Below are positions 1 to 64,000 of a stretch of DNA of 64,000 nucleotides, one piece after another. How positions within the stretch are numbered: position 1 is the stretch's first letter; each line of letters begins with the position of its first letter. The notes below the pieces were generated by a model. The model had not been told where the DNA came from. It saw only the letters and a list, made by a program, of their open reading frames with translations, and searched no databases. Source of the DNA: Gemmatimonadaceae bacterium (GTDB taxonomy: Bacteria; Gemmatimonadota; Gemmatimonadetes; Gemmatimonadales; Gemmatimonadaceae). The position numbers and the translations under genes were made by a program. The DNA lies in contig JBHYGA010000001.1 in NCBI GenBank assembly GCA_051859245.1, positions 448,001 through 512,000 on the forward strand. Direction: 5' to 3'.

Positions 1-776
1 CCGTTCACTGCGTTGCTCACACCAACGACCATATGGCCGAGCGGACTCCAGGCCCACAGCTTGGCCGGGAGAAACACGCCACCGGCGGTTGTTGGTTCGC
101 CTTCAATCGCGGGTATGCTGATGGAGTCTACGATGCGGCCCTGATCGTCCACGTGTAAAAATCCAATATTCCACGGTCGATCTTTCTCCGGTTGTGAAAG
201 AAGAATCTTGAGAAACACGTGATCGGCAGTGTCGAGCACCATCGCGTTGGCCGTGAACAGTCCACTCGCCACCGGCATTTGTGTGCTGGGCGTGCCATCC
301 GGCTCGTACACATTGAGGCGCGAGTTGCGCGGATCACGCAGCACGATGCGGCCGTCGCTGCGAACCGCCAGGCCAAGCGCGGCGTCCTCATACTCTCCAG
401 GTCCGCTGCCTTTGCCACCGAGCGTGCGGACGTAGTTGCCGCTGGCGTCGAAGTAGCGAAGCGCCGGTGCGCCGCCGTCGAACACATAGATGCCATCCGA
501 CGTATCGACCGCGAGTTCCTGAATACTGCCGAACATCAGTTCGTCTCGCCCTTCAAGCACGCCGATGGCCAGATCTTCGCGCATTATGACGGAGTCGCCC
601 CATACGCTGCCGGCAACGGTGCGTACCACGAGCGTGTCGCCAATTGTCTGTCGTTCGACTTGCCATGTGCCTTGCTGTTCGTTGTCTGCGCTTGCGCAGC
701 TGGCGAGCAGCACGATCGCTGCGACTGCAATGAGCTCGTGTGCGTTGCGTGGACGTACAAATCGAAGGCGTGGCAC
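1..776 (-). CDS. Six-bladed beta-propeller lipoprotein (partial; runs off the window start)
   Basis: Not in the ORF track; read manually. GTG at 776 follows an AAGAGGA RBS. Translation MPRLRFVRPRNAHELIAVAAIVLLASCASAD... has lipobox LASC, 'LRYFDASGNYVRTLGGKGSGPGEY' and an open frame to position 3. Confidence 0.85.
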   Translation of the reverse strand, partial: MPRLRFVRPRNAHELIAVAAIVLLASCASADNEQQGTWQVERQTIGDTLVVRTVAGSVWGDSVIMREDLAIGVLEGRDELMFGSIQELAVDTSDGIYVFDGGAPALRYFDASGNYVRTLGGKGSGPGEYEDAALGLAVRSDGRIVLRDPRNSRLNVYEPDGTPSTQMPVASGLFTANAMVLDTADHVFLKILLSQPEKDRPWNIGFLHVDDQGRIVDSISIPAIEGEPTTAGGVFLPAKLWAWSPLGHMVVGVSNAVN

Positions 777-912
777 GATAGTTCCTCTTTTGTTCACGGT
801 TCGACGCGCAGTCGATGCAGCGCCACGCGCTCCACACCAAGCGAGTCGCGCATCCTTCCCACGACAAGAGCAGGCACTGAATCGACGTATGGCGAGAAGC
901 GCGCGCATATAC

Positions 913-2433
913 TCAGGGTACTCGTTTCGGTCCGAGAGTATCCAACATCCGTTGCGCGTCAGTCAGCATGTCGCCGGTCATTCCACTGTTTACGATGCGC
1001 TGAAGATAGGTGCGAGCCTCGGCAGGATTCGTTTGCGCCGTCATCTGCGCGAGTGCCATCCAACTCCACCCGCTGAAGAGACGACGAAGGAAATCAGGCT
1101 CCTGATTCGGTAGTGCAAGAATGCGTTGAAAGATGGCGCTGCTTTCGCTGACACGTCCGTGCTGCTGGAGCAAGTAGCCCTGCGCGAGCAGTATCCATCG
1201 GTTATATGGATGCTCGCGCAGCAGTTGCTCACCGTCAACGATTGCACGTTCGCGGGCCGCAGAGTCTTGCAGGCGCAGCGTGGCAAAGTGAAGCACGGGG
1301 TCCGGACCAAAGTCGCGGTAGCGATCGCGAGCGAGATCAGTCTTCTGCTTCGCCTTGGCCACGCTGTCGGTCCAGATGTCAAGCAGCGCCCAGGCTATCA
1401 GCTCGTCACGGTATTGGTATGTCGTGCGTGATTCACGCGCTGCCACAGCGTCCGCAAGCGCGGCGTCCGATCGTTCCGGGCGATCCAGCGGCGCGCCAGG
1501 TGGAGAGAACGCAAAGAGGCGCAAGAAACTCATCGCAAACGGTGACTTGGTTACATCTCCCATGAGCAGGCGAAACGGGTCACTGAGCACGTTCGAGTTT
1601 GCGAGGATGAACAGCGAAAGCTTCCGTTCGGGAAGGCGAACAAGTAGCGCTCCTGAGTGTTCCGGATCATCCTGGCCAAAACTCCACATCACGCGCTGCC
1701 CTTGCACAGTTTGCGCAAACCAGCCAGCGCTCACCGGGAGCGTAGACTGTGATGGCGTGCGAGATGGTACGGCAAGTCGCTCCAATGCATCAGCCGACAA
1801 AAGCGTTCCGCGCTCCAGCGCCGCCAGGTACGCCGCCATGTCGTCAACCGTAGACACGAGACCAGCGTGCGAACCGAGGTAAGGCGACGGGTACGCGCGC
1901 ATCGCGGCGCGATCGAGCACTCGCGAACGGACCACCGCCTCAAAACTCGAGTCGGTCACCGCTTCAATGATCGTTCCAAGCATGGCGTACCGCGAACTCG
2001 AGTACACGTACTCTGTGCCCACGTCGCCCTCCGACGTGTGCGAGAGCAGATGCCGTACGCTCACGCCAGTCGGCACTCCCAATTCGGGTGCATACTGCAG
2101 CGCAGGTGCATCGAGGTTGAGCCGACCTTCCTCCACGAGCTGTAGTGCGATGACTGCCGTCATCGATTTGGTCACCGACGCAATGCGAAGTGGCGTAGAC
2201 GTTGCGAATGCGGCGTGATCGGCCTCCTGGGCGACGCCAAACGCACGTGAGGCGACGACGCCACTGTCCGAGACGATGACGTAGGCGAGGCCTGGGATTG
2301 CAAGCGCCGACTGAAGATCCCGGAGTTCTGCTTCAAACACTTTAACGTTCTGCGTCCAGTCGCTCGACTGCTCTGCGCTGCTGCACCCCACGAGCAGTGC
2401 AACAAGCGCAACGATACAGCGGCTACCGGGCAC
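913..2433 (-). CDS. Beta-lactamase-family serine hydrolase lipoprotein with TPR-like C-terminal region
   Basis: Lipobox LVGC, SxxK (ASVTKS), RHLLSHTS, YVYSS; helical C-terminal tail. Confidence 0.85.
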   Translation of the reverse strand: MPGSRCIVALVALLVGCSSAEQSSDWTQNVKVFEAELRDLQSALAIPGLAYVIVSDSGVVASRAFGVAQEADHAAFATSTPLRIASVTKSMTAVIALQLVEEGRLNLDAPALQYAPELGVPTGVSVRHLLSHTSEGDVGTEYVYSSSRYAMLGTIIEAVTDSSFEAVVRSRVLDRAAMRAYPSPYLGSHAGLVSTVDDMAAYLAALERGTLLSADALERLAVPSRTPSQSTLPVSAGWFAQTVQGQRVMWSFGQDDPEHSGALLVRLPERKLSLFILANSNVLSDPFRLLMGDVTKSPFAMSFLRLFAFSPPGAPLDRPERSDAALADAVAARESRTTYQYRDELIAWALLDIWTDSVAKAKQKTDLARDRYRDFGPDPVLHFATLRLQDSAARERAIVDGEQLLREHPYNRWILLAQGYLLQQHGRVSESSAIFQRILALPNQEPDFLRRLFSGWSWMALAQMTAQTNPAEARTYLQRIVNSGMTGDMLTDAQRMLDTLGPKRVP

Positions 2434-3709
2434 CGGTCGCGACCTCCTGTGCCGCCTGCAGCGTGTACTGCCTCACCCGCTCAACACCCAGCGAATCCTG
2501 CTCGTGCGTGAGCACATAGTCTGCACCAAACTCCAGCACATCATCAAAGCGCGGCGTTGTCATGCGACAGGCAAATCGGCCGTCCGCGTTGAACGCAATC
2601 CAGCGATGCTCCGCGGGGTCGCGCGGACGAGGATACTCGCGCACCCACAGCCGTCTGTCACGTGCAATGCGCAACCGACCAAAGGCAGGGAATCGTTCGG
2701 CAATGGGTCGTTTGTCGCTGAGCTCCGGCGCGATAAACCGCGCGCGCATCTCTGGCGGCAGCTTGGCACCACTCGCCTCAACGCGAGCGCGCTCCGCGCT
2801 GATGTCCTCGCTGAGAACCGTTCGATCACCGGCGTTCCAGCGAATGATGAGCGACACCGGAAACCCACGCGCTGGTTGATGCACGCGCAACTCGGTTTCT
2901 GATGCGTGCCCGAGGACAATTCGTTCGTCCCGCGCCGCCATCACCGCGAATGATTCGAACAACGGAAAGTGCCAGGGATACTCAGGGCCGGCGATTGCTT
3001 GCCCCCATCGCCCGTTTGGCATGCGAGCAATCGTATCGGTGAGGCGGCCGTCGTTCGCGTGCAGCACGATGGTCATGAAGCGCTCGCGAAATGTGCCTTC
3101 CGCGTCGCGCTCAAGGCGCTCTTCCTGACCCAGCATCATTCGGCCGTCGTGCAGCACGTTCATTGTGCCGGGCGTGTTCGGATATTGCGGTGTCGGGCGC
3201 ACCGTGCGCACCCACTGACCATCCGGACCGAGCACAAGAAACTGAAACGGGCGATAGTCACCCACATACAGCGTGTCGCCAGGCAACCAGTGAATGTAGA
3301 ACGCATCGGAGAACTCGCCGGGGCCTTGACCTTCGCGTCCGTACGCGCGCACGAACTGACCGTCGGGCGCAAAGAACCGCACCTCATGCGAGCCGCCGTT
3401 TACCACGGCGATCGTGCCGTCGGTAAGTCGCGTCGCGCCGAACACTCGGAACAACGTTGACTCGTCATCTCCTTCATCGGTGCCAATCGACGTGATCGGC
3501 GCTGGCGAGATGCTGCAGACGTTGTTGAGTTGCGTCAGATCGTTCGTCACAATGGACACGCCACCGCTGTCGCGCGCAACAATCGCCTCTGCGGAACTGC
3601 CGCCGGAATCGCTGCACGCGGTCGTAAGCGTAAACACCAGCGCGGCGATGTACCGACGACGGTATGCTGTCTGCGCGATCGAGTCCGACGCTGTGCAAAA
3701 TGACGTCAT
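2423..3709 (-). CDS. Six-bladed beta-propeller lipoprotein
   Basis: Lipobox-like TTAC; 'VRFFAPDGQFVRAYGREGQGPGEF'; C-terminal 'DSLGVERVRQY'. Start moved to ATG 3709. Confidence 0.8.
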   Translation of the reverse strand: MTSFCTASDSIAQTAYRRRYIAALVFTLTTACSDSGGSSAEAIVARDSGGVSIVTNDLTQLNNVCSISPAPITSIGTDEGDDESTLFRVFGATRLTDGTIAVVNGGSHEVRFFAPDGQFVRAYGREGQGPGEFSDAFYIHWLPGDTLYVGDYRPFQFLVLGPDGQWVRTVRPTPQYPNTPGTMNVLHDGRMMLGQEERLERDAEGTFRERFMTIVLHANDGRLTDTIARMPNGRWGQAIAGPEYPWHFPLFESFAVMAARDERIVLGHASETELRVHQPARGFPVSLIIRWNAGDRTVLSEDISAERARVEASGAKLPPEMRARFIAPELSDKRPIAERFPAFGRLRIARDRRLWVREYPRPRDPAEHRWIAFNADGRFACRMTTPRFDDVLEFGADYVLTHEQDSLGVERVRQYTLQAAQEVATGAR

Positions 3710-3836
3710 GGCGGTGCGGGTGAGTGGGCGACGTGCAGTCCGTGTCCGCGTGCCGCATACGTGAGTTGGAGAGGCACAGAAAAAGAAAGTGCGATTCCGA
3801 CACACAGACCCGCAAGTCGCCGCTGCTCAACCCATG

Positions 3837-4223
3837 CTACTTCTGTTGCGCGATCTGCAGCAGGTTGCCGCACGTGTCGTCAAACACTGCAGTAATCACA
3901 GGACCAAAATCCGTCGGCGGCTGCACAAATCGCACGCCCTTCGTGCGGAGCGCGGCATGTGTAGCGAACACATCTGTAACGGCGAATGAGTTGAACGGAA
4001 TGCCGTCTTCCATGAGTGCGTTTTTGAACGGAGGTACCGCTGGATGTGACGACGGTTCGAGCACAATCTCCGGACCGTCAGCGCGATCGGGCGCGACAAC
4101 CGTGAGCCATCGATGTTCGCCCAGCGGAATGTCGTGCTTCAGCTGGAAGCCGAGCGTGTTGGTGTAGAAGTCGAGCGCTTTCGCCTGATCGTCGACAAAA
4201 ATTGAGGTGAGTGTGATGTGCAT
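3837..4223 (-). CDS. VOC/glyoxalase family protein
   Basis: 'SIFVDDQAKALDFYTNTLGF' ... 'AVFDDTCGNLLQIAQ'. Confidence 0.92.
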   Translation of the reverse strand: MHITLTSIFVDDQAKALDFYTNTLGFQLKHDIPLGEHRWLTVVAPDRADGPEIVLEPSSHPAVPPFKNALMEDGIPFNSFAVTDVFATHAALRTKGVRFVQPPTDFGPVITAVFDDTCGNLLQIAQQK

Positions 4224-4510
4224 GGGGGGAGTGGGTTGGTGGTGGTGCCGAGCCAGCGTTCGGTGATAACCGAGAGTGGGGTGGGGTCCAGATCGTGGTG
4301 TTTGCAGCGGCCGACCTTACGCGTGCGCACGAGTCCGACGTCCTCGAGTACGGCCAGGTGTTGACTGACCGCTTGGCGACTGAGCGCCAACCCGTGCTTC
4401 ATCGTGATCCGTGCGACCAGCGAGAAGAGCGTCTGTCCGTTCTCCTCGCGCAGTTCATCGAGCAACGCACGACGTGCGGGAGCGGCGAGGGCTTCGAAGA
4501 TGTCGGTCAC
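4139..4510 (-). CDS. ArsR/SmtB family transcriptional regulator
   Basis: 'IFEALAAPARRALLDEL', 'SRQAVSQHLAVLEDVGLV'. The 3' end overlaps the VOC gene by 85 nt. Confidence 0.88.
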   Translation of the reverse strand: MTDIFEALAAPARRALLDELREENGQTLFSLVARITMKHGLALSRQAVSQHLAVLEDVGLVRTRKVGRCKHHDLDPTPLSVITERWLGTTTNPLPPCTSHSPQFLSTIRRKRSTSTPTRSASS

Positions 4511-4516
4511 ACGTAG

Positions 4517-4546
4517 TAAATAGGCAAGTCACAACTTGCCTGTCAA
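4517..4546 (-). promoter_or_regulatory. Putative sigma70 promoter with overlapping ArsR operator
   Basis: Minus strand TTGACA-18nt-TATTTA, 6 nt before the GTG. Perfect inverted repeat AGGCAAGT-caca-ACTTGCCT at 4522-4541. Confidence 0.7.
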
Positions 4547-4576
4547 GGAGACCCGGACGCACCGACCCCGCGCGCA

Positions 4577-5125
4577 TCAGTCCGCAAACTGACGCGCGTA
4601 GTCCTTGTGCAGCCGCTGCCAACCCGGAGTCTGGAGCGCGTCAATCCCTGCAATGCGGCCGAGCGGCGCGCCCGACAACAAGTGATCCAGCACGTCGAAG
4701 CACACATGCCAACCAGCCGCGCCCATTGCGATGTAGCGGCGATCGATGCGCGTCCACAGCGTAAGCTGCGTGCCAGAGCCCTTCGGCTCGAGCTCCCATC
4801 GCATGTCGTGTCCGCCCCACTGATACACCAGCACGCGCGGCGCTTCCGCACGAATGACCGTGGTTTCTGATTCCATCAGCGAACCGGTGCCAACCGTGGT
4901 GAGCGTTACTGTAGCACCGGGCACGGCCAGGCTCCCGTTCGCATCAAACGGTGCCCACTCGCGCAGCTGCGCGGGATCAGTGAGCGCGGCCCACACCAAT
5001 TCCGGCGCATGTCGTAACTCACGCACAATGATCAGTCCCCAACTGTCGCCGTTCTCGCGCAATACACGCGCGCCGACGTTCGCACCAACGTTCGCACTCG
5101 GCTCGTAGTCTTCGTGATTGGTCAT
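4577..5125 (-). CDS. SRPBCC/AHSA1-like family protein
   Basis: 'RELRHAPELVWAALTDPAQLREWAP', 'MRWELEP', 'AAGWHVCFDVL'. Confidence 0.9.
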   Translation of the reverse strand: MTNHEDYEPSANVGANVGARVLRENGDSWGLIIVRELRHAPELVWAALTDPAQLREWAPFDANGSLAVPGATVTLTTVGTGSLMESETTVIRAEAPRVLVYQWGGHDMRWELEPKGSGTQLTLWTRIDRRYIAMGAAGWHVCFDVLDHLLSGAPLGRIAGIDALQTPGWQRLHKDYARQFAD

Positions 5126-5131
5126 TGGGCG

Positions 5132-5509
5132 TTACGCTCCCACCGGATCGCGAACGAACCGACCGTACGCCACGAACACGAGCAACAGCGCCATCAGCGC
5201 GCTGAACACCAGCGGATTCTCGGCAGCAAATCTGGTGGAGTAGCGCGCGTAAAACATCGAGATCGCGATTGCTTCGACCAGTAGCACGATTGCAACCGTT
5301 GCTGTGTGGTTGGACAAGAATCGCAGTGACGCGGGAAGCACCAGCAACACGCCGCCAATCACTTCAATCACACCAAGGAGTTGCCACCCGATTGATGGCA
5401 TGCTTGCGAACTGTGATGCCAGTTCGGCGGACTTGAACAGTTTGTAACCGCCGCCGGAGATGAGCAGCAGTGCGAGGATGGCCTGAGCGGCCCACAGCAG
5501 AACGTTCAT
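5132..5509 (-). CDS. DoxX family membrane protein
   Basis: Four hydrophobic segments; 'LLWAAQAILA', 'GVIEVIGGVLLVLP', 'FVAYGR'. Confidence 0.8.
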   Translation of the reverse strand: MNVLLWAAQAILALLLISGGGYKLFKSAELASQFASMPSIGWQLLGVIEVIGGVLLVLPASLRFLSNHTATVAIVLLVEAIAISMFYARYSTRFAAENPLVFSALMALLLVFVAYGRFVRDPVGA

Positions 5510-5538
5510 GACACGGGGAGTGGGAGTGCGGTGGTGGA

Positions 5539-5874
5539 CTACGGCTCAGGCGTGTCGCACGTGGCGGACGCCTGCACGCGGTCGAGATGGCGTTCGAGAG
5601 CGTCGATGTGCGGCGTCCAGAACCGTCGGAACGGCTCGAGCCAGCTATCAAGCGATTGCAGCGGCTCGGGACGGATGCGATAGCGACGACGCTGCGCGTC
5701 GACGGTGGCTTCGACGAAGCCAGCATCGCGAAGGACTCGCAGATGCTTGGATACCGTGGGCTGCGGCAGCTGCAGCCGGCGTTCGAGATCGCCCACCGAC
5801 TGCTCCTCGCCGAGCAGGAGGGTCAGAATGGCGCGGCGATTGGGCTCGGCGAGTACGGCGAAGACAGATTCCAT
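5539..5874 (-). CDS. ArsR/SmtB family transcriptional regulator
   Basis: 'FAVLAEPNRRAIL', 'QPTVSKHLRVLRDAGFV', 'AQRRRYRIRPEPL'. Confidence 0.93.
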   Translation of the reverse strand: MESVFAVLAEPNRRAILTLLLGEEQSVGDLERRLQLPQPTVSKHLRVLRDAGFVEATVDAQRRRYRIRPEPLQSLDSWLEPFRRFWTPHIDALERHLDRVQASATCDTPEP

Positions 5875-5878
5875 GAAA

Positions 5879-5909
5879 GTATATACACATCAATGTATAT
5901 ACGTGTCAA
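5879..5909 (-). promoter_or_regulatory. Putative sigma70 promoter with overlapping ArsR operator
   Basis: Minus strand TTGACA-18nt-TATATA, 5 nt before the ATG. Perfect inverted repeat GTATATACA-catcaa-TGTATATAC at 5879-5902. Confidence 0.72.
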
Positions 5910-6018
5910 GGCATAGAAAGTGCGTTGTTTGACCGGGTAATGCGAGAAAACACCTGGTCGAGCGGTCAGTTCAGCTTGTCACCAACTCATGTCATCCAGA
6001 AACGAAAACGAAAGCGCC

Positions 6019-6414
6019 ATGCCACAATCCAGCATTTTGCGAGTTGCACGCCCCACCGATCACCTCACGCGCGTGGTCGAGATGTACTGCGCGGGACTTG
6101 GCTTTTCCGAGCTCGCCACCTTCCACGATCACGAGGGGTTTGATGGCGCGATCCTCGGGCTGGCGTCGCATCCGTACCACCTGGAGTTCACGCACCATCG
6201 TGGTCACAGTGTGGGCCGAGCACCGACTGCGGACAACCTGCTGGTCTTCTACGAGCCGGACGAAGCCGCGTGGCAGGCTCGATGTGATGCCATGGAGCGA
6301 GCGGGATTTGTGCTCGTTCCTTCGTACAATCCGTACTGGGATCGCGCCGGACGCACATTCGAAGATGTGGACGGTTATCGCGTGGTGATTCAGCGCGATT
6401 CGTGGCGACTGTGA
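6019..6414 (+). CDS. VOC family protein (YycE-like)
   Basis: 'LRVARPTDHL', 'FHDHEGFDGAILG', 'NPYWDRAGRTFEDVDGYRVV'. Confidence 0.9.
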   Translation: MPQSSILRVARPTDHLTRVVEMYCAGLGFSELATFHDHEGFDGAILGLASHPYHLEFTHHRGHSVGRAPTADNLLVFYEPDEAAWQARCDAMERAGFVLVPSYNPYWDRAGRTFEDVDGYRVVIQRDSWRL

Positions 6415-6542
6415 TCGCGAGTGCGTTTCACGCGATCGCACGATGCAGCCGTCTCAGCGGGCATCACGGTGTCCTCGCGCCTTGAGCCAACTCACCCTAT
6501 ACTCGAGGCACGCCGACCCTCTTTCCCGCCCCGGAGTGAAGC

Positions 6543-8624
6543 ATGCGCCGTCTGCTCGCGCTCGTTGTCCCGACTCTGCTCTGCACGGTCATCACGCCGT
6601 CACGAGCGACAGCACAAACCCGCACGCTATCCGCCGCTGACATTTTTCACATGGAGTACGCGGCGGATCCAGCCATCTCTCCCGATGGCGAGTGGGTGGC
6701 GTACGTGCGGCGCTGGAGTGATCCGATGACGGATCGTCGCTACAGCAACATCTGGGTGGTGAAGCGCGACGGCAGCGGCCACCGCGCGATCACGTCGGGC
6801 AAATACAACGAGAACACACCGGTATGGTCGCCAGACGGAAAGCGACTCGCATTTGTCTCTGACCGCGGTGATCGCGCACAGCTCTGGGTGCGCTGGATGG
6901 ACACCGGTGACGCGCTCGCGATCACCAACGGCAGTGAAGCACCGAGTGCGCCGGCGTGGTCGCCTGATGGCACACAGCTCGCGTTCTTCAAACTGGTGCC
7001 GCAGCCGGCGCTGGTGATTGGTGCACCGCTCAAGCCGCCGGCCGGAGCCACGTGGTCGGCCGCGCCCAAATACACCGATCGCCTTGTGTTCCGACAAGAT
7101 CAGATTGGCGAACTGCCAACGGGCTTTGTCCACGCGTTTGTCGTGCCATCTGATGGCGGCACGCCACGACAGATCACCAGTGGCGACTTTCATCATGGTG
7201 GTCAGGTGTTTGGCGGCGGCACACTCGCCTGGACGCCCGACGGCGCGGAGCTCGTACTGCCTGCGCGACGCGGCGATAATCCGGAATGGAACGCACGCGA
7301 AACGGATCTGTATGCGTTTCCCGTGAGCAATGGCAACGTTCGTCAACTCACGAAACGCTTTGGTCCCGACATGAGCCCGGCGATTTCTCCAGACGGGCGG
7401 TTCATTGCGTATGTCGGGTACGACGATCGCAAGCAGGGCTATCAGAACACGCTGTTGTACGTGATGAATCGCGACGGGACAGGTATTCGTGCGATCTCGG
7501 AAAAGATGGATCGCAGCGTGTCGAGCCCGGTGTGGAGCAGTGACGGACGCACTATCTATGTGGCGTTCGATGACGAGGGCAACACAAAAGTTGCGCGTGT
7601 ATCGCTCGACGGCGCATACACGGTGGTCGCACGAGATCTCGGCGTGGGAAGTTCTGCGTACAGCGGAGGCAGTTTTTCCGTGTCGCAGCGGGGCAGCATG
7701 GTCGTAACGGCGAGTACACCCGTTATGCCGTCTGAGCTGGTGTTGTTGCCCGCGCCGGCAAGTGCGCGTTCAAGCGCACCGCCAACGCCCGTCACGCTGA
7801 CGTCGATCAACGCCGATGTGCTCGCTGGCAAAACGCTCGGCGCCGTGGAAGAGATCTGGTACGAATCGTCAAAAGACAAGCGCAGGATTCACGGCTGGAT
7901 TATCAAGCCGCCCAACTTTGATCCCTCGCGCAAATATCCGCTGATTCTCGAAATTCACGGCGGACCATTTGCCAACTATGGTGATCGCTTTGACGAAGAA
8001 AAGCAGATTATGGCGTCGGCGGGTTTCGTGGTGCTGTACACGAATCCGCGTGGCAGTACGAGTTACGGTGAAGAGTTTGGCAATCTGATTCATCACACGT
8101 ATCCAGGCGACGATTTTTACGATCTCAACGCCGGTGTGGACGCGGTGATTGCGAAGGGTTACATCGACGAGCGCAATCTGTTTGTCACCGGTGGCAGCGG
8201 TGGTGGTGTGCTGACTGCGTGGATGATTGGGCAGACGGATCGCTTTCGTGCGGCGCTCGCGTTTTATCCCGTGATTAACTGGGAGAGTTTTGCACTGACG
8301 GCCGACATGGCGCCGAGTGCGGTGAACAACTGGTTTCCGGGCTTTCCGTGGGATCACCCGGAGAACTATGCCAAGCGCTCACTGCTATCGGTGGTGAAGA
8401 ATGTGAAAACGCCCACGTTGATCATGACCGGCGAAGAAGATTTCCGCACACCCATGTCGGAGTCGGAGCAGTATTACAAGGCGCTCAAAATGCGCGGCGT
8501 GGAGTCGGTGCTGGTGCGTGTGCCCGATGAACCGCACGGCATTCGACGTCGGCCGAGTCACGCCGCGTCGAAGCTGACCACGCTCGTAGGATGGTTCGAG
8601 AAGTATCGCGCGACGGTACAGTAG
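6543..8624 (+). CDS. S9 family peptidase (acylaminoacyl/dipeptidyl peptidase-like), exported
   Basis: Signal peptide, PD40/WSPDG repeats, IHGGP, nucleophile GGSGGG, 'EDFRTP', 'EPHGI'. Confidence 0.95.
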   Translation: MRRLLALVVPTLLCTVITPSRATAQTRTLSAADIFHMEYAADPAISPDGEWVAYVRRWSDPMTDRRYSNIWVVKRDGSGHRAITSGKYNENTPVWSPDGKRLAFVSDRGDRAQLWVRWMDTGDALAITNGSEAPSAPAWSPDGTQLAFFKLVPQPALVIGAPLKPPAGATWSAAPKYTDRLVFRQDQIGELPTGFVHAFVVPSDGGTPRQITSGDFHHGGQVFGGGTLAWTPDGAELVLPARRGDNPEWNARETDLYAFPVSNGNVRQLTKRFGPDMSPAISPDGRFIAYVGYDDRKQGYQNTLLYVMNRDGTGIRAISEKMDRSVSSPVWSSDGRTIYVAFDDEGNTKVARVSLDGAYTVVARDLGVGSSAYSGGSFSVSQRGSMVVTASTPVMPSELVLLPAPASARSSAPPTPVTLTSINADVLAGKTLGAVEEIWYESSKDKRRIHGWIIKPPNFDPSRKYPLILEIHGGPFANYGDRFDEEKQIMASAGFVVLYTNPRGSTSYGEEFGNLIHHTYPGDDFYDLNAGVDAVIAKGYIDERNLFVTGGSGGGVLTAWMIGQTDRFRAALAFYPVINWESFALTADMAPSAVNNWFPGFPWDHPENYAKRSLLSVVKNVKTPTLIMTGEEDFRTPMSESEQYYKALKMRGVESVLVRVPDEPHGIRRRPSHAASKLTTLVGWFEKYRATVQ

Positions 8625-8632
8625 GTTGTGGC

Positions 8633-9631
8633 GTGAGCACGAATAAGCGCGGGCGGTGGTGGCTCGTGGCGCTGTTCGTTCTGGCTGCAGTCGCTGTGGC
8701 CGGACCGCGCGCGCGAGTGGACGTGCCGGGTTTTGACTCAAGCGACGGCTTTTGGCCGAGCGAACTGCGCTCCTGGCCGTCTTGGCTCGCAGCGCGTGAA
8801 GGTGCGGCCGGTGTTGCCGACACCGCGAACGCTGCACGCGTCGTGTTCGCGAACGGGGACATGTTGCCAGCGCGTACGGCTTGGAGTGTGGTGTATCTGC
8901 ACGGTTTTTCCGCCACGCGACAGGAGACTGCACCGCTCGCCGAGCTGGTCGCGCAACAGCTCGGTGCGAACCTGTTCGAGGCGAGACTGCGCGGGCACGG
9001 CCTGCCTGGCGACTCCATGGGAGTCGTGGCAGCCGAAGACTGGCTACAGGACGCGCAGTTCGCGCTCGAGGCAGGGCGCCAGCTTGGCGACTCTGTACTG
9101 GTCATCGGGACATCGACCGGCGGCACGCTCGGCGTGTGGTTGGCTACGCTACCGCGTGCGCAGCGTGAAGGACTTGCGGCGCTCGTGTTGATATCGCCGA
9201 ATTTTGGGCCGGAGGATCCATCAGCCGCTGTGCTCACATGGCCGTGGGCGCAGCAGGTACTGCCTCGTTTCATGCCTTACCGCGAGTGGACACCGCGCAA
9301 CGATGAACAAGCGCGCTACTGGACCATTCGTTATCCGTCTGCGGCACTGTTCCCGATGCAGGCGTTGGTTGAGCACGTGCGTGAGCGCGCGCTCGACGAG
9401 TACGACACGCCAACGCTTGTGTTGTACAATGTGAATGACGAAGTGGTGGACGCGAAGCGGATCGAGGAGTGGATCGGCGAAGTGGCTCCAAGCACGAGCG
9501 TCCGCCTGCAACAGATTCGCGTCACGCCATTAGCCAGCGAAGACGGACATGTGCTCGCGGGTCGTATTGTATCGCCCAGTCAAACGCTGCCCATGCGCGA
9601 TCGCATTGTTGCATTCGTGCGGGGACGTTAG
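8633..9631 (+). CDS. Alpha/beta hydrolase (lysophospholipase-like)
   Basis: 'YLHGFSA', 'LRGHG', GTSTGG nucleophile elbow, 'DEVV', 'GHVLAG'. Confidence 0.88.
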   Translation: MSTNKRGRWWLVALFVLAAVAVAGPRARVDVPGFDSSDGFWPSELRSWPSWLAAREGAAGVADTANAARVVFANGDMLPARTAWSVVYLHGFSATRQETAPLAELVAQQLGANLFEARLRGHGLPGDSMGVVAAEDWLQDAQFALEAGRQLGDSVLVIGTSTGGTLGVWLATLPRAQREGLAALVLISPNFGPEDPSAAVLTWPWAQQVLPRFMPYREWTPRNDEQARYWTIRYPSAALFPMQALVEHVRERALDEYDTPTLVLYNVNDEVVDAKRIEEWIGEVAPSTSVRLQQIRVTPLASEDGHVLAGRIVSPSQTLPMRDRIVAFVRGR

Positions 9632-9676
9632 CGGCAAAGTTTCTCCCGGATCATCGCGCGCAACCAGTGCAGAGAT

Positions 9677-10318
9677 CTACGCGACGAATCCGACGATCAC
9701 GCGGAGCACCCGCCACGCTGGACCGCTGCGCTCCAGCGATACTGTGTAGCTGCCGCCACACATGCCATCACATCCGAATGTGACATACACCAGAGCGCGC
9801 GTGTAATCGAGATTGTATCCAACCGACGTAAAGCCGACCAGCGTTTTTGCGGGCGCGAACTCGCGGTGAAAACGCTTCCAGTACGCACTGGTCGGCGTGA
9901 TGTATTTTTGCGGATCCGTTTGCTGGTCCCGTTCGGCCAATGCGTACATCTCAGCCAGCGACGCGCTGTCGGCGAGCGCAATGGTGGCGGCACTGTTCGC
10001 CTGAACGTCGGCGAATACCGGCCTGATGGTGCCAGCAGCTACGGCACGATCCCAGAAGTGTTTGGCAAACGCGCGATCGCCCTCGGCGAGGGAGTTGATG
10101 TCGCCTACAAATTCTTGCGCAACTCGATCCACGAGCAGCGATGTCAGTTGGTCCTCCACCACAACGCCACTCTTTCCGAGCGATTGGCGGGAGAAGAGCG
10201 AGTCGATCACGGCTGCGTAAACGGCGCCGTCGTGCAGGCGTTCGGCGCGGTCCTGCGGGGCGCAAGCGACGAGGCCGACGCTCGGAACTGCGATGAATGC
10301 GGAGACACGAAGGGGCAT
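9677..10318 (-). CDS. Hypothetical lipoprotein
   Basis: Lipobox LVAC; C-terminal 'VGYNLDYTRALVYVTFGCDGMCGG' (CxxxC) motif. Confidence 0.7.
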   Translation of the reverse strand: MPLRVSAFIAVPSVGLVACAPQDRAERLHDGAVYAAVIDSLFSRQSLGKSGVVVEDQLTSLLVDRVAQEFVGDINSLAEGDRAFAKHFWDRAVAAGTIRPVFADVQANSAATIALADSASLAEMYALAERDQQTDPQKYITPTSAYWKRFHREFAPAKTLVGFTSVGYNLDYTRALVYVTFGCDGMCGGSYTVSLERSGPAWRVLRVIVGFVA

Positions 10319-10488
10319 GGCTGGACTTTCGCTCGTTTGATATACGATTCCGCGTGCCCTTCGATCAACGGACGCGCTCCGGTGGCGGTTTCCAGATTAC
10401 GTCCACGTCTTAAGAACAGCAATGTGGAAGCTAACCGCCGACTCGGCCCTGGTGTGCCGCCGGTGTCGACCGCGACTAGTTTGCATTC

Positions 10489-11418
10489 GTGAAGAAACGC
10501 CGATTTGCTCTGTTGGTGGCATTGCCGATGGCTGTGATCGCATCTGCCATCATGCTGTACACACCAGACGCCTCGCGCAGCGCGCTTGAGGCACGCTACC
10601 TTGAAGATCCCGCACACCTGCGCACCATCGCCGGCATGACGGTGCATGTGCGCGACAACGGACCGCGCGATGCTCCCGCGCTCATTCTGCTGCACGGTAT
10701 GGGCGCGAGCCTGGACACCTGGGAGCCGTGGGCGCGCGCGCTCGCTGACAGCTTTCGCGTCATTCGCTTTGACCTGCCCGGGCACGGTCTCACCCCCGCC
10801 GATCCCACCGGTGACTATCGCGACACACGCAGCCACGCGATTCTCGCTGCGCTCATGGACACACTCGGCGTCTCACGCGCCACGCTGATCGGCAACTCCA
10901 TGGGCGGCCGCATTGCGTGGTCATTCGCGGCGGAACGTCCGGAACGTGTCGACAAACTTGTACTCATTTCGCCCGACGGCTTTGCGAGTCCCGGGTTTGC
11001 GTACGACACACCCGCCGAGGTGCCGGCGTCGATGGGACTAATGCGTTATGTGCTGCCGCGGTGGATGCTGCGCATGACGCTTGCGCCGGCATATGCGAAT
11101 CCGGAGGTGATGACGGATAGTCTGGCCTCGCGGTATCACGACTTTTTGATAGCGCCTGGTGCACGAGAGGCGATGCTGGCGCGTATGCAGCAGACGGTGC
11201 TCAGGGATCCGGTGCCGCGACTAAAGCGCATTCAGGCAGAGACCTTGCTGCTGTGGGGCGAGCTTGATGCGATGATCCCGATCCGTAATGCGCAGGACTA
11301 TCTGGATGTGCTGCCGAACGCGCGGCTGGTGCGGCTGCCGGGGTTGGGGCATTTGCCGTTTGAGGAGGCGCCGGAACCTGCATTGACGCCGCTTCGCACA
11401 TTCTTGATCGGGCAGTAG
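10489..11418 (+). CDS. Alpha/beta fold hydrolase
   Basis: 'LLHGMG', 'FDLPGHG', GNSMGG, 'DAMIP', 'GHLPFEE'. Confidence 0.93.
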   Translation: MKKRRFALLVALPMAVIASAIMLYTPDASRSALEARYLEDPAHLRTIAGMTVHVRDNGPRDAPALILLHGMGASLDTWEPWARALADSFRVIRFDLPGHGLTPADPTGDYRDTRSHAILAALMDTLGVSRATLIGNSMGGRIAWSFAAERPERVDKLVLISPDGFASPGFAYDTPAEVPASMGLMRYVLPRWMLRMTLAPAYANPEVMTDSLASRYHDFLIAPGAREAMLARMQQTVLRDPVPRLKRIQAETLLLWGELDAMIPIRNAQDYLDVLPNARLVRLPGLGHLPFEEAPEPALTPLRTFLIGQ

Positions 11419-11420
11419 CC

Positions 11421-11837
11421 CTACTTCAACCCACCCCGCGCCCGCGCAACCCTACCACCAAACCACGCGCTCGGCAGCGGCACCAGCACACTCGCCACCA
11501 TCATCCAGATCGGATGCGGCAACTGTACGAGATTGATGATCACCAGCACCAGACTGATCTGACCAATCACGAGTGCGGGCATCAACCCGCGGTTCGGCGC
11601 AAGCTTTGACGCAACGAATGCACCGCCAAAGTTGCCGGCCGCGTACGACAGCAGCACCATCAACATAGCGGTAATGGGTACGCCGCCGCCGGTGAGGTAA
11701 TTGCGCATCTGCATCATGTTGCTCGCGTCGATTCCGGGTGGCAGTGGGTGCATCAGTGTGCTGACAAACTGCACACCGGCAACGAGCGCCGTGTGAACGA
11801 TGAGGCCAATCAACAGCGCAAAGAGAAGGCGACCCAT
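11421..11837 (-). CDS. Hypothetical four-TM membrane protein
   Basis: Hydrophobic helices; 'HPLPPGID', 'NLVQLPHPIWM'; GGAG RBS. Confidence 0.8.
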   Translation of the reverse strand: MGRLLFALLIGLIVHTALVAGVQFVSTLMHPLPPGIDASNMMQMRNYLTGGGVPITAMLMVLLSYAAGNFGGAFVASKLAPNRGLMPALVIGQISLVLVIINLVQLPHPIWMMVASVLVPLPSAWFGGRVARARGGLK

Positions 11838-12035
11838 CTGAACTCCGGTCCAAAGATGCAGGCAATCGACGCGCCGAGTTGAAGCGCCTAGCTCACCCGT
11901 CGGTATTCAATATGCGCCGTGTGCGTCAGATGCACTTCATGTCAGCGCATCAGGGAATCGTCGGTTGAACGCTACTTCCCGTGTTGGGTGTCGAAGAAGA
12001 GAGCATCGCGCCTTACTCACTCCCGGTCAATACGC

Positions 12036-13019
12036 GTGGCAACTCTCCCCATTCTCGGATCCATTCTGCTCGCCGTCAGCATACTCTCCGTAGCTGACCC
12101 TGACTTTACCGAGCGCGAAGTCGTCGTGGGGTCCGGCGAATGGTCCGTGCCCGGCGTGCTTACACTCCCCGCAGGCCGCAACGCGCGCGCAGCGGCAGTC
12201 CTGCTACACGGCTCCGGGCCCGGTCCGGCCGACAATCTCAAGGAAGAGGCGCACGGACTGGCACGTCGGGGCGTCGCCACGCTGCGCTACACAAAACGTC
12301 CAACCGCACATGCCGCCAGCTATCGTGCACTTGGGCGACGCGCCACGTTGGCTGAAGAACACATTGACGATGCCGTGCTCGCGACCGAGCTACTCAAGCG
12401 CGTCCCCGAAGTGGCTCGGTTGCCACTTTTCGTGATTGGGCACAGTCAGAGCACCGCGATCGCACCTCTTGTTGCTGAGCGTGTTGCCGGACTCTCCGGA
12501 ATCGTGCTCGTTGCTGCGTCGTCGCGGGCTCCCGCTGATATGATCGAATCGCAGGTGCGTTACGTTGGGCAACTCCCCACGGACAGCGCCGGAGCTGAGG
12601 ACGTGAAGCGGACCCTTGCCGCCGTCACCCAAATGCGCACCGCATCTACTCCCGATACCGCGCGTGTACTCGGATTGCCCATGTCGTACTGGCGAGAGCT
12701 GACGAACCTGAATGTGTTTCAGCTGACGCAATCGTTTCTCGCGCGCGAAGGTCGCTTGCTCGTGATTCACGGCGGACGCGACTATCTCGTGACGGATGCC
12801 GATTTTGACGCGTGGAAGGCTCGGTATGCGCATCAGCCGTTGGCACGCTTCATTCGATTTGCCGAGCTGAATCACATGATGCAGGCGGGCGAAGGTCGAA
12901 TGACACCTGCCGAATATTCAGAGGGTCGTCCGCTCTTTCCAGCGTATCTCGATTCGCTGTCGGTATGGATGCAGCAACCGGGACGCCGCTCGCATAGTGA
13001 GCGCGGCCGAAAGGATTGA
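12036..13019 (+). CDS. Alpha/beta hydrolase, exported
   Basis: 'PGVLTLP', 'LLHGSGP', 'LRYTKR', GHSQS elbow, 'GGRDYLV', 'LNHMM'. Start uncertain. Confidence 0.8.
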   Translation: MATLPILGSILLAVSILSVADPDFTEREVVVGSGEWSVPGVLTLPAGRNARAAAVLLHGSGPGPADNLKEEAHGLARRGVATLRYTKRPTAHAASYRALGRRATLAEEHIDDAVLATELLKRVPEVARLPLFVIGHSQSTAIAPLVAERVAGLSGIVLVAASSRAPADMIESQVRYVGQLPTDSAGAEDVKRTLAAVTQMRTASTPDTARVLGLPMSYWRELTNLNVFQLTQSFLAREGRLLVIHGGRDYLVTDADFDAWKARYAHQPLARFIRFAELNHMMQAGEGRMTPAEYSEGRPLFPAYLDSLSVWMQQPGRRSHSERGRKD

Positions 13020-13035
13020 GTTACCGACTGATGTC

Positions 13036-13497
13036 TCACGGATCTGACCGCAGCAACTCCGCAAGCTTGGCGAGCGATTCGTTCCATCCAGCCTCATTAT
13101 CCGACGGCGCCACTCCTGGTGGCAGATTCTCGTGCACGGCCGTCAAGCGCGTGCCGTTGCCCTCCGGCTCGAGCTGCGTTGTGATTCGCATCTCGCCTTG
13201 CATTTGCGGGTCCGTTGTCTCGAACTCCATGCATTCCACAATGCGCTCGTGTTCGACGAGCTGCTCAAACCGTCCGTGATATGTGTCGGTATGCGCGCTC
13301 GACTTGCCCGTTGCATCCGGCGCATCGTACGTAAGCGACACGCGAAACACGCCGCCTTCGCGCGCCTCAAACTCATGCACCGCGCAGCGCATTCCCAACG
13401 GCACGCGCCAGCGCGGAATTAGCTGCGGGTCAAGCAGCGCCGCATACACGCTCGCGGGCGATGCGTTGATTCGAACTGAATGGTGTGTGGTTCCCAA
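13036..13497 (-). CDS. SRPBCC family protein
   Basis: 'VYAALLDP..IPRWRVP.GM', 'GKSSAHTDTYHGRF', 'DNEAGW'. Confidence 0.9.
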   Translation of the reverse strand: MGTTHHSVRINASPASVYAALLDPQLIPRWRVPLGMRCAVHEFEAREGGVFRVSLTYDAPDATGKSSAHTDTYHGRFEQLVEHERIVECMEFETTDPQMQGEMRITTQLEPEGNGTRLTAVHENLPPGVAPSDNEAGWNESLAKLAELLRSDP

Positions 13498-13505
13498 GAA
13501 TCGTC

Positions 13506-15470
13506 CTACCTCGGCAACGCGTACGCCACAATCTCCGCCGGCTGTCCCGCCGCCGTTGTCGCAAATACCACGTACTGCCGGCCATTGTGCAGATACGTCA
13601 TCGGCAATCCCGACTGCGTACCACTCGGCACATCAAGTCGCGCAATGCGTGCACCTGTGCGCTTGTTCAGCACCCACAAGTTGCCAGTCCCCGCCGTACC
13701 CTCACCCGCGAACAACAGCGTGCGTGTCACCAGCAAGCCCGCACGCGACGCCTTGCCGGTATTCGGGATGCTAGCCGGCGGCAGCTGCAGTCGTTCAGCG
13801 ACATACGAAGGCGTGTCACCATTCGGCACCATCCACGCGTGGTCGCCGGTGGTGAGATTGATCGCCGTAATGCGACCCCAGGGTGGCTTCACAATGGGAA
13901 CACCTGGCGCGAGCTGCCCGCGTCCGCCACCGGCGATGTAGTTCATGTCAGACGCGCGACCACCAGCCACAAGCGAGAGAAATGACGGTGCCGTCACCGA
14001 CGGCACGTACAGGTATCCCGTTTCAGGATCGAGCGCGCCGCCTTCCCAGTTGGCACCACCGAGTGCAGATGGCAATGTGATCGTGCCTTTGGTGCTGTCG
14101 GCGGCGTTCTGCAGTGAGGGCGGGGAATACAGCGGCCCCCAGCGAAACTGACTCGCGATATCCTTGGCGCGCTTGAAAATCTCCGGCGTGAAATCGAGCA
14201 GATCGGACTCACTGAATCCCTGCCGTTCAAATGGCGCGGGCTTGGTGGGGAACGGTTGCGTAGGACTGTACCATTCGCCGGGCACGTCGCCTTTGGGAAC
14301 GGGTCGTTCTTCGATCGGCCAGATCGCTTCGCCCGTCACGCGATCAAGTACAAACACAAACCCTTGCTTCGTGATCTGCGCAATGATCTTTCGTGCGCGT
14401 CCGCCAATTGTCAGATCCGCGAGAATTGGTGCGTTGGTGTTGTCCCAATCCCAGATGTCGTGGTGAATGGTCTGGAAATGCCACACACGTTTGCCGGTGC
14501 GTGCGTCGAGTGTGAGAATGCTCGTGGAGAAGAGATTGTTGCCCGGCCGGTGTCCGCCGTAGTAATCGCCTGTGGCGGCTTCGGTCGGTAGATACACATA
14601 ACCAAGCTCTGCGTCCCACGAGATCTGCGCCCACACCGCCGTGTTGCCGGTGTAAGACCACGAACTGTCGAGCCACGTGTCGTTGCCAAGCTCGCCCGGC
14701 TCCGGAATCGTGTGAAACGTCCAGAGCAATCGTCCGGTGCGCGCATCGAATCCGCGTATGTCACCGGGAATGTTCACTTTTGACGGCGGACGCAGCCCCA
14801 CGTGCAACGCTGCGCCCACCACCAACACATCACCAATCACGGCTGCGGGCGAGCTCGCACCAATGGAGCCCACCGGTGACACGCCGTCGCGCGTGCGCAG
14901 ATTCTTGTGCAGGTCGACGATCCCGTTGCTGCCAAAGCCGCTGATCACGTTGCCCGTTGCAGCGTTGAGTGCAACGAGTTGGTAGCCCGGCGTGACCACG
15001 TAAATGCGATCATCTCCTTTGCCGTCCGACCAGAACGACACACCGCGCCCCGAGTTCACGCGCGGCGCTTCGGCGATGCGCTCGCCTTCGTCAATGCGAT
15101 AGGTCCAAACTGTTTCGCCAGTAGCCGGGTCAATTGCAACTACGTTGCGCCGAGTGCCGGCGGTGGCGTACAGCATGCCGTTGGCGAAGATGGGCGTAGT
15201 CTGGCTCGCGGCGAGCGGGTTGGGACCCTGATTGCGAGCACTCCAACGCCAGGCAACCGCCAGCTTATCGGCGTTTGACGAATCAATCTGATCAAGCGAC
15301 GAGTATCGCGTGTGCCCTGCATCTCCGCCGTACACACGCCACTCGGCGCCGGTGCCTCGCTGCGCACTGGCGAGTGCCGGGAGCGCTAGCGCAGCCACCG
15401 CAAGCGCAGCCAGCGCTGCGGTCGTGCCGCGTAACGCCACGGTGGGTCGGATCGCGAACAGTCGTGCCAT
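13506..15470 (-). CDS. PQQ-dependent dehydrogenase (glucose/quinate family, soluble periplasmic type)
   Basis: Signal peptide, 'W..YGGD...TRYSSLDQI', 'WHFQTIHHDIWDWD', 'GGANWEG', 'KPPWGRITAINL', 'PMTY..NGRQYVV'. Confidence 0.93.
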   Translation of the reverse strand: MARLFAIRPTVALRGTTAALAALAVAALALPALASAQRGTGAEWRVYGGDAGHTRYSSLDQIDSSNADKLAVAWRWSARNQGPNPLAASQTTPIFANGMLYATAGTRRNVVAIDPATGETVWTYRIDEGERIAEAPRVNSGRGVSFWSDGKGDDRIYVVTPGYQLVALNAATGNVISGFGSNGIVDLHKNLRTRDGVSPVGSIGASSPAAVIGDVLVVGAALHVGLRPPSKVNIPGDIRGFDARTGRLLWTFHTIPEPGELGNDTWLDSSWSYTGNTAVWAQISWDAELGYVYLPTEAATGDYYGGHRPGNNLFSTSILTLDARTGKRVWHFQTIHHDIWDWDNTNAPILADLTIGGRARKIIAQITKQGFVFVLDRVTGEAIWPIEERPVPKGDVPGEWYSPTQPFPTKPAPFERQGFSESDLLDFTPEIFKRAKDIASQFRWGPLYSPPSLQNAADSTKGTITLPSALGGANWEGGALDPETGYLYVPSVTAPSFLSLVAGGRASDMNYIAGGGRGQLAPGVPIVKPPWGRITAINLTTGDHAWMVPNGDTPSYVAERLQLPPASIPNTGKASRAGLLVTRTLLFAGEGTAGTGNLWVLNKRTGARIARLDVPSGTQSGLPMTYLHNGRQYVVFATTAAGQPAEIVAYALPR

Positions 15471-15609
15471 CTATGTGCTCCACACGTTGTGAAGGAGTAT
15501 CGAAGCAAATCGAATGCGCCTCCAAGCTGCCGTGCGGGTGCCGGTCTCGCTAGGGAGTACCGCCCCCCCCCGTCTTCCGCTCCGCGAGCATTGGTGCAGA
15601 TTCTGCGCC

Positions 15610-16308
15610 ATGAGACACTCTCGCCAACCGTTCCCGGTCGTGACGTCACGCGGGTTATGCCGGTGGGTGCGTACGCTGTTGGTACTGACGGCCACGTTGA
15701 CACAGGCGACGACGCTGTCTGCGCAAGCGCACCAACATGCCGCCGAGCCACGATCGCGTGACGCGCAACTGGAGTTGGTACTCGGCGGTCCGCACCTGAT
15801 TCTCTATCACCGCGGTTATCTCGCACTCGGAGACGCGCAAATCACCGGGCTGCAGCGTCTGCAACGCTCAGTGTGCGACGCGGAACAGTGGTACGTGGAA
15901 GAGACCGCGAGGTGGCGCAAGCGACTCGTCGTACTGCTTGATGACACGGCGCCGCTGCCGTCGAGAGCGACGATTGATGCGACGAAGCCCACACGTCTCA
16001 ACCAAGCGATGATCGACATCGCATCCGTTGAGTCCGCGTGGCTTACCGTGTTGCTGCACGCGCGCCGTGATGCATTAGCGCTGCTCACGGTAACGCAGCG
16101 TGCGCAACTCGAACAGTTACGCAACCACTGGCTGCGCGAGTCGGTGTTGATGATCGAAGAGGCCACGCGCCCCGGACAGCGCGGTCATCCGGGGACACAG
16201 ATTCCGATTCGGGTGCCAGGAATGGTTGTGCACACCACAACATTGTTGCCGCATTGTGAATCGCTGCACGGGCCGTCTCGCCACATTGTGATTCCGCCGC
16301 CGCGCTGA
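15610..16308 (+). CDS. Hypothetical exported helical protein (possibly Spy/CpxP-like), His-rich
   Basis: Signal ending LSA-Q, then 'AHQH'; 'ILYHRGYLALGDAQI' and 'ALLTVTQRAQL' resemble LTxxQ motifs. Confidence 0.6.
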   Translation: MRHSRQPFPVVTSRGLCRWVRTLLVLTATLTQATTLSAQAHQHAAEPRSRDAQLELVLGGPHLILYHRGYLALGDAQITGLQRLQRSVCDAEQWYVEETARWRKRLVVLLDDTAPLPSRATIDATKPTRLNQAMIDIASVESAWLTVLLHARRDALALLTVTQRAQLEQLRNHWLRESVLMIEEATRPGQRGHPGTQIPIRVPGMVVHTTTLLPHCESLHGPSRHIVIPPPR

Positions 16309-16310
16309 GG

Positions 16311-16350
16311 ACGCGTTCAACACGCGTTCAACACGCGTGATGACACGCGA
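16311..16350. repeat. Short intergenic tandem repeat
   Basis: ACGCGTTCAAC x2 followed by two degenerate ACGCG units, between convergent genes. Confidence 0.6.
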
Positions 16351-16359
16351 CCAAGCGCG

Positions 16360-17208
16360 TCAATCCGTGACTTTCACCTTCACATAGCCGTTCGTCCAGC
16401 AACATTGCTGACCCAGCGCACTATCTGTAATGCCAAAGTTGTCCACGCGCACGCGCAACATGTACTCACCGGGCGCGCTGAATCGTACGGACGTTGTCGC
16501 GTCGCCGCCGCCTGGTGCCGTCTTCGCAGTTTTCGGCGCAAACGTGACATCGCCAGGCCCCTGATGTTTGAACCACGACATGTTCACAGGAATCGGTTTA
16601 CGCTCGCCGCGATCTTCCATCCAGATGCGAATATCGAGCGCTGCACCGACGGCCACAGTGAGCGGACCAGTGATCACGCCCTCGCGACCCTCTGATGCGG
16701 GGCCGTCTGCTGCAAACCGCACCACCGGCATCATTGATCCGGCCGCCTGCGGCGTGTACGACAGCTTGTAGTAGTCACTCGTGGCGCGCCCCGGCACGGA
16801 GTATGTCACACCGTTATGCCGCAGCGTCCACACCACATCGCTTTTGTGTCCCTTGGGCACTCTCACCGCAAACGCGCCGCGCTCGCGTTTACCGCCGAAC
16901 GCGGAGTAGCTCACCACCGGGAAGTGTGTGGGTTGTAATCCCCCAAACTGCGCCGGCTCGATGCTGTTATCGGGCCCGATCGGTATGTCTATAGCGCCAC
17001 TGCGATTGCGGTTCATGAATCCGAACGACAGCGTGATGCTTCCATCGGGATTCGCGTACCAACCATCAAAGTACGGTGCGACGCCGGCGCCCGCGGGTGC
17101 GCTCGGCCCAAGCGGCAATCGCTCGCTCTGTTGCGCGGCGAGCGGCACTGCGATGGGCGCAGCGCTTGAGACAAACGTGCACAGCGCAACGATGGCGCGC
17201 AGTCTCAC
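16360..17208 (-). CDS. Exported hypothetical protein with C-terminal PKD/Ig-like domain and vicinal Cys pair
   Basis: Signal peptide; 'PYFDGWYANPDGS', 'QPTHF', 'WFKHQGPGDVTF', 'FSAPGEYMLRV', 'QCCWTN'. GTGA overlap with the upstream gene. Confidence 0.8.
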   Translation of the reverse strand: MRLRAIVALCTFVSSAAPIAVPLAAQQSERLPLGPSAPAGAGVAPYFDGWYANPDGSITLSFGFMNRNRSGAIDIPIGPDNSIEPAQFGGLQPTHFPVVSYSAFGGKRERGAFAVRVPKGHKSDVVWTLRHNGVTYSVPGRATSDYYKLSYTPQAAGSMMPVVRFAADGPASEGREGVITGPLTVAVGAALDIRIWMEDRGERKPIPVNMSWFKHQGPGDVTFAPKTAKTAPGGGDATTSVRFSAPGEYMLRVRVDNFGITDSALGQQCCWTNGYVKVKVTD

Positions 17209-18587
17209 CTTTTCGCCCGCTTCGCGAGCAACTGCTGATACGCCGCTTCATCCAGCTGCGTCACCGCAATCCACGCGTGACTCATCTCGTCTGTGGTCCG
17301 ATCACCCATGCCCACCCATTGGTCCGGGTCCGGATTGAAGATGTTTTTCGATGTGTTGTCGTACCACGCGGTGTTGATGATCACGGATCCTGCGGGCAGC
17401 AGCGGCGCGGCGGACTCCTGATACACGTGACTATGGTGCCAGCCGGGATTCCAGTTCGACACCATGCTGAGCGTCTCGCGACGGCCGTCGGGATACAGTA
17501 CTTCCAGCCGTTTTGCGACGAGACGCAAATGCCCGTGCGGTTGCCACGAGTCAATGCGCACGGGTGTGTTGAATCGATGAAATCCTTGCGTTACCAGCTT
17601 GCCATTCGGTTCGATTTCAAAGTCTCCCGATCCGCTCTGCAAGGCGTAGAGGCCGAGCGTTTGACGATGACGTGTTTGCGGCGTGACCTCGGGCCCGTGG
17701 AACCAGATGCCGATTTCGAGTTGGTCGTCGACGATTTCTTTCCCATTCGGGAAGTAATGAATGTCGAACAACACGTTCGATCCGGCGGGCGCAATTCGAC
17801 ACGCATCGGCCGGCACCACTTCACCAATCTTTCCAAGCGCGTATTCAGAGAGTCGCACGCTTCCCGGACCACCGCCACCTACTGCGTCTGGTTCGGCGTC
17901 TGATGTGCCAGGCACGAAAATAGAATTCGCGTGATGCGTGACCGAACGTCCGGCGACACTCGGGCGCGTCTCTACCGCTTTGATGCATCGATCGTTGGTG
18001 ATGCCACTCGGCACGGATGGCCTCCACCAACGATCCTGACCACTTGCCGGCACGGTGTACTTCGATGCCTTCACAATCAGATCGGGCGGGCCGTATGTAG
18101 CGGCTAGGCGATACGCTGACGGATCGGGCAGCGTTGGCGCCGGTGGCATGTCGGCCGGATTACCTTCGGGCATGCCGGCGTCCACCCACTGCACAATCGT
18201 GGCGATGTCGCGCTCCGAAAGACGCCAGTCGTGCTGCAGCTGCTGAATGCCAATGTGCGCGTCGTACTGATACGGCGGCATCTCGCGTGACTGCACCATC
18301 TGCTTGATGAGCGGACCGTCACGCCGAACGTGCTGATACGTGAGCAGCGACATCGGACCGATGCCGCCTGGCGAGTGACAGTTCTGACAGTTCTTTTGAA
18401 TGATCGGCGCAACGTCACGCGAGAAGTTGACGGCGGTCGTGTCCACGACGCGCGGAGCGATGTGAGGAGACTCGCGCAACGCACCAGCGGCGGGTGTGAC
18501 CCGAAGTGCCGCGGTCAGAACAACGGCTGTTGCGCATGAGACAGCGAGTGAGAGACGCCAACGTCGCGTGCTGGTGGGTTGCATCAC
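17205..18587 (-). CDS. Cytochrome c / copper type II (PHM/DBH-like) monooxygenase fusion
   Basis: CQNCH heme motif (aa 67-71) plus 'EMPP'; Cu ligands 'THHAN', 'DIHYF', 'PHGHL', 'DEMSH'. Confidence 0.85.
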   Translation of the reverse strand: MMQPTSTRRWRLSLAVSCATAVVLTAALRVTPAAGALRESPHIAPRVVDTTAVNFSRDVAPIIQKNCQNCHSPGGIGPMSLLTYQHVRRDGPLIKQMVQSREMPPYQYDAHIGIQQLQHDWRLSERDIATIVQWVDAGMPEGNPADMPPAPTLPDPSAYRLAATYGPPDLIVKASKYTVPASGQDRWWRPSVPSGITNDRCIKAVETRPSVAGRSVTHHANSIFVPGTSDAEPDAVGGGGPGSVRLSEYALGKIGEVVPADACRIAPAGSNVLFDIHYFPNGKEIVDDQLEIGIWFHGPEVTPQTRHRQTLGLYALQSGSGDFEIEPNGKLVTQGFHRFNTPVRIDSWQPHGHLRLVAKRLEVLYPDGRRETLSMVSNWNPGWHHSHVYQESAAPLLPAGSVIINTAWYDNTSKNIFNPDPDQWVGMGDRTTDEMSHAWIAVTQLDEAAYQQLLAKRAKR

Positions 18588-18670
18588 GAACCTCGGAGGG
18601 TCGGGTTGCGGAGAACGTCGCGCTCAGTGCTGACGGCGGCGCGCGTCAAATAGGGCGCCAAAACGCCGCG

Positions 18671-18712
18671 GGCGCCAGCACCCCCGCCGCTTGAGCAAGG
18701 GGTGCTGGCGCC
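18671..18712 (-). terminator. GC-rich hairpin downstream of the PEP-CTERM gene
   Basis: 14-bp stem GGCGCCAGCACCCC/GGGGTGCTGGCGCC; the U-tract is short and offset. Confidence 0.5.
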
Positions 18713-18732
18713 AGCTCAGCGCACACTCCGTA

Positions 18733-19488
18733 TTAGCAGCAGCGGCGACGCCGAGTGGTCACCAGCAATCCCATCAGGCCCAGGCCGAGCAGCGCGAAGG
18801 ACTTCGGCTCCGGAACGGACACGCCGGGGTCGCCGCCGCCCGGACCCTCGCCGTCGCCCGGCTCTTCACCATCTCCCGGCAGCCCCTCACCAAGGTAGGT
18901 GAAGGTTGCGCTCTTTCCGCCGAAGCACGCACCGTCAAACAAATAGTTGGCGTCCACGCCACAGGCCTGCGTGGAATACGGCTCGGTCCAGTCGTCCGAG
19001 TAGAAGTGCGTAGCGATCCACAGTGGCCGCGTCCAGCCGGCATCGAGAAACAGGCCATTGCCTTTGGCGTTGCGATAGTCGAACAGTAGACCCGTCAGCT
19101 GCCCGGCACCGTTGGACGTGTAAAAGCCCGCCAACAACTCGGCGCCCGATGCAATGGACCATTGCTGCTGACCGATCTGAATGTCGAAGCCGAGCAAATC
19201 GTCGAGCGTGAACTGTTTGAGACTGGCGTGTGGCAGCAGGCCGTTTTTGAAGGTCAGCATGGCCGAGAATGTTTTGCCGAGCACGTCGGCTTTGTCGTAG
19301 TACTCGTTGAAGAGCGGCACGACCGTGTCCTGCTCTGCGTCCAGAAAATACGGCTGAATTGGCAGACGGCTGCCCGCGTACAGCGTGAGCAGATCGATCT
19401 GATAGGACGGTTGCGCAGACGCGACAGTTGGCGCGATGGCGCCCGCGCTGAATGCCGCGCAGGCGAGAGCGATGAGAAGACGACGCAT
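18733..19488 (-). CDS. PEP-CTERM sorting domain protein
   Basis: Signal peptide; G/P/D/E linker; 'VPEPKSFALLGLGLMGLLVTTRRRRCC'; GAGGA RBS. Confidence 0.92.
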   Translation of the reverse strand: MRRLLIALACAAFSAGAIAPTVASAQPSYQIDLLTLYAGSRLPIQPYFLDAEQDTVVPLFNEYYDKADVLGKTFSAMLTFKNGLLPHASLKQFTLDDLLGFDIQIGQQQWSIASGAELLAGFYTSNGAGQLTGLLFDYRNAKGNGLFLDAGWTRPLWIATHFYSDDWTEPYSTQACGVDANYLFDGACFGGKSATFTYLGEGLPGDGEEPGDGEGPGGGDPGVSVPEPKSFALLGLGLMGLLVTTRRRRCC

Positions 19489-19678
19489 GAAGAATCCTCG
19501 GACGGTTGACGGTTTCGCGAGCCCTTGCCCGAAACGGATCGGCAGTGGTTCGCGCCTTGGTGAACGTCCGGAAGATCGAAGTGGCGGTCACCCGTCGATT
19601 TGCGTCGGACACAGACGCCCGGGTGAGTCGCAGGTGATGCTCAGGTGATCCGGTGACAAGGCTGGCGTTGATGTGCCA

Positions 19679-22351
19679 TCACGGCTTCAGCTTCGCCTTG
19701 AGCTCCGCAAAAAAGTTGTGGACCACGACGAGCGTGGGCGTTCCTGCCATGTCTTCCCACTTGTTGTCGCGCACCATAAGAAAGCGCTGATCGTCGGGCG
19801 CAATTGCGTAGGTGCCGCTCACCGGCGACCCGACGCGCACACCTTCAGGAATCTCGAACAGCACACGCGGCGGGTCAGCCGAAAATGGAGGTCCGGGATT
19901 GACGCGCACCACATGCATCTTGCGGTTGGCGACATAGAACAGCTCGTCTCCGCTGTGGGCCCACACGGGAGCGCTGGCGCCGCCGCTTGAGACTTGCCAC
20001 TTGCCGCTGCTCACATTGGGATACGGGCGCACGAACAGCTCGTTCGGTCCTTGCTCGTTCGACACGTACGCGAGCCAACGCGAGTCCGGCGACAGCGCGG
20101 CGCCCGATGTGTTCGTTCCAGGTGACATGATGCTACGCATCACACTGTCGACGCGGGGTTGCGCCGCGAGCCGAGGCTCGCCGGTGCCGTCGGCGGACTG
20201 CTCCCAGAGGTTGAACCCATTCGGCGTTGCATCGCTCGACGTTGGCCGGTCCGAGAGAAACGTGACGGATCGACCGTCGGGCGACCATGCCGGCATGCGA
20301 TCCACGCCATCGTGGAGGGTGAGCCGCGTCGCCGGACCGATCGGTAGCGGTTTGATCCAGATGTCCGTGCCAAGCTCGGTGAGCTGCGTGAGCGCAATGC
20401 GCCGTCCATCGGGCGATAGCGCGAGTCCCCAGTCGGTGTCCATCAGCCCGTTGTACATACCCCCGGTGTTCACGTACCACGTGGAATCCACCGGCTCAAC
20501 GCGGCCGCTGCGATCTACCCACACGACGGCGGCATTCGGCAGTGGTCCGGGCGCGAACTCTGATTCACCCAACAGGTAGTATGCGGTGCCGTCGTTCGAA
20601 ATCAGGAAGCCCGGCGCCTGAATACCGTCGAGCACGGCCACCGATCCACCAGTTGGAGCAAGCGCCGAGTTATCCCACGGCGCGGCCATGAGTGTGCCGG
20701 CGCTGGTGAGGTAGAGCACGTGTCCCGTTGGCACGTACCACGCACCAATCGCATCGTCAAACAGCTCGCGAATCGTATCCTGGCGCGCGTCGTACACGTA
20801 CACTTTGCTTGGACGACAGCTGACGGGGCCCACGCATTGCGTGAGATGCGCCGTGAACAGAATTCCGCGCGACGACGGCAGTGGTGACGGTAGCCACGGA
20901 AAGCGGCCGCCGAGCGCCTCGCGTGTGACGATCACGTTCGCAGTGGCCGCTCCGGCACTGAGTTGGCGCAATGTGCGGCTCGGGGCGTCGTAGTACACGA
21001 TTGAACCATCGTCGAGCCACGCGGCGCGATTGAACGAGGCGTTCACCGAATCCGCGAGTTTGATCGACGCGCCGCCAGCGCTCGGCACGCGACGCAGTTG
21101 CCCGTTGGCCACGAAGCCGATCCACGCGCCGTCGGGCGAAAAAAATGGACCCGAGCCACCTTCTGTGCCGGCCAGCGGCTGAGCCAACACTTCATCACGA
21201 TGTTTGATGTAGAGCTGGCCGGGTCCCGTGAGTGGGCTGCGGAATACCAGTGATTCACCATCTGGCGAGAGCGCGGCTTCGACACCAAACGTGATGCCGT
21301 CGAGCACACCCGATGCGCCGAGCGTGGTGGGATGGCGTGAGACGAATGTCGATTGACGTTCACGAGTCAGCGCCCACGTGGCCAGCGCGATCGCAAGCAG
21401 GGAAACCAATGCCAGTGCGGGCAGTGCGAACCGACGCGAATTCACGTCGGCGTGCTTTGAGGTCGTGGCGTTCGCAACGGGCCAGACGTACGCCGGATTG
21501 TGCAGCGCGTCGGCAAACGCTTTTGCGTGATCGAAGCGGTCTGCCGGAAGTTTCTCCAGCGACTTGGCGATCGCGGCGGCAACATGCGGCGGCACGGCTT
21601 TGCGCAACTCGCGCACCGGTCGCGCTATGTCCGACACAATCTTCAGAATGATTGCTTGTGCCGAGGGACCATGGTGCGGCGGTTCGCCTGTGAGCATTTC
21701 AAACAGCACAGAACCGAGCGAGTAGATGTCCGAGCGGTTGCTGATGTGTGTGTCGGCGGTTGCCTGCTCAGGCGACATGTAGTGCGGCGTGCCCAGCGAC
21801 AATCCCGTTTCTGTCATGCGGCTACCAGCCGCAGCGCTTACCGCAAGTGCAATACCAAAGTCCGCGACAAACGCGCGACCATCGCGCAAGAGAACGTTCT
21901 CAGGTTTGATGTCGCGATGAATCACTCCGTGCTCGTGTGCGTACTGCAACGCGTCCGCGACTTCGGTGGTGATTTGCACGGCTTCATCAATGCCGAGTTG
22001 CTGTTCGCGATCGAGTTTATGTCTGAGCGTTTCGCCGTGAATGTACGGCATCACATAGTACAAGAGCCCCGTGCTGTCGCCGTGTGCTGCGGCGGTACTG
22101 CCGCTGTCGTACAGCGGCAGAATGTGCGGGTGCTGCAGTCGTGCCGTAGTCTTGATTTCCTGCAGGAATCGATCGGCGCCAAGCACCACGCCGAGTTCCG
22201 GGCGCAGCACCTTGAGCGCGACTTCGCGGTCGTGCTTGAGATCGTGGGCCAGGTACACCGTGGCCATGCCGCCTTCGCCGAGCTGACGCTCGATGCGATA
22301 GCGGTCGGCAAGGGCCGTTGCGAGTTGCTCGGTGACGTCAGCCATGCGCAT
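19679..22351 (-). CDS. Ser/Thr protein kinase with TM helix and TolB-like (PD40) beta-propeller
   Basis: GEGGMATVY, VALK, HRDIKPEN, DFG, GTPHYMSPEQ; TM segment; SPDG repeats. Confidence 0.95.
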   Translation of the reverse strand: MRMADVTEQLATALADRYRIERQLGEGGMATVYLAHDLKHDREVALKVLRPELGVVLGADRFLQEIKTTARLQHPHILPLYDSGSTAAAHGDSTGLLYYVMPYIHGETLRHKLDREQQLGIDEAVQITTEVADALQYAHEHGVIHRDIKPENVLLRDGRAFVADFGIALAVSAAAGSRMTETGLSLGTPHYMSPEQATADTHISNRSDIYSLGSVLFEMLTGEPPHHGPSAQAIILKIVSDIARPVRELRKAVPPHVAAAIAKSLEKLPADRFDHAKAFADALHNPAYVWPVANATTSKHADVNSRRFALPALALVSLLAIALATWALTRERQSTFVSRHPTTLGASGVLDGITFGVEAALSPDGESLVFRSPLTGPGQLYIKHRDEVLAQPLAGTEGGSGPFFSPDGAWIGFVANGQLRRVPSAGGASIKLADSVNASFNRAAWLDDGSIVYYDAPSRTLRQLSAGAATANVIVTREALGGRFPWLPSPLPSSRGILFTAHLTQCVGPVSCRPSKVYVYDARQDTIRELFDDAIGAWYVPTGHVLYLTSAGTLMAAPWDNSALAPTGGSVAVLDGIQAPGFLISNDGTAYYLLGESEFAPGPLPNAAVVWVDRSGRVEPVDSTWYVNTGGMYNGLMDTDWGLALSPDGRRIALTQLTELGTDIWIKPLPIGPATRLTLHDGVDRMPAWSPDGRSVTFLSDRPTSSDATPNGFNLWEQSADGTGEPRLAAQPRVDSVMRSIMSPGTNTSGAALSPDSRWLAYVSNEQGPNELFVRPYPNVSSGKWQVSSGGASAPVWAHSGDELFYVANRKMHVVRVNPGPPFSADPPRVLFEIPEGVRVGSPVSGTYAIAPDDQRFLMVRDNKWEDMAGTPTLVVVHNFFAELKAKLKP

Positions 22352-22516
22352 TGGCGGTTAGCCTGACTCGGCGTGGTGCGGTGGGGTGACGCGTCGGTTG
22401 ACGAGCTGTTGATTTCCAATAGGAATTCCTGCTTGCCGTGCCAAGGTACGCCTCGCTGGAGAGGCCGTCCAGACACGTTGCCTCTTCGCCGCCAACCGGA
22501 GCCAGGTGATCTTCTC

Positions 22517-23053
22517 ATGCGTCTCGTGCAAACGGCTGTCATTGTTGTGATTCTGGGCGCCATCTTCGCTGCCGCCTTTGGTGGCGGTGGTGTGCTCCTG
22601 GCGCGCAATCTGCCGATGGTGCGTGAGGGATGGAGTTCGCGGTCATGGCCTTCGGTGCAAGGCGAGGTGCAGCAGTCGGCAGCCGTGGCCAAACCAGTTG
22701 TGGCTTCAACGCGCCGCGGAACAGTCGGCACGCATGTGCTGATGCTGCGTTACGCGTATGCGGTGAACAACACCGTGTACACGGGCACACGCCGGAGTCT
22801 GGCGGATGAAGGCATCATTCGCAGTCAGGAGTTCGCGGAGAGCGAAGCCGCGGCGTTGCCCGTGGGGACAAACGTCACTGTTTTTTACGATCCGGGTAAT
22901 CCATCACGTTCGCTGCTGACCCGGGGCGTATCAGCGGCGAGTGTCGTGGGGATCAGCATTGGACTGGTGCTCATCGCAGGCGGAGCAGGGCTGGTCGGCG
23001 TTGCGCTGCGGTTGCGCTCGCATCACGTGCGGCGCCGTGCGCAGCGGGGGTGA
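22517..23053 (+). CDS. DUF3592 domain membrane protein
   Basis: 'SRSWPSVQGEV', 'YAYAVNNTVY', 'VTVFYDPGNPSRSLL'; two TM segments. Confidence 0.88.
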   Translation: MRLVQTAVIVVILGAIFAAAFGGGGVLLARNLPMVREGWSSRSWPSVQGEVQQSAAVAKPVVASTRRGTVGTHVLMLRYAYAVNNTVYTGTRRSLADEGIIRSQEFAESEAAALPVGTNVTVFYDPGNPSRSLLTRGVSAASVVGISIGLVLIAGGAGLVGVALRLRSHHVRRRAQRG

Positions 23054-23194
23054 GCAGCCGGTCATCCGCGGCGAGCATCTCCCTCTATCTTGCGCCGCGA
23101 AGATGCCGACCGGTGACACATTCGTTGTGCGTCCGTGACTTTCGCGAGGAATTTTCCGGGGTTGTTGTATTCTCCTTCCCCCGGATCCCCTCAC

Positions 23195-24832
23195 ATGACA
23201 CGCTTCGGTTCCCTCCTGCTCGTGGGCGCGACGATCGCGCTCGTTGGCTGCGACCGCGACAAGTCGGTCGCCGTCACCGCTCCTGACGACCTCTCGCCGG
23301 CGCTGCGCGCGTCGCCCTCCGATCCAACGCCGACTACCATCACATTGCAGAAGATCGGTGAGTTTGCGGGCGGCGGGAACGGTGCCGCCGAAATCACTGC
23401 TTTCGACGATGTCAGCAAGCGCTTGTTTGTCGTCAACGGCGCACTGGGAAGCGTAGACGTACTCGACCTTCGCAACCCGTCGAATCCCAAGAGGATCGCC
23501 AGGATCGAGGCAGGTGCACTGGGTGGTGGTGCGGCCAACAGCGTGGACACGAATAATGGCGTTGTCGCCATCGCGGTGCAGGCCGCCAACAAGACAGACA
23601 ACGGCACCGTGTTCTTCTATCGTGCGACCACGCTGCAGCTGATCAGTCAGGTAACGGTTGGTGCGCTTCCCGATATGCTGACGTTCTCGCCTGACGGCAA
23701 AACGGTGTTCGTGGCCAATGAAGGCGAGCCGAATACCGACTACACGATCGATCCTGAGGGTTCCGTCAGCGTGATCGACGTGCGCAACATCAATGCCCCG
23801 AGCGTTCGTACGGCCGGCTTCACGTCGTACATTGGTCAGGAAGAGGGACTGCGCGCGCAGGGTGTCCGCATCTACGGACCCGGGGCCAATGCCGCCCAGG
23901 ACTTTGAGCCCGAATACATCACCGTTTCTGCCGATGGCCGCACGGCGTGGGTGTCGCTCCAGGAGAACAATGCACTTGCGGTGATTGATGTCGCGTCAGC
24001 GAGCGTGACTGACATTCTGCCGTTGGGATACAAGGATCACTCGGTGCCCGGCAATGAGCTGGATCCCAGCAACGCCGATGGCATCAACATTCGCAACATG
24101 CCCGTCTTCGGTATGTATCAGCCCGATGGCATTGCGTCGTATTCGGTGAATGGTCAGACGTACATTGTGACCGCCAACGAAGGCGATGCGCGCGAATACA
24201 TTGTAGAGAACGGCGACGACGAGACTGAGGTATTCGTGGAAGAAGTGAGCGTTGAGGACCTTGCACTCAACCCGAGCATCTTCACCGATCTGGCATGCGG
24301 CGGACCGTGTGCAAACGAGGAGCAGCTGGGCAGCCTCAACGTCACCAAGACGCTTGGTTTCAACAGCAGCACGGGCCAGTACGACAAGCTCTTCGCGCTC
24401 GGCGGCCGATCGTTCAGCATTTTTTCGGCGACTGGTCAACTGGTGTTCGATTCCGGCAGCGATTTCGAGCAGCGCACCAAGGCACTCGGCACCGTCAACT
24501 TCAATGCGTCGAACACCGGCAACGCGCTCGACAATCGCAGCGACAACAAGGGTCCGGAGCCGGAGGGTGTGGTGCTCGGACGTCTGGGCACGCGTACGTT
24601 CGCATTCATCGGCCTTGAGCGCGTGGGCGGCGTGATGGTCTACGATGTGACGTCACCCGCGGGCGCGTTCTTCGTAACGTATATCAATCCGCGCACCGGC
24701 CCCACGGGTGACCGTGGCCCCGAAGGACTGACGTTTGTTCCGGCCGTGCGCTCGCCGAACAAGCAGCCGTTGCTGATCGTCGGCAACGAAATCAGCGGTA
24801 CCACGGCGATCTATCAGATCAACTTGTTCTAA
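23195..24832 (+). CDS. Choice-of-anchor I family lipoprotein (alkaline-phosphatase-associated beta-propeller)
   Basis: Lipobox LVGC; 'GALPDMLTF', 'ANEGEP', 'EPEYI', 'LQENNA', 'TANEGDAR', 'DNRSDNKGPEPEG', 'GLERVGG', 'NEISGT'. Confidence 0.9.
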   Translation: MTRFGSLLLVGATIALVGCDRDKSVAVTAPDDLSPALRASPSDPTPTTITLQKIGEFAGGGNGAAEITAFDDVSKRLFVVNGALGSVDVLDLRNPSNPKRIARIEAGALGGGAANSVDTNNGVVAIAVQAANKTDNGTVFFYRATTLQLISQVTVGALPDMLTFSPDGKTVFVANEGEPNTDYTIDPEGSVSVIDVRNINAPSVRTAGFTSYIGQEEGLRAQGVRIYGPGANAAQDFEPEYITVSADGRTAWVSLQENNALAVIDVASASVTDILPLGYKDHSVPGNELDPSNADGINIRNMPVFGMYQPDGIASYSVNGQTYIVTANEGDAREYIVENGDDETEVFVEEVSVEDLALNPSIFTDLACGGPCANEEQLGSLNVTKTLGFNSSTGQYDKLFALGGRSFSIFSATGQLVFDSGSDFEQRTKALGTVNFNASNTGNALDNRSDNKGPEPEGVVLGRLGTRTFAFIGLERVGGVMVYDVTSPAGAFFVTYINPRTGPTGDRGPEGLTFVPAVRSPNKQPLLIVGNEISGTTAIYQINLF

Positions 24833-24842
24833 GTCCCGACAA

Positions 24843-24875
24843 CTCCGTCCGGCGCGAGCGCTGCGCCGGACGGAG
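24843..24875 (+). terminator. Hairpin after the choice-of-anchor I gene
   Basis: 13-bp stem CTCCGTCCGGCGC/GCGCCGGACGGAG; weak U-tract. Confidence 0.55.
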
Positions 24876-25010
24876 CATTGTGTCCAAGCGCTTTCAGCAA
24901 CGCTGGGCGACGTTGGACGGGCGCGCACTACCTCTTCGTGCGCGAAGTCAAGTAACAGTTGCGTTGGTCAACGCAACACACGTGCATCAGCACGCCGCGC
25001 TGCGGCAACC

Positions 25011-25027
25011 GTGACAGACACATAACA
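25011..25027. promoter_or_regulatory. Pho-box-like 11-bp direct repeat upstream of susC
   Basis: GTGACA-gacac-ATAACA; the reverse complement TGTTAT-N5-TGTCAC resembles the PhoB consensus. Confidence 0.4.
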
Positions 25028-25097
25028 AGACTGTGGTGAAGCGCGCGGAATATTGGACGCAGTTACACCGTCCTTCTCATTCCCTGCCCATCACCCG

Positions 25098-28000
25098 ATG
25101 CGAACTCTCCGTTTTCCGATGCTCGGCGTTGCCGCGTTGTTGGCCTTCGTGGCGCGCGCAGCTCACGCGCAGACCGGCACGATCAGTGGTACCGTCACAG
25201 AACAGCTCACCTCAACGCCGATCTTGCAGGCCTCGGTGTTCGTGCAGGGGCTGAATATGGGCGCCGTCACCGATGCACAAGGGCGATATACCATTGCGAA
25301 GGTTCCCGCCGGCACCTACACCATCCTTGCGCGTCGCCTTGGCTATGTCGCAGGGCAAACGCAGATCGTCGTGGCGGCGAACGGAACGGTCACGACCAAC
25401 TTCACGCTGGCGCGTGCTTCGGTGCAACTCGACGATGTTGTGGCCATCGGATACGGCACCGCCGACCGTCGCAATGTCATGGGCGCCGTTGAGCAGGTGA
25501 ATGCCGCACAGCTCGCCGAACGGCCCGTGCCCAACCTCACCATCGGTCTGCAAGGTCTGGTTCCGGGTGTGAACATCCGCCCGGGTGATGGCAAGCCGAT
25601 TCAGACACCCGCCATCAACATTCGCGGTGCGACGTCCATCGGAACGGGCGGCAGTGCGCTCGTACTCATTGATGGTGTTGAAGGCGATCCCGCCATCCTC
25701 AACCCCGATGATGTCGCGTCCATTACGGTACTGAAAGACGCATCGGCGTCAGCGGTGTACGGCGCACGCGGCGCGTTCGGCGTGCTCCTCATCACGACCA
25801 AGCGCCCGCAGAAAGATCAGTTTCAGGTGAACTACGGTGTGAACTACGGTAGCCGTGCACCCATCCAGCGCACGTCGGTAGTGACCGATGGTTATACGTT
25901 TGCCCGTTTATTCGACCAGGCCTTCCAGAGCTGGCAGGGTTTCGCGCCGCAGAACGTAAACAAGACGCTTGTGTTCTCGGCGGCGTATCTGGACTCGCTG
26001 CGCGTGCGCTCCGAGACGAATCGTGCGCCGGAAACCATGGTGGGTCCGGACGGCGCGTACCAGTACTACAACAGCACGAACTGGTACGATGAGTTGTATC
26101 GAGAGAACGCGCAGACCATGGAGCACAATCTTTCGATCTCCCGCGGCTCTGAAAACGCGCAGTTCATGATTTCCGCACGCACGCTGGGACAGGACGGCAT
26201 CTTCCGCTACAACTCCGATGATTTCGGACAGCGAAACCTGCGCGCCGAGGGCTCCATCCGTGCGGCAGACTGGCTGAACGTGCGCAGCGGATTTCTGTAT
26301 TCCAATCGCACCTACCGCAATCCGGAGAACGTTGGCGAAGGCGGCGCGATCTGGCGCAACCTGCAGGACGAAGGACACGTGCTGTCCGCACTCCGCAATC
26401 CGGACGGGACGCTCACGCATTCGGCCGCGTACACCGTGGGTGATTTCGCCTACGGAAAAAACGGCATCAACTTTGACACCGACGTCTACCGCACCAACGT
26501 AGAAGCAGCCACGAACTTCTTCGAGGATCGCGTCAAGTTCACGAGTGACTTCACGTACCAGCGCACCACCGACGATCAGCAGCGCCGCCGAGTCCCGGTG
26601 CCATATAGCCGCCGTCCGGGTGTGATTGAGTATGTCGGTGCGGCAACCAATACGCTCACCGAAACCCGCGGCACCACCGACTACATCGCGACGAACGCCT
26701 TCGGCGAGTTCAACACCACGTTTGGTAGCCGCCACACGCTTCGTGTGATGGGCGGTGTGAATTATGAAGAGCGCACCTTCAATCAACTGAGTGCGTCGCG
26801 CAACGGCCTGATCTTCCCCGACGCGTCAGATCTCAACCTGGCGTTGGGCACGTCGACCGTTATCACCGGTGGCTACGAGAAGTGGCAAATCATGGGCGGC
26901 TTTACGCGCCTCAACTACTCGTTCGCTGATCGATACCTGATCGAGTTCACGGGTCGTTACGACGGATCGTCAAAGTTTCCTGAGGACCAGCGCTATGCGT
27001 TCTTCCCGTCGGCGTCCGCTTCGTGGCGTATTTCGCAAGAACCGTTCTGGAAGGTGCCGCAGGGATTGGTGAACGATCTGCGACTGAGTGTGTCGCACGG
27101 CTCCATGGGCAATGGCAACGGCGGCGCGTACCAGTTTCAGCAAACGTTCAATATCGGACAATCGGGCGTGATCGTGAATGGGTCACGTCCGCAGCAAACG
27201 AGTGCGCCGGGCGTGTTGCCCGACGGCTTAACGTGGGAAACGGCGACCACGACGAATTTTGGTCTGGACGCAGACATGCTCGACAATCGCCTGAACATCA
27301 GTGCCGACGTGTACACGCGCCGCACCACGGACATGTATACCACGTCGATCACACCGCCGGCTGTATTTGGTGCGGGCGCGCCGCGTGGTAACTACGCCGA
27401 TCTCAAAACGCGCGGCTGGGAACTGTCGGCGGCCTGGCAGGACGGCGTCCAGCTTGCCGGAAGTCGCGCTACGTACGGTGTGCGCTTCATTCTCTCCGAC
27501 AATACATCCGAAATCACGAAGTACAACAATCCGAACGGGCTGCTCAACGACTACCGCGTTGGACAGAAGATCGGCGAGATCTGGGGCTACACAACAGAAG
27601 GCTTTTTCGCCGATTCCGCAGATATTCTGAGCCACGCCAATCAGAGCTTCATTCAGTCCCGCAACTCGCGCATCTGGCTGCCGGGTGATCTCAAGTTCCG
27701 GGACATCAATGGTGATGGCAAGATCGACGTGGGGAACCAGACGCAAGCCAATCCCGGCGACCTCTCGGTGATTGGCAACACGACACCGCGTTACAGCTAC
27801 GGCATCAATCTCAATAGCGCGTGGCGCGGTGTGAGTGTCAGCGCGTTCTTCCAGGGCGTGGGCAAGCAGGATTGGCACGCGAATCCCGAAGCTGACTATT
27901 TCTGGGGCGCGTACAATCGTCCGTATAACAACATTCCGTCGTGGCACCTGGAAGACGGGATCATCTATGATCCGGCCAATCCGAATCCCAATGCCTTCTT

Positions 28001-28343
28001 CCCGCGCCTGAACGGTTACGCGTCGCTCGGCGGCGAGCGTCAGATGTCGCGCCCGCAAACCAAGTATCTGCAGAGTGTTGCGTACATCCGACTCAAGAAC
28101 CTGCAGGTGGGTTACGACCTCCCCAAGTCCTGGCTGTCGCGCACGGGAACGCGCGGAGCAAAAGTCTACCTCTCGGCCGAGAACCTGTGGACGCATTCAC
28201 CGCTCTACAGAATCGTGAAGAATGTGGACGTTGAAAATCTGAGCAATGGCTCTGACCGTATTCTCACCGGCGGTACGAGCGGTGATGGTCTGAACTATCC
28301 GATGATGCGGACGTTCGTGACTGGCGTCTCCCTGACCTTCTAA
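25098..28343 (+). CDS. susC: SusC/RagA family TonB-dependent outer membrane transporter
   Basis: N-terminal carboxypeptidase-regulatory-like domain, plug 'VLKDASASAVYGARGAFGVLLITTK', 'RYDGSSKF', 'LTWET', 'YIRLKNLQVGY', terminal Phe. Confidence 0.96.
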   Translation: MRTLRFPMLGVAALLAFVARAAHAQTGTISGTVTEQLTSTPILQASVFVQGLNMGAVTDAQGRYTIAKVPAGTYTILARRLGYVAGQTQIVVAANGTVTTNFTLARASVQLDDVVAIGYGTADRRNVMGAVEQVNAAQLAERPVPNLTIGLQGLVPGVNIRPGDGKPIQTPAINIRGATSIGTGGSALVLIDGVEGDPAILNPDDVASITVLKDASASAVYGARGAFGVLLITTKRPQKDQFQVNYGVNYGSRAPIQRTSVVTDGYTFARLFDQAFQSWQGFAPQNVNKTLVFSAAYLDSLRVRSETNRAPETMVGPDGAYQYYNSTNWYDELYRENAQTMEHNLSISRGSENAQFMISARTLGQDGIFRYNSDDFGQRNLRAEGSIRAADWLNVRSGFLYSNRTYRNPENVGEGGAIWRNLQDEGHVLSALRNPDGTLTHSAAYTVGDFAYGKNGINFDTDVYRTNVEAATNFFEDRVKFTSDFTYQRTTDDQQRRRVPVPYSRRPGVIEYVGAATNTLTETRGTTDYIATNAFGEFNTTFGSRHTLRVMGGVNYEERTFNQLSASRNGLIFPDASDLNLALGTSTVITGGYEKWQIMGGFTRLNYSFADRYLIEFTGRYDGSSKFPEDQRYAFFPSASASWRISQEPFWKVPQGLVNDLRLSVSHGSMGNGNGGAYQFQQTFNIGQSGVIVNGSRPQQTSAPGVLPDGLTWETATTTNFGLDADMLDNRLNISADVYTRRTTDMYTTSITPPAVFGAGAPRGNYADLKTRGWELSAAWQDGVQLAGSRATYGVRFILSDNTSEITKYNNPNGLLNDYRVGQKIGEIWGYTTEGFFADSADILSHANQSFIQSRNSRIWLPGDLKFRDINGDGKIDVGNQTQANPGDLSVIGNTTPRYSYGINLNSAWRGVSVSAFFQGVGKQDWHANPEADYFWGAYNRPYNNIPSWHLEDGIIYDPANPNPNAFFPRLNGYASLGGERQMSRPQTKYLQSVAYIRLKNLQVGYDLPKSWLSRTGTRGAKVYLSAENLWTHSPLYRIVKNVDVENLSNGSDRILTGGTSGDGLNYPMMRTFVTGVSLTF

Positions 28344-28348
28344 TCACC

Positions 28349-30130
28349 ATGACTTCACAAATTTCGATCCGTCGCGTGGCCGTCGTTAGTCTTTGCCTGC
28401 TGGCCGCAGCGTGTGATCTCGAGCAATCGCCGGTATCGGCTACCAATCAGTCGTCGGTGTTTGGCAGCGAAGCCGGTTTGCAGCTGTACGCCAACTCGTT
28501 CACGAACGTGTGGCCGTCGGTAAACTCCGTGTACATCGGCGACGATGTGTCTGACTACATCGCAGCGCGCGGTGCCAGCAACTATTTGCTGCCAACCTTC
28601 ACGCCGAACAATCAGGGCGGATGGTCGTGGTCGGCGCTCCGCAACATCAACTACTTCATCGAAAGCAACGTCGACCCGGCGATTCCCGAGGCAACTCGCA
28701 ATCACTACACGGCGCTGGCGAGACTTTCACGCGCGCTATTCTATTTCGACAAGGTGAAGACGTACGGCAATGTGCCGTGGATCGATCGCCCGGTGTCCAT
28801 CACCGATTCCGCTACGCTGTTCGGCGAGCGCGACTCGCGTGATCTGGTCATGAACAAAGTGATGGAAGATCTGGACTACGCGATCGCGAACATTCGCACG
28901 GTAACCAGCGCATCCCGCACGGAAGTCACGAAAGACGTTGCCCGTGCGTTCAAGGCACGCATTGCGTTGTACGAGGGCACCTTCCGCAAGTATCACGCAA
29001 CGGGGCTCGCCAGTGGACTCGGCAACTCCGTCACGATGTGGCTCACCGCCGCGGCAAGCGCCGCGCAGGAAGTGATGGATGGTGGGCGCCACAGTCTCAA
29101 CACGTCAGCGGGCAGTCTCGGTTCGTATCGTTCGTTGTTCAGCAGCGAGGTCGCGCCAACGAACGAGACCATGCTCATGTACGTGATGGACGTCAACCTT
29201 GCCGTCCGTCACGAAGCGAACTGGCGCTACACGTCGGGTACGTTCGGTGTTGGTGCGAGCTTCACCCGCGACTTCATCAACACCTATCTGAATGCGGACG
29301 GCACGCCGTTCACCGATCGGCCCGGCTATGACACGTTGTCGTTCATGACGGAAACAAAGAACCGTGACCCGCGCTTGCGCCAGACGATTCGCATGGGCGA
29401 CTTCCGGCGCCTGAACGCCGGCGCGCTGGTGCCGGCGCCGCCTGCGTTTACGGTGACGCTCACCGGCTATCAGCCGATCAAGTGGACGACGGATGATATC
29501 GGTCTCGATGCCGGAGCCAACAACACGAACGACATTCCAATTCTTCGGTACGCTGAAGTGCTGCTGATCTACGCTGAGGCGAAGGCTGAGCTTGGCACTC
29601 TCACCGACGCGGATTGGGCGAGAACGGTTGGTGCACTGCGTACGCGCGCAGGAATCACCGGCAACGTGTCGGCGCGGCCGACGCGCGCTGACCCGTACTT
29701 GCAGAGCGTGTACTTTCCCGGCATCAGCGATCCCATCATTCTTGAAATCCGTCGTGAACGTGGCATCGAAATGGCGCTGGAAGGGCTGCGTTACGATGAC
29801 CTCATGCGCTGGAAGCGCGGCGAACTTCTGGCGCGTGTTTGGCGCGGTATGTACGTCACGGCGAACACGTACTACGATCTGAACGAGGACGGCATTCGGG
29901 ATGTGTACTTCCACACGGGCACGGTGCCGTCGCCCGCGGTCGCCGGCGTGGTGTATCACAACATTACGCCGGGCAACAGCAGCCAACGCTCGCTCCAGAA
30001 CGGAACGTTTGGTCAACTGCAGTGGCAGACCAACGTGGTGCGTGCATGGAGTGACAAGATGTACCTGCGTCCGATCGCCGCTTCGGACCTGGTCGTGAAT
30101 CCAAAGCTTGGACAGAATCCGGGGTGGTGA
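28349..30130 (+). CDS. susD: SusD/RagB family lipoprotein
   Basis: Lipobox AAAC; 'RALFYFDKVKTYGNVPW', 'RYAEVLLIYAEA', 'IRRERGIEMALEGLRYDDLMRW', 'QNPGW'. Confidence 0.96.
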   Translation: MTSQISIRRVAVVSLCLLAAACDLEQSPVSATNQSSVFGSEAGLQLYANSFTNVWPSVNSVYIGDDVSDYIAARGASNYLLPTFTPNNQGGWSWSALRNINYFIESNVDPAIPEATRNHYTALARLSRALFYFDKVKTYGNVPWIDRPVSITDSATLFGERDSRDLVMNKVMEDLDYAIANIRTVTSASRTEVTKDVARAFKARIALYEGTFRKYHATGLASGLGNSVTMWLTAAASAAQEVMDGGRHSLNTSAGSLGSYRSLFSSEVAPTNETMLMYVMDVNLAVRHEANWRYTSGTFGVGASFTRDFINTYLNADGTPFTDRPGYDTLSFMTETKNRDPRLRQTIRMGDFRRLNAGALVPAPPAFTVTLTGYQPIKWTTDDIGLDAGANNTNDIPILRYAEVLLIYAEAKAELGTLTDADWARTVGALRTRAGITGNVSARPTRADPYLQSVYFPGISDPIILEIRRERGIEMALEGLRYDDLMRWKRGELLARVWRGMYVTANTYYDLNEDGIRDVYFHTGTVPSPAVAGVVYHNITPGNSSQRSLQNGTFGQLQWQTNVVRAWSDKMYLRPIAASDLVVNPKLGQNPGW

Positions 30131-30186
30131 GGTCTCGTGCCCTTACCCGCGTTCACGTCTCCTCACTGCACCACCCAATCACTCCC

Positions 30187-31086
30187 ATGCGATCTGTTCT
30201 TCTTCCGCTCCTCGCGTTTGCATTGGCGGCATGCGCGACCACGCCCTCTACCGGTGTGTCGTCGGCCAGCCCGTCTGTCGCCAGCACGCCGCTCCGCGTG
30301 ATGACCTTCAACATCCGCTACAACAATCCCGGTGACGGCATCAATGCGTGGCCAAACCGAAAAGATCGGGTGGCGAACCTGATTCGTTTTCACGACGCCG
30401 ATGTGGTGGGCGTGCAGGAAGCGCTGCACGGCATGCTGCTCGATCTCGATACGCTGCTGCCGGAGTACGATCGTGTGGGTGTGGGGCGCAAGGACGGCCA
30501 GAACGCGGGTGAGTTCAGCGCGATTCTGTACAAGCGGAATCGCGTGGAGATGCTCGAGAACAAAACGTTCTGGCTGTCCACGAATCCCGAAGCGGTCGGC
30601 GTGAAGGCATGGGATGCCGCGCTCGAACGCATTGCCACGTGGGGACGCTTTCGCGATCGCGCGACCGGATGCACGTACGTGCATCTCAACACACACTTTG
30701 ATCACGTGGGTGAACAAGCGCGCAGAGAAAGCGCGAAGCTTGTTCGCACTCGACTGGCCACGATTGCCGGCACTTTGCCGGTGATCGTGACGGGCGATCT
30801 CAACGTGCCACCAACATCCGACGCGTACAAAACCTTGACCAGCGGTACGGTTAATGGCGGCCTCGCGCCGCTGATCGACGGTTTTGTATCGAGCCGCGAG
30901 GGAAACTATGGCCCGTCAACTACCTCCACGAGCTTTAAGGAAATCGGTGGCAACCGAATTGACTATGTGCTCGTGTCATCAGCAATCGACGTGCTTAAAC
31001 ACGGTATCCTGAGCGACCGGTGGGACCAGCGTTTTCCATCGGATCACCTGCCGGTGCTTGCGTCGCTCAGCATGCGCTGTCGCTGA
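30187..31086 (+). CDS. Endonuclease/exonuclease/phosphatase (EEP) family lipoprotein
   Basis: Lipobox LAAC; 'MTFNIR', 'GVQE', 'NTHFDH', 'GDLN', 'IDYV', 'SDHLPV'. Confidence 0.94.
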   Translation: MRSVLLPLLAFALAACATTPSTGVSSASPSVASTPLRVMTFNIRYNNPGDGINAWPNRKDRVANLIRFHDADVVGVQEALHGMLLDLDTLLPEYDRVGVGRKDGQNAGEFSAILYKRNRVEMLENKTFWLSTNPEAVGVKAWDAALERIATWGRFRDRATGCTYVHLNTHFDHVGEQARRESAKLVRTRLATIAGTLPVIVTGDLNVPPTSDAYKTLTSGTVNGGLAPLIDGFVSSREGNYGPSTTSTSFKEIGGNRIDYVLVSSAIDVLKHGILSDRWDQRFPSDHLPVLASLSMRCR

Positions 31087-31104
31087 GCATTGTGGTTGTC
31101 TCGC

Positions 31105-32109
31105 ATGACGCGGGTTTCGCGGGCAGCGGTGGCGCTGTTGGTTGGCACGCTGGCGGCCGCCGAGGCCACAGGTCTCAATGGATATGGGCCCGGTGAGCGA
31201 GTGCTTATGGATGCGCACAACGCGTATCCCGAACGCGGACAGTGGCGTGACCGCCTGGATCGGGCGCTCGCCACTGGCACGCCGTTGGCGATCGAACAGG
31301 ATCTGTATTGGTCTGCTGGCGCCAATGGCGAGCCTGCGGTTGTGGTCGCGCATGACGACGACGCGCTAAACGGCGCGCCCGCGTTGCGCACGTATTTCTT
31401 CGAACGCATTCGGCCTCTCATGGAGCAAGCGCTTCACGAGAACCGCCGTGAGACGTGGCCACTCGTCGTATTGAATCTCGATTTCAAGGACAACCAGCCG
31501 GCGCTTCTCGACGCGGTTTGGGCGTTGCTTGGCGAGTACGAGCAGTGGCTCACCACCGCGCCTCGCACCGTCACGCGGCACACGGTTGAACCGATGCGGG
31601 TCGGGCCGCTGCTGGTGCTTAGCGGCGCGGATAGTGCGCAGCGCAAACGATTCCACGACGACGTGCCTATCGGCGGCGCGCTGCGCGTATTCGGAGCGAT
31701 GGCACCGGCGCCTGTCGACGGTGACACCAAAGAAGTGCGGGCGTTGCGGGCCATGCAGATGTCGGCGGCGCAGCACATCCCACAACGCGCGGACAACTTT
31801 GCGCGCTGGGTGAACTTTCCGTGGAGCGTGGTGGAGTTCGGTGGCCCCCAGTACGCGCAGCAGTGGACGGCAGGCGACTCAGTGCGTCTGGATTTACTCA
31901 CGAGGCGCGCGCACGAATACGGCTACTGGATTCGGTTCTACACGCTCGATGGCTTCGCAGCGACCGAGGACCGCGGGTGGACCGCGTCCTACAACTTTGG
32001 CGCGCTGAAAAGCGCGCAGCAGCGATGGCGCGCGGCGATCAGTGCCGACGTAGACTTTGTCGCCACCGACCAGTACGAGGCGTTTGCGGATGCGCGCGAC
32101 GAGCGCTAG
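31105..32109 (+). CDS. PLC-like/GDPD-like phosphodiesterase (TIM-barrel), exported
   Basis: 'DAHNAY', 'AIEQDL', 'VAHD', 'LNLDFK', 'IRFY', 'VDFVATD' follow the PI-PLC/GDPD superfamily pattern. Confidence 0.65.
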   Translation: MTRVSRAAVALLVGTLAAAEATGLNGYGPGERVLMDAHNAYPERGQWRDRLDRALATGTPLAIEQDLYWSAGANGEPAVVVAHDDDALNGAPALRTYFFERIRPLMEQALHENRRETWPLVVLNLDFKDNQPALLDAVWALLGEYEQWLTTAPRTVTRHTVEPMRVGPLLVLSGADSAQRKRFHDDVPIGGALRVFGAMAPAPVDGDTKEVRALRAMQMSAAQHIPQRADNFARWVNFPWSVVEFGGPQYAQQWTAGDSVRLDLLTRRAHEYGYWIRFYTLDGFAATEDRGWTASYNFGALKSAQQRWRAAISADVDFVATDQYEAFADARDER

Positions 32110-32174
32110 TGCTTCTCTGCGGACGCGAGGGCGCGGTAGCGCCAAGGCCCCTTCCTTTGCTGCCGTTTATCGTG

Positions 32175-32231
32175 CGCCAACGTCGCGTTGCGTGATCACT
32201 GTCTGAAGCATGCGTCGCCGTGCTGTTGGCA
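32175..32231 (-). other. Degenerate attC-like site
   Basis: 57 bp, 12 nt after a stop codon. Minus strand TGCCAAC...CGCAAC-N5-GTTGGCG; outer boxes are complementary, the inner left box has 2 mismatches. Confidence 0.35.
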
Positions 32232-32243
32232 AATCGCCGTTGT

Positions 32244-33122
32244 TCACCGAATTGGCCGCTGAATGCGCGCAGCGCCGAGCACTTTCTCGATAAACGGATC
32301 GATGTCGTTGTTTCGAGCCTCTAGGGGAATCTGATGCCCAAAGTTTTCATACACCACGGCTCGGGCATTGCCGCCCGCGCGAGTGATGTGCTCTGCCAAC
32401 GTCCGCGCTTGATTGGGGTCGGTGCGATCATCCTTCGCGCCATTGAGAATCAAGACTGAGGCTTTGATGTCTCCAGCGCGGTGCAGTATCGACCGGGCGA
32501 GCAGTGCAGCATCGCTCCCCCCTGTTTCAGATATCATCGACCTGACAATCAACTTCCTGGCGCCCGTCGCGTTTGAATCCGCAACGTAGGCTTGCACGTC
32601 GAAGACTCCCGAGATCAGAACGAGTCCTGCAACGGACGGGTCTTCCGCCGCCACAAGGCCGGCAGTCAGGGCGCCGCGGCTGATGCCCTGAATCAACAGC
32701 CTGTTGCGTGCGACGAGACCTTCATCGTGCAGTCTGGCGATCACGCCGGCGACGGCGTGCTGCGTAAACACCCCACTGTAGTCCGCGGGGCCACTCGACG
32801 CTCCGTACCCGGGCTGCGAGACGGCAACCGCGAGATAGCCGCGACCTGCCAGTTGCTCCAACACCCCCCAGTCCACGAAATCTTTGCCGCCTTGCCTGGC
32901 GCCTTGTTGGTGCCCGTGCAGCAGCACCACGGTTGGCCAAGGGGCATCGCTTCCTTGCGGGCGTGCCAGAAAGTATTCAACGGTCTTGGTCGCGTCATCT
33001 GGATGTGCGATTCGCACGGACGCCGACGCTGAGCCTGACTGACATGACGACAAGAGAAGAGCGGCAACGCAGATGCGCAGCGTAAGGTGCCAGATGGCTT
33101 TTTCGATCTTGGCGAAGATCAT
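32244..33122 (-). CDS. Alpha/beta hydrolase (S9/dienelactone hydrolase-like) lipoprotein
   Basis: LSSC lipobox; 'LLHGHQ', 'SQPGYG', GISRGA, 'DDRT', 'GHQIP'. Confidence 0.85.
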   Translation of the reverse strand: MIFAKIEKAIWHLTLRICVAALLLSSCQSGSASASVRIAHPDDATKTVEYFLARPQGSDAPWPTVVLLHGHQQGARQGGKDFVDWGVLEQLAGRGYLAVAVSQPGYGASSGPADYSGVFTQHAVAGVIARLHDEGLVARNRLLIQGISRGALTAGLVAAEDPSVAGLVLISGVFDVQAYVADSNATGARKLIVRSMISETGGSDAALLARSILHRAGDIKASVLILNGAKDDRTDPNQARTLAEHITRAGGNARAVVYENFGHQIPLEARNNDIDPFIEKVLGAARIQRPIR

Positions 33123-33203
33123 GACATGTATCGGTGAGGTTTCCTGAAACTACGCACCAGTTGTTGCGTGAGAAATATTTGCGTCTGCGAACGTCAGCCG
33201 CCG

Positions 33204-33569
33204 CTACTCACGCCAGACTTCCACGGACGCCTCCGCGAAGGCGGACAGCGTGGTTGGCGCCTTTCCGAGCAAAAGGGCGAGGTCCGGACTCAGATGATCC
33301 GCCAACCCGAGGCGAGCCGTGCTGTACAGCGCGACCATTACGCCCACGAACACGCGTGCGAATGTTGATGGTTCGCTGAAATCGAAACGGACGAAACGCA
33401 GGAGTGCGTCATCGGCTGGCTTGCACGTAAATGCGGCTGCACTTGGATCCGTCACCAGCGCGCGCACGGGGTGTCCCTCACACAGTAAGGATTCCACGAC
33501 AGAGCGCCCCACATTTCCGTTCGCGCCAGTCACGAGGATCGGCGCTGGTGACGCGACTCGTGCAGTCAT
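33204..33569 (-). pseudogene. NmrA/SDR-like NAD(P)H-binding protein with large internal deletion
   Basis: Rossmann start 'ILVTGANGNVG'...'FDFSEPSTF' is joined directly to the family C-terminus 'MVALYSTARLG...LLGKAPTTLSAFA..W'; only 121 aa. Confidence 0.75.
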
Positions 33570-33684
33570 CGGGTAGACCCTTCCAGAAAAACGGGTTCGG
33601 ACGGCGATTGTCGGCCTGACGCGTACGTGCTACTGAATCGTTTCCTCTAGCGAACGTCCCGCGCGTGAAGACACATTGACGAAT

Positions 33685-35985
33685 ATGCATGCCCTTGCTC
33701 CACTCCGCACCACCATCCCCACATCGATGCCGCTCCGCCGGACGCTGCTCATGCTGAGTTTTACCACCTTCGCGATCAGCGCGGTGGCCCACGCCCAGTC
33801 CCCACTCACCGCCAGCGACCTGCTCGACGTTGCCAACGCGTCAGTGGCGGACTTGAGTCACGACGGCAACTGGATTGCGCTCACGGTGAGTACGCGCCGC
33901 GACAACCTGGGCGTCGATGCGTCGCGCGATGGTGACCCGAGTTACCTCCGTGTCGCTCCGGTCACACTCTACGCGGTGAACGCGCGTACGCTTGCACGCA
34001 CACCGGTGTTTGCGGCGGCGCGCGCGGTGCGCAGCGTGATCTGGTCCCCTGATGGCACGCGCCTCGCGTTTCTCGAACTTGTGAACGGTCAGCTGCGCCC
34101 CACGGTCTGGGAACGCGCGTCAAAGCGGTTCATCGCAGCGCGCATTACGGACAGTCAATACGTGGCCGAGAACAGCGAACTGCGCTGGAACGGCGACGGT
34201 ACGCAGTTGTACTTCGCGCTGCGCAGCAATGCCTGGCGCACACGCGCCCAGGAACGGTTCGCGACTCTCGTGCGCGGACCCATCACGCACCTCGGCTCGA
34301 GCAAAGCCGAGCCCTTTCTCCCGTGGGAAGCACTGCGTCGCGAGGCTTTCAAACGAAGCGTGGTCGCGTGGAACGTCTCGCGCCAACAGATCACCACGCT
34401 GATCCCTGAAACAATGGTGAGCAGTTGGGATGTGTCCCCCGATGGCGAAGTGCGCGTGTGGGCCGATGATCAAACAAAACAGACTGACTATCAGACCATC
34501 ATGGGGCGCACCGAACGCCTCGTCGCGCGCGTGGGTCGTGACACAACGCTGCGCGTAATAGTGCCGCGAATGCAGGGTACCACCGTGCAATGGAGCGAGG
34601 ACCAGCGGCGATTCTTTGTCGCACGCGAAGGCGCCATTTCGATGGGACGTATCAGCGTGGCAACCGGTGGTGCGGCTGGCAACAACGCCGCCAACGACAC
34701 CGCGCGTCGACGCATTCTCGCGCCCGATTCCATTCCGACCAGCGATACCTCCGCCACAGCGCGCGCTCGTCGTGCCGCCACGCGCTGGTCGCTGGTGCGC
34801 ACAAGCGCGCGTGGTGACGCCATCATCGTGAGTCGGCAGGACGGCCTGTATTTGTCCGACACACTCGGCGCGCTCACCCGTATCGCCGCACTTCCTGATT
34901 CCACCGACCAGAGTGCACCGCGTGCGACGGTGCTCGAGTGGTCGAATGACGGGCGTCACGTCTATCTCGCGCTCAACGCACGCGATCGCTACGATCGCGC
35001 AATTGTCCGCTGGGACGCGCAGACGCGCACGACCGACACACTCGCGCGTGATGCGCAATATCGCACCGGGCTGCGTCTGGCAAAGCAGGGCGGCACACTT
35101 GTGCTGAATCTTGCCGCGGCCAATCGTCCCGCTGATCCGCACGTGGCCGACGCAGCGCTCGGCAATCTGCGCAAGGTGCACGACGCCAACCCGCAGCTAA
35201 CCAGTAACCGATTGGCCCGCACGGAGCTGGTGCGCTATCTCGACGCCGACGGTCAACCGCAATGGGGCGTGCTGTATCATCCCATCAGTGGCACGCGTCC
35301 CGCGCCTACAGTGTTCCTCGTGTACGAAACATTCTTCGACGACAGCTTCGATCCGGTGGCGAACTTTTTGGCATCACGCGGTTACGCGGTGATGAAACCA
35401 AGCGTGAGTTTTGAGACTGGGTATCCCGGCGAAGCGTGGCTCAAGGGCGTGACCGCTGCGGCCAATCATCTCATCACGACCGGAGTGGCCGACTCGGCGA
35501 GACTCGGTGTGCACGGCACCAGTTACGGCGGCTACGCAACTAATCTGCTCATTACGCAAACCAAACGGTTCAAGGCCGCGATCAACATTTCGGGAAAAGT
35601 GGACTTCATTTCGTTCTACACCGATTCGCCGCGACTTGGCGACCGCAACACGCACGCTGCCGAACGCAGCCAGGATCGCATTGGTGCCACGCTGTGGGAA
35701 GCGCCGCTCAAGTACGTGGAACACTCGGCCGTGATGTTCGCCGATCGTATCACCACACCGCTGCTACTCATGACGGGTGGTGAAGATCACAATGTGCCGG
35801 CGATCAACACACGGGAGATGTATTACGCACTGCGCAGGCTCAACAAGGAAGTCGAGTGGGTGAATTACGCGAATGGTGGACACGGCATTCCGATGACCAA
35901 CGCCAGCGAGTTCACGCACTTTCACGACACGCTGGGCGCGTGGTACGACCGTTGGTTGAAGCGCGAAAAGTCGGCAATGGATTAG
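33685..35985 (+). CDS. S9 (prolyl oligopeptidase family) serine peptidase, exported
   Basis: Signal peptide, propeller region, GTSYGG, 'EDHNVP', 'GGHG'. Start may be 33727. Confidence 0.92.
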   Translation: MHALAPLRTTIPTSMPLRRTLLMLSFTTFAISAVAHAQSPLTASDLLDVANASVADLSHDGNWIALTVSTRRDNLGVDASRDGDPSYLRVAPVTLYAVNARTLARTPVFAAARAVRSVIWSPDGTRLAFLELVNGQLRPTVWERASKRFIAARITDSQYVAENSELRWNGDGTQLYFALRSNAWRTRAQERFATLVRGPITHLGSSKAEPFLPWEALRREAFKRSVVAWNVSRQQITTLIPETMVSSWDVSPDGEVRVWADDQTKQTDYQTIMGRTERLVARVGRDTTLRVIVPRMQGTTVQWSEDQRRFFVAREGAISMGRISVATGGAAGNNAANDTARRRILAPDSIPTSDTSATARARRAATRWSLVRTSARGDAIIVSRQDGLYLSDTLGALTRIAALPDSTDQSAPRATVLEWSNDGRHVYLALNARDRYDRAIVRWDAQTRTTDTLARDAQYRTGLRLAKQGGTLVLNLAAANRPADPHVADAALGNLRKVHDANPQLTSNRLARTELVRYLDADGQPQWGVLYHPISGTRPAPTVFLVYETFFDDSFDPVANFLASRGYAVMKPSVSFETGYPGEAWLKGVTAAANHLITTGVADSARLGVHGTSYGGYATNLLITQTKRFKAAINISGKVDFISFYTDSPRLGDRNTHAAERSQDRIGATLWEAPLKYVEHSAVMFADRITTPLLLMTGGEDHNVPAINTREMYYALRRLNKEVEWVNYANGGHGIPMTNASEFTHFHDTLGAWYDRWLKREKSAMD

Positions 35986-36020
35986 AAGGAAACTTGCTCC
36001 AGAGATCGCGCATAGCGGCT

Positions 36021-36968
36021 TTACGGTAACGTCTTCCGAATGTGCGCGCGCACTGCCGTCGCCACGGCCTCTCGTTGCACCACGACCACCACGTGTCCCC
36101 CCGTGTCAAAGCGTAGCAGTTGTGCCCCTGCAATCGTCGCTGCTGCGTACTCGGCGTTGTGATAAAGTTGTAACAGGTCGTCTTTCGCGTGTACGATCAG
36201 TGTTGGTGCGGTGATCGATGCAATCCGCGCCCCCGGCAAGGTGGCTGTGTTGTCGAACACCACGCCAGCGGCGCGCGGCGAGGCGGGATTCATTTCATCG
36301 ATCAATCGCTCAACAAGGCCGCGTGCCTCGGGCGTCAGCGTTGAGACCACGGCATCACTTGCGCCGAGCACTCCCATGAGCTGGCGTTTGAAGAATTTCG
36401 AGATTGGCCAATACGTGTAGTCGTGCGCGAACACCTTGCGCAGCAGGTCACCATTGGCATTGGCAGACGCTTGGTCCACTGAGCTCGAAGCCACCACGCC
36501 GCACGACAAACACGTGAGCGACGCAACCCGCTCGGGATACAACGCGGCCAGCAACAGTCCCGATGCGCCGCCCTGCGACATGGCAACAACGGCCACGCGT
36601 TCGATGCCGAGATGGTCGAGCACGCGTACGTACGCCGCTGCCTGGTCGTCCCATGTCGCACCTGCGGGGAGTGACGATCCAAGGTATCCGAAGCGTGAGG
36701 GCGTGATCCATTGAAAGTCGTCGCCCAGAAGCGCGTCCACGAGCAGTTGCCCCTGGTCGAAACCGCCGCCCGCGCCGTGAATGACGAGCACCGGCACGCC
36801 AGACCCGCCGGTTGTGTACTCGATGTCTCCGTTCGCGCTTTTCAGCACGGTGCTTTTGCCTCGCACGCGCGCGTACGCCTTACGCAAATCGTAGGCATAA
36901 CTGACGCCAACCGCCACGATCGCCAGCGTGATCGCTCCAAGCACGATGAACAACGGTTTCCGTCGCAC
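36021..36968 (-). CDS. Alpha/beta hydrolase
   Basis: 'VIHGAGGGFDQG', 'PSRFGYLGS', AMSQGG, 'HAKDD', 'GGHV'. Confidence 0.9.
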   Translation of the reverse strand: MRRKPLFIVLGAITLAIVAVGVSYAYDLRKAYARVRGKSTVLKSANGDIEYTTGGSGVPVLVIHGAGGGFDQGQLLVDALLGDDFQWITPSRFGYLGSSLPAGATWDDQAAAYVRVLDHLGIERVAVVAMSQGGASGLLLAALYPERVASLTCLSCGVVASSSVDQASANANGDLLRKVFAHDYTYWPISKFFKRQLMGVLGASDAVVSTLTPEARGLVERLIDEMNPASPRAAGVVFDNTATLPGARIASITAPTLIVHAKDDLLQLYHNAEYAAATIAGAQLLRFDTGGHVVVVVQREAVATAVRAHIRKTLP

Positions 36969-37001
36969 GTTTCCCCTCCGCGTGGTGCGCTTGTGCAGCG
37001 G

Positions 37002-37295
37002 CTACACGTCTTCGTGTGCCTCAGGCTCGGGCTGCTCGTACACCTTCACCACAAACTCGCGATGCAAGATCTCAATAACGTGCCGGACGTGCGCTCCCGC
37101 TTTTGCTGATTTGATTTGATGCTTCAACGAGGTGAAGGTATCGATCGCGACGTGCTCGTCACCGTCCACGATCCAGATCCACGAGTCGCCCTGCAGTCCG
37201 GATTGCACCTGCGCAAAGTGCTTGCGCACACAGACAAGCAACTGATCGTGCACGTCGGCGTAGTGTTTTTCATACAGGAGCTCCGCAAATATCAT
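37002..37295 (-). CDS. Hypothetical protein
   Basis: GAGGTGG RBS before ATG 37295; globular-looking sequence 'SGLQGDSWIWI...IDTFTSLKHQIKS'. Confidence 0.7.
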   Translation of the reverse strand: MIFAELLYEKHYADVHDQLLVCVRKHFAQVQSGLQGDSWIWIVDGDEHVAIDTFTSLKHQIKSAKAGAHVRHVIEILHREFVVKVYEQPEPEAHEDV

Positions 37296-37308
37296 GACGC
37301 GTGCCACC

Positions 37309-37491
37309 TCATCTCAGCGAAATGAACGTTCGCCACGTCGTATCGAGATCCGCAATCTCCCCTTCATCACGTACCACCCTGAGCATCGCGTGGTCAGTAT
37401 TTGATACACGACCCAGGAGACGACTCAGCAGTCCACCACGTCGCGAGCGTCGCCGGGCATCGGCATAGGATTTTGGATCATCGTGTGCCAT
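37309..37491 (-). CDS. Small hypothetical protein (60 aa) or gene remnant
   Basis: GGAGG 3 nt before ATG 37491; MAHDDPKSYADARRRSRRGGLLSRLLG...; fills the gap and abuts the next gene's RBS. Confidence 0.45.
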   Translation of the reverse strand: MAHDDPKSYADARRRSRRGGLLSRLLGRVSNTDHAMLRVVRDEGEIADLDTTWRTFISLR

Positions 37492-37572
37492 GGGCCTCCA
37501 GACAAGGTGCGGGTCGGAGATCACGCGCGCTGCAACGCAGCAGCGTGACGGATCAGCGCGTACATTTTGCTC

Positions 37573-40008
37573 GTGACTATAACCGCGCAACTTCAAGAAG
37601 CACTTGGCAACCGCTTCGACATTGACCGCGAGCTGGGTGGTGGCGGAATGTCGTTGGTCTTTCTGGCACTCGAGCGCGCCCTCGACCGGCGCGTGGTCAT
37701 CAAGGTGCTGCATCCCGAGCTCAGTCAGTCCGTCAACGCGGAGCGATTTCGTCAGGAAATCGCGACCCTCGCCACGTTGCAGCATCCGCAGATCATCCCG
37801 ATTTTGACCGCGGGAAACGCGGGCGATCTGTTGTATTACGTCATGCCATTCGTAGCCGGCGAATCGCTTCGGACGCGGCTCGAGCGAGACGGGGCCATGC
37901 CGGCGCGGGACATGGTGCGGCTCATTGTCCCCTTGGCACGCGCCCTCGCCTATGCCCACCGGGAAGGCGTTGTGCATCGCGACATCAAACCGGAGAACGT
38001 GCTGCTCGCGCAGGGGGAACCGGTGCTGGCCGACTTCGGCATTGCGAAAGTGTTGCGCGAAGGGAAAGCCCAGGGCACGCTCACGACGGCTGGCATGTCG
38101 ATTGGGACCGTCACGTATATGGCGCCCGAGCAAGTCCTGGCCGAGCCGGTCATCGATGGACGCGCCGATGTGTATTCGCTCGCTGCGATGGCGTGGGAGT
38201 TAGTGGCGGGACGAGCGCCGTTCGAGGGCACAGCGCAGCAGGTGATGTCGGCGCACGTGGTCAAGCCCGCGCCAGCGCTTACTGAAGTTGCGCCGACGGT
38301 GACGGCGGGAGTGGCCGCGGTCATCATGCAGGCGCTCTCCAAGGAACCGCGCGAACGGCCGTTGGCCGAGGCGTTTGCGACGGCGCTGGAGAGCGCCGCG
38401 CAGAGCATCGGCTCAACAGAAGCCGCGGCCACATCGCCCGCCGCGTCTCGCCGTGACCGCGCTCCGCGCACGTGGCTTGCGGTCGCGTTGTGTGTACTGG
38501 TGCTTGCATCGGGTGGCGCGTGGTGGTGGAGCGCGCGTGGTGCCACTGGAGCCAGCAACGTCGATACGGCCCTGTCCACGAACTCGCGCCCCGGAGTGGC
38601 AGTACTTCCCTTCGAACGCATTGGTGAGGCCAACGACGCGTATCTCGCGGCCGGTCTGACCGACGAACTCATGACCCAGTTGGCCGACGTACCCGGGTTG
38701 CGCATTGCGGCCCGTACGACAGTTCGTGCCTTCGCCGATTCGGCGCTCACCCCGACAGAACTGGGGAAGCGTCTCGATGTCCGGGCGCTCATTGAAGGGT
38801 CGGTGCAACGGGCGAACAATCAGCTCCGCGTCACCACGCGCTTGGTGGATGTCCGTGACGGCAGCACCATCTGGAGCAACCGGTACGAACGCACCACCGA
38901 TGATTTATTCGCCGTGCAGCGCGATATCGGTGCCGCTGTTGTCGCGGCACTCGCTCCGCGGTTGGGCATTGCCACGCGCAGCAGCAACGCCGTTCCTGGC
39001 GACGTGGATCCCGCAGCGTTCGATGCGTATCTGCGCGGCCGCTTTGCCATGCAGCAGCGTGGGCGCGATTCATTACGCGCCGCTATTGTGCATTTTCGTG
39101 CGGCGATCGCGCGTGACAGTACGTTTGCGCGTGCCTGGGCGAGCATTGCCGAAGCCAGCGCACTGTTGCCGGTGTATGGCGGTGGCGGATGGGACGTGCA
39201 CGGCCCGGTGTTGCGCCTCGCCGCGGAACGCGCACTCGCGCTCGACAGCACGATGGGGGCGCCGCACTTCGCGTTGGCCACACTCGCGAAAGGAACCGGC
39301 GACTGGTCGCGCGCGGAACGTGAGTTTGATCTCGCGCTGCAGCGACAGCCCGATCTGGGGGCCGCGCACCAGAATTTCGGCGAACTGCTGTACACGGTGG
39401 GGCGAGTGGATGACGCAGCAGAAGCGCTTGCCCGCGCCGCTTCGCTCGAGCCCCAGGATGCGCCAATCATGAGTCAGTTTGCTGGTACGTTGGTGATTGC
39501 TGGTCAGTTGGACAGCGCACGCCGAGTGCTCGATCGTGCGTTGGCGCTCGATCCGCGACTGGCGTTTGCGTATTGGTCGGAGATGATGCTGACTGAACGG
39601 CAAGGAGATGACCGCGCGTCGCTGGTCGCCGCGCAGCGCGCTACAGAGTTGGCACCGCTGCCGTTCTTCGTGGGACTCACCGTGCGCGCGGCGCGGCGGG
39701 CAGGGGATGGCGCGGCGGAGAGCCGTGCACGGGCCGAGCTCAGGGCGCTGGGCGAGAGCCCGGGCGCTGCGTTGGCGCAGGCGCTGGCGGATGTCGACGT
39801 TGCCCCACCTGAAGCAACGCTGGCCTTGTTGAATCGCGCCGTGACCGAGCGTGATCCTTTCATGTGGCAGCTACCACTTCGACTCTGGTGGTTCGACCGG
39901 CTTCGCGCGTCCCCTGGCTTCACGTCGCTGAGCGAACGGTTGCAGCTTCCGCGTGAGGTACTGGCGCCGTTACCGGAAGGCCGACGTGAAACGAAGCCGA
40001 GCCGTTGA
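37573..40008 (+). CDS. Ser/Thr protein kinase with TM, TolB-N-like domain and TPR repeats
   Basis: GGGGMSLVF, HRDIKPEN, DFG, YMAPEQ; 'VAVLPF', 'GLTDELM..L', 'AFDAYLRG'; TPR-like helices. Confidence 0.95.
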   Translation: MTITAQLQEALGNRFDIDRELGGGGMSLVFLALERALDRRVVIKVLHPELSQSVNAERFRQEIATLATLQHPQIIPILTAGNAGDLLYYVMPFVAGESLRTRLERDGAMPARDMVRLIVPLARALAYAHREGVVHRDIKPENVLLAQGEPVLADFGIAKVLREGKAQGTLTTAGMSIGTVTYMAPEQVLAEPVIDGRADVYSLAAMAWELVAGRAPFEGTAQQVMSAHVVKPAPALTEVAPTVTAGVAAVIMQALSKEPRERPLAEAFATALESAAQSIGSTEAAATSPAASRRDRAPRTWLAVALCVLVLASGGAWWWSARGATGASNVDTALSTNSRPGVAVLPFERIGEANDAYLAAGLTDELMTQLADVPGLRIAARTTVRAFADSALTPTELGKRLDVRALIEGSVQRANNQLRVTTRLVDVRDGSTIWSNRYERTTDDLFAVQRDIGAAVVAALAPRLGIATRSSNAVPGDVDPAAFDAYLRGRFAMQQRGRDSLRAAIVHFRAAIARDSTFARAWASIAEASALLPVYGGGGWDVHGPVLRLAAERALALDSTMGAPHFALATLAKGTGDWSRAEREFDLALQRQPDLGAAHQNFGELLYTVGRVDDAAEALARAASLEPQDAPIMSQFAGTLVIAGQLDSARRVLDRALALDPRLAFAYWSEMMLTERQGDDRASLVAAQRATELAPLPFFVGLTVRAARRAGDGAAESRARAELRALGESPGAALAQALADVDVAPPEATLALLNRAVTERDPFMWQLPLRLWWFDRLRASPGFTSLSERLQLPREVLAPLPEGRRETKPSR

Positions 40009-40009
40009 T

Positions 40010-40605
40010 ACGCTGCTGCGTCGGCAAAACACTGTTCGTCTACGTGGCGCCGGAACTGCTGTCGGTTTCTTTGGCGTGAAAGAGCAGAATGGGCGCATCG
40101 GTGGCGTCGAACGAGATAAGCGCGTCGATCTCGTTCGATGACCATTGCAACGACGCGCCGGTGGTGACCGCCCCATTCACTCGCGCACTGATGCCGGCAA
40201 AATCCGAACGCGCGCGCGCATCATCGGGTTGGAGCCCCAGCATGAAATGCACCGCGCCACCGGCTGATTAACCCACCGACACCACGCGTGTGGGGTCAAT
40301 GCCATACCGCGCTGCATTCGCCCGCAGAAAGCGCACCGCGTTCATGGCATCTTCCGTGGCGTGCTGCACGGCCGTGATGCGAATGGAATCGCCGACGGTG
40401 CCGCCACCATTGGTCAGTCTGTAGTTGACAGTGGCCACCACGTAGCGGCGCGTGCGTACGACTCCATTTCGGGAAAGAAATCACTCTTGTCGCCAGCAAT
40501 GAAGCCGCCGCCGAACACGAACACCAAGAGTGGCTGCCGAGCCGTCGCGGTGGCGTTGGGTGGCACCGCAATGTCCATTCGCAACGTGAGCGTGGGCTCC
40601 GCCAT
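40010..40605 (-). pseudogene. Carboxylesterase/alpha-beta hydrolase pseudogene
   Basis: 'VFVFGGGF' -frameshift near 40446- 'YVVATVNYRL...AVRFLRANAARYGIDPTRVVVGG' -frameshift near 40270- 'SAGGA...PILLFH', then TAG at 40040-40042. Confidence 0.85.
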
Positions 40606-40610
40606 TTAAT

Positions 40611-40898
40611 GTGGTGCTCGACGTCAGCAGCACCTTCGCCGACTTCTCATGGGGCTTCGCCCTCAACGCCATCATGGAAGCGGGCGCTACGGGAGCGGTG
40701 GGCGGCTACTACTTCAGCACGGCGTCGATCGACAACATCGCACTCATCGACGATGTGACGGGCGAGAACGTGAGTGACGAGTTCGGGCTGGGCTTTGAGT
40801 CGCGCGCAACATACAGGGTGCCCGAGCCGTCCACCGGTTTGCTGCTGCTGGCCGGCCTCGGCGCTAAGCTCCTGCTCGCGCGACGCCGCGCGCACTGA
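40611..40898 (+). pseudogene. 5'-truncated PEP-CTERM protein fragment
   Basis: Ends 'VPEPSTGLLLLAGLGAKLLLARRRAH'; no signal peptide, RBS or promoter space. Confidence 0.75.
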
Positions 40899-40978
40899 GC
40901 GCTCTCCGCGCGCGGCAAGAGGTGCGAGTCTAACCTGTCGTGCGAAGCGTGAGGGAAGGAGCCGCCTGACGCGTGCCT

Positions 40979-42559
40979 TTACCTGACGATCTCGGCGGCG
41001 CGATCAAGCATCGCATCCAGATCGGATCGGGAGAAGTAGCGACCATTCACCATCACGGCCGCAATGCGGCGTGTATGTTCGATTTTCTCCAACGGATTCG
41101 CCTCAAGCAGTAGCAGGTCGGCCAACTTCCCGGGAGTAACCGTCCCGAGCTCCTGTTCGCGTCCAAGGAATCGCGCTGGATTGATCGTTGCGCTCTGCAA
41201 GGCGGCGAGAGGCGTCAACCCGCTCTCGACAAGCAGTGCGAGTTCATCGTGCAGGCTGAAGCCAAAGAAAAGAAATGGAAACGTGTTGTCGACGTCCGTA
41301 CCGGCGAGCAGCGACGCGCCACCCGCGTGCAGATCGGCCGTCATTCGCAGGCGCGTTTTGACCTCCCGCGCTCGTTCGGCAAACAGTGTGTCCGGGCCGC
41401 GGGGCCCAAAGCTGAACTGTCCCTGCACGATTCCCGCATCCAGCGCCATCGATGTACGCCATTCAATCACGCGCTCCGGCGACACGTAGCGCAGCCGCGG
41501 ATCCTTGAAGCGATTCTTGAACTCGTCACTGAGCGGATAGTCTGAAACGAATCGTGTTTGCATCTCCACGAGCGTCGGTACGAACCACGTGCTATTTCGC
41601 GCAAAACGTGCGCCAAGTTGACGGCACTTGTCCGCGCTGTAGCTGTTCAGTCCCAGCACAAACGCCGAGTCTTCGGTTGCCGCAGCACCTTGATCGTTGA
41701 ACGCCGCATAGAGCGGGAGCAAGTTGCGCAGCAGGCGCCGAATGTTGTCTTCCTCCGTCGCGCACGACATGCGATGCCGATACGCGTGTTCTATGCTGCG
41801 CATTCCCGCATCGGACGCTTCCGCCGCTGTGATCGCGAGCGGCACATGTCCCGCAAGCGGAATGCGAAGCCGCCGCGTCTCTGCCGCCGCCGCAAAGAAC
41901 ACGTCGCGCGAAAGACGAGTGTACACCTTGATGAAATCCAGACCTTCTTGCTGACGACGAACGATCTCGGCCCGCATGGCATCGGGCTCCGTGATCTCTA
42001 CGTACGTGCGGCGTGACTTGGGCGCTCCGTCAACGATGGTACCGCTCGCGACGAAACGAGGTCCAAACGTCTCACCTTGCTCAACCGATCGGCGCAGCGC
42101 GATGATCGCGCGCGAGTCCATCACCGCGCCGGGGTCGCGAAAGCCTGTCACTCCATTCGCAACGTTGAGCAGCGACGACCATTCCCAGCGGTCGAGCGAA
42201 TGGCTGTGCATATCCCACAAGCCCGGAATGAGCACCTTGCCTCGGGATTCGATGACGCGCGCTGCATCCGGAATGCGCGCGTTCGCACCGACCGACGAGA
42301 TACGATTACCGGACACCACGACGGTGACATCGGGAGTGATTTGTCCAGTCTCGACGTTGAGAACACTTACGTGCGTAAGCGCGATTACTTGCGATGCGGC
42401 GGGTGTTGGCCGTGGTTGCGCAGTCGCAGGGCCCGCTGCCAATGGAAGCGACTGCGCGCCGAGCACGGTCGGTACGAAGAGTATCCAGCTCAGGCTGTGC
42501 TGAATCGTGCGGCGCCAGTGGAGCACAACTGTCATCGAATCTCCAGTGGTCATGAGCAT
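40979..42559 (-). CDS. Amidohydrolase family protein, exported
   Basis: 'IPGLWDMHSH', 'FIKVY', 'AGHVP', 'SIEH', 'AGTD', 'GKLADLLLLEANPL'. Confidence 0.93.
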   Translation of the reverse strand: MLMTTGDSMTVVLHWRRTIQHSLSWILFVPTVLGAQSLPLAAGPATAQPRPTPAASQVIALTHVSVLNVETGQITPDVTVVVSGNRISSVGANARIPDAARVIESRGKVLIPGLWDMHSHSLDRWEWSSLLNVANGVTGFRDPGAVMDSRAIIALRRSVEQGETFGPRFVASGTIVDGAPKSRRTYVEITEPDAMRAEIVRRQQEGLDFIKVYTRLSRDVFFAAAAETRRLRIPLAGHVPLAITAAEASDAGMRSIEHAYRHRMSCATEEDNIRRLLRNLLPLYAAFNDQGAAATEDSAFVLGLNSYSADKCRQLGARFARNSTWFVPTLVEMQTRFVSDYPLSDEFKNRFKDPRLRYVSPERVIEWRTSMALDAGIVQGQFSFGPRGPDTLFAERAREVKTRLRMTADLHAGGASLLAGTDVDNTFPFLFFGFSLHDELALLVESGLTPLAALQSATINPARFLGREQELGTVTPGKLADLLLLEANPLEKIEHTRRIAAVMVNGRYFSRSDLDAMLDRAAEIVR

Positions 42560-42583
42560 AGCCGTCCCTGCCGCGAGCTCAAA

Positions 42584-43050
42584 TCAACTTGCAGCGCGAT
42601 CACCAAAGCGCGCCAGATAGTGCCAGACTTTTTTTCAGATCTTGCGGATGGTAACGCTCCGTGCGCACCGCTGACTCGAGAATTGTTGGCGTGAGATAGC
42701 CATCGATTGCGATCGAGCGTCCCAACGCAACGAACTCTGGTCCTCGGTAATCAGGATGTCGTGCCATCTCGTCGACGTGAAGACAAAAGCCCGCGTGCCA
42801 CTCCAGCGAACAGGGGAGCGCCCGAGCGAACTCCTCAATCTCCGAACCGCGAAAACATGGGTCGTCGCGCGATGTCGGAAGTTCAACGCACCAACTTTAG
42901 GACGTGCTGCGGTCGGAGCCGCATCGTAGGCGCCGCCAAAGAGTCGAGTCTCCCAGTGCCAACGCTCGCCGCCCGGAAATGCAGACAAGCTTCCCGCGCC
43001 GGTGCCGGAGGTGGAGACCAAGCGGTGGCGTTCAACGAACGACCTCATGG
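42584..43050 (-). pseudogene. DUF3626 family pseudogene
   Basis: 'PGGERWHWETRLFGGAYD..RPKVGALN' joined out of frame to 'DPCFRG..EWHAGF..HPDYRGPE..QDLKK', then an A7 frameshift before 'VWHYLARFG'. Confidence 0.8.
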
Positions 43051-43098
43051 AAGGAATCAAGGCACGTCTACAGCGACGTGAGTCACCAGATGCGTCAC

Positions 43099-43515
43099 TT
43101 AAGGGTAGATCAGATCAATCGACGTGACGGGTGCAGCTTCGAGTGTTGTTGCGAAGCCGACAATGACGCTATCGCGCGGCGCGCCCCTACGATTCAAATC
43201 TACTTCACATCGCACGCGAAGCTCAGCTACTTGGTCAGCGGAGAATAGTCCGACCGGCGGAAGCGCTCCCGTAGCACGGAAGCGACCTGCAGCGTCACTC
43301 ATCGCAGTCGTGAGGAAACCGCCGATCGGCGACTCACACTTGCCAAAAATAACCTCGACTCCGACCGCCGGTGCGCCGCTCGGCTGGCGCACCGTGCCGA
43401 CAAGCACAGTGTAACCAGCCGGCGGTCCCCAGTCGTCAATGATGACGCCGCGATCCCCGCAGGATGCAAGCAATGCCATGGCGGCGGCGCACATGGAAAG
43501 TCGAGGATGTTTCAT
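43099..43515 (-). CDS. Hypothetical lipoprotein (beta-sandwich, carboxypeptidase-regulatory-like)
   Basis: Lipobox LASC; 'GTVRQPSGAPAVGVEV', 'SDAAGRF'; GAGG RBS. Confidence 0.7.
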   Translation of the reverse strand: MKHPRLSMCAAAMALLASCGDRGVIIDDWGPPAGYTVLVGTVRQPSGAPAVGVEVIFGKCESPIGGFLTTAMSDAAGRFRATGALPPVGLFSADQVAELRVRCEVDLNRRGAPRDSVIVGFATTLEAAPVTSIDLIYP

Positions 43516-43788
43516 TTGCGTCTTCGCCTCTGGAGATCTGACTGGCGAACTTGAATGCGTTATCGAGCCGAGTGATCGTGAAGAATCAATCTCGGTGTGC
43601 AGCTATTGGAACAGCAATGCGGCAGATCCACCCAGGCAGCGCAAGCGAGGACCCGCATTGATGTAAACCTAGTGCCAGGCCCGGACCCACCGTATTGTTC
43701 AGTTAGGCGGCGTCCCCTCCCCGCGCCGTGGTTTCCACCCTCGCTCGGCTCGCGACACGGGCCGGCACTTCGACCGAGTACAGTCGCC

Positions 43789-44412
43789 ATGAACGTCCAA
43801 CGCTCGATCCTCGCCGTCGCTGTCGTCTCACTGCTCGCCGGCGCGTCGTCGGTGACGTTCGCACAGGCCAGCGGACACAGCGGGCACAGCATGCACGGCA
43901 TGAATATGCCCGAGATCGTGATCCCTGCAGGGGCAGGTTACACGAAGGCCGATGTTGAGTTCATGCAGGGAATGATCGCGCACCACGCGCAAGCGATCGT
44001 CATGGCGCGACTGGCCGAGTCGAACGGCGCGAATCCGCAGGTGCTCAAGCTCTCGCGAAAGATCGATCAGTCGCAGGTGCCGGAGATTCAGATCATGCAA
44101 GAGTGGTTGCGCCAGTACAAACAGTTCGCACCCGACACCTCCTCGTGGCAACACATGTCGATGACGGGCATGCTGACCACGGAGCAGCTCAAGGAACTCG
44201 AAGTAGCCAAAGGCGTCGAGTTTGATCGCGCGTTCCTCAAATACATGATCATGCACCATGAGGGCGCGTTGAAAATGGTCGATGATCTCTTCGCGTCTCC
44301 GATGGCCGGTCAGGAAGTCGACGTGTCGGTATTCGCGAACGATGTCGTGACGGCGCAGACCGGCGAGATTGGCATCATGCGACGACTGCTCGCCCAGCTC
44401 CCGCCGAAGTAA
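43789..44412 (+). CDS. DUF305 (CopM-like, ferritin-like fold) exported protein
   Basis: 'ADVEFMQGMIAHHAQAIVM', 'MTGML', 'FLKYMIMHHEGALKM', 'QTGEI..M'; His/Met-rich N-terminus. Confidence 0.92.
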   Translation: MNVQRSILAVAVVSLLAGASSVTFAQASGHSGHSMHGMNMPEIVIPAGAGYTKADVEFMQGMIAHHAQAIVMARLAESNGANPQVLKLSRKIDQSQVPEIQIMQEWLRQYKQFAPDTSSWQHMSMTGMLTTEQLKELEVAKGVEFDRAFLKYMIMHHEGALKMVDDLFASPMAGQEVDVSVFANDVVTAQTGEIGIMRRLLAQLPPK

Positions 44413-44493
44413 CGCACCACGTCGTTGCGCCCGACGAAACGCGACGCGCACGGCGTCCCGCCCGCCCCAATCCCACCACAGGAGTTTGTCCCC

Positions 44494-46362
44494 ATGCGTG
44501 TCGACCGTGGCTTGAATTTTCTCCGGATACTTCTGCTGGCGTCTCTTGTCGCGCCGAGCATCGCGTCGTCGCAGACGTACCCGACGAGACAGGATCCCCG
44601 CTCCAACCTGAAGCCCGGGCGCCACGACGCCGGCACCGCGTTTCTCGGCATGAAGCTTGTGTCGAACACACACAAACCGCCGCAGCTCGACACGACTCGC
44701 GGTCTGACGTTCGCCAACTCCGACATCGCGTTTGGCACGCACTACGCCTATCAGGGCAACTTTGCCGGCTTCACCATTTGGGACATTACCGATCCGGCCA
44801 AGCCGGTCGTCACGGCGGTTGTAAAGTGTACCACGTCGCAGGGAGACCCATCAATCGTCGGGAATCTGCTGTTCCTCTCGGCGGAGGGCGCGGGCAATCG
44901 CAATGATTGCGGAAGCCAGGGTGTGCAGGACCCGAAGGATCACATGGCGGGTGTGCGCATTTTCGACGTATCCAATCCGAAGGCGCCCAAACTTGTGAAG
45001 AACGTGCAGACGTGCAAAGGATCGCATACGCACACCATCGTACCGAGCAAGAAGGATCCGAACATCATCTACATCTACGTGTCGGGGCAGTCGAATGCGC
45101 GGCCCGAGACGGAACTGGCCGGCTGCAAGAACGGCACGGATCCGGATGATCCAACGAACTCGCTGTACATGCTCGACATCATCAAAGTGGAGCTCGATCA
45201 TCCCGAACGCGCTGTGGTAATTCCTGGCGCGCGGATTTTCTCGGGTCTCGACGTTGATGCAACGTGCAAGCAGTTCTGTGCGCCCACTGATCCGCGTCGT
45301 CCTGCTGGCCGCGGTGGACGTCGCGTTCCGGGTGATACCGCGGCGGAACCGCTGCACACCGGTCCGCGCAACTGTCATGACGTGACTGCGTATCCGGCGC
45401 TCAACCTGCTGGCCGCTGCGTGTTCGACGCACTCCATTCTGGTGGACATCTCAAACCCCGAAAAACCGTTTCGCATCGACGCACTGACCGACGAAAACAA
45501 TTATCAGGGGCGCCACACGGCCGCGTTCAGCAACGATGGCACGAAGATGATGCAGACCGACGAGTGGGGCGGCGGCACGGGCCCGATGTGTCAGGAGTCG
45601 AGCATGATTGAGCTGGGCGGCAACACGGTCATTTCACTCGATGCAAAAAAGAAACAGAAGCAGCGCGCGTACTTCAAGCTGCCGTCGGCGCAGTCCGCCG
45701 AAGAAAACTGTGTGGCGCACAACGGAGGAATTATCCCGGTACCGGGACGCGATCTGTATGTGCAGGCGTGGTATCAGGGTGGCATCAACGTGATGGACTT
45801 CACCGACCCGGACAAGGCGATCGAAATCGCGTACTTCGATCGTGGGTCGATCGATCCGCCGGCACTGGTTGATGTTCCGTCGGCCGCGGCTGAAGCGGCG
45901 TTGGCGGCGAGCGGTGGTCGCAGTCGCAACACGATTGGCGGATCATGGGGCGCGTACTACTGGAACGGCATGATCTATTCTTCCGAGATCGATCGCGGAT
46001 TGGATATTGTTGAGCTGACGCCAACCGCGCAGCTGTCTGCGAACGAAATCGCGGCCGCAAAGTTGGTTGTCCTCACCGACTACAATCCACAAAGCCAGCC
46101 CAAGATCACGTGGCCGCCGGCGTTCGTTGTTGTGCGGTCGTACTACGACCAGCTGGTGCGCGGCAAGGGTCTCGCTGCGGACCGTCTCGCGGCGATTGCA
46201 ACCGCACTCGACGCAGCGGAGATGAAGTCCGGCGCGGCGCGCGCGAGCGCGCTCAACGTGCTTGCTCGGCAGGTCGATGGTGATGTGAAGGGCGCTGCAG
46301 ACAGCGCGCGTGTGCGCACGATGGCGAGCGAGATTCGCCGTCTGGCAACAGCATCGAAGTAG
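44494..46362 (+). CDS. LVIVD-repeat beta-propeller protein, exported
   Basis: AGGAG RBS; 'NSDIAF', 'IWDITDP', 'IFDVSNP', 'GSHTHT', 'CHDVT', 'TDEWGGG', 'NCVAHNG', 'WYQGG..VMDFTDP'. Confidence 0.88.
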   Translation: MRVDRGLNFLRILLLASLVAPSIASSQTYPTRQDPRSNLKPGRHDAGTAFLGMKLVSNTHKPPQLDTTRGLTFANSDIAFGTHYAYQGNFAGFTIWDITDPAKPVVTAVVKCTTSQGDPSIVGNLLFLSAEGAGNRNDCGSQGVQDPKDHMAGVRIFDVSNPKAPKLVKNVQTCKGSHTHTIVPSKKDPNIIYIYVSGQSNARPETELAGCKNGTDPDDPTNSLYMLDIIKVELDHPERAVVIPGARIFSGLDVDATCKQFCAPTDPRRPAGRGGRRVPGDTAAEPLHTGPRNCHDVTAYPALNLLAAACSTHSILVDISNPEKPFRIDALTDENNYQGRHTAAFSNDGTKMMQTDEWGGGTGPMCQESSMIELGGNTVISLDAKKKQKQRAYFKLPSAQSAEENCVAHNGGIIPVPGRDLYVQAWYQGGINVMDFTDPDKAIEIAYFDRGSIDPPALVDVPSAAAEAALAASGGRSRNTIGGSWGAYYWNGMIYSSEIDRGLDIVELTPTAQLSANEIAAAKLVVLTDYNPQSQPKITWPPAFVVVRSYYDQLVRGKGLAADRLAAIATALDAAEMKSGAARASALNVLARQVDGDVKGAADSARVRTMASEIRRLATASK

Positions 46363-46388
46363 CTGCGGTTACGCCTCGCTGTTTGTAT

Positions 46389-46422
46389 GAATGGCGCCTC
46401 TCACAGGGGCGCCATTCTTTTT
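46389..46422 (+). terminator. Rho-independent terminator
   Basis: GAATGGCGCCTCT-cac-AGGGGCGCCATTC followed by TTTTT. Confidence 0.85.
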
Positions 46423-46475
46423 CCGCCGTTGTTCGTGTGTGTCACGTGATATAGGACTCTCCAGGGAACGGTCGC

Positions 46476-47852
46476 ATGCTGAAAACGGACTATCTGGTCA
46501 TCGGTGCGGGCGCAGCCGGCATGGCCATTACCGACGCGCTGCTTAGTCATAGTGACGCCACGATCACCATCGTCGATCGTCGACACCTGCCGGGAGGGCA
46601 TTGGATCGACGCGTACCCGTACGTGCGTCTGCATCAGCCGTCGGCATTCTATGGGGTGGACTCTACGCCACTGGGGCAGGATAGCCTCGACGTAACCGGT
46701 TGGAATGCCGGGTACCACGAACTCGCCACGGCAGACGAAATCCGTGCGTATTTTCATCGCGTGATGGAACGTCGCTTTCTCGCAAGCGGTCGCGTCCAGT
46801 ACTTCCCAAACAGCGACTACATCGGTGAGCAGCGTTTCGTGAGCAGGCTCACCGGGCAAGAACGGGAGTGTCGTGTCACGCGCAAAATCATCGATACGAG
46901 GTATCTGGAAGGGGAGATCCCCGCCACCAGTGCGCCCCCGTTTGATGTCGCCACGGGAGTGCGCTGTGTTCCGGCGGGCGGCATCACGCGCCTCGACGAG
47001 CAACCCGACGATTTTGTTGTAATAGGCGCCGGGAAGACCGCTCTCGATACCTGCATCTGGCTGCTCACACAGGGCGTGCCTCCCTCGTGCATTCGCTGGA
47101 TCAAGCCACGCGAATGTTGGTGGCTCAATCGCCGCTTTTTGCAGCCGCATGCAGGGCTGCCCGAGATGTACCGTGGCGTGGCCATCCAACTGGAGGCGAT
47201 GGCGCAGTCGACGTCGATCGCAAATCTGATGGCACGGTTGGAAGCGGAGCACATCGTTTTACGCGTGGACACCACCGTGACGCCGACCATGTACCGCGGC
47301 GCGGTCATTGGTGAGTCTGAGATTGAGCTCGTTCGTCAGATTCATCAGGTAATCCGACACGGCCATGTCCGCTCGATCAGTTCGGACACCATCATGCTCG
47401 ACCAGGGGCAGGTGAAGACGCACCCACGCGCCTTGCACATCCACTGCGCAGCCCGCGGTCTTGCCCGACCTCCGTTGCGGCCGATCTTCGAGCCGGGCCG
47501 GATGACCGTGCAGCCGTTCTTGCGGGGATTCGCTTGCTTTCAGTTTGCCATGCTGGGTGTTGCGGAAGCGATGCTCGAGACGGACGCACAGAAGAACGAG
47601 CTGTTTCCGCCCATCGCGTATTGGGACAACAACGTTGACTTCATCACCGGCTTCCTCGCCACCATGGCGAACACCCGAGGACGCGCCGCATACCCCGCAC
47701 TCGCGAGCTGGGCGAATGAGTCTCGCCTCAACCCGCTCGCCGGCGTCGATCGCTTCCGCGATCACCCGACGGTGATCGATTCCCAAGCACGGATCAAACT
47801 CTCAGGGCCCGCGGCCGTCGATACGCTGACGCGCTTGCTACGATCCCCTTGA
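46476..47852 (+). CDS. NAD(P)/FAD-dependent oxidoreductase
   Basis: 'DYLVIGAGAAG', 'PGGHW..AYPYVRLHQPS', second Rossmann 'VVIGAGKTALD'. Confidence 0.9.
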   Translation: MLKTDYLVIGAGAAGMAITDALLSHSDATITIVDRRHLPGGHWIDAYPYVRLHQPSAFYGVDSTPLGQDSLDVTGWNAGYHELATADEIRAYFHRVMERRFLASGRVQYFPNSDYIGEQRFVSRLTGQERECRVTRKIIDTRYLEGEIPATSAPPFDVATGVRCVPAGGITRLDEQPDDFVVIGAGKTALDTCIWLLTQGVPPSCIRWIKPRECWWLNRRFLQPHAGLPEMYRGVAIQLEAMAQSTSIANLMARLEAEHIVLRVDTTVTPTMYRGAVIGESEIELVRQIHQVIRHGHVRSISSDTIMLDQGQVKTHPRALHIHCAARGLARPPLRPIFEPGRMTVQPFLRGFACFQFAMLGVAEAMLETDAQKNELFPPIAYWDNNVDFITGFLATMANTRGRAAYPALASWANESRLNPLAGVDRFRDHPTVIDSQARIKLSGPAAVDTLTRLLRSP

Positions 47853-47949
47853 ACCTTGCGGCGACGTCCGCGGATAACCGTAATGGCTTCGCGGAGCTAC
47901 TTTGTCGCACCATCAAACTGCACGAGCACCGTCGAACGGAGAGATAGCC

Positions 47950-49689
47950 ATGTCCCCAGGACCGATCTCGCGGAAGGAGTTCCTTGGACTCGGCGCGCTG
48001 ATGGCGGGCGCGCTGGGCGCATCGAAGCTGTCTGTGCCCGCCGCGCCGTGGCGAGCCGATCCCGGGCCGCCGCTGCCGCAGCGCGGCGGCGGCATTGAGG
48101 CCGACCTCATCGTCGTGAACGCGCGCGTACTCACGCAGGACTCGGCGCTGCCGCGCGCCGAAGCGTTCGCGGTGAAGGACGGACGGTTCCTCGCAGTGGG
48201 GAGCAATGCTGACATCCGAAACCTCGCGACTGCGCGCACGCGTGTCATCGATGCGGCGCAATACACCGTACTGCCGGGCTTCATCGACACACACTGTCAT
48301 CCACGCGGCTTGTCGGAGCTCTTCGAAGCCTCGGCGAATGTGCGCACCGTCGCCGAGCTGCAGGCGAATCTGCGCGCGCGTGTTGCGACCACGCCCGAGG
48401 GTTATTGGATCACCGGCGCAATGTTCGACGACACCAAGCTCGACAAGCGCCTCACGATTGCCGACCTCGATGCCGTGTCAACGCGGCATCCAATCGCGGT
48501 GAATCATCGTGGCGGGCACACGAGCTGGTACAACAGCAAAGCGTTCGAGCTCGCGGGTGTTACGCGCGACACGCCTGACCCGACCGGCGGGCGTTTCGTG
48601 CGCACTGCGAACGGCGATCTTGACGGCATGGTGGCCGAACTCGCGCGTGGTGTGATTTCGCGCGCTGGTCAGCGCGAGCGGTTCACACCGGAGCAGCAGC
48701 GGGCCCGCAGTAACGAGGGCATGGCGCACATCTCCAAGCTACTTACGGCGGCCGGACTTACGACCGTGCACGACGCCGGTACCGACCGGAACGCGATCCG
48801 CGCGTACGAAGACATGCGCGCGGCCGGGTTGCTGCGGCACCGCGCCTATTTGATGGTGCGCGGCGCCTACACCCAGCTGCGAGACGCCGGCGTGTACACC
48901 GGGTTCGGCGACGACATGATTCGCATCGGCGGCGTGAAATACTCGGCCGACGGCTCCGCGTCGGAGCGTACGATGCTCATGAGCACACCGTACGTGGGCA
49001 CCAACGACTACGGCATCGCGACGATGAGCGTGGAGGAGATCCACGAGGCCGTAGACGACGCACACCGCAACAACTGGCAGGTGGGTATCCACGCCAACGG
49101 CGACGTGACGATCGATCGTGTGCTCACCGCGTACGAACGCGCGCTCGCGCAGTGGCCGCACCCCGACCGGCGGCACCGGATCGAGCACTGCTCCCTCGTG
49201 AATCCATCATTGATCGCGCGCATTGCGAAGACCGGCACGATCCCGACACCGTTCTGGACCTACATCTACTTTCACGGCGAAAAGTGGGCGCAGTACGGTG
49301 ACGACAAGATGCGCTGGATGTTCGCGCACCGGTCGTTCCTCGACGCAGGTATTCGCGTGCCGGGTGCGTCAGACTACGGGCCGGGGCCGTTCGAGCCGCT
49401 CATGGCGATCCAGAGCATGGTCACGCGGCGCGACTTTCGCGGGAAGGAGTGGGGGCCCAACCAGCAAGTCACCGTTGACGAGGCGCTGCGCATCGCGACC
49501 GCGCACGGCTCGTATGCGTCGTACGAAGAGCGGACCAAGGGCACGATCACCGCGGGCAAGCTCGCCGACTTCGTCGTGCTCGAGAAGGATCCGCACGACG
49601 TGGCGCCCGATGCGATCAAGGACATCAAGGTGGTGCTGACGGTGGTCGGGGGGCGGACGGTACATCCTGAGCTCGAAGACGGACAGTAA
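47950..49689 (+). CDS. Amidohydrolase 3 (YtcJ-like) with Tat-like signal
   Basis: 'ISRKEFLG'; 'PGFIDTHCH', 'KYSADGS', 'IHANGD', 'HRIEHCS', 'GASD', 'GKLADFVVL'. Confidence 0.93.
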   Translation: MSPGPISRKEFLGLGALMAGALGASKLSVPAAPWRADPGPPLPQRGGGIEADLIVVNARVLTQDSALPRAEAFAVKDGRFLAVGSNADIRNLATARTRVIDAAQYTVLPGFIDTHCHPRGLSELFEASANVRTVAELQANLRARVATTPEGYWITGAMFDDTKLDKRLTIADLDAVSTRHPIAVNHRGGHTSWYNSKAFELAGVTRDTPDPTGGRFVRTANGDLDGMVAELARGVISRAGQRERFTPEQQRARSNEGMAHISKLLTAAGLTTVHDAGTDRNAIRAYEDMRAAGLLRHRAYLMVRGAYTQLRDAGVYTGFGDDMIRIGGVKYSADGSASERTMLMSTPYVGTNDYGIATMSVEEIHEAVDDAHRNNWQVGIHANGDVTIDRVLTAYERALAQWPHPDRRHRIEHCSLVNPSLIARIAKTGTIPTPFWTYIYFHGEKWAQYGDDKMRWMFAHRSFLDAGIRVPGASDYGPGPFEPLMAIQSMVTRRDFRGKEWGPNQQVTVDEALRIATAHGSYASYEERTKGTITAGKLADFVVLEKDPHDVAPDAIKDIKVVLTVVGGRTVHPELEDGQ

Positions 49690-49750
49690 GGGCGACGTCT
49701 TCGTGACGCTGAGTTGAGCTGTATTGCCAGTTGCGTGCTGCAGTGTCGAG

Positions 49751-50104
49751 CTATTGACGAACGTTGCGCATCTTCAGCCGATGTCCCACGTCAACGATTG
49801 CGGCAATCAGCGGCTGCAACTCGCGCCCGAGCTCGGTCAGGCTGTATTCAACGGTTGGTGGAGACGTAGGCATCGCGTGGCGTGAGATCACGCCCATGCG
49901 CTCCAACTCAACCAAACGTGCCGAGAGCATTTTCGCGGAGATCCCGTGCACGTCGCGACGGAGTTCACTGAATCGGCGCGGCGCGTCGCGCAGGTTCCAG
50001 ATGATGTGCGGCTTCCACGCGCCGCCGATCACGCGCATGCACTCCGTGAGTGGACACTCGGTCGGAGGCGGCGCCACTCGATTCTTGCGCATCGGAACGG
50101 GCAT
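49751..50104 (-). CDS. HxlR family winged-helix transcriptional regulator
   Basis: 'CPL...IGGAWKPHII', 'RRFSELRR', 'SAKMLSARL', 'PPTVEYSLTELG'. Start 50104 or 50092. Confidence 0.92.
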   Translation of the reverse strand: MPVPMRKNRVAPPPTECPLTECMRVIGGAWKPHIIWNLRDAPRRFSELRRDVHGISAKMLSARLVELERMGVISRHAMPTSPPTVEYSLTELGRELQPLIAAIVDVGHRLKMRNVRQ

Positions 50105-50116
50105 GTTTCTGCTCCG

Positions 50117-50178
50117 GTTACCGCGAGGTAACTCAATTCTCTCTGGTGGGTCTTGGTCGTGGTTACCAACGGTAACCA
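50117..50178. promoter_or_regulatory. Two palindromic operator boxes (likely HxlR sites)
   Basis: GTTACC-gcga-GGTAAC (50117-50132) and TGGTTACC-aac-GGTAACCA (50160-50178) in the divergent intergenic region. Confidence 0.7.
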
Positions 50179-50244
50179 GATTCTCCTCATGACGGCAAGC
50201 GCACCGAAGCGCGGTGCACAACAGTCAACATGAGGAATAGATCC

Positions 50245-50868
50245 ATGGCGAAGGTCGCGATTGTGTATCACAGCGGGTTCGGCCACACAAAGGTTCAGGC
50301 CGAAGCGGTGCATCGCGGGGCATCCCGCGTGGAGAATGTGGATGCGGTGCTGATCCCGATCGAAGAATACGAAACGCACTGGGACGTGCTTGATCGTGCG
50401 GACGCGATCGTGATGGGTGCGCCCACCTACATGGCCGGTGCGTCGGCGCAGTTCAAGGCATTCCTCGATGCAACTGCATCACGGTGGGCCGAGCAGCGCT
50501 GGAAAGACAAGCTCGCCGCCGGCTTTACCAACTCCGCCGGCTACAACGGCGACAAGCTCAATACGCTGCAACAGTTCAATCTGTTCGCGATGCAACACGG
50601 AATGATCTGGGTCGGGCTCGGACTGTTACCGGGGAATCACACGAGCAAGGGCTCGCCGGAGGATCTCAACAGACTCGCCAGCTTTCTCGGCGCGATGGCG
50701 CAGTCGAATGCCGATCAGTCAGCGGAGTTGGTACCGCCCCTGTCCGATCGCGCGACCGCCGAACATCTCGGCCAGCGAGTCGCCGAGGCTGCGCTAACGT
50801 GGCGCAGTGGTACACATGCGCAACGGTTGCAGTACGCAAGCGACACGCACGTGGCTATCGGGGCCTGA
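50245..50868 (+). CDS. Flavodoxin family protein (WrbA-like NAD(P)H-dependent FMN reductase)
   Basis: 'VYHSGFGHT', 'GAPTYMAG', 'WKDKLAAGFTNS', 'GDKLNTL', 'QHGMIW'. Confidence 0.93.
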   Translation: MAKVAIVYHSGFGHTKVQAEAVHRGASRVENVDAVLIPIEEYETHWDVLDRADAIVMGAPTYMAGASAQFKAFLDATASRWAEQRWKDKLAAGFTNSAGYNGDKLNTLQQFNLFAMQHGMIWVGLGLLPGNHTSKGSPEDLNRLASFLGAMAQSNADQSAELVPPLSDRATAEHLGQRVAEAALTWRSGTHAQRLQYASDTHVAIGA

Positions 50869-50869
50869 C

Positions 50870-51244
50870 ATGGACAACTCGTACGCAGCAATCGTGCAGG
50901 TAATGTCCGAATATTTCGATGGTTTGCACCACAGCGATTCAAATCGGTTATCGCGTGTGTTTCATCCTCAGGCGCATTACGTCTGCCCAACGGAAGACGC
51001 GCTCGTGTATCGCACGATGTCGGAATACTTCCCCATCGTCGACGCGCGTGAGTCACCGGCGAGTCGCGGCGAACCGCGACACGATCGGATTGTGTCGATC
51101 GAGTTTAGCGGTCCGGCACTCGCGTTTGTGCGCGCCGAATGTTCGATCGGACCGAAGTTCTTCACCGACTTCCTGACGTTTATCCGCACCAACGATCAGT
51201 GGCAGATCATCTCCAAGGTATTTCACTTCGACCTGCGCTCCTGA
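50870..51244 (+). CDS. NTF2-like (putative lumazine-binding) protein
   Basis: 'YFDGLHHSD..L..VFHPQA', 'FTDFLTF', 'WQIISKVFH'. Confidence 0.88.
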   Translation: MDNSYAAIVQVMSEYFDGLHHSDSNRLSRVFHPQAHYVCPTEDALVYRTMSEYFPIVDARESPASRGEPRHDRIVSIEFSGPALAFVRAECSIGPKFFTDFLTFIRTNDQWQIISKVFHFDLRS

Positions 51245-51282
51245 CAAAGCGCTGGTCGCTCACATCATCGAGTGAACAACAC

Positions 51283-51486
51283 ATGCCGTACATCAACATC
51301 AAGATCACGCGCGAAGGCGCGACGCGAGAGCAGAAGGCGCAACTCATTGCGGGAGTGACCGACCTCATGGTGCGCGTGCTCGACAAGAGTCCAGCAACCA
51401 CGTTCGTGGTCATCGACGAGGTCGAGCTGCGAGACTGGGGGATTGGTGGTTTGCCGGTGGACGAGTTTCGTGCGCAGGCGACGTAA
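51283..51486 (+). CDS. 4-oxalocrotonate tautomerase family protein
   Basis: N-terminal Pro: MPYINIKIT..ATREQKAQLIAGVT..'VVIDEV..DWGIGG'. Confidence 0.93.
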   Translation: MPYINIKITREGATREQKAQLIAGVTDLMVRVLDKSPATTFVVIDEVELRDWGIGGLPVDEFRAQAT

Positions 51487-51558
51487 ACGAAGCGAGCGAA
51501 GCGAGGGAAGGGGCCGTCAGGCGACGCGCCGTTCGGGCGTCGCGAAACTTTCAACCGG

Positions 51559-51637
51559 CTTACGGCGTAAGGCGAACATCCGCCCTGCTTGACCGACACA
51601 AACTTACGGTGTACGTTCAACCATACACCGTAAGTTT
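51559..51637 (+). promoter_or_regulatory. Sigma70 promoter with three palindromic operator boxes
   Basis: TTGACC (51589)-17nt-TACGTT (51612); boxes CTTACggcGTAAG, CTTACggtGTACG, CATACaccGTAAG; 14-10-14 perfect inverted repeat at 51600-51637. Confidence 0.75.
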
Positions 51638-51733
51638 ACGCCACCTCGCTCTCCCACTCCCCATGCGTCATGCTTTCGCCGCCCTCATCGAACGGGCACG
51701 TTGCACAACATCATTTCACGTCTCGAAGTTTTC

Positions 51734-54181
51734 GTGAAACGCGCACTCTACGTTCTCGCGCTCCTCATGGCAGTGCACGCCGCAACGCCGCTGCGCGCGA
51801 TGGCGAGCCCAACAGTCCAGGCGCCGGTCCCGACACAGGACACGCTCCCCTCCGCCCGCCCCGAACGCGTGGCCGGCTACGTGCGCAGCGTCGCCTCGGG
51901 CGAGGTGGTGCGCGGCGCGATCATTCGCGTGGATGCCGACGCGCAGGTGCGCCAGACCAATGAAGAGGGGTTCTACGCCCTCGTGCTTCCCGCGGGCCCG
52001 CATCGGTTGCGTGTGCGAGCGATCGGCTACGCGCCGCTCGACACCACCATCGTGGTGAATGGACGGCTGGATCTCACCCTTCGCCTGCGCGCGTTGGAGA
52101 AAGTGTTGCAAACCGTGCAGGTGCAAGCGAAGCGCGAGGAACGCGCCGACCTGGATCCCGCTGCGCCACAGATGAGCGTCGTGCGCCTGAGCATGGCCGC
52201 AGCCAAGGCGGTGCCACCGGTGCTCGGCGAGGTAGACCCGTTGCGCACCCTCACGCTGCTGCCGGGTGTGTCGACGACGTCCGACGCCTCCACCGCCTTC
52301 TCCGTGCGCGGTGGTAGCGTCGACCAGAATCTCATCCTGCTCGATGAATCCACGATCTACAACCCATCACACATTCTCGGCTTCCTCTCCACGTTCAACG
52401 CCGACGCGATCGACAATGTCACGCTCTACAAGGGCGGTATTCCAGCGCGTTTTGGCGGGCGCCTGTCGTCGGTGGTCGACATCCGACAGCGTGATGGCAA
52501 CCGCGAGGAGTTCGCGGGCACGGCGTCCATTGGTCTGCTCTCCAGCAAGCTGCTGCTGGAAGGGCCAGTGCCGGGCAAACGCGGGTCGTACATTCTGGCC
52601 GCGCGACGCTCCTATGCCGATGCCTTTCTGCCGCTGGCCAGCGACTCGACGATCCGCGACAACCGCGCCTACTTCTACGACCTGAATGCCAAAGCGCAGG
52701 TCAACATCGGGACCACCGGAGCTGTGATCGCGTCGGGCTTCATGGGCCGCGACCTCTTTGCGGTGCAGAACGCCGGCTTCGGCGCCACGTGGGGCAACCG
52801 GGCCACCGCGCTCCGTTGGAATCAGGCCTTCGGTGGGCGGCTGTTCTCAAAAATCTCCGGTGCCTGGAGCGACTACGACTACAAGCTGGGCCTCCGCGCC
52901 GAGCCCGACGACTCGGCGACCTGGGTCGCGCGGATCGTGAGCGCGGACCTTCGGATCGATGAGACCTGGCAGATGACCGCCAACCAGCGGCTCAGTGCCG
53001 GCGGCGAGTTCTCGCGCAGCATCTTCCGTCCTGGTCGGCTGAGCCCGGTTGGTGACACGGCGGGCTCCAGTTTGCGCACGCGCGAAGTGGAACGACGCCT
53101 GGGCGTCTCCCGTGCCGCATTCGTGAACTGGGAGATGGAGGTGGGAACGCGACTGGGCTTGCAGGCTGGCCTGCGCTACGCCGACTTCGCCCGCGTGGGC
53201 GAGGGTACGCGGTACGAGTACGCGAACAATGCGCCACTCGTCTGGAACCCGTTGCTGGCTCGGTACGAGCCTGGTGTGCTGGTGGACAGCAGCCGTGTGC
53301 CTCGCGGCACGCGCATGGCGTTCTACGATGGCCTTGAGCCGCGCGCTACAGTGCGCTTCTCCCTCACACCACAGCACAGCCTGAAGGCCAGCTACGCGCG
53401 AACGCAGCAGTTCCTGCAGCTCGTGTCGAACACGAACTCGCCCACGCCGCTGGATGTGTGGGAGCCGGCCGGGCCGTACATCCGCCCGCAGGTGGCCGAC
53501 CAGTATGCGTTCGGTTGGACGGGACAGTACCGCGGCGTGGAGCTCACGGCTGAGGCGTACTGGAAGCGGGCGCAGAACGTCGTGGACTACATCGATGGAG
53601 TAGATGTTTTTCTGAATCCGCGCCTGGAGACAATGCTCGTTCAAGGCGAAGGACGCGCGTACGGACTGGAGCTGTTTGCCAGGCGCGCCGAAGGACGCTT
53701 TTCCGGCTGGGCGAGTTATACGCTGGCACGCGCCGAGCAGCGCTTTCCCGCGGCGGGCACCACGAATGGTGGGATCAGTGGCGGACGCTGGTATGCGTCG
53801 CCGTTCGACAAGACGCACAACCTGTCGCTCGTGGGCAGCTGGTTGTGGAAGCCAAAGTGGCGCGTTGGATCGACCTTTGTGCTCGCGTCGGGCCTCCCGG
53901 CCACACTGCCGCGCGCGCGCTACTGGGTGGATGGTTTTCTCGTGGCGGAATACGGCGATCGCAACTCATCGCGCCTGCCACTCTATCACCGCCTCGATCT
54001 GAGCCTCACGCGACAGCTGCGGCGTGGCGAGCTGCAGTTCGGCGTGGTGAACGCTTACAACCGCTTCAACGCGCAGTCGCTGCGCGTTGAGCAGCGCAAC
54101 GACAATCCGCTGGTCGCTGACGCGGTCCAGACTTCCATTTTTGGCATCATTCCGAGCTTGAGCTATGTCTTCCGTTTTTAA
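51734..54181 (+). CDS. TonB-dependent receptor with carboxypeptidase-regulatory-like N-domain
   Basis: 'LGEVDPL..L.LLPGV', 'VRGGSVDQNLILLD', 'YKGGIPARFGGRLSSV', 'YHRLDLS', terminal 'YVFRF'. Confidence 0.94.
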   Translation: MKRALYVLALLMAVHAATPLRAMASPTVQAPVPTQDTLPSARPERVAGYVRSVASGEVVRGAIIRVDADAQVRQTNEEGFYALVLPAGPHRLRVRAIGYAPLDTTIVVNGRLDLTLRLRALEKVLQTVQVQAKREERADLDPAAPQMSVVRLSMAAAKAVPPVLGEVDPLRTLTLLPGVSTTSDASTAFSVRGGSVDQNLILLDESTIYNPSHILGFLSTFNADAIDNVTLYKGGIPARFGGRLSSVVDIRQRDGNREEFAGTASIGLLSSKLLLEGPVPGKRGSYILAARRSYADAFLPLASDSTIRDNRAYFYDLNAKAQVNIGTTGAVIASGFMGRDLFAVQNAGFGATWGNRATALRWNQAFGGRLFSKISGAWSDYDYKLGLRAEPDDSATWVARIVSADLRIDETWQMTANQRLSAGGEFSRSIFRPGRLSPVGDTAGSSLRTREVERRLGVSRAAFVNWEMEVGTRLGLQAGLRYADFARVGEGTRYEYANNAPLVWNPLLARYEPGVLVDSSRVPRGTRMAFYDGLEPRATVRFSLTPQHSLKASYARTQQFLQLVSNTNSPTPLDVWEPAGPYIRPQVADQYAFGWTGQYRGVELTAEAYWKRAQNVVDYIDGVDVFLNPRLETMLVQGEGRAYGLELFARRAEGRFSGWASYTLARAEQRFPAAGTTNGGISGGRWYASPFDKTHNLSLVGSWLWKPKWRVGSTFVLASGLPATLPRARYWVDGFLVAEYGDRNSSRLPLYHRLDLSLTRQLRRGELQFGVVNAYNRFNAQSLRVEQRNDNPLVADAVQTSIFGIIPSLSYVFRF

Positions 54182-55052
54182 GCAGCGTACGCGTGTACCA
54201 GTGTTGGGCGCCGCGCTGTTGTTGGTGATGGGCTGCGAGCGTGTCGTGGACATCACGGTGCCCACGATGCCCACACGCCTCGTGGTGAGCGGGCGACTTG
54301 AGCTCGTACGCGGCGCACCGTCTGGTCGGCAAGTCATCACGCTGAGCACCACCACGCCGTATTTTGACGCGGAAGGTCCACTGCCTGCGTTCGGCGCGGA
54401 GGTGCAGGTGACAGACAGTCGAGGTGTCACCACGATGTTCCGCGAGCAGCCGAGGGCGCCGGGCGTGTATCTGACTGACAGTCTTGTTCCGGCGCTCAAT
54501 CGGCGGTACACGCTGCGTGTGCGCTGGAACAACGAACTGTACGAGGCGAGCGACTCACTGCTGCCGGTGGCCCCGATCGATTCGTTTTATTTCCGGGAGC
54601 GTACGGGACTCTTTGCGCCACCAGATGTCGCGCAGGAATCGGGCCCGCGGGCGACGATCGACTTCCGCGATCCGCCCGGCGTGGACAACTACTACGTCTG
54701 GGACCAGTTCGTGGACGGGCAGCAACTGGTGGCGGCTGACACGGCATTTCGGTTTCGCCCCATGGAGCGCGATGCCTTCTTCAACGGCGCGCTCGTGCGT
54801 GGCTACCAGCCGTACTCGGGCATCGTGCTGCGCTCGGGCCAGACGGTGCGCCTGCGACACATGTCGCTCAGCGAGCAGGGGTATCGCTTCTATCTCACGC
54901 TGAACAACACGTCGCTCGGGGACGGCTCGCCGTTCTCGACACCGCCGGCGAGCTTGCGAGGCAATGTGGCCAACCTCACCCGTCCCGGGGAGCCTGCGTT
55001 GGGCTACTTCCTCACGGCGGAAGTGGATGAGCGAATCGGGAGGGTGCCGTAG
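54165..55052 (+). CDS. DUF4249 family lipoprotein
   Basis: Lipobox VMGC-ERVVDI; 'FRDPPGVDNYY', 'PFSTPPASLRGNV', 'ALGYF'; follows the TonB-dependent receptor. Confidence 0.88.
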   Translation: MSSVFKQRTRVPVLGAALLLVMGCERVVDITVPTMPTRLVVSGRLELVRGAPSGRQVITLSTTTPYFDAEGPLPAFGAEVQVTDSRGVTTMFREQPRAPGVYLTDSLVPALNRRYTLRVRWNNELYEASDSLLPVAPIDSFYFRERTGLFAPPDVAQESGPRATIDFRDPPGVDNYYVWDQFVDGQQLVAADTAFRFRPMERDAFFNGALVRGYQPYSGIVLRSGQTVRLRHMSLSEQGYRFYLTLNNTSLGDGSPFSTPPASLRGNVANLTRPGEPALGYFLTAEVDERIGRVP

Positions 55053-58000
55053 CGAACGGCGTAGCTGCTGCGGTTTTGTGAATCACGCTCACGGCGCGTC
55101 GATTGTTCGAACGCTCTCGATCAATCCACCGCACGTCAGGATCGATCTCCACGTGCACCGGTCGCGCCGCGATCGTCTCGGACCAGCGCAACACGCCGTG
55201 CTTCGCACGCACACTGCCCCGGTGCAGCACCCGCGAGTCTTCACCGCGCACGACAACATCAACGAGCGTTTCCTCGGCGGGCGACGATTGTTCGACGCCG
55301 TTGTGGTGCACAAGACGATCCACACGCGCCACCAGCTCAACGCGATAACCCGCCGCAACTTGCCTCGCCGAGGCGCTGTCGACTCGCATGTCGTACAACA
55401 CACGCTCGGTCATCCATTCGTCCACCAGCGCGCGCAACTCTGGTGTGGGCGCCGCGGCGCGCAGGTGCTGGTGCAGCATGCTGGCGGTGGCCGCCCCTCT
55501 CGGCCCACCTTCAGACTGCACGAGTGATCGTAACACGGCTGTCATGAGCGAGTCTCCCAAGCGCGCGTGCAACGCCGCCATCGCCAAGGCGCCCTTGCCG
55601 TAGCTCATGTACGACTGATCCGTCATGGCCACCAGCGTTGGCTCGCTGCGTATTTCGCGGGCGCGTCCCGACAGATAGCGATCGTGATCGTACGCGAGGA
55701 TCGGCGCCACCGCATCAGCGCCGTGCATGGATGCCGTCACCAGTTGTTCACCGTATTTGGCCAGCGACTCCACGATCACACCACTGCCCGGCACGGACAG
55801 CGGCATCACCGTGTGCCCCCACCACTGGTGTGCGACTTCGTGCGCGACGCGCCGCGTCACAAGATCGATGTCGCCTGCACGCACGTCTGACAACATGCCA
55901 CGATCTTCGGTAAAGAACAGCGCGCCCGAACTCGCATACGCACCGAACCGCCAGAAAAGCGGCACCTCCGCCATGCGCAACACTGGTCGTGGATACGGGC
56001 TCAGCTTCGCGCCAAGCAGTGTGATTGTGCGCTGCGCCGCTTGCACCATCTGCTCGGCGTTGCGCGCGTGATCCGGATGATGCCACGCCTCGATGGTCAG
56101 ACCGCGTGTCGTCGCGCGCGTAACTGCGTAGCGCGCAGCTGCGATCGCAAACACCGGCGTTGTCGGACCATCGGATACATACTCGAAGTGGCGCCGTTCA
56201 TCGGCCGTCCATTCGCGCGTTAATCGACCAGGACCGATCACGGTTTGATCAACATCGGTGGACACATTCAGCGCGAGCGTGAACCACGCCGCACCTGCGC
56301 CGCGCCGAGCCAACCTGGTGAGCGAGTCCACACGCACCGTGGTGTCACGCGTCAGGTCTGCGGTGGGCGCGCCAAGTCCGGCACGGGCGCGCGCTTGCAG
56401 GTTTTGCTCTTCGTAGCTGGCACGATAGCCGATGATTGGGATCAGCGTGGTCGACATGATGAAGCTGCCGTTCTCGGCGACATCCGGCTGAAAGTTGTCG
56501 AAGCGCACACCGCCGCGATCCAGCGCCGCGTTGTACGTCATCGTTTGCGACGCACCGGGAAGCAGCGGCAACCGCAAGGCGAACACCCAGGTTGCGTGCG
56601 CCGAATCCAGGCGCACTAGCTCGGCGTTCGGTAGTTGCACGACGACCGCGCTCAAGTCGCGGGGCGGGGCAATCCATACCGTGTCGATTGGCATGTCGGT
56701 GCGATTCTCGAGCACAAACGTGGCACGAACCGTCGCCACGCGCTGCGCTGGCGGCAGATCGACGGCCATGCGCGCGTCGACGATGTTCGGCTGCGCACGC
56801 GTTTGCACATGTCGATAGTCTCGTTCGTACGCTACACTCCACGCCGTGCGCGCGGATGCCGACATCCAGTCGGAGTGCGGTTGCCCGCGCTGGTACAGCC
56901 ACGCACCCGACGCCACAATCGCAATCAGCGCAAAGGCCAACGCACCTCGCGCACCAGCAACTCCACCCACACCTGACTCGCGATTCTTGCGCGCAACTAC
57001 GCGCCGGAATGTCGCAAGCACGCGCGCGCGAACACCACGGTCAAAACCACGACGCCACAGTTGCCAGGTGCACGCCGCCACGAGCACGGCCCAACTAGCC
57101 CAGTACGTCGCAATCGCCACGAACGACTCCGCGGCAACACCGAAACCATCAAGATCCGAGAAGATGGGTGTGGGGAACACGCTGTACTGCAGCATGCTAT
57201 GCTGCAGCCCAGGCACACCGCCGCCAAACGTGACGATCATGAACGCGACGCCCGCAATGATGCCGATCCACCGATTCGGACTGATGAGCTGCAGCCCCAA
57301 CAACACCACTACACGAAGCATCACCGGAACCGACACGAACCAGGCAACGCCGAGATATGCGCGCACACTCACCGGTTCGTTGCCGCTCAGCAACTGCAGC
57401 GCCAGCATGATCGCGAGCCCCGCGGCAGCAAAGACCAGCGGAATTGCGCACAGCGCGACGAGTTTTCCGATATACAACGTGAAGTTGGAAACTGGTGTGG
57501 CATCAATCACACCGTCCGCTGCCAGCAGGCGTTCCCGCCACACGGTTTCGGCGGCGAAGTACACTGCGGAAAGCGTAGCAATCAATTCCAGCGGCTGACT
57601 CAACTTGCGCATGAGCACCGCACTCGTGGCCACAATGCGCGTGCCATATTCGCCGCTCGTCAGTTCCGAGAGTGCTTCAATGCCTACCGTCACGGCAAAC
57701 AACACGACCAGCGCCTGTACAATCCAGGAGCCAAATAGCAGGCGGCATTCCAAACGTGTCCGACGCAACATCTGTTGCAGCACAACATCAGCACCGGCCA
57801 ATGCGGGCGCGACGCGTTCGTACACGGGCGCGGCGCGCAACGCGTCGCTCCGAGGAGGGTGCGCCGAAACGTGCGTGGTGTGTGTCGTGGCGTGTGCCGT
57901 GGCGTGTGCCGTGGTGTGCGACACTCCGCCGCCGCGACCGAACCAGCGTCGCGCACCGGACACGCGACGGGACAACGCGGACGATCGGCGATACGTGAGC

Positions 58001-58785
58001 AGTAGAAGACCCACTGACACGCCACACCACAACAACCGGTTGACAAGGAAACGTCCGGTGAGTGGCAGCAACAGTTGATTGCGTTCCGCGGGCGTCCAGT
58101 AACGTGTAGCTTCGAAAAACGCCGATGTACCGAACGGATCGAGCAGCGCGGCGCGTGCGAGCGTTTCGGGAGACGATGGCGCCGCGTTGGCCATAAGCGG
58201 CGAATCGACCAGCAGCGCAACCACCATGTACAGCGCGAACACCGCAATCGCCCCGACATAGGTGGCCATGGTTTTGCGCGTGAACATCGCCACCGCGTAC
58301 AGCACCGCGGACACGAACAGCACGTTCGGAAGTACGAGAACGAGCAGTACCCACACATACGGCAACAGGCGCAGCGGGCCAACACGCGTGGGATCAGTCG
58401 CAATGACAAAGGGCGCCAGCAGTTGTACCAGCAACACCACCACCGCGATGACAACACCAGAGCCCACGATGCCGAGTACGCGAGACGACACCAGTTGCCA
58501 CGGCTGAATCGGTCGAGACGCCAGCAATTCGTGCGTGCGATGCTCGTCGTCGCGAAGACCGCCGTGAACGGTGAAGATGGTTTGCGTGGCCAGGAACCAT
58601 AAAGACAGCAGGCCCCAGCTCTGCGCGATGCTGTACGGCGAGTTGATGTTCACTGCGTCGGGTCCGTAACCCTGACGGATCATCATGAGCGCCATGGCAA
58701 CCAGCACGGCGGCGATCGCCCACGGGAACACGCGATGCAATTGCCAGCGCCACTCGAAGCGCAGCATCTGACGCAGTTGTTTCAT
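55012..58785 (-). CDS. ABC-2 type permease fused to M1 family aminopeptidase
   Basis: Two permease halves ('MLRFEWR', 'INSPYSI', 'LLDPFG', 'YWTPAERN', 'FSDLDGFG'), then HEVAHQWWG..ESL and 'YGKG'. Confidence 0.9.
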   Translation of the reverse strand: MKQLRQMLRFEWRWQLHRVFPWAIAAVLVAMALMMIRQGYGPDAVNINSPYSIAQSWGLLSLWFLATQTIFTVHGGLRDDEHRTHELLASRPIQPWQLVSSRVLGIVGSGVVIAVVVLLVQLLAPFVIATDPTRVGPLRLLPYVWVLLVLVLPNVLFVSAVLYAVAMFTRKTMATYVGAIAVFALYMVVALLVDSPLMANAAPSSPETLARAALLDPFGTSAFFEATRYWTPAERNQLLLPLTGRFLVNRLLWCGVSVGLLLLTYRRSSALSRRVSGARRWFGRGGGVSHTTAHATAHATTHTTHVSAHPPRSDALRAAPVYERVAPALAGADVVLQQMLRRTRLECRLLFGSWIVQALVVLFAVTVGIEALSELTSGEYGTRIVATSAVLMRKLSQPLELIATLSAVYFAAETVWRERLLAADGVIDATPVSNFTLYIGKLVALCAIPLVFAAAGLAIMLALQLLSGNEPVSVRAYLGVAWFVSVPVMLRVVVLLGLQLISPNRWIGIIAGVAFMIVTFGGGVPGLQHSMLQYSVFPTPIFSDLDGFGVAAESFVAIATYWASWAVLVAACTWQLWRRGFDRGVRARVLATFRRVVARKNRESGVGGVAGARGALAFALIAIVASGAWLYQRGQPHSDWMSASARTAWSVAYERDYRHVQTRAQPNIVDARMAVDLPPAQRVATVRATFVLENRTDMPIDTVWIAPPRDLSAVVVQLPNAELVRLDSAHATWVFALRLPLLPGASQTMTYNAALDRGGVRFDNFQPDVAENGSFIMSTTLIPIIGYRASYEEQNLQARARAGLGAPTADLTRDTTVRVDSLTRLARRGAGAAWFTLALNVSTDVDQTVIGPGRLTREWTADERRHFEYVSDGPTTPVFAIAAARYAVTRATTRGLTIEAWHHPDHARNAEQMVQAAQRTITLLGAKLSPYPRPVLRMAEVPLFWRFGAYASSGALFFTEDRGMLSDVRAGDIDLVTRRVAHEVAHQWWGHTVMPLSVPGSGVIVESLAKYGEQLVTASMHGADAVAPILAYDHDRYLSGRAREIRSEPTLVAMTDQSYMSYGKGALAMAALHARLGDSLMTAVLRSLVQSEGGPRGAATASMLHQHLRAAAPTPELRALVDEWMTERVLYDMRVDSASARQVAAGYRVELVARVDRLVHHNGVEQSSPAEETLVDVVVRGEDSRVLHRGSVRAKHGVLRWSETIAARPVHVEIDPDVRWIDRERSNNRRAVSVIHKTAAATPFATAPSRFAHPLPP

Positions 58786-59720
58786 TGAGTGCGATGCTGA
58801 TTGCGGTGCAGCGATTCGAAGTACACGTCTTCGAGTTCTGGAGCCACCGCGGTGAATGTCGCGTCTGGTGCGGTCGCGGCAAGCACGCGAAGACGCGTGG
58901 CGCCAGCGTTCAGTTGTGTCGAGAGCACGCGATAAGCCGAGAGCGAGAGTCCGACGTCACGCTTCGGCACCGTCTTCGTCCACACGCAACCATCGAGTTC
59001 CGCCAGCAGCGCATCAGGTGTGCCTTCGGCCACCACCTGTCCCGCTGCGACAATGGCGAGTCGCGAACAGAGCTGCCGCACATCTTCAACGATGTGCGTG
59101 GACAGAATGACGACGACGTCTTCACCGATTTCACTGAGCAGATTGTAAAAGCGATTGCGTTCGGCTGGATCAAGTCCCGCTGTCGGTTCGTCCACGATGA
59201 TCAACTTCGGATCGCCGAGCAGGGCCTGCGCGATGCCGAATCGCTGTCGCATGCCACCGGAAAATCCGCTCACGGCGCGCTTGCGATGCTCCCACAAATT
59301 CATCTGGCTGAGCAGTGCTTCCACCTGTGCGCGGCGTGACACGCTGTCCGTGAGCCCCTTCAGCACCGCCAGGTGATCAAGCAGATCCTGCGCGGACACG
59401 CCGGGATACACCCCGAAGTCCTGCGGCAAATAACCCAGCTGCCGACGATGCGCCGTGGGATCGGCAAAAATGGAGCGACCGTCGAACGTGACGTCGCCGG
59501 CGTCCGGAACCTGGAGGGTTGCCAACGTGCGCATGAGCGTGGACTTTCCGGCGCCGTTAGGACCAAGCAAACCGAACAGTCCGCGCCCCACCGTGAGGTC
59601 GATACCGCGCAGCGCCTGCACACCATTGGGATAGCGCAACGAAACACCGGAGATGTGGAGCATGTGTTCGTGGGACGGGGAGAGAGCGTCTCGAATCGGC
59701 GGGGAGGCCGACGTGTTCAC
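58782..59720 (-). CDS. ABC transporter ATP-binding protein
   Basis: GPNGAGKS, FSGGMRQR, IIVDEPTAGLDP, STH; ATGA overlap with the permease. Start may be about 59665. Confidence 0.95.
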   Translation of the reverse strand: MNTSASPPIRDALSPSHEHMLHISGVSLRYPNGVQALRGIDLTVGRGLFGLLGPNGAGKSTLMRTLATLQVPDAGDVTFDGRSIFADPTAHRRQLGYLPQDFGVYPGVSAQDLLDHLAVLKGLTDSVSRRAQVEALLSQMNLWEHRKRAVSGFSGGMRQRFGIAQALLGDPKLIIVDEPTAGLDPAERNRFYNLLSEIGEDVVVILSTHIVEDVRQLCSRLAIVAAGQVVAEGTPDALLAELDGCVWTKTVPKRDVGLSLSAYRVLSTQLNAGATRLRVLAATAPDATFTAVAPELEDVYFESLHRNQHRTQ

Positions 59721-59777
59721 GTCCCGGACGGAATGGCGAAACGCATAGTTTCAGCGGTACTATATTGAATCGTCCAT

Positions 59778-59792
59778 TTAGTCACGCCTTAA
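59778..59792. promoter_or_regulatory. LysR-type T-N11-A box
   Basis: TTAG-tcacgcc-TTAA overlapping the LysR start codon. Confidence 0.5.
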
Positions 59793-60706
59793 TGATCACA
59801 ATCGCAGACCTTGAGTTCTTCAGCGTGATCGCGCGCTCGCGCTCTCTGGCGGCGGCCGCGCGCGCGCTCGACGTGACGCCATCCGCGGTCACGCAACGTC
59901 TGCAGGATCTCGAGCGGCGCGTTGGCCTGCCACTCGTGTTGCGCAGCGGTCACCGCATCGCGCTGACCGATGAAGGCGAGCTGCTGCTTGATCGCGGACG
60001 GCGCATCACCGACGATGTTGCGGCACTGGTCGACGGACTCGCGGCACGACGTGGTGAAGTGGTCGGACATCTACGCATCCTGGCGCCGCTCGGCTTTGGA
60101 CGTCGATTTGTCGCGCCCATGGCGGGCGACTTCGCAGACGCTCATCCCAAGTTGACGCTGACGCTCATGTTGTCCGATCGTCCAGCGCGCATTCCCGAGA
60201 GCGACTGGGATGTGGCGGTGCATGTTGGCGAACGGCCGGCCACGTCGGGTTCGATTCGTACGTTGGCGCCTAACATGCGCGTACTCTGCGCGTCGCCCGC
60301 GTACCTGACGCGTTACGGTGCGCCCTCGCGCCCGCACGACCTCAGCGATCACCGATGCATCGCGCTGCGAGAGAACGATGAAGACGTCACCCTGTGGCGA
60401 TTCACGGATATCAACCGGCGTGTCACACAGGTGCGCATCGCGCCGATTCTCGCCAGCAACGACGGCGATGTTGCGCGCGAATGGGCGCTTGATGCACGCG
60501 GGATCATTGTACGTTCAGAATGGTCGATTGCCGACGATCTGCGAACAGGACGCCTCGTGCGCTTGCTTGACAGTTATCGTCTGCCGACCGCAGACGTGGT
60601 GGCAGTCGTTGGTTCGCGAGGCGGACAACTGGCGCGCACCTCGCAGTTTGTCAAAGCAGTACGCGCGTCGTTGACACCGACGCCCTGGCGAGATGCGACG
60701 TTGTAA
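59792..60706 (+). CDS. LysR family transcriptional regulator (CrgA/DmlR-like)
   Basis: 'SLAAAARALDVTPSAVTQRL..LE', 'LTDEG', 'GFGRR', 'LCASPAYL', 'SNDGD', 'RSEW'. Confidence 0.94.
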   Translation: MITIADLEFFSVIARSRSLAAAARALDVTPSAVTQRLQDLERRVGLPLVLRSGHRIALTDEGELLLDRGRRITDDVAALVDGLAARRGEVVGHLRILAPLGFGRRFVAPMAGDFADAHPKLTLTLMLSDRPARIPESDWDVAVHVGERPATSGSIRTLAPNMRVLCASPAYLTRYGAPSRPHDLSDHRCIALRENDEDVTLWRFTDINRRVTQVRIAPILASNDGDVAREWALDARGIIVRSEWSIADDLRTGRLVRLLDSYRLPTADVVAVVGSRGGQLARTSQFVKAVRASLTPTPWRDATL

Positions 60707-60715
60707 GGAGCGTCG

Positions 60716-61681
60716 CTACGCGCCAGCCGTGTTGCGCGACGCACGCCATCGCTCGCACAGTTCACTCGCGGCCGATTCCCAGTCAGGATACGCAAAACAA
60801 AAGCCGCTGCCGAGCAGTGTGCCCGGCACAACTCGGCGGCTCTTGAGCACGAGCTCTGTCTCGGTTCGCAGCGCGATGGCGCCGAGCTCAAGCATCCACT
60901 CGGTCGCGGGCAAGCCCATTCGCGCTCCCCAGGCGCGTCGCAGGACGCGCATGAACTCAGCGTTGGGCAGCGGATTCGGCGAGGTGATGTTGATGGCCCC
61001 ACTCAGGTCAGGGTGTTCAACAATCCAATCGAGCGCGGCAATGAAATCGCGCTCATGAATCCACGAGATAAACTGCCGGCCATGTCCCGACTGTCCGCCC
61101 AGGCCGAAACGCACCAAGGCGAGCAGCGTGGCGAACACGCCGCCCGCATCCGGGCTCATGACCATTGCGGAGCGCAGCTTGACCACGCGGGTTGCCGGCA
61201 ACGTGAACCTGTCAGTCGCCTCTTCCCACGCTCGCGCGACGCCAATGCTGAAGCGCCAGGTACTCGGCGCTCCCGGCTCGTCTCCGCCAATCAGCCCGGT
61301 CGCTTCATCGTTGGGGGCGTCGTAGCGGTGCGCGTAAATCGTGGCGGTGCTCGCCTGCAGCCAGATCCGTGGCGGTATCGCCGCCGCCGCGATGGCCTCG
61401 CCAATGAGGACGGTGGAATCCACGCGCGACTTCAGAATGAGGTCTCGATTGGACGGCGAGTAGCGGCAATTCACGCTCCGTCCAGCGAGGTTGACGACCA
61501 CGTCCGCGCCTTCGAGTTCACGCGCCCATGCGCCGTGTGTGCGAGCGTCCCACGAGACGACCCGCCACGGCGCGGGCATCGGCGCACGACTAAGAACAAC
61601 CACATCGGCGCCGCGAGCATGGAAGGCGCGCGCCAGCAGTGTGCCGACCTGGCCGCTCCCTCCGGGAATGACAATTTTCAT
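60716..61681 (-). CDS. TIGR01777 family NAD-dependent epimerase/oxidoreductase
   Basis: 'IVIPGGSGQVG', 'NLAGRSVNCRY', 'SRVDST', 'SWIHERD', 'SPNP', 'KSRRVVP'. Confidence 0.92.
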   Translation of the reverse strand: MKIVIPGGSGQVGTLLARAFHARGADVVVLSRAPMPAPWRVVSWDARTHGAWARELEGADVVVNLAGRSVNCRYSPSNRDLILKSRVDSTVLIGEAIAAAAIPPRIWLQASTATIYAHRYDAPNDEATGLIGGDEPGAPSTWRFSIGVARAWEEATDRFTLPATRVVKLRSAMVMSPDAGGVFATLLALVRFGLGGQSGHGRQFISWIHERDFIAALDWIVEHPDLSGAINITSPNPLPNAEFMRVLRRAWGARMGLPATEWMLELGAIALRTETELVLKSRRVVPGTLLGSGFCFAYPDWESAASELCERWRASRNTAGA

Positions 61682-61723
61682 TGGGTCTCGTGTCAGGCTG
61701 ACGGGCCCGCGGGACGTCCGCGC

Positions 61724-61951
61724 TTATGGCGCGTCAAGCGGATTCCGACAGGACGGGATCGTCACGCCGCCGCTCTCCGTGAGCGGCGGATTAACGCGTG
61801 GCATCGTGGGCACGGCGCTGGAATCCCGGCGGACAACGGGCATCGGACACGTGACCATCGACGATAGCGACGGCGCCGATTCCGCTGGGGACGACGCGGG
61901 CATGAGCAGCGACGCGCGACCCCACCCACGATTCGCAGTGACCACCGACAT
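61724..61951 (-). CDS. Possible small Pro/Cys protein (CPMPV...CxNPL); start uncertain
   Basis: Open frame ending 'CPMPVVRRDSSAVPTMP...SCRNPLDAP'; co-oriented with its neighbours. Confidence 0.35.
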   Translation of the reverse strand: MSVVTANRGWGRASLLMPASSPAESAPSLSSMVTCPMPVVRRDSSAVPTMPRVNPPLTESGGVTIPSCRNPLDAP

Positions 61952-62056
61952 CAGACACTCCGCGTCAAAGGACCAACACACCGAAGCGTGGCGCGCAATA
62001 CTTGGCAATCTAACGTGCGGTCGCGCCGGGCCCACTCCGCAGCGCGCTCATCGGCA

Positions 62057-62539
62057 TCAAGCGTCGCTCTGACGCGCCTGGCGGTTCAGGAGCTGGTCGA
62101 TGCGTCTCTTGTTCTCTTGCTGGAGCAGGGAGGGATAGACGTTGAGGATCACATTGGGGATCATCATGCTGAGTGCAAAAATGAGGCTGACATTGAAGCT
62201 CTGATACAACGCAGCGGCAGCCACAAATAGAAACCCGATCAAGTGGTTGAGCTCGGCAATGGTCATGTGATGGCGGATCGAAGCCAGATCCGTGTGCTTG
62301 CCCTCCACCTTGATGCTCTGATTCAAGAACCTGAAAAAGCTGTTCTTCACGACCCATTTGAACTGCGCAATTCCGAGCGCTCTGTTCAGGGCCTTGCTTG
62401 AGATGAAGTTCAGATGCGACAGCTTTTCGAAGTAACTGGTTTTGAGCAGGAGGGCGCCGCCCAGGATTCCGATCGTCCACGAGACGATGGACAGGGAGAG
62501 TCCAAAGGCGAAGCCGTTGAGGAGGTGATTCGCAACCAT
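62057..62539 (-). CDS. CrtO-like (glycosyl-4,4'-diaponeurosporenoate acyltransferase-like) membrane protein
   Basis: 'AELNHLIG' and 'NVYPSLLQQENKRRI' motifs; TM segments; visibly more A/T-rich than its neighbours. Confidence 0.65.
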   Translation of the reverse strand: MVANHLLNGFAFGLSLSIVSWTIGILGGALLLKTSYFEKLSHLNFISSKALNRALGIAQFKWVVKNSFFRFLNQSIKVEGKHTDLASIRHHMTIAELNHLIGFLFVAAAALYQSFNVSLIFALSMMIPNVILNVYPSLLQQENKRRIDQLLNRQARQSDA

Positions 62540-62610
62540 GGGTCAGGCACGGCAGGGAATTGAAAAGGTACGCGTCGGAAGGAATCACAAATCGCCGTCG
62601 CGCTTCCGCA

Positions 62611-62640
62611 GCATAACGCTGGCTTTTGCAGCGGGCGATC
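62611..62640 (-). other. attC-like half site
   Basis: Minus strand GATCGCCCGCTGCAAAAGCCAGC-GTTATGC, directly after a stop codon. Confidence 0.45.
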
Positions 62641-63828
62641 CTACTTCGCCGCTCGGATCAGCCGTTCCTGAACCGCGCGCAGCGGAAGCGTCGGCCCGCC
62701 ACTGATGTTCCACGCGTTGAAGACCACCACCATCTCCTGATCGGGAAACGCCATTGGGAACTGCCCGCCGAATCCGGACCCGGCCCAGATAAACGCGTCA
62801 GGCTGCACTGGATTGTTGTACAGCCACCACTTGTACCCGTACTTCGGCGCGCCGACGCGAGTGCTCGTCGCGATGTGTGGTGTCACAGATTCGCGCACCC
62901 AGCCTTCCGACACGACGGTCTTCCCATCCCACCGGCCGTCCTGCAGCCACAGTTGCCAGATGCGCGCCAGGTCGGTCGCTTCGAGATACAAGCCACCCTC
63001 GGTGTCGATGGCGCCCGAGGTTGTGCGCTTCCAATGCCAGTTGGTGATGCCGAGTGGCGTGAAGAGATGGCGCGCCGCGTACTCCTCAATGTCGACGCCA
63101 GTTGCGCGGAAGAAGATGTGCGCGAGCAACGCGCTCTCACCGCTGCTGTAGTTGAACTGTGTTCCCGGCTCACGCATCATCGGCCGGTCGATGGTGAACT
63201 TGACCCAGTCCGGGCTGGCCTCGAGCGCGCCCGCCGTATTGCGCGGATCGCTATACGGAATGCTTTCGTTCCAGTCGAATCCGCCCGTCATCGTGAGCAA
63301 GTGGCGGATGGTGATGCGCCGCTTGCGGTCGTCGAGGTTCGCGACTGCGGTGGTATCCCAGTATGTGAGAATGGGCGTGTCGAGTGCGGGGAACTCACCG
63401 CGGGTGACCGCCACCCCGATGACCGCGGATGCCACGGTCTTGGAGACGGACTGCAGCGTGTGCAGCGTGCCACGACGATACGTCGGGTGCCACCACGGGT
63501 TGAAATAGTTGAACGGCCCGGTCGGGTCGTGCGAGTTGTTCAGCGACGAGCTGGCGCGCGACGAGTCGCCGTAGATTTTGTCATAGTCGCGCGGATACCA
63601 CTTGTCCATCACAATCCGACCGCGACGAATGATCAGCATGCGGTCGATGTTGCCGTATTTCCCCGCCGTGATCTCGGCGTCGAGGCTGTCGAGCACGGCG
63701 GGGTTGAGACCGACCGCCGACGGGGTCGACGTTGGCCACGTGAATGACCTTGGCTGGGCGCCGAGCGACGAGGCCGCGAGCCACGTAAGTGCGACTGCGC
63801 AGGAGAAAAGTAGACGAGTCATGGCCAT
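62641..63828 (-). CDS. Beta-lactamase-family (class C-like) serine hydrolase, exported
   Basis: Signal peptide; QSVSKT (SxxK), 'RHLLTMTGG', 'FNYSSG', 'YGYKWW', 'GFGGQ'. Confidence 0.93.
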   Translation of the reverse strand: MAMTRLLFSCAVALTWLAASSLGAQPRSFTWPTSTPSAVGLNPAVLDSLDAEITAGKYGNIDRMLIIRRGRIVMDKWYPRDYDKIYGDSSRASSSLNNSHDPTGPFNYFNPWWHPTYRRGTLHTLQSVSKTVASAVIGVAVTRGEFPALDTPILTYWDTTAVANLDDRKRRITIRHLLTMTGGFDWNESIPYSDPRNTAGALEASPDWVKFTIDRPMMREPGTQFNYSSGESALLAHIFFRATGVDIEEYAARHLFTPLGITNWHWKRTTSGAIDTEGGLYLEATDLARIWQLWLQDGRWDGKTVVSEGWVRESVTPHIATSTRVGAPKYGYKWWLYNNPVQPDAFIWAGSGFGGQFPMAFPDQEMVVVFNAWNISGGPTLPLRAVQERLIRAAK

Positions 63829-63911
63829 ATGCTACGCGTCCGTGGCAGATGGCGGAACTCGAACGGATCACCGTGTGAAGAGAGGATCGTGAACCGAGTG
63901 GTCGCCATCCC

Positions 63912-64000
63912 TTACGGCTCCGCCGGGTAGAACCACGCGCGCTGCACCCGCCCGGCGCGCACCTCGTACACGACAACGCTCGACTGCCCGCCAACCCCAG
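63912..64000 (-). CDS. 3' end of an NTF2/SnoaL-like protein (partial)
   Basis: Manual reading '...GVGGQSSVVVYEVRAGRVQRAWFYPAEP*'; stop at 63912-63914. Confidence 0.65.
   Translation of the reverse strand, partial: GVGGQSSVVVYEVRAGRVQRAWFYPAEP

Follow-up and report, generated by a model that had tools for sequence, protein, structure and literature searches.

The window analysed here, a stretch of 64,000 nucleotides of Gemmatimonadaceae DNA, carries two overlapping genes; all features given below by their window coordinates lie on the minus strand. ORF1 (17205..18587) encodes a putative heme c and PHM/DBH-type two-copper protein with a predicted export signal, as judged from the list of open reading frames, the sequence and a structure model. 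ORF2 (16360..17208) encodes its partner, a protein of 282 aa for which sequence and model indicate two beta-sandwich domains and likewise a predicted export signal. As listed, ORF1 runs from GTG 18587, from which all its residue numbers are counted, to the stop at 17205 (460 aa). Its second codon is ATG 18584, situated 6 nt after GAGG, and since a start there gives 459 aa, which is the length of many close homologues, the shorter form is the likelier one. ORF2 extends from GTG 17208 to the stop at 16360, and its GTG shares letters with the TGA of ORF1, so that the GTGA overlap given in a preliminary description of this DNA was confirmed. Sigma-70 promoter or terminator signals above chance were not detected at the locus. 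Neither protein reached a curated Pfam or NCBIfam cut-off or found a sequence match in the PDB, and NCBIfam holds no model covering the enzyme family.

Predicted heme and copper domains of ORF1

ORF1 begins with a hydrophobic segment (score 2.4, Kyte-Doolittle, window 11), which is also present in 115 of the 116 enzyme homologues starting with Met; export signals were called by this hydrophobicity heuristic and not by a signal-peptide predictor. A probable cytochrome c domain follows (about residues 52-140; 18168..18434), which is helical in the model and whose Pfam family PF13442 was matched weakly by 100/100 homologues. It contains the CxxCH heme attachment motif C67-Q-N-C70-H71 (18375..18389) and M103 within EMPP, an MPP motif (18279..18281); C67, C70, H71 and M103 are retained in 150/150 homologues. 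M103 is the predicted distal heme ligand, a role which we assume from class I cytochromes c. Taken together, the CxxCH motif, the presumed Met ligation, the helical fold, the predicted export and the cytochrome c assembly genes present in the host genome correspond to a cytochrome of this class. The export signal, the heme site with its candidate distal Met and the fused heme domain, as first described, are thus well reflected in the homologues and the model.

The PHM-like catalytic core (about residues 165-450; 17238..18095) aligns to residues 55-328 of PHM. The top Foldseek matches of the ORF1 model (pLDDT 84.7) were DBH (E 5e-11) and PHM, and structural comparison gave Z 20.3 for DBH (rmsd 3.5 A, 268 residues), Z 16-19 for PHM and Z 8.6 for the next family; the model, which contains no metal, displays the tandem beta-sandwich of the PHM fold. 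Members of the PHM/DBH class, the non-coupled binuclear copper monooxygenases, have two Cu sites about 11 A from one another on either side of a cleft and hydroxylate C-H bonds in dependence on O2 and a reductant. In PDB searches, single-sequence and close-profile queries returned no copper monooxygenase, and a diverse profile of 27 sequences alone found one, namely rat PHM (E 4e-5), whose HH, H and HxH motifs lined up with those of the profile. Through this alignment, H218-H219 (17931..17936) and H277 (17757..17759) correspond to the CuH ligands H107/H108 and H172 of PHM, and H351-G-H353 (17529..17537) to the CuM ligands H242/H244. The CuM Met, M435, which lies with H437 at 17277..17285, was assigned to M314 of PHM by a register deduced from structurally aligned ranges. 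All 150 enzyme homologues examined have the same residue at each of the ten positions assigned as heme or copper ligands, and these positions are kept among 23 invariant columns in 27 divergent members (27-57% identity to ORF1), so that the motif set is not a matter of chance. The motifs therefore stand in the order originally given, both the CuH (His-His...His) and the CuM (His-x-His...Met) sets are present, with M435 placed by register, and none of the 150 homologues lacks a His or Met ligand. The comparison with PHM proposed at that time likewise gave the expected match, and our data support the assignment of ORF1, from sequence and model, to a PHM/DBH-type core carrying all six copper ligands. 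The proposed HMM search succeeded only in part: ORF1 gave no match to Cu2_monooxygen (PF01082) or Cu2_monoox_C (PF03712) even at E<=1, short of the cut-off, and weak matches appeared in homologues, for PF13442 as described above and for PF03712 in 21/100 close and 8/27 diverse sequences (best E 1.4e-6).

In PHM, Arg240 holds the substrate carboxylate, aided by Tyr318 and Asn316, according to the available part of PMC12164859. The positions of Arg240, Asn316 and Tyr318 are occupied in ORF1 by Q349, located just before the His pair of CuM, by H437 and by W439; at the first of them the enzymes have Gln, with Arg in 3/92. Since the peptide-binding residues of PHM are replaced, peptidyl-glycine is an unlikely substrate and is not supported as a leading one. 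Another residue, R430, is present in 125/125 paired enzymes.

The partner protein and its association with the enzyme

ORF2 has a hydrophobic N-terminal segment, as have 102/107 partner homologues, in agreement with its earlier description as an exported protein. Its N-terminal beta domain, delimited by model and alignment (about residues 43-147; 16768..17082), holds most of the residues conserved across all partner classes. The C-terminal Ig/PKD domain (about residues 156-282; 16363..16743) was recognised by PF00801 (PKD), which matched 43/95 partner homologues at E<=0.1 with ORF2 itself below the cut-off, and by fold searches, in which model residues 156-282 matched Ig/PKD sandwiches at Z 8-11. 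The C-terminal half is thus an Ig-like beta-sandwich, as the initial reading of the tail had suggested. Fold searches of the partner returned generic Ig sandwiches only and no enzyme fold; in a wide search the matches were crowded by the C-terminal domain, with residues before 152 barely covered, and none was assigned to DOMON. Alignment and model place a loop before the last strand that ends in C269-C270-W271 (16396..16440) and is deleted in a Cys-less class of partners. The true C-terminus lies nine residues beyond the QCCWTN with which the protein had been said to end. A conserved His/Met copper site is absent from the partner, with no His or Met among its conserved columns, which argues against copper loading as its general task. 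No plasmid match was found for the partner.

The gene-neighbourhood survey bore out a dedicated, co-occurring partner. A partner or part of one is present in 72/75 enzyme-seeded loci, and in 151 genomes of the phylum all 44 partner matches (in 24 genomes) have a same-strand enzyme gene <=600 nt away, which they follow in 24 cases and precede in 20. Of the partner-seeded metagenome loci, 68/80 contain a pair; among the others, 10 were assigned to contig edges and in two the enzyme is about 1 kb off. Each paralogue has a partner of its own, also in genomes that carry 16 or more copies, and no such partner adjoins the 14 outgroup enzymes sampled; exceptions in the ORF1 clade are a few enzymes without an adjacent partner (loci L019 and L049). 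Furthermore, natural fusions exist in both orders, partner-enzyme in P0394 and enzyme-partner in P0395, with all ligands and the Cys-Cys kept. Their linkers score 1.1 and -0.2 in hydrophobicity versus 2.2-2.4 for real N-termini and thus lack a signal-like stretch, for which reason the fusions are not simple read-throughs; they are rare, with two clusters among 8000 scored candidates and one and two full-length members. Because both the 44/44 pairing and the fusions occur in either order, the two genes likely encode subunits of one exported oxygenase.

The vicinal Cys pair does not define the partner as had been claimed, since the Cys-Cys loop is missing in 33/125 pairs, most of which also lack the loop Trp; many of these Cys-less partners contain no Cys whatever. 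In the ORF1 clade, Cys-Cys-Trp occurs in every full-length partner. A CxxC tail is found in 20 of the 33 enzymes with Cys-less partners, the other 13 pairs have neither dithiol, and both dithiols together occur in 0/125 pairs. In a FastTree phylogeny of 77 of the 150 enzymes, thinned at 72% identity and with tails cut off, the dithiol state changed twice. We do not regard Cys-Cys and the CxxC tail as proven to compensate for each other, since each state forms one clade and 13 pairs have neither. H437 is present in 92/92 enzymes with a Cys-Cys partner and in 0/33 without, a link that counts as one event and not as a statistical result because both features belong to a single clade.

Electron supply, proposed mechanism and alternatives

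About 0.9 kb downstream of the pair, Pfam/NCBIfam matches identify a PQQ-type dehydrogenase gene (13506..15470). Such genes lie <=3 kb from 8/44 pairs versus 0.4 expected, a minority of pairs from related genomes in about four arrangements; the dehydrogenase is thus loosely linked and not a fixed part of the system, and is a possible source of electrons for the heme, as far as this neighbour count indicates. A PF03070 search, whose controls matched, detected no pqqC/TenA-family gene in the source genome or in four family members; a TIGR02111 search was not counted, its controls having given no match. NHL-repeat genes occur in 8/75 enzyme-seeded and 4/80 partner-seeded loci, and M28 peptidases recur in 9/75. 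No PAL/NHL gene adjoins the ORF1-ORF2 pair, and the two NHL homologues of the genome are more than 300 kb distant. No redoxin emerged as a general partner: the 16 neighbours of 10 unpaired enzymes included a single peroxiredoxin-like gene, on the opposite strand. Transcripts of the likely orthologues are present in Gemmatimonas phototrophica. At 24 h the enzyme rises there by log2 0.4-0.6 (FDR<0.04) and no increase is seen for the partner (log2 -0.35 to -0.07, FDR>0.05), giving no sign of tight co-regulation.

Judged from sequence and model, the pair is probably, if only just, an exported two-subunit PHM/DBH-type monooxygenase in which a fused cytochrome c is predicted to replace ascorbate as electron source and the Ig-fold partner is likely the second subunit. 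Once the protein has been exported and its heme attached, the heme would be reduced by a donor in the periplasm, for which the PQQ-type dehydrogenase encoded nearby is a possible candidate in some lineages, and would hand electrons on to CuH and CuM. CuM would bind O2 and hydroxylate a C-H bond in its substrate, which would be a small organic molecule or peptide-like but not a C-terminal glycine. The partner may stabilise the pair of copper domains and contribute to the shape of the substrate cleft. For the ORF1 clade, the proposal puts the Cys-Cys loop of the partner at the cleft, close to H437, where the dithiol/disulfide would be an accessory group and not an essential cofactor and might serve as donor of a second electron or an H atom or as a rigid lid. 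The many divergent paralogues within one genome may act on different substrates. That the pair acts as an oxygenase, and which way its electrons flow, is inferred.

Ligand conservation points to metal sites and not to a reaction, and the copper pair might instead oxidise a substrate or handle nitrite, NO or peroxide, with the heme linked to the respiratory chain in either direction and no oxygen inserted. PHM crystals bind nitrite and azide according to PDB entry titles, and some copper nitrite reductases are heme c-fused copper enzymes. This reading is nevertheless clearly unlikely in view of the exact His3 + His2Met set in 150/150 homologues, the absence of denitrification genes among the recurring neighbours scanned, and the characterised enzymes found with this set, which are monooxygenases in the available part of PMC12164859. 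Least probable of all is a true bacterial PHM that hydroxylates C-terminal glycine, with a PAL-like NHL propeller completing peptide amidation; the NHL-repeat and M28 genes near some pairs would suit it, but the Gln, Trp and His at the Arg240, Tyr318 and Asn316 positions and the remote NHL homologues do not.

Other explanations concern the partner. As a substrate, its Cys-Cys-Trp loop might be oxidised by the enzyme to tryptophylquinone or oxidised cysteine, in the manner of MauG-like maturases, which install protein-derived cofactors, and the partner would then be the catalyst. The constancy of Cys-Cys-Trp in the ORF1 clade, clade-special enzyme residues including Q349 and H437 at PHM substrate-binding positions, and the one-to-one pairing with fusions would all fit a dedicated substrate; however, enzyme and pairing are kept in the 33 pairs without the whole loop, and the partner fold matches no enzyme, which leaves this quite improbable. 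We give no more credit to a transient assembly factor for copper loading or thiol reduction in place of a subunit. A vicinal dithiol can bind Cu(I), and the CxxC tail occurs only where the partner lacks Cys-Cys, but the missing His and Met, the partners devoid of any Cys, the 13 pairs with neither dithiol, the outgroup enzymes without such a neighbour and the separate partner of every paralogue speak against it. An extension of the two-subunit monooxygenase, possible but doubtful, would be a widespread bacterial class of self-sufficient heterodimeric PHM-type monooxygenases, in which a heme wire, quinoprotein-fed in some lineages, supplies the electrons and a cleft dithiol takes over the presumed role of ascorbate in animal PHM. 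The dithiol would have arisen twice, as partner loop in one clade and as enzyme tail in another. Most boldly, oxidation by the enzyme would turn the Cys-Cys-Trp loop itself into a novel protein-derived cofactor.

The family and known systems

The family comprises at least 3496 matches among 8000 scored candidates; it has no name in the curated libraries searched, and its Atlas clusters are unnamed. It is expanded in some Gemmatimonadota and Acidobacteriota, with at least 16 paralogous pairs in some Acidobacteriota genomes, and can be tested because a member is present in the cultured species G. phototrophica. Our literature search, which lay mostly outside subscription journals, found no study of the paired family or of the stand-alone type described below; a bacterial enzyme with a PHM-type ligand set has reportedly been described. 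The pairs might provide ascorbate-free copper C-H hydroxylases, and a class with heme wire and dithiol, if true, would give the periplasm a so far overlooked equivalent of the P450s, directed at the oxidation of dissolved organic matter. The built-in heme would also allow the electron steps of PHM and DBH to be followed optically, and the bacterial version would serve as an experiment of nature on the choice of reductant. In the available part of PMC12164859, the debate on these enzymes concerns electron transfer across the Cu-Cu gap, an extra role of ascorbate, and the open versus the closed conformer.

Stand-alone cytochrome c + Cu2_monoox_C proteins, such as a paralogue in the source genome (L076:4916-6319) and an Atlas cluster of 2068 members with PF03712 in 14%, share the domain order and all ten ligands with ORF1. 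They differ in their 27% identity, in having no partner gene, in mostly lacking R430 and M79 and, in some cases, in TPR tails. Heme c-fused copper nitrite reductases, in which a tethered heme c feeds the copper site, and PQQ methanol dehydrogenase, with a vicinal disulfide beside its redox centre, have folds and cofactors unlike those of ORF1 and serve as analogies only. The animal relatives PHM and DBH make amidated hormones and noradrenaline. PHM (PDB 1PHM, 1OPM, 1SDW) is secreted, as is predicted for ORF1, and resembles it in the two-beta-sandwich core, matched over about 255 residues, and in the ligands. It differs in its sequence (about 11% identity), and ORF1 is bacterial, has a fused heme c and a separate Ig-fold partner, lacks a PAL domain and has the three substrate-binding residues replaced. 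DBH (PDB 4ZEL), the best structural match, has the ligand set in common with ORF1 at 14-16% identity, and its catalytic core works with accessory DOMON and dimerisation domains (available part of PMC12164859). Where DBH has DOMON, ORF1 has heme c, and the accessory beta-sandwiches, not matched to DOMON, are encoded by the second gene.

The enzyme and its predicted heme and copper sites

Two overlapping reading frames were found on the minus strand as claimed in the preliminary description, ORF1 (18587 to 17205, 460 aa), encoding the enzyme, and ORF2 (17208 to 16360, 282 aa), encoding its partner, with the overlap GTGA. ATG 18584 is favoured as the start of ORF1, because GAGG lies six bases before it and many close homologues comprise 459 aa. 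All heme and copper motifs claimed for ORF1 are present, namely C67-x-x-C70-H71, M103, H218-H219, H277, H351-x-H353 and M435 (numbered from GTG 18587). As judged by a hydropathy heuristic only, a hydrophobic N-terminal segment occurs in ORF1 and 115 of 116 homologues starting with Met, as well as in ORF2 and 102 of 107 such homologues. Cytochrome c assembly genes are present in the window genome. The closest named relatives belong to the Gemmatimonadota, and curated Pfam and NCBIfam cut-offs are reached by neither protein. Upstream of ORF1 lies a PEP-CTERM gene (18733-19488, minus strand), and between the two a perfect 14-bp GC-rich inverted repeat (18671-18712) is possibly a terminator without a U tail.

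The AlphaFold2 model of ORF1 (100-sequence alignment, mean pLDDT 84.7) consists of a helical domain at about residues 52-140 and two beta-sandwiches. A Foldseek search with this model placed human dopamine beta-hydroxylase (DBH) first (E 5e-11), followed by entries of peptidylglycine alpha-hydroxylating monooxygenase (PHM). Structural realignment gave Z 20.3 and an rmsd of 3.5 A over 268 residues for DBH and Z 16-19 for PHM, with model residues 165-450 on PHM 55-328, while the next family reached Z 8.6; the PHM/DBH-type core proposed earlier is thus borne out by superposition. PHM was not found by the single sequence or a close profile of ORF1; a profile of 27 diverse members did match rat PHM (E 4e-5), in an alignment that brings HH, H and HxH into register. 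This alignment ends before the Met, and M435 would correspond to PHM M314 according to the register of the structural ranges. All ten ligand residues, heme and copper, are identical in 150/150 full-length enzymes (loci L001-L136 and the window; of 154 profile hits, four cut or partial ones were left out). A PHM-type two-copper site is predicted in ORF1 with very high confidence.

The PHM ligands and substrate site were taken from the accessible text of PMC12164859, in which Arg240 is described as binding the peptide carboxylate, together with Tyr318 and Asn316. These positions are occupied by Q349, W439 and H437 in ORF1, which is therefore of PHM/DBH-type build but not a PHM; Arg occurs at position 349 in only 3 of the 92 enzymes of its clade.

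The partner and its gene pairing with the enzyme

The ORF2 model (pLDDT 92.3) shows two beta-sandwiches, the second Ig/PKD-like. The Ig/PKD-like tail was also recovered through PF00801 in 43 of 95 homologues (E<=0.1) and Z 8-11 to many Ig domains, matches which concern mainly the second domain, the first being barely covered by the search; a second fold search with the model gave nothing specific. The C269-C270-W271 motif is present but does not end the protein, since Cys-Cys stands at the end of a loop that is followed by one more beta-strand. The partner family comprises 762 hits; at E<=1e-30 there are 268 representatives, which include some long repeat proteins matching the PKD part only. 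Conservation across all partner classes falls mainly on Gly, Pro, Asn, Arg and aromatic residues, and neither His nor Met is among the conserved positions. Partner domains also occur fused to an amidohydrolase (P0393, 3 members) and to two cupin domains (P0304, 1 member). Short repeats of an ACGCG-containing unit (16309-16355) separate the converging stops of ORF2 and an opposite-strand ORF.

The partner, whole or in part, was detected at 72 of 75 enzyme-seeded GTDB loci, the exceptions being L019, L049 and L074, which ends 330 nt past the enzyme. Among 80 partner-seeded metagenome loci, 68 have the enzyme within 700 nt, two have it about 1 kb away, and 10 were counted as contig-edge cases. 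A phylum sample of 151 genomes, not seeded by similarity, contained 44 partner matches in 24 genomes, all 44 within 600 nt of an enzyme (44 matches above 200 bits) on the same strand, with the partner behind it in 24 cases and in front in 20. The neighbourhood survey thereby upholds the claim of a dedicated, co-occurring partner. Weaker enzyme paralogues, such as that at L076 in the window genome, are without one. In the Acidobacteriota sample the partner was found in 12 of 151 genomes, four with at least 16 matches, and a deeper search of G151 gave 18; absence elsewhere means not found in the genomes searched.

Natural fusions were found among longer proteins in both orders, partner then enzyme (P0394) and enzyme then partner (P0395). 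They are rare (1 and 2 full-length members) and likely real, because the ligands and Cys-Cys are retained in each and the linkers contain nothing resembling a signal segment.

Several further arrangements were observed. In the Acidobacteriota genomes G151, G197, G224 and G260, with at least 16 partner genes each, nearly all fetched partner genes stand beside their own enzyme, a large paralogue expansion. Tandem enzyme-partner-enzyme-partner arrays (L016, L020, L021, L036, L048, L051), mostly in Longimicrobiales-type genomes, are flanked by a methyltransferase-like gene and a VWA (Bat-like) operon. The second heme c/copper monooxygenase of the window genome (L076:4916-6319; G000:C1:345915-347318), 27% identical and partnerless, lies directly behind a glyoxalase-family gene, and unpaired paralogues at L083, L084, L085 and L088 carry C-terminal TPR-like extensions.

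Distribution of the cysteines

Among the 150 enzymes, 92 lack a CxxC tail and are paired with a Cys-Cys partner, 20 combine a Cys-less partner with a C-terminal GCxxC tail, 13 have neither and none has both, counts which are not frequencies, as Cys-less loci were fetched on purpose. One further partner is cut, and a full partner is missing nearby for 24 enzymes, of which 14 belong to the outgroup and most others come from cut or broken loci. The vicinal-cysteine partner of the preliminary description therefore holds for 92 pairs, whereas the entire loop of about 13 residues is deleted in 33 paired partners (20 + 13). After thinning, 77 enzymes were placed in a FastTree tree, where those with a partner group on a single branch (support 100) separate from the unpaired outgroup, and the Cys-Cys class (99) and the tail class (100) are one branch each. 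The dithiol thus characterises clades, having arisen on two occasions at different places, and with only two changes on the tree no significance can be claimed for its complementary spread. H437 is found in 92/92 enzymes with a Cys-Cys partner versus 0/33 without, E248, K253 and Q349 follow Cys-Cys nearly exactly, and R430 occurs in all 125 paired enzymes. Since Q349 and H437 sit at PHM substrate-binding positions, the loop may lie at the CuM side of the cleft, no more than a lead given the single origin. GCxxC-tailed enzymes of the Cys-less class are located at L077-L081, L098, L102, L103, L120-L124, L127, L130 and L131; in most Cys-less-class enzymes HxH is also closely followed by an internal Cys pair that probably forms a structural disulfide.

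Proposed function, genomic context and known systems

We propose a periplasmic heterodimer in which the heme would take electrons from a periplasmic donor and then reduce the copper pair, CuM would activate O2 and a C-H bond of the substrate would be hydroxylated, while the partner would steady or cap the cleft and the Cys-Cys loop act as an accessory dithiol. Fold, ligands, heme motif, pairing and fusion are established here, and the proposed heme-fed two-subunit copper monooxygenase as a whole is given slightly better than even chances. Oxygen insertion in itself is probable, and chemistry other than that of an oxygenase at the copper/heme enzyme appears unlikely. The occurrence of pairs and of fusions in either order, together with a single partner for each paralogue, is as expected of subunits of one complex, and a stable complex is predicted with good confidence; that the partner is instead the substrate of the enzyme, or an assembly factor, seems in either case improbable. 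True peptide amidation is the least probable alternative. A redox role for Cys-Cys is put forward tentatively, as rather doubtful. Ascorbate is proposed to donate an H atom to the Cu-superoxo species and to trigger domain closure (accessible text of PMC12164859); a tethered dithiol could fill this role, yet 13 pairs are without any dithiol.

No constant third gene surrounds the pair at the loci examined. The commonest neighbours are PQQ-type propellers (19/75 and 14/80 loci). Eight of 44 pairs have one within 3 kb, where 0.4 would be expected given copy number and genome size; these eight stem from related genomes with about four arrangements, and a mere tendency of exported enzymes to cluster may account for them. 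In the window, one of the genome's two PQQ-type genes (13506-15470, minus strand) lies 0.9 kb downstream of the pair; its product has no cysteine and stays below the TIGR03074, TIGR03075 and TIGR04528 cut-offs. A pqqC/TenA-family gene was not found in the window genome (99.9% complete) or in four family members, so PQQ would need scavenging. NHL (PAL-like) genes occur at 8/75 loci, none beside the window pair. The opposite-strand ORF between partner and dehydrogenase (15514-16308, plus strand) has a weak LTXXQ (Spy/CpxP-like) match, and an opposite-strand hypothetical gene stands at the matching place in Gemmatimonas phototrophica.

This cultured species encodes AMW06397.1, which falls in a cluster with 82% identity to ORF1. 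Its genes GEMMAAP_RS19655 (cytochrome c, 1401 nt), RS19660, RS19665 (opposite strand) and RS19670 (PQQ dehydrogenase), equated with the window genes by length, label and order and not by sequence, repeat the window gene order and are all transcribed (log CPM 5.7, 5.0, 4.1 and 4.8) according to the accessible data of PMC9862903. There, enzyme and dehydrogenase were slightly up at 24 h (log2 0.4-0.7, FDR<0.04) and the partner was not, and added calcium changed none of the four significantly. The counterpart genes are live, not clearly co-regulated.

A literature search, with subscription journals mostly outside its range, retrieved no study of the partner or of any bacterial PHM homologue fused to heme c. 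Bacterial amidation is described for iron enzymes, with PHM named only as an analogy in the accessible text (PMC12912966). The pair is a real two-gene system, predicted to be a copper monooxygenase of the PHM/DBH kind that carries its own heme and works with a dedicated second subunit. A bacterial enzyme with the PHM-type ligand set has reportedly been described, and the novelty therefore lies in the heme fusion and the partner and not in the bacterial origin.
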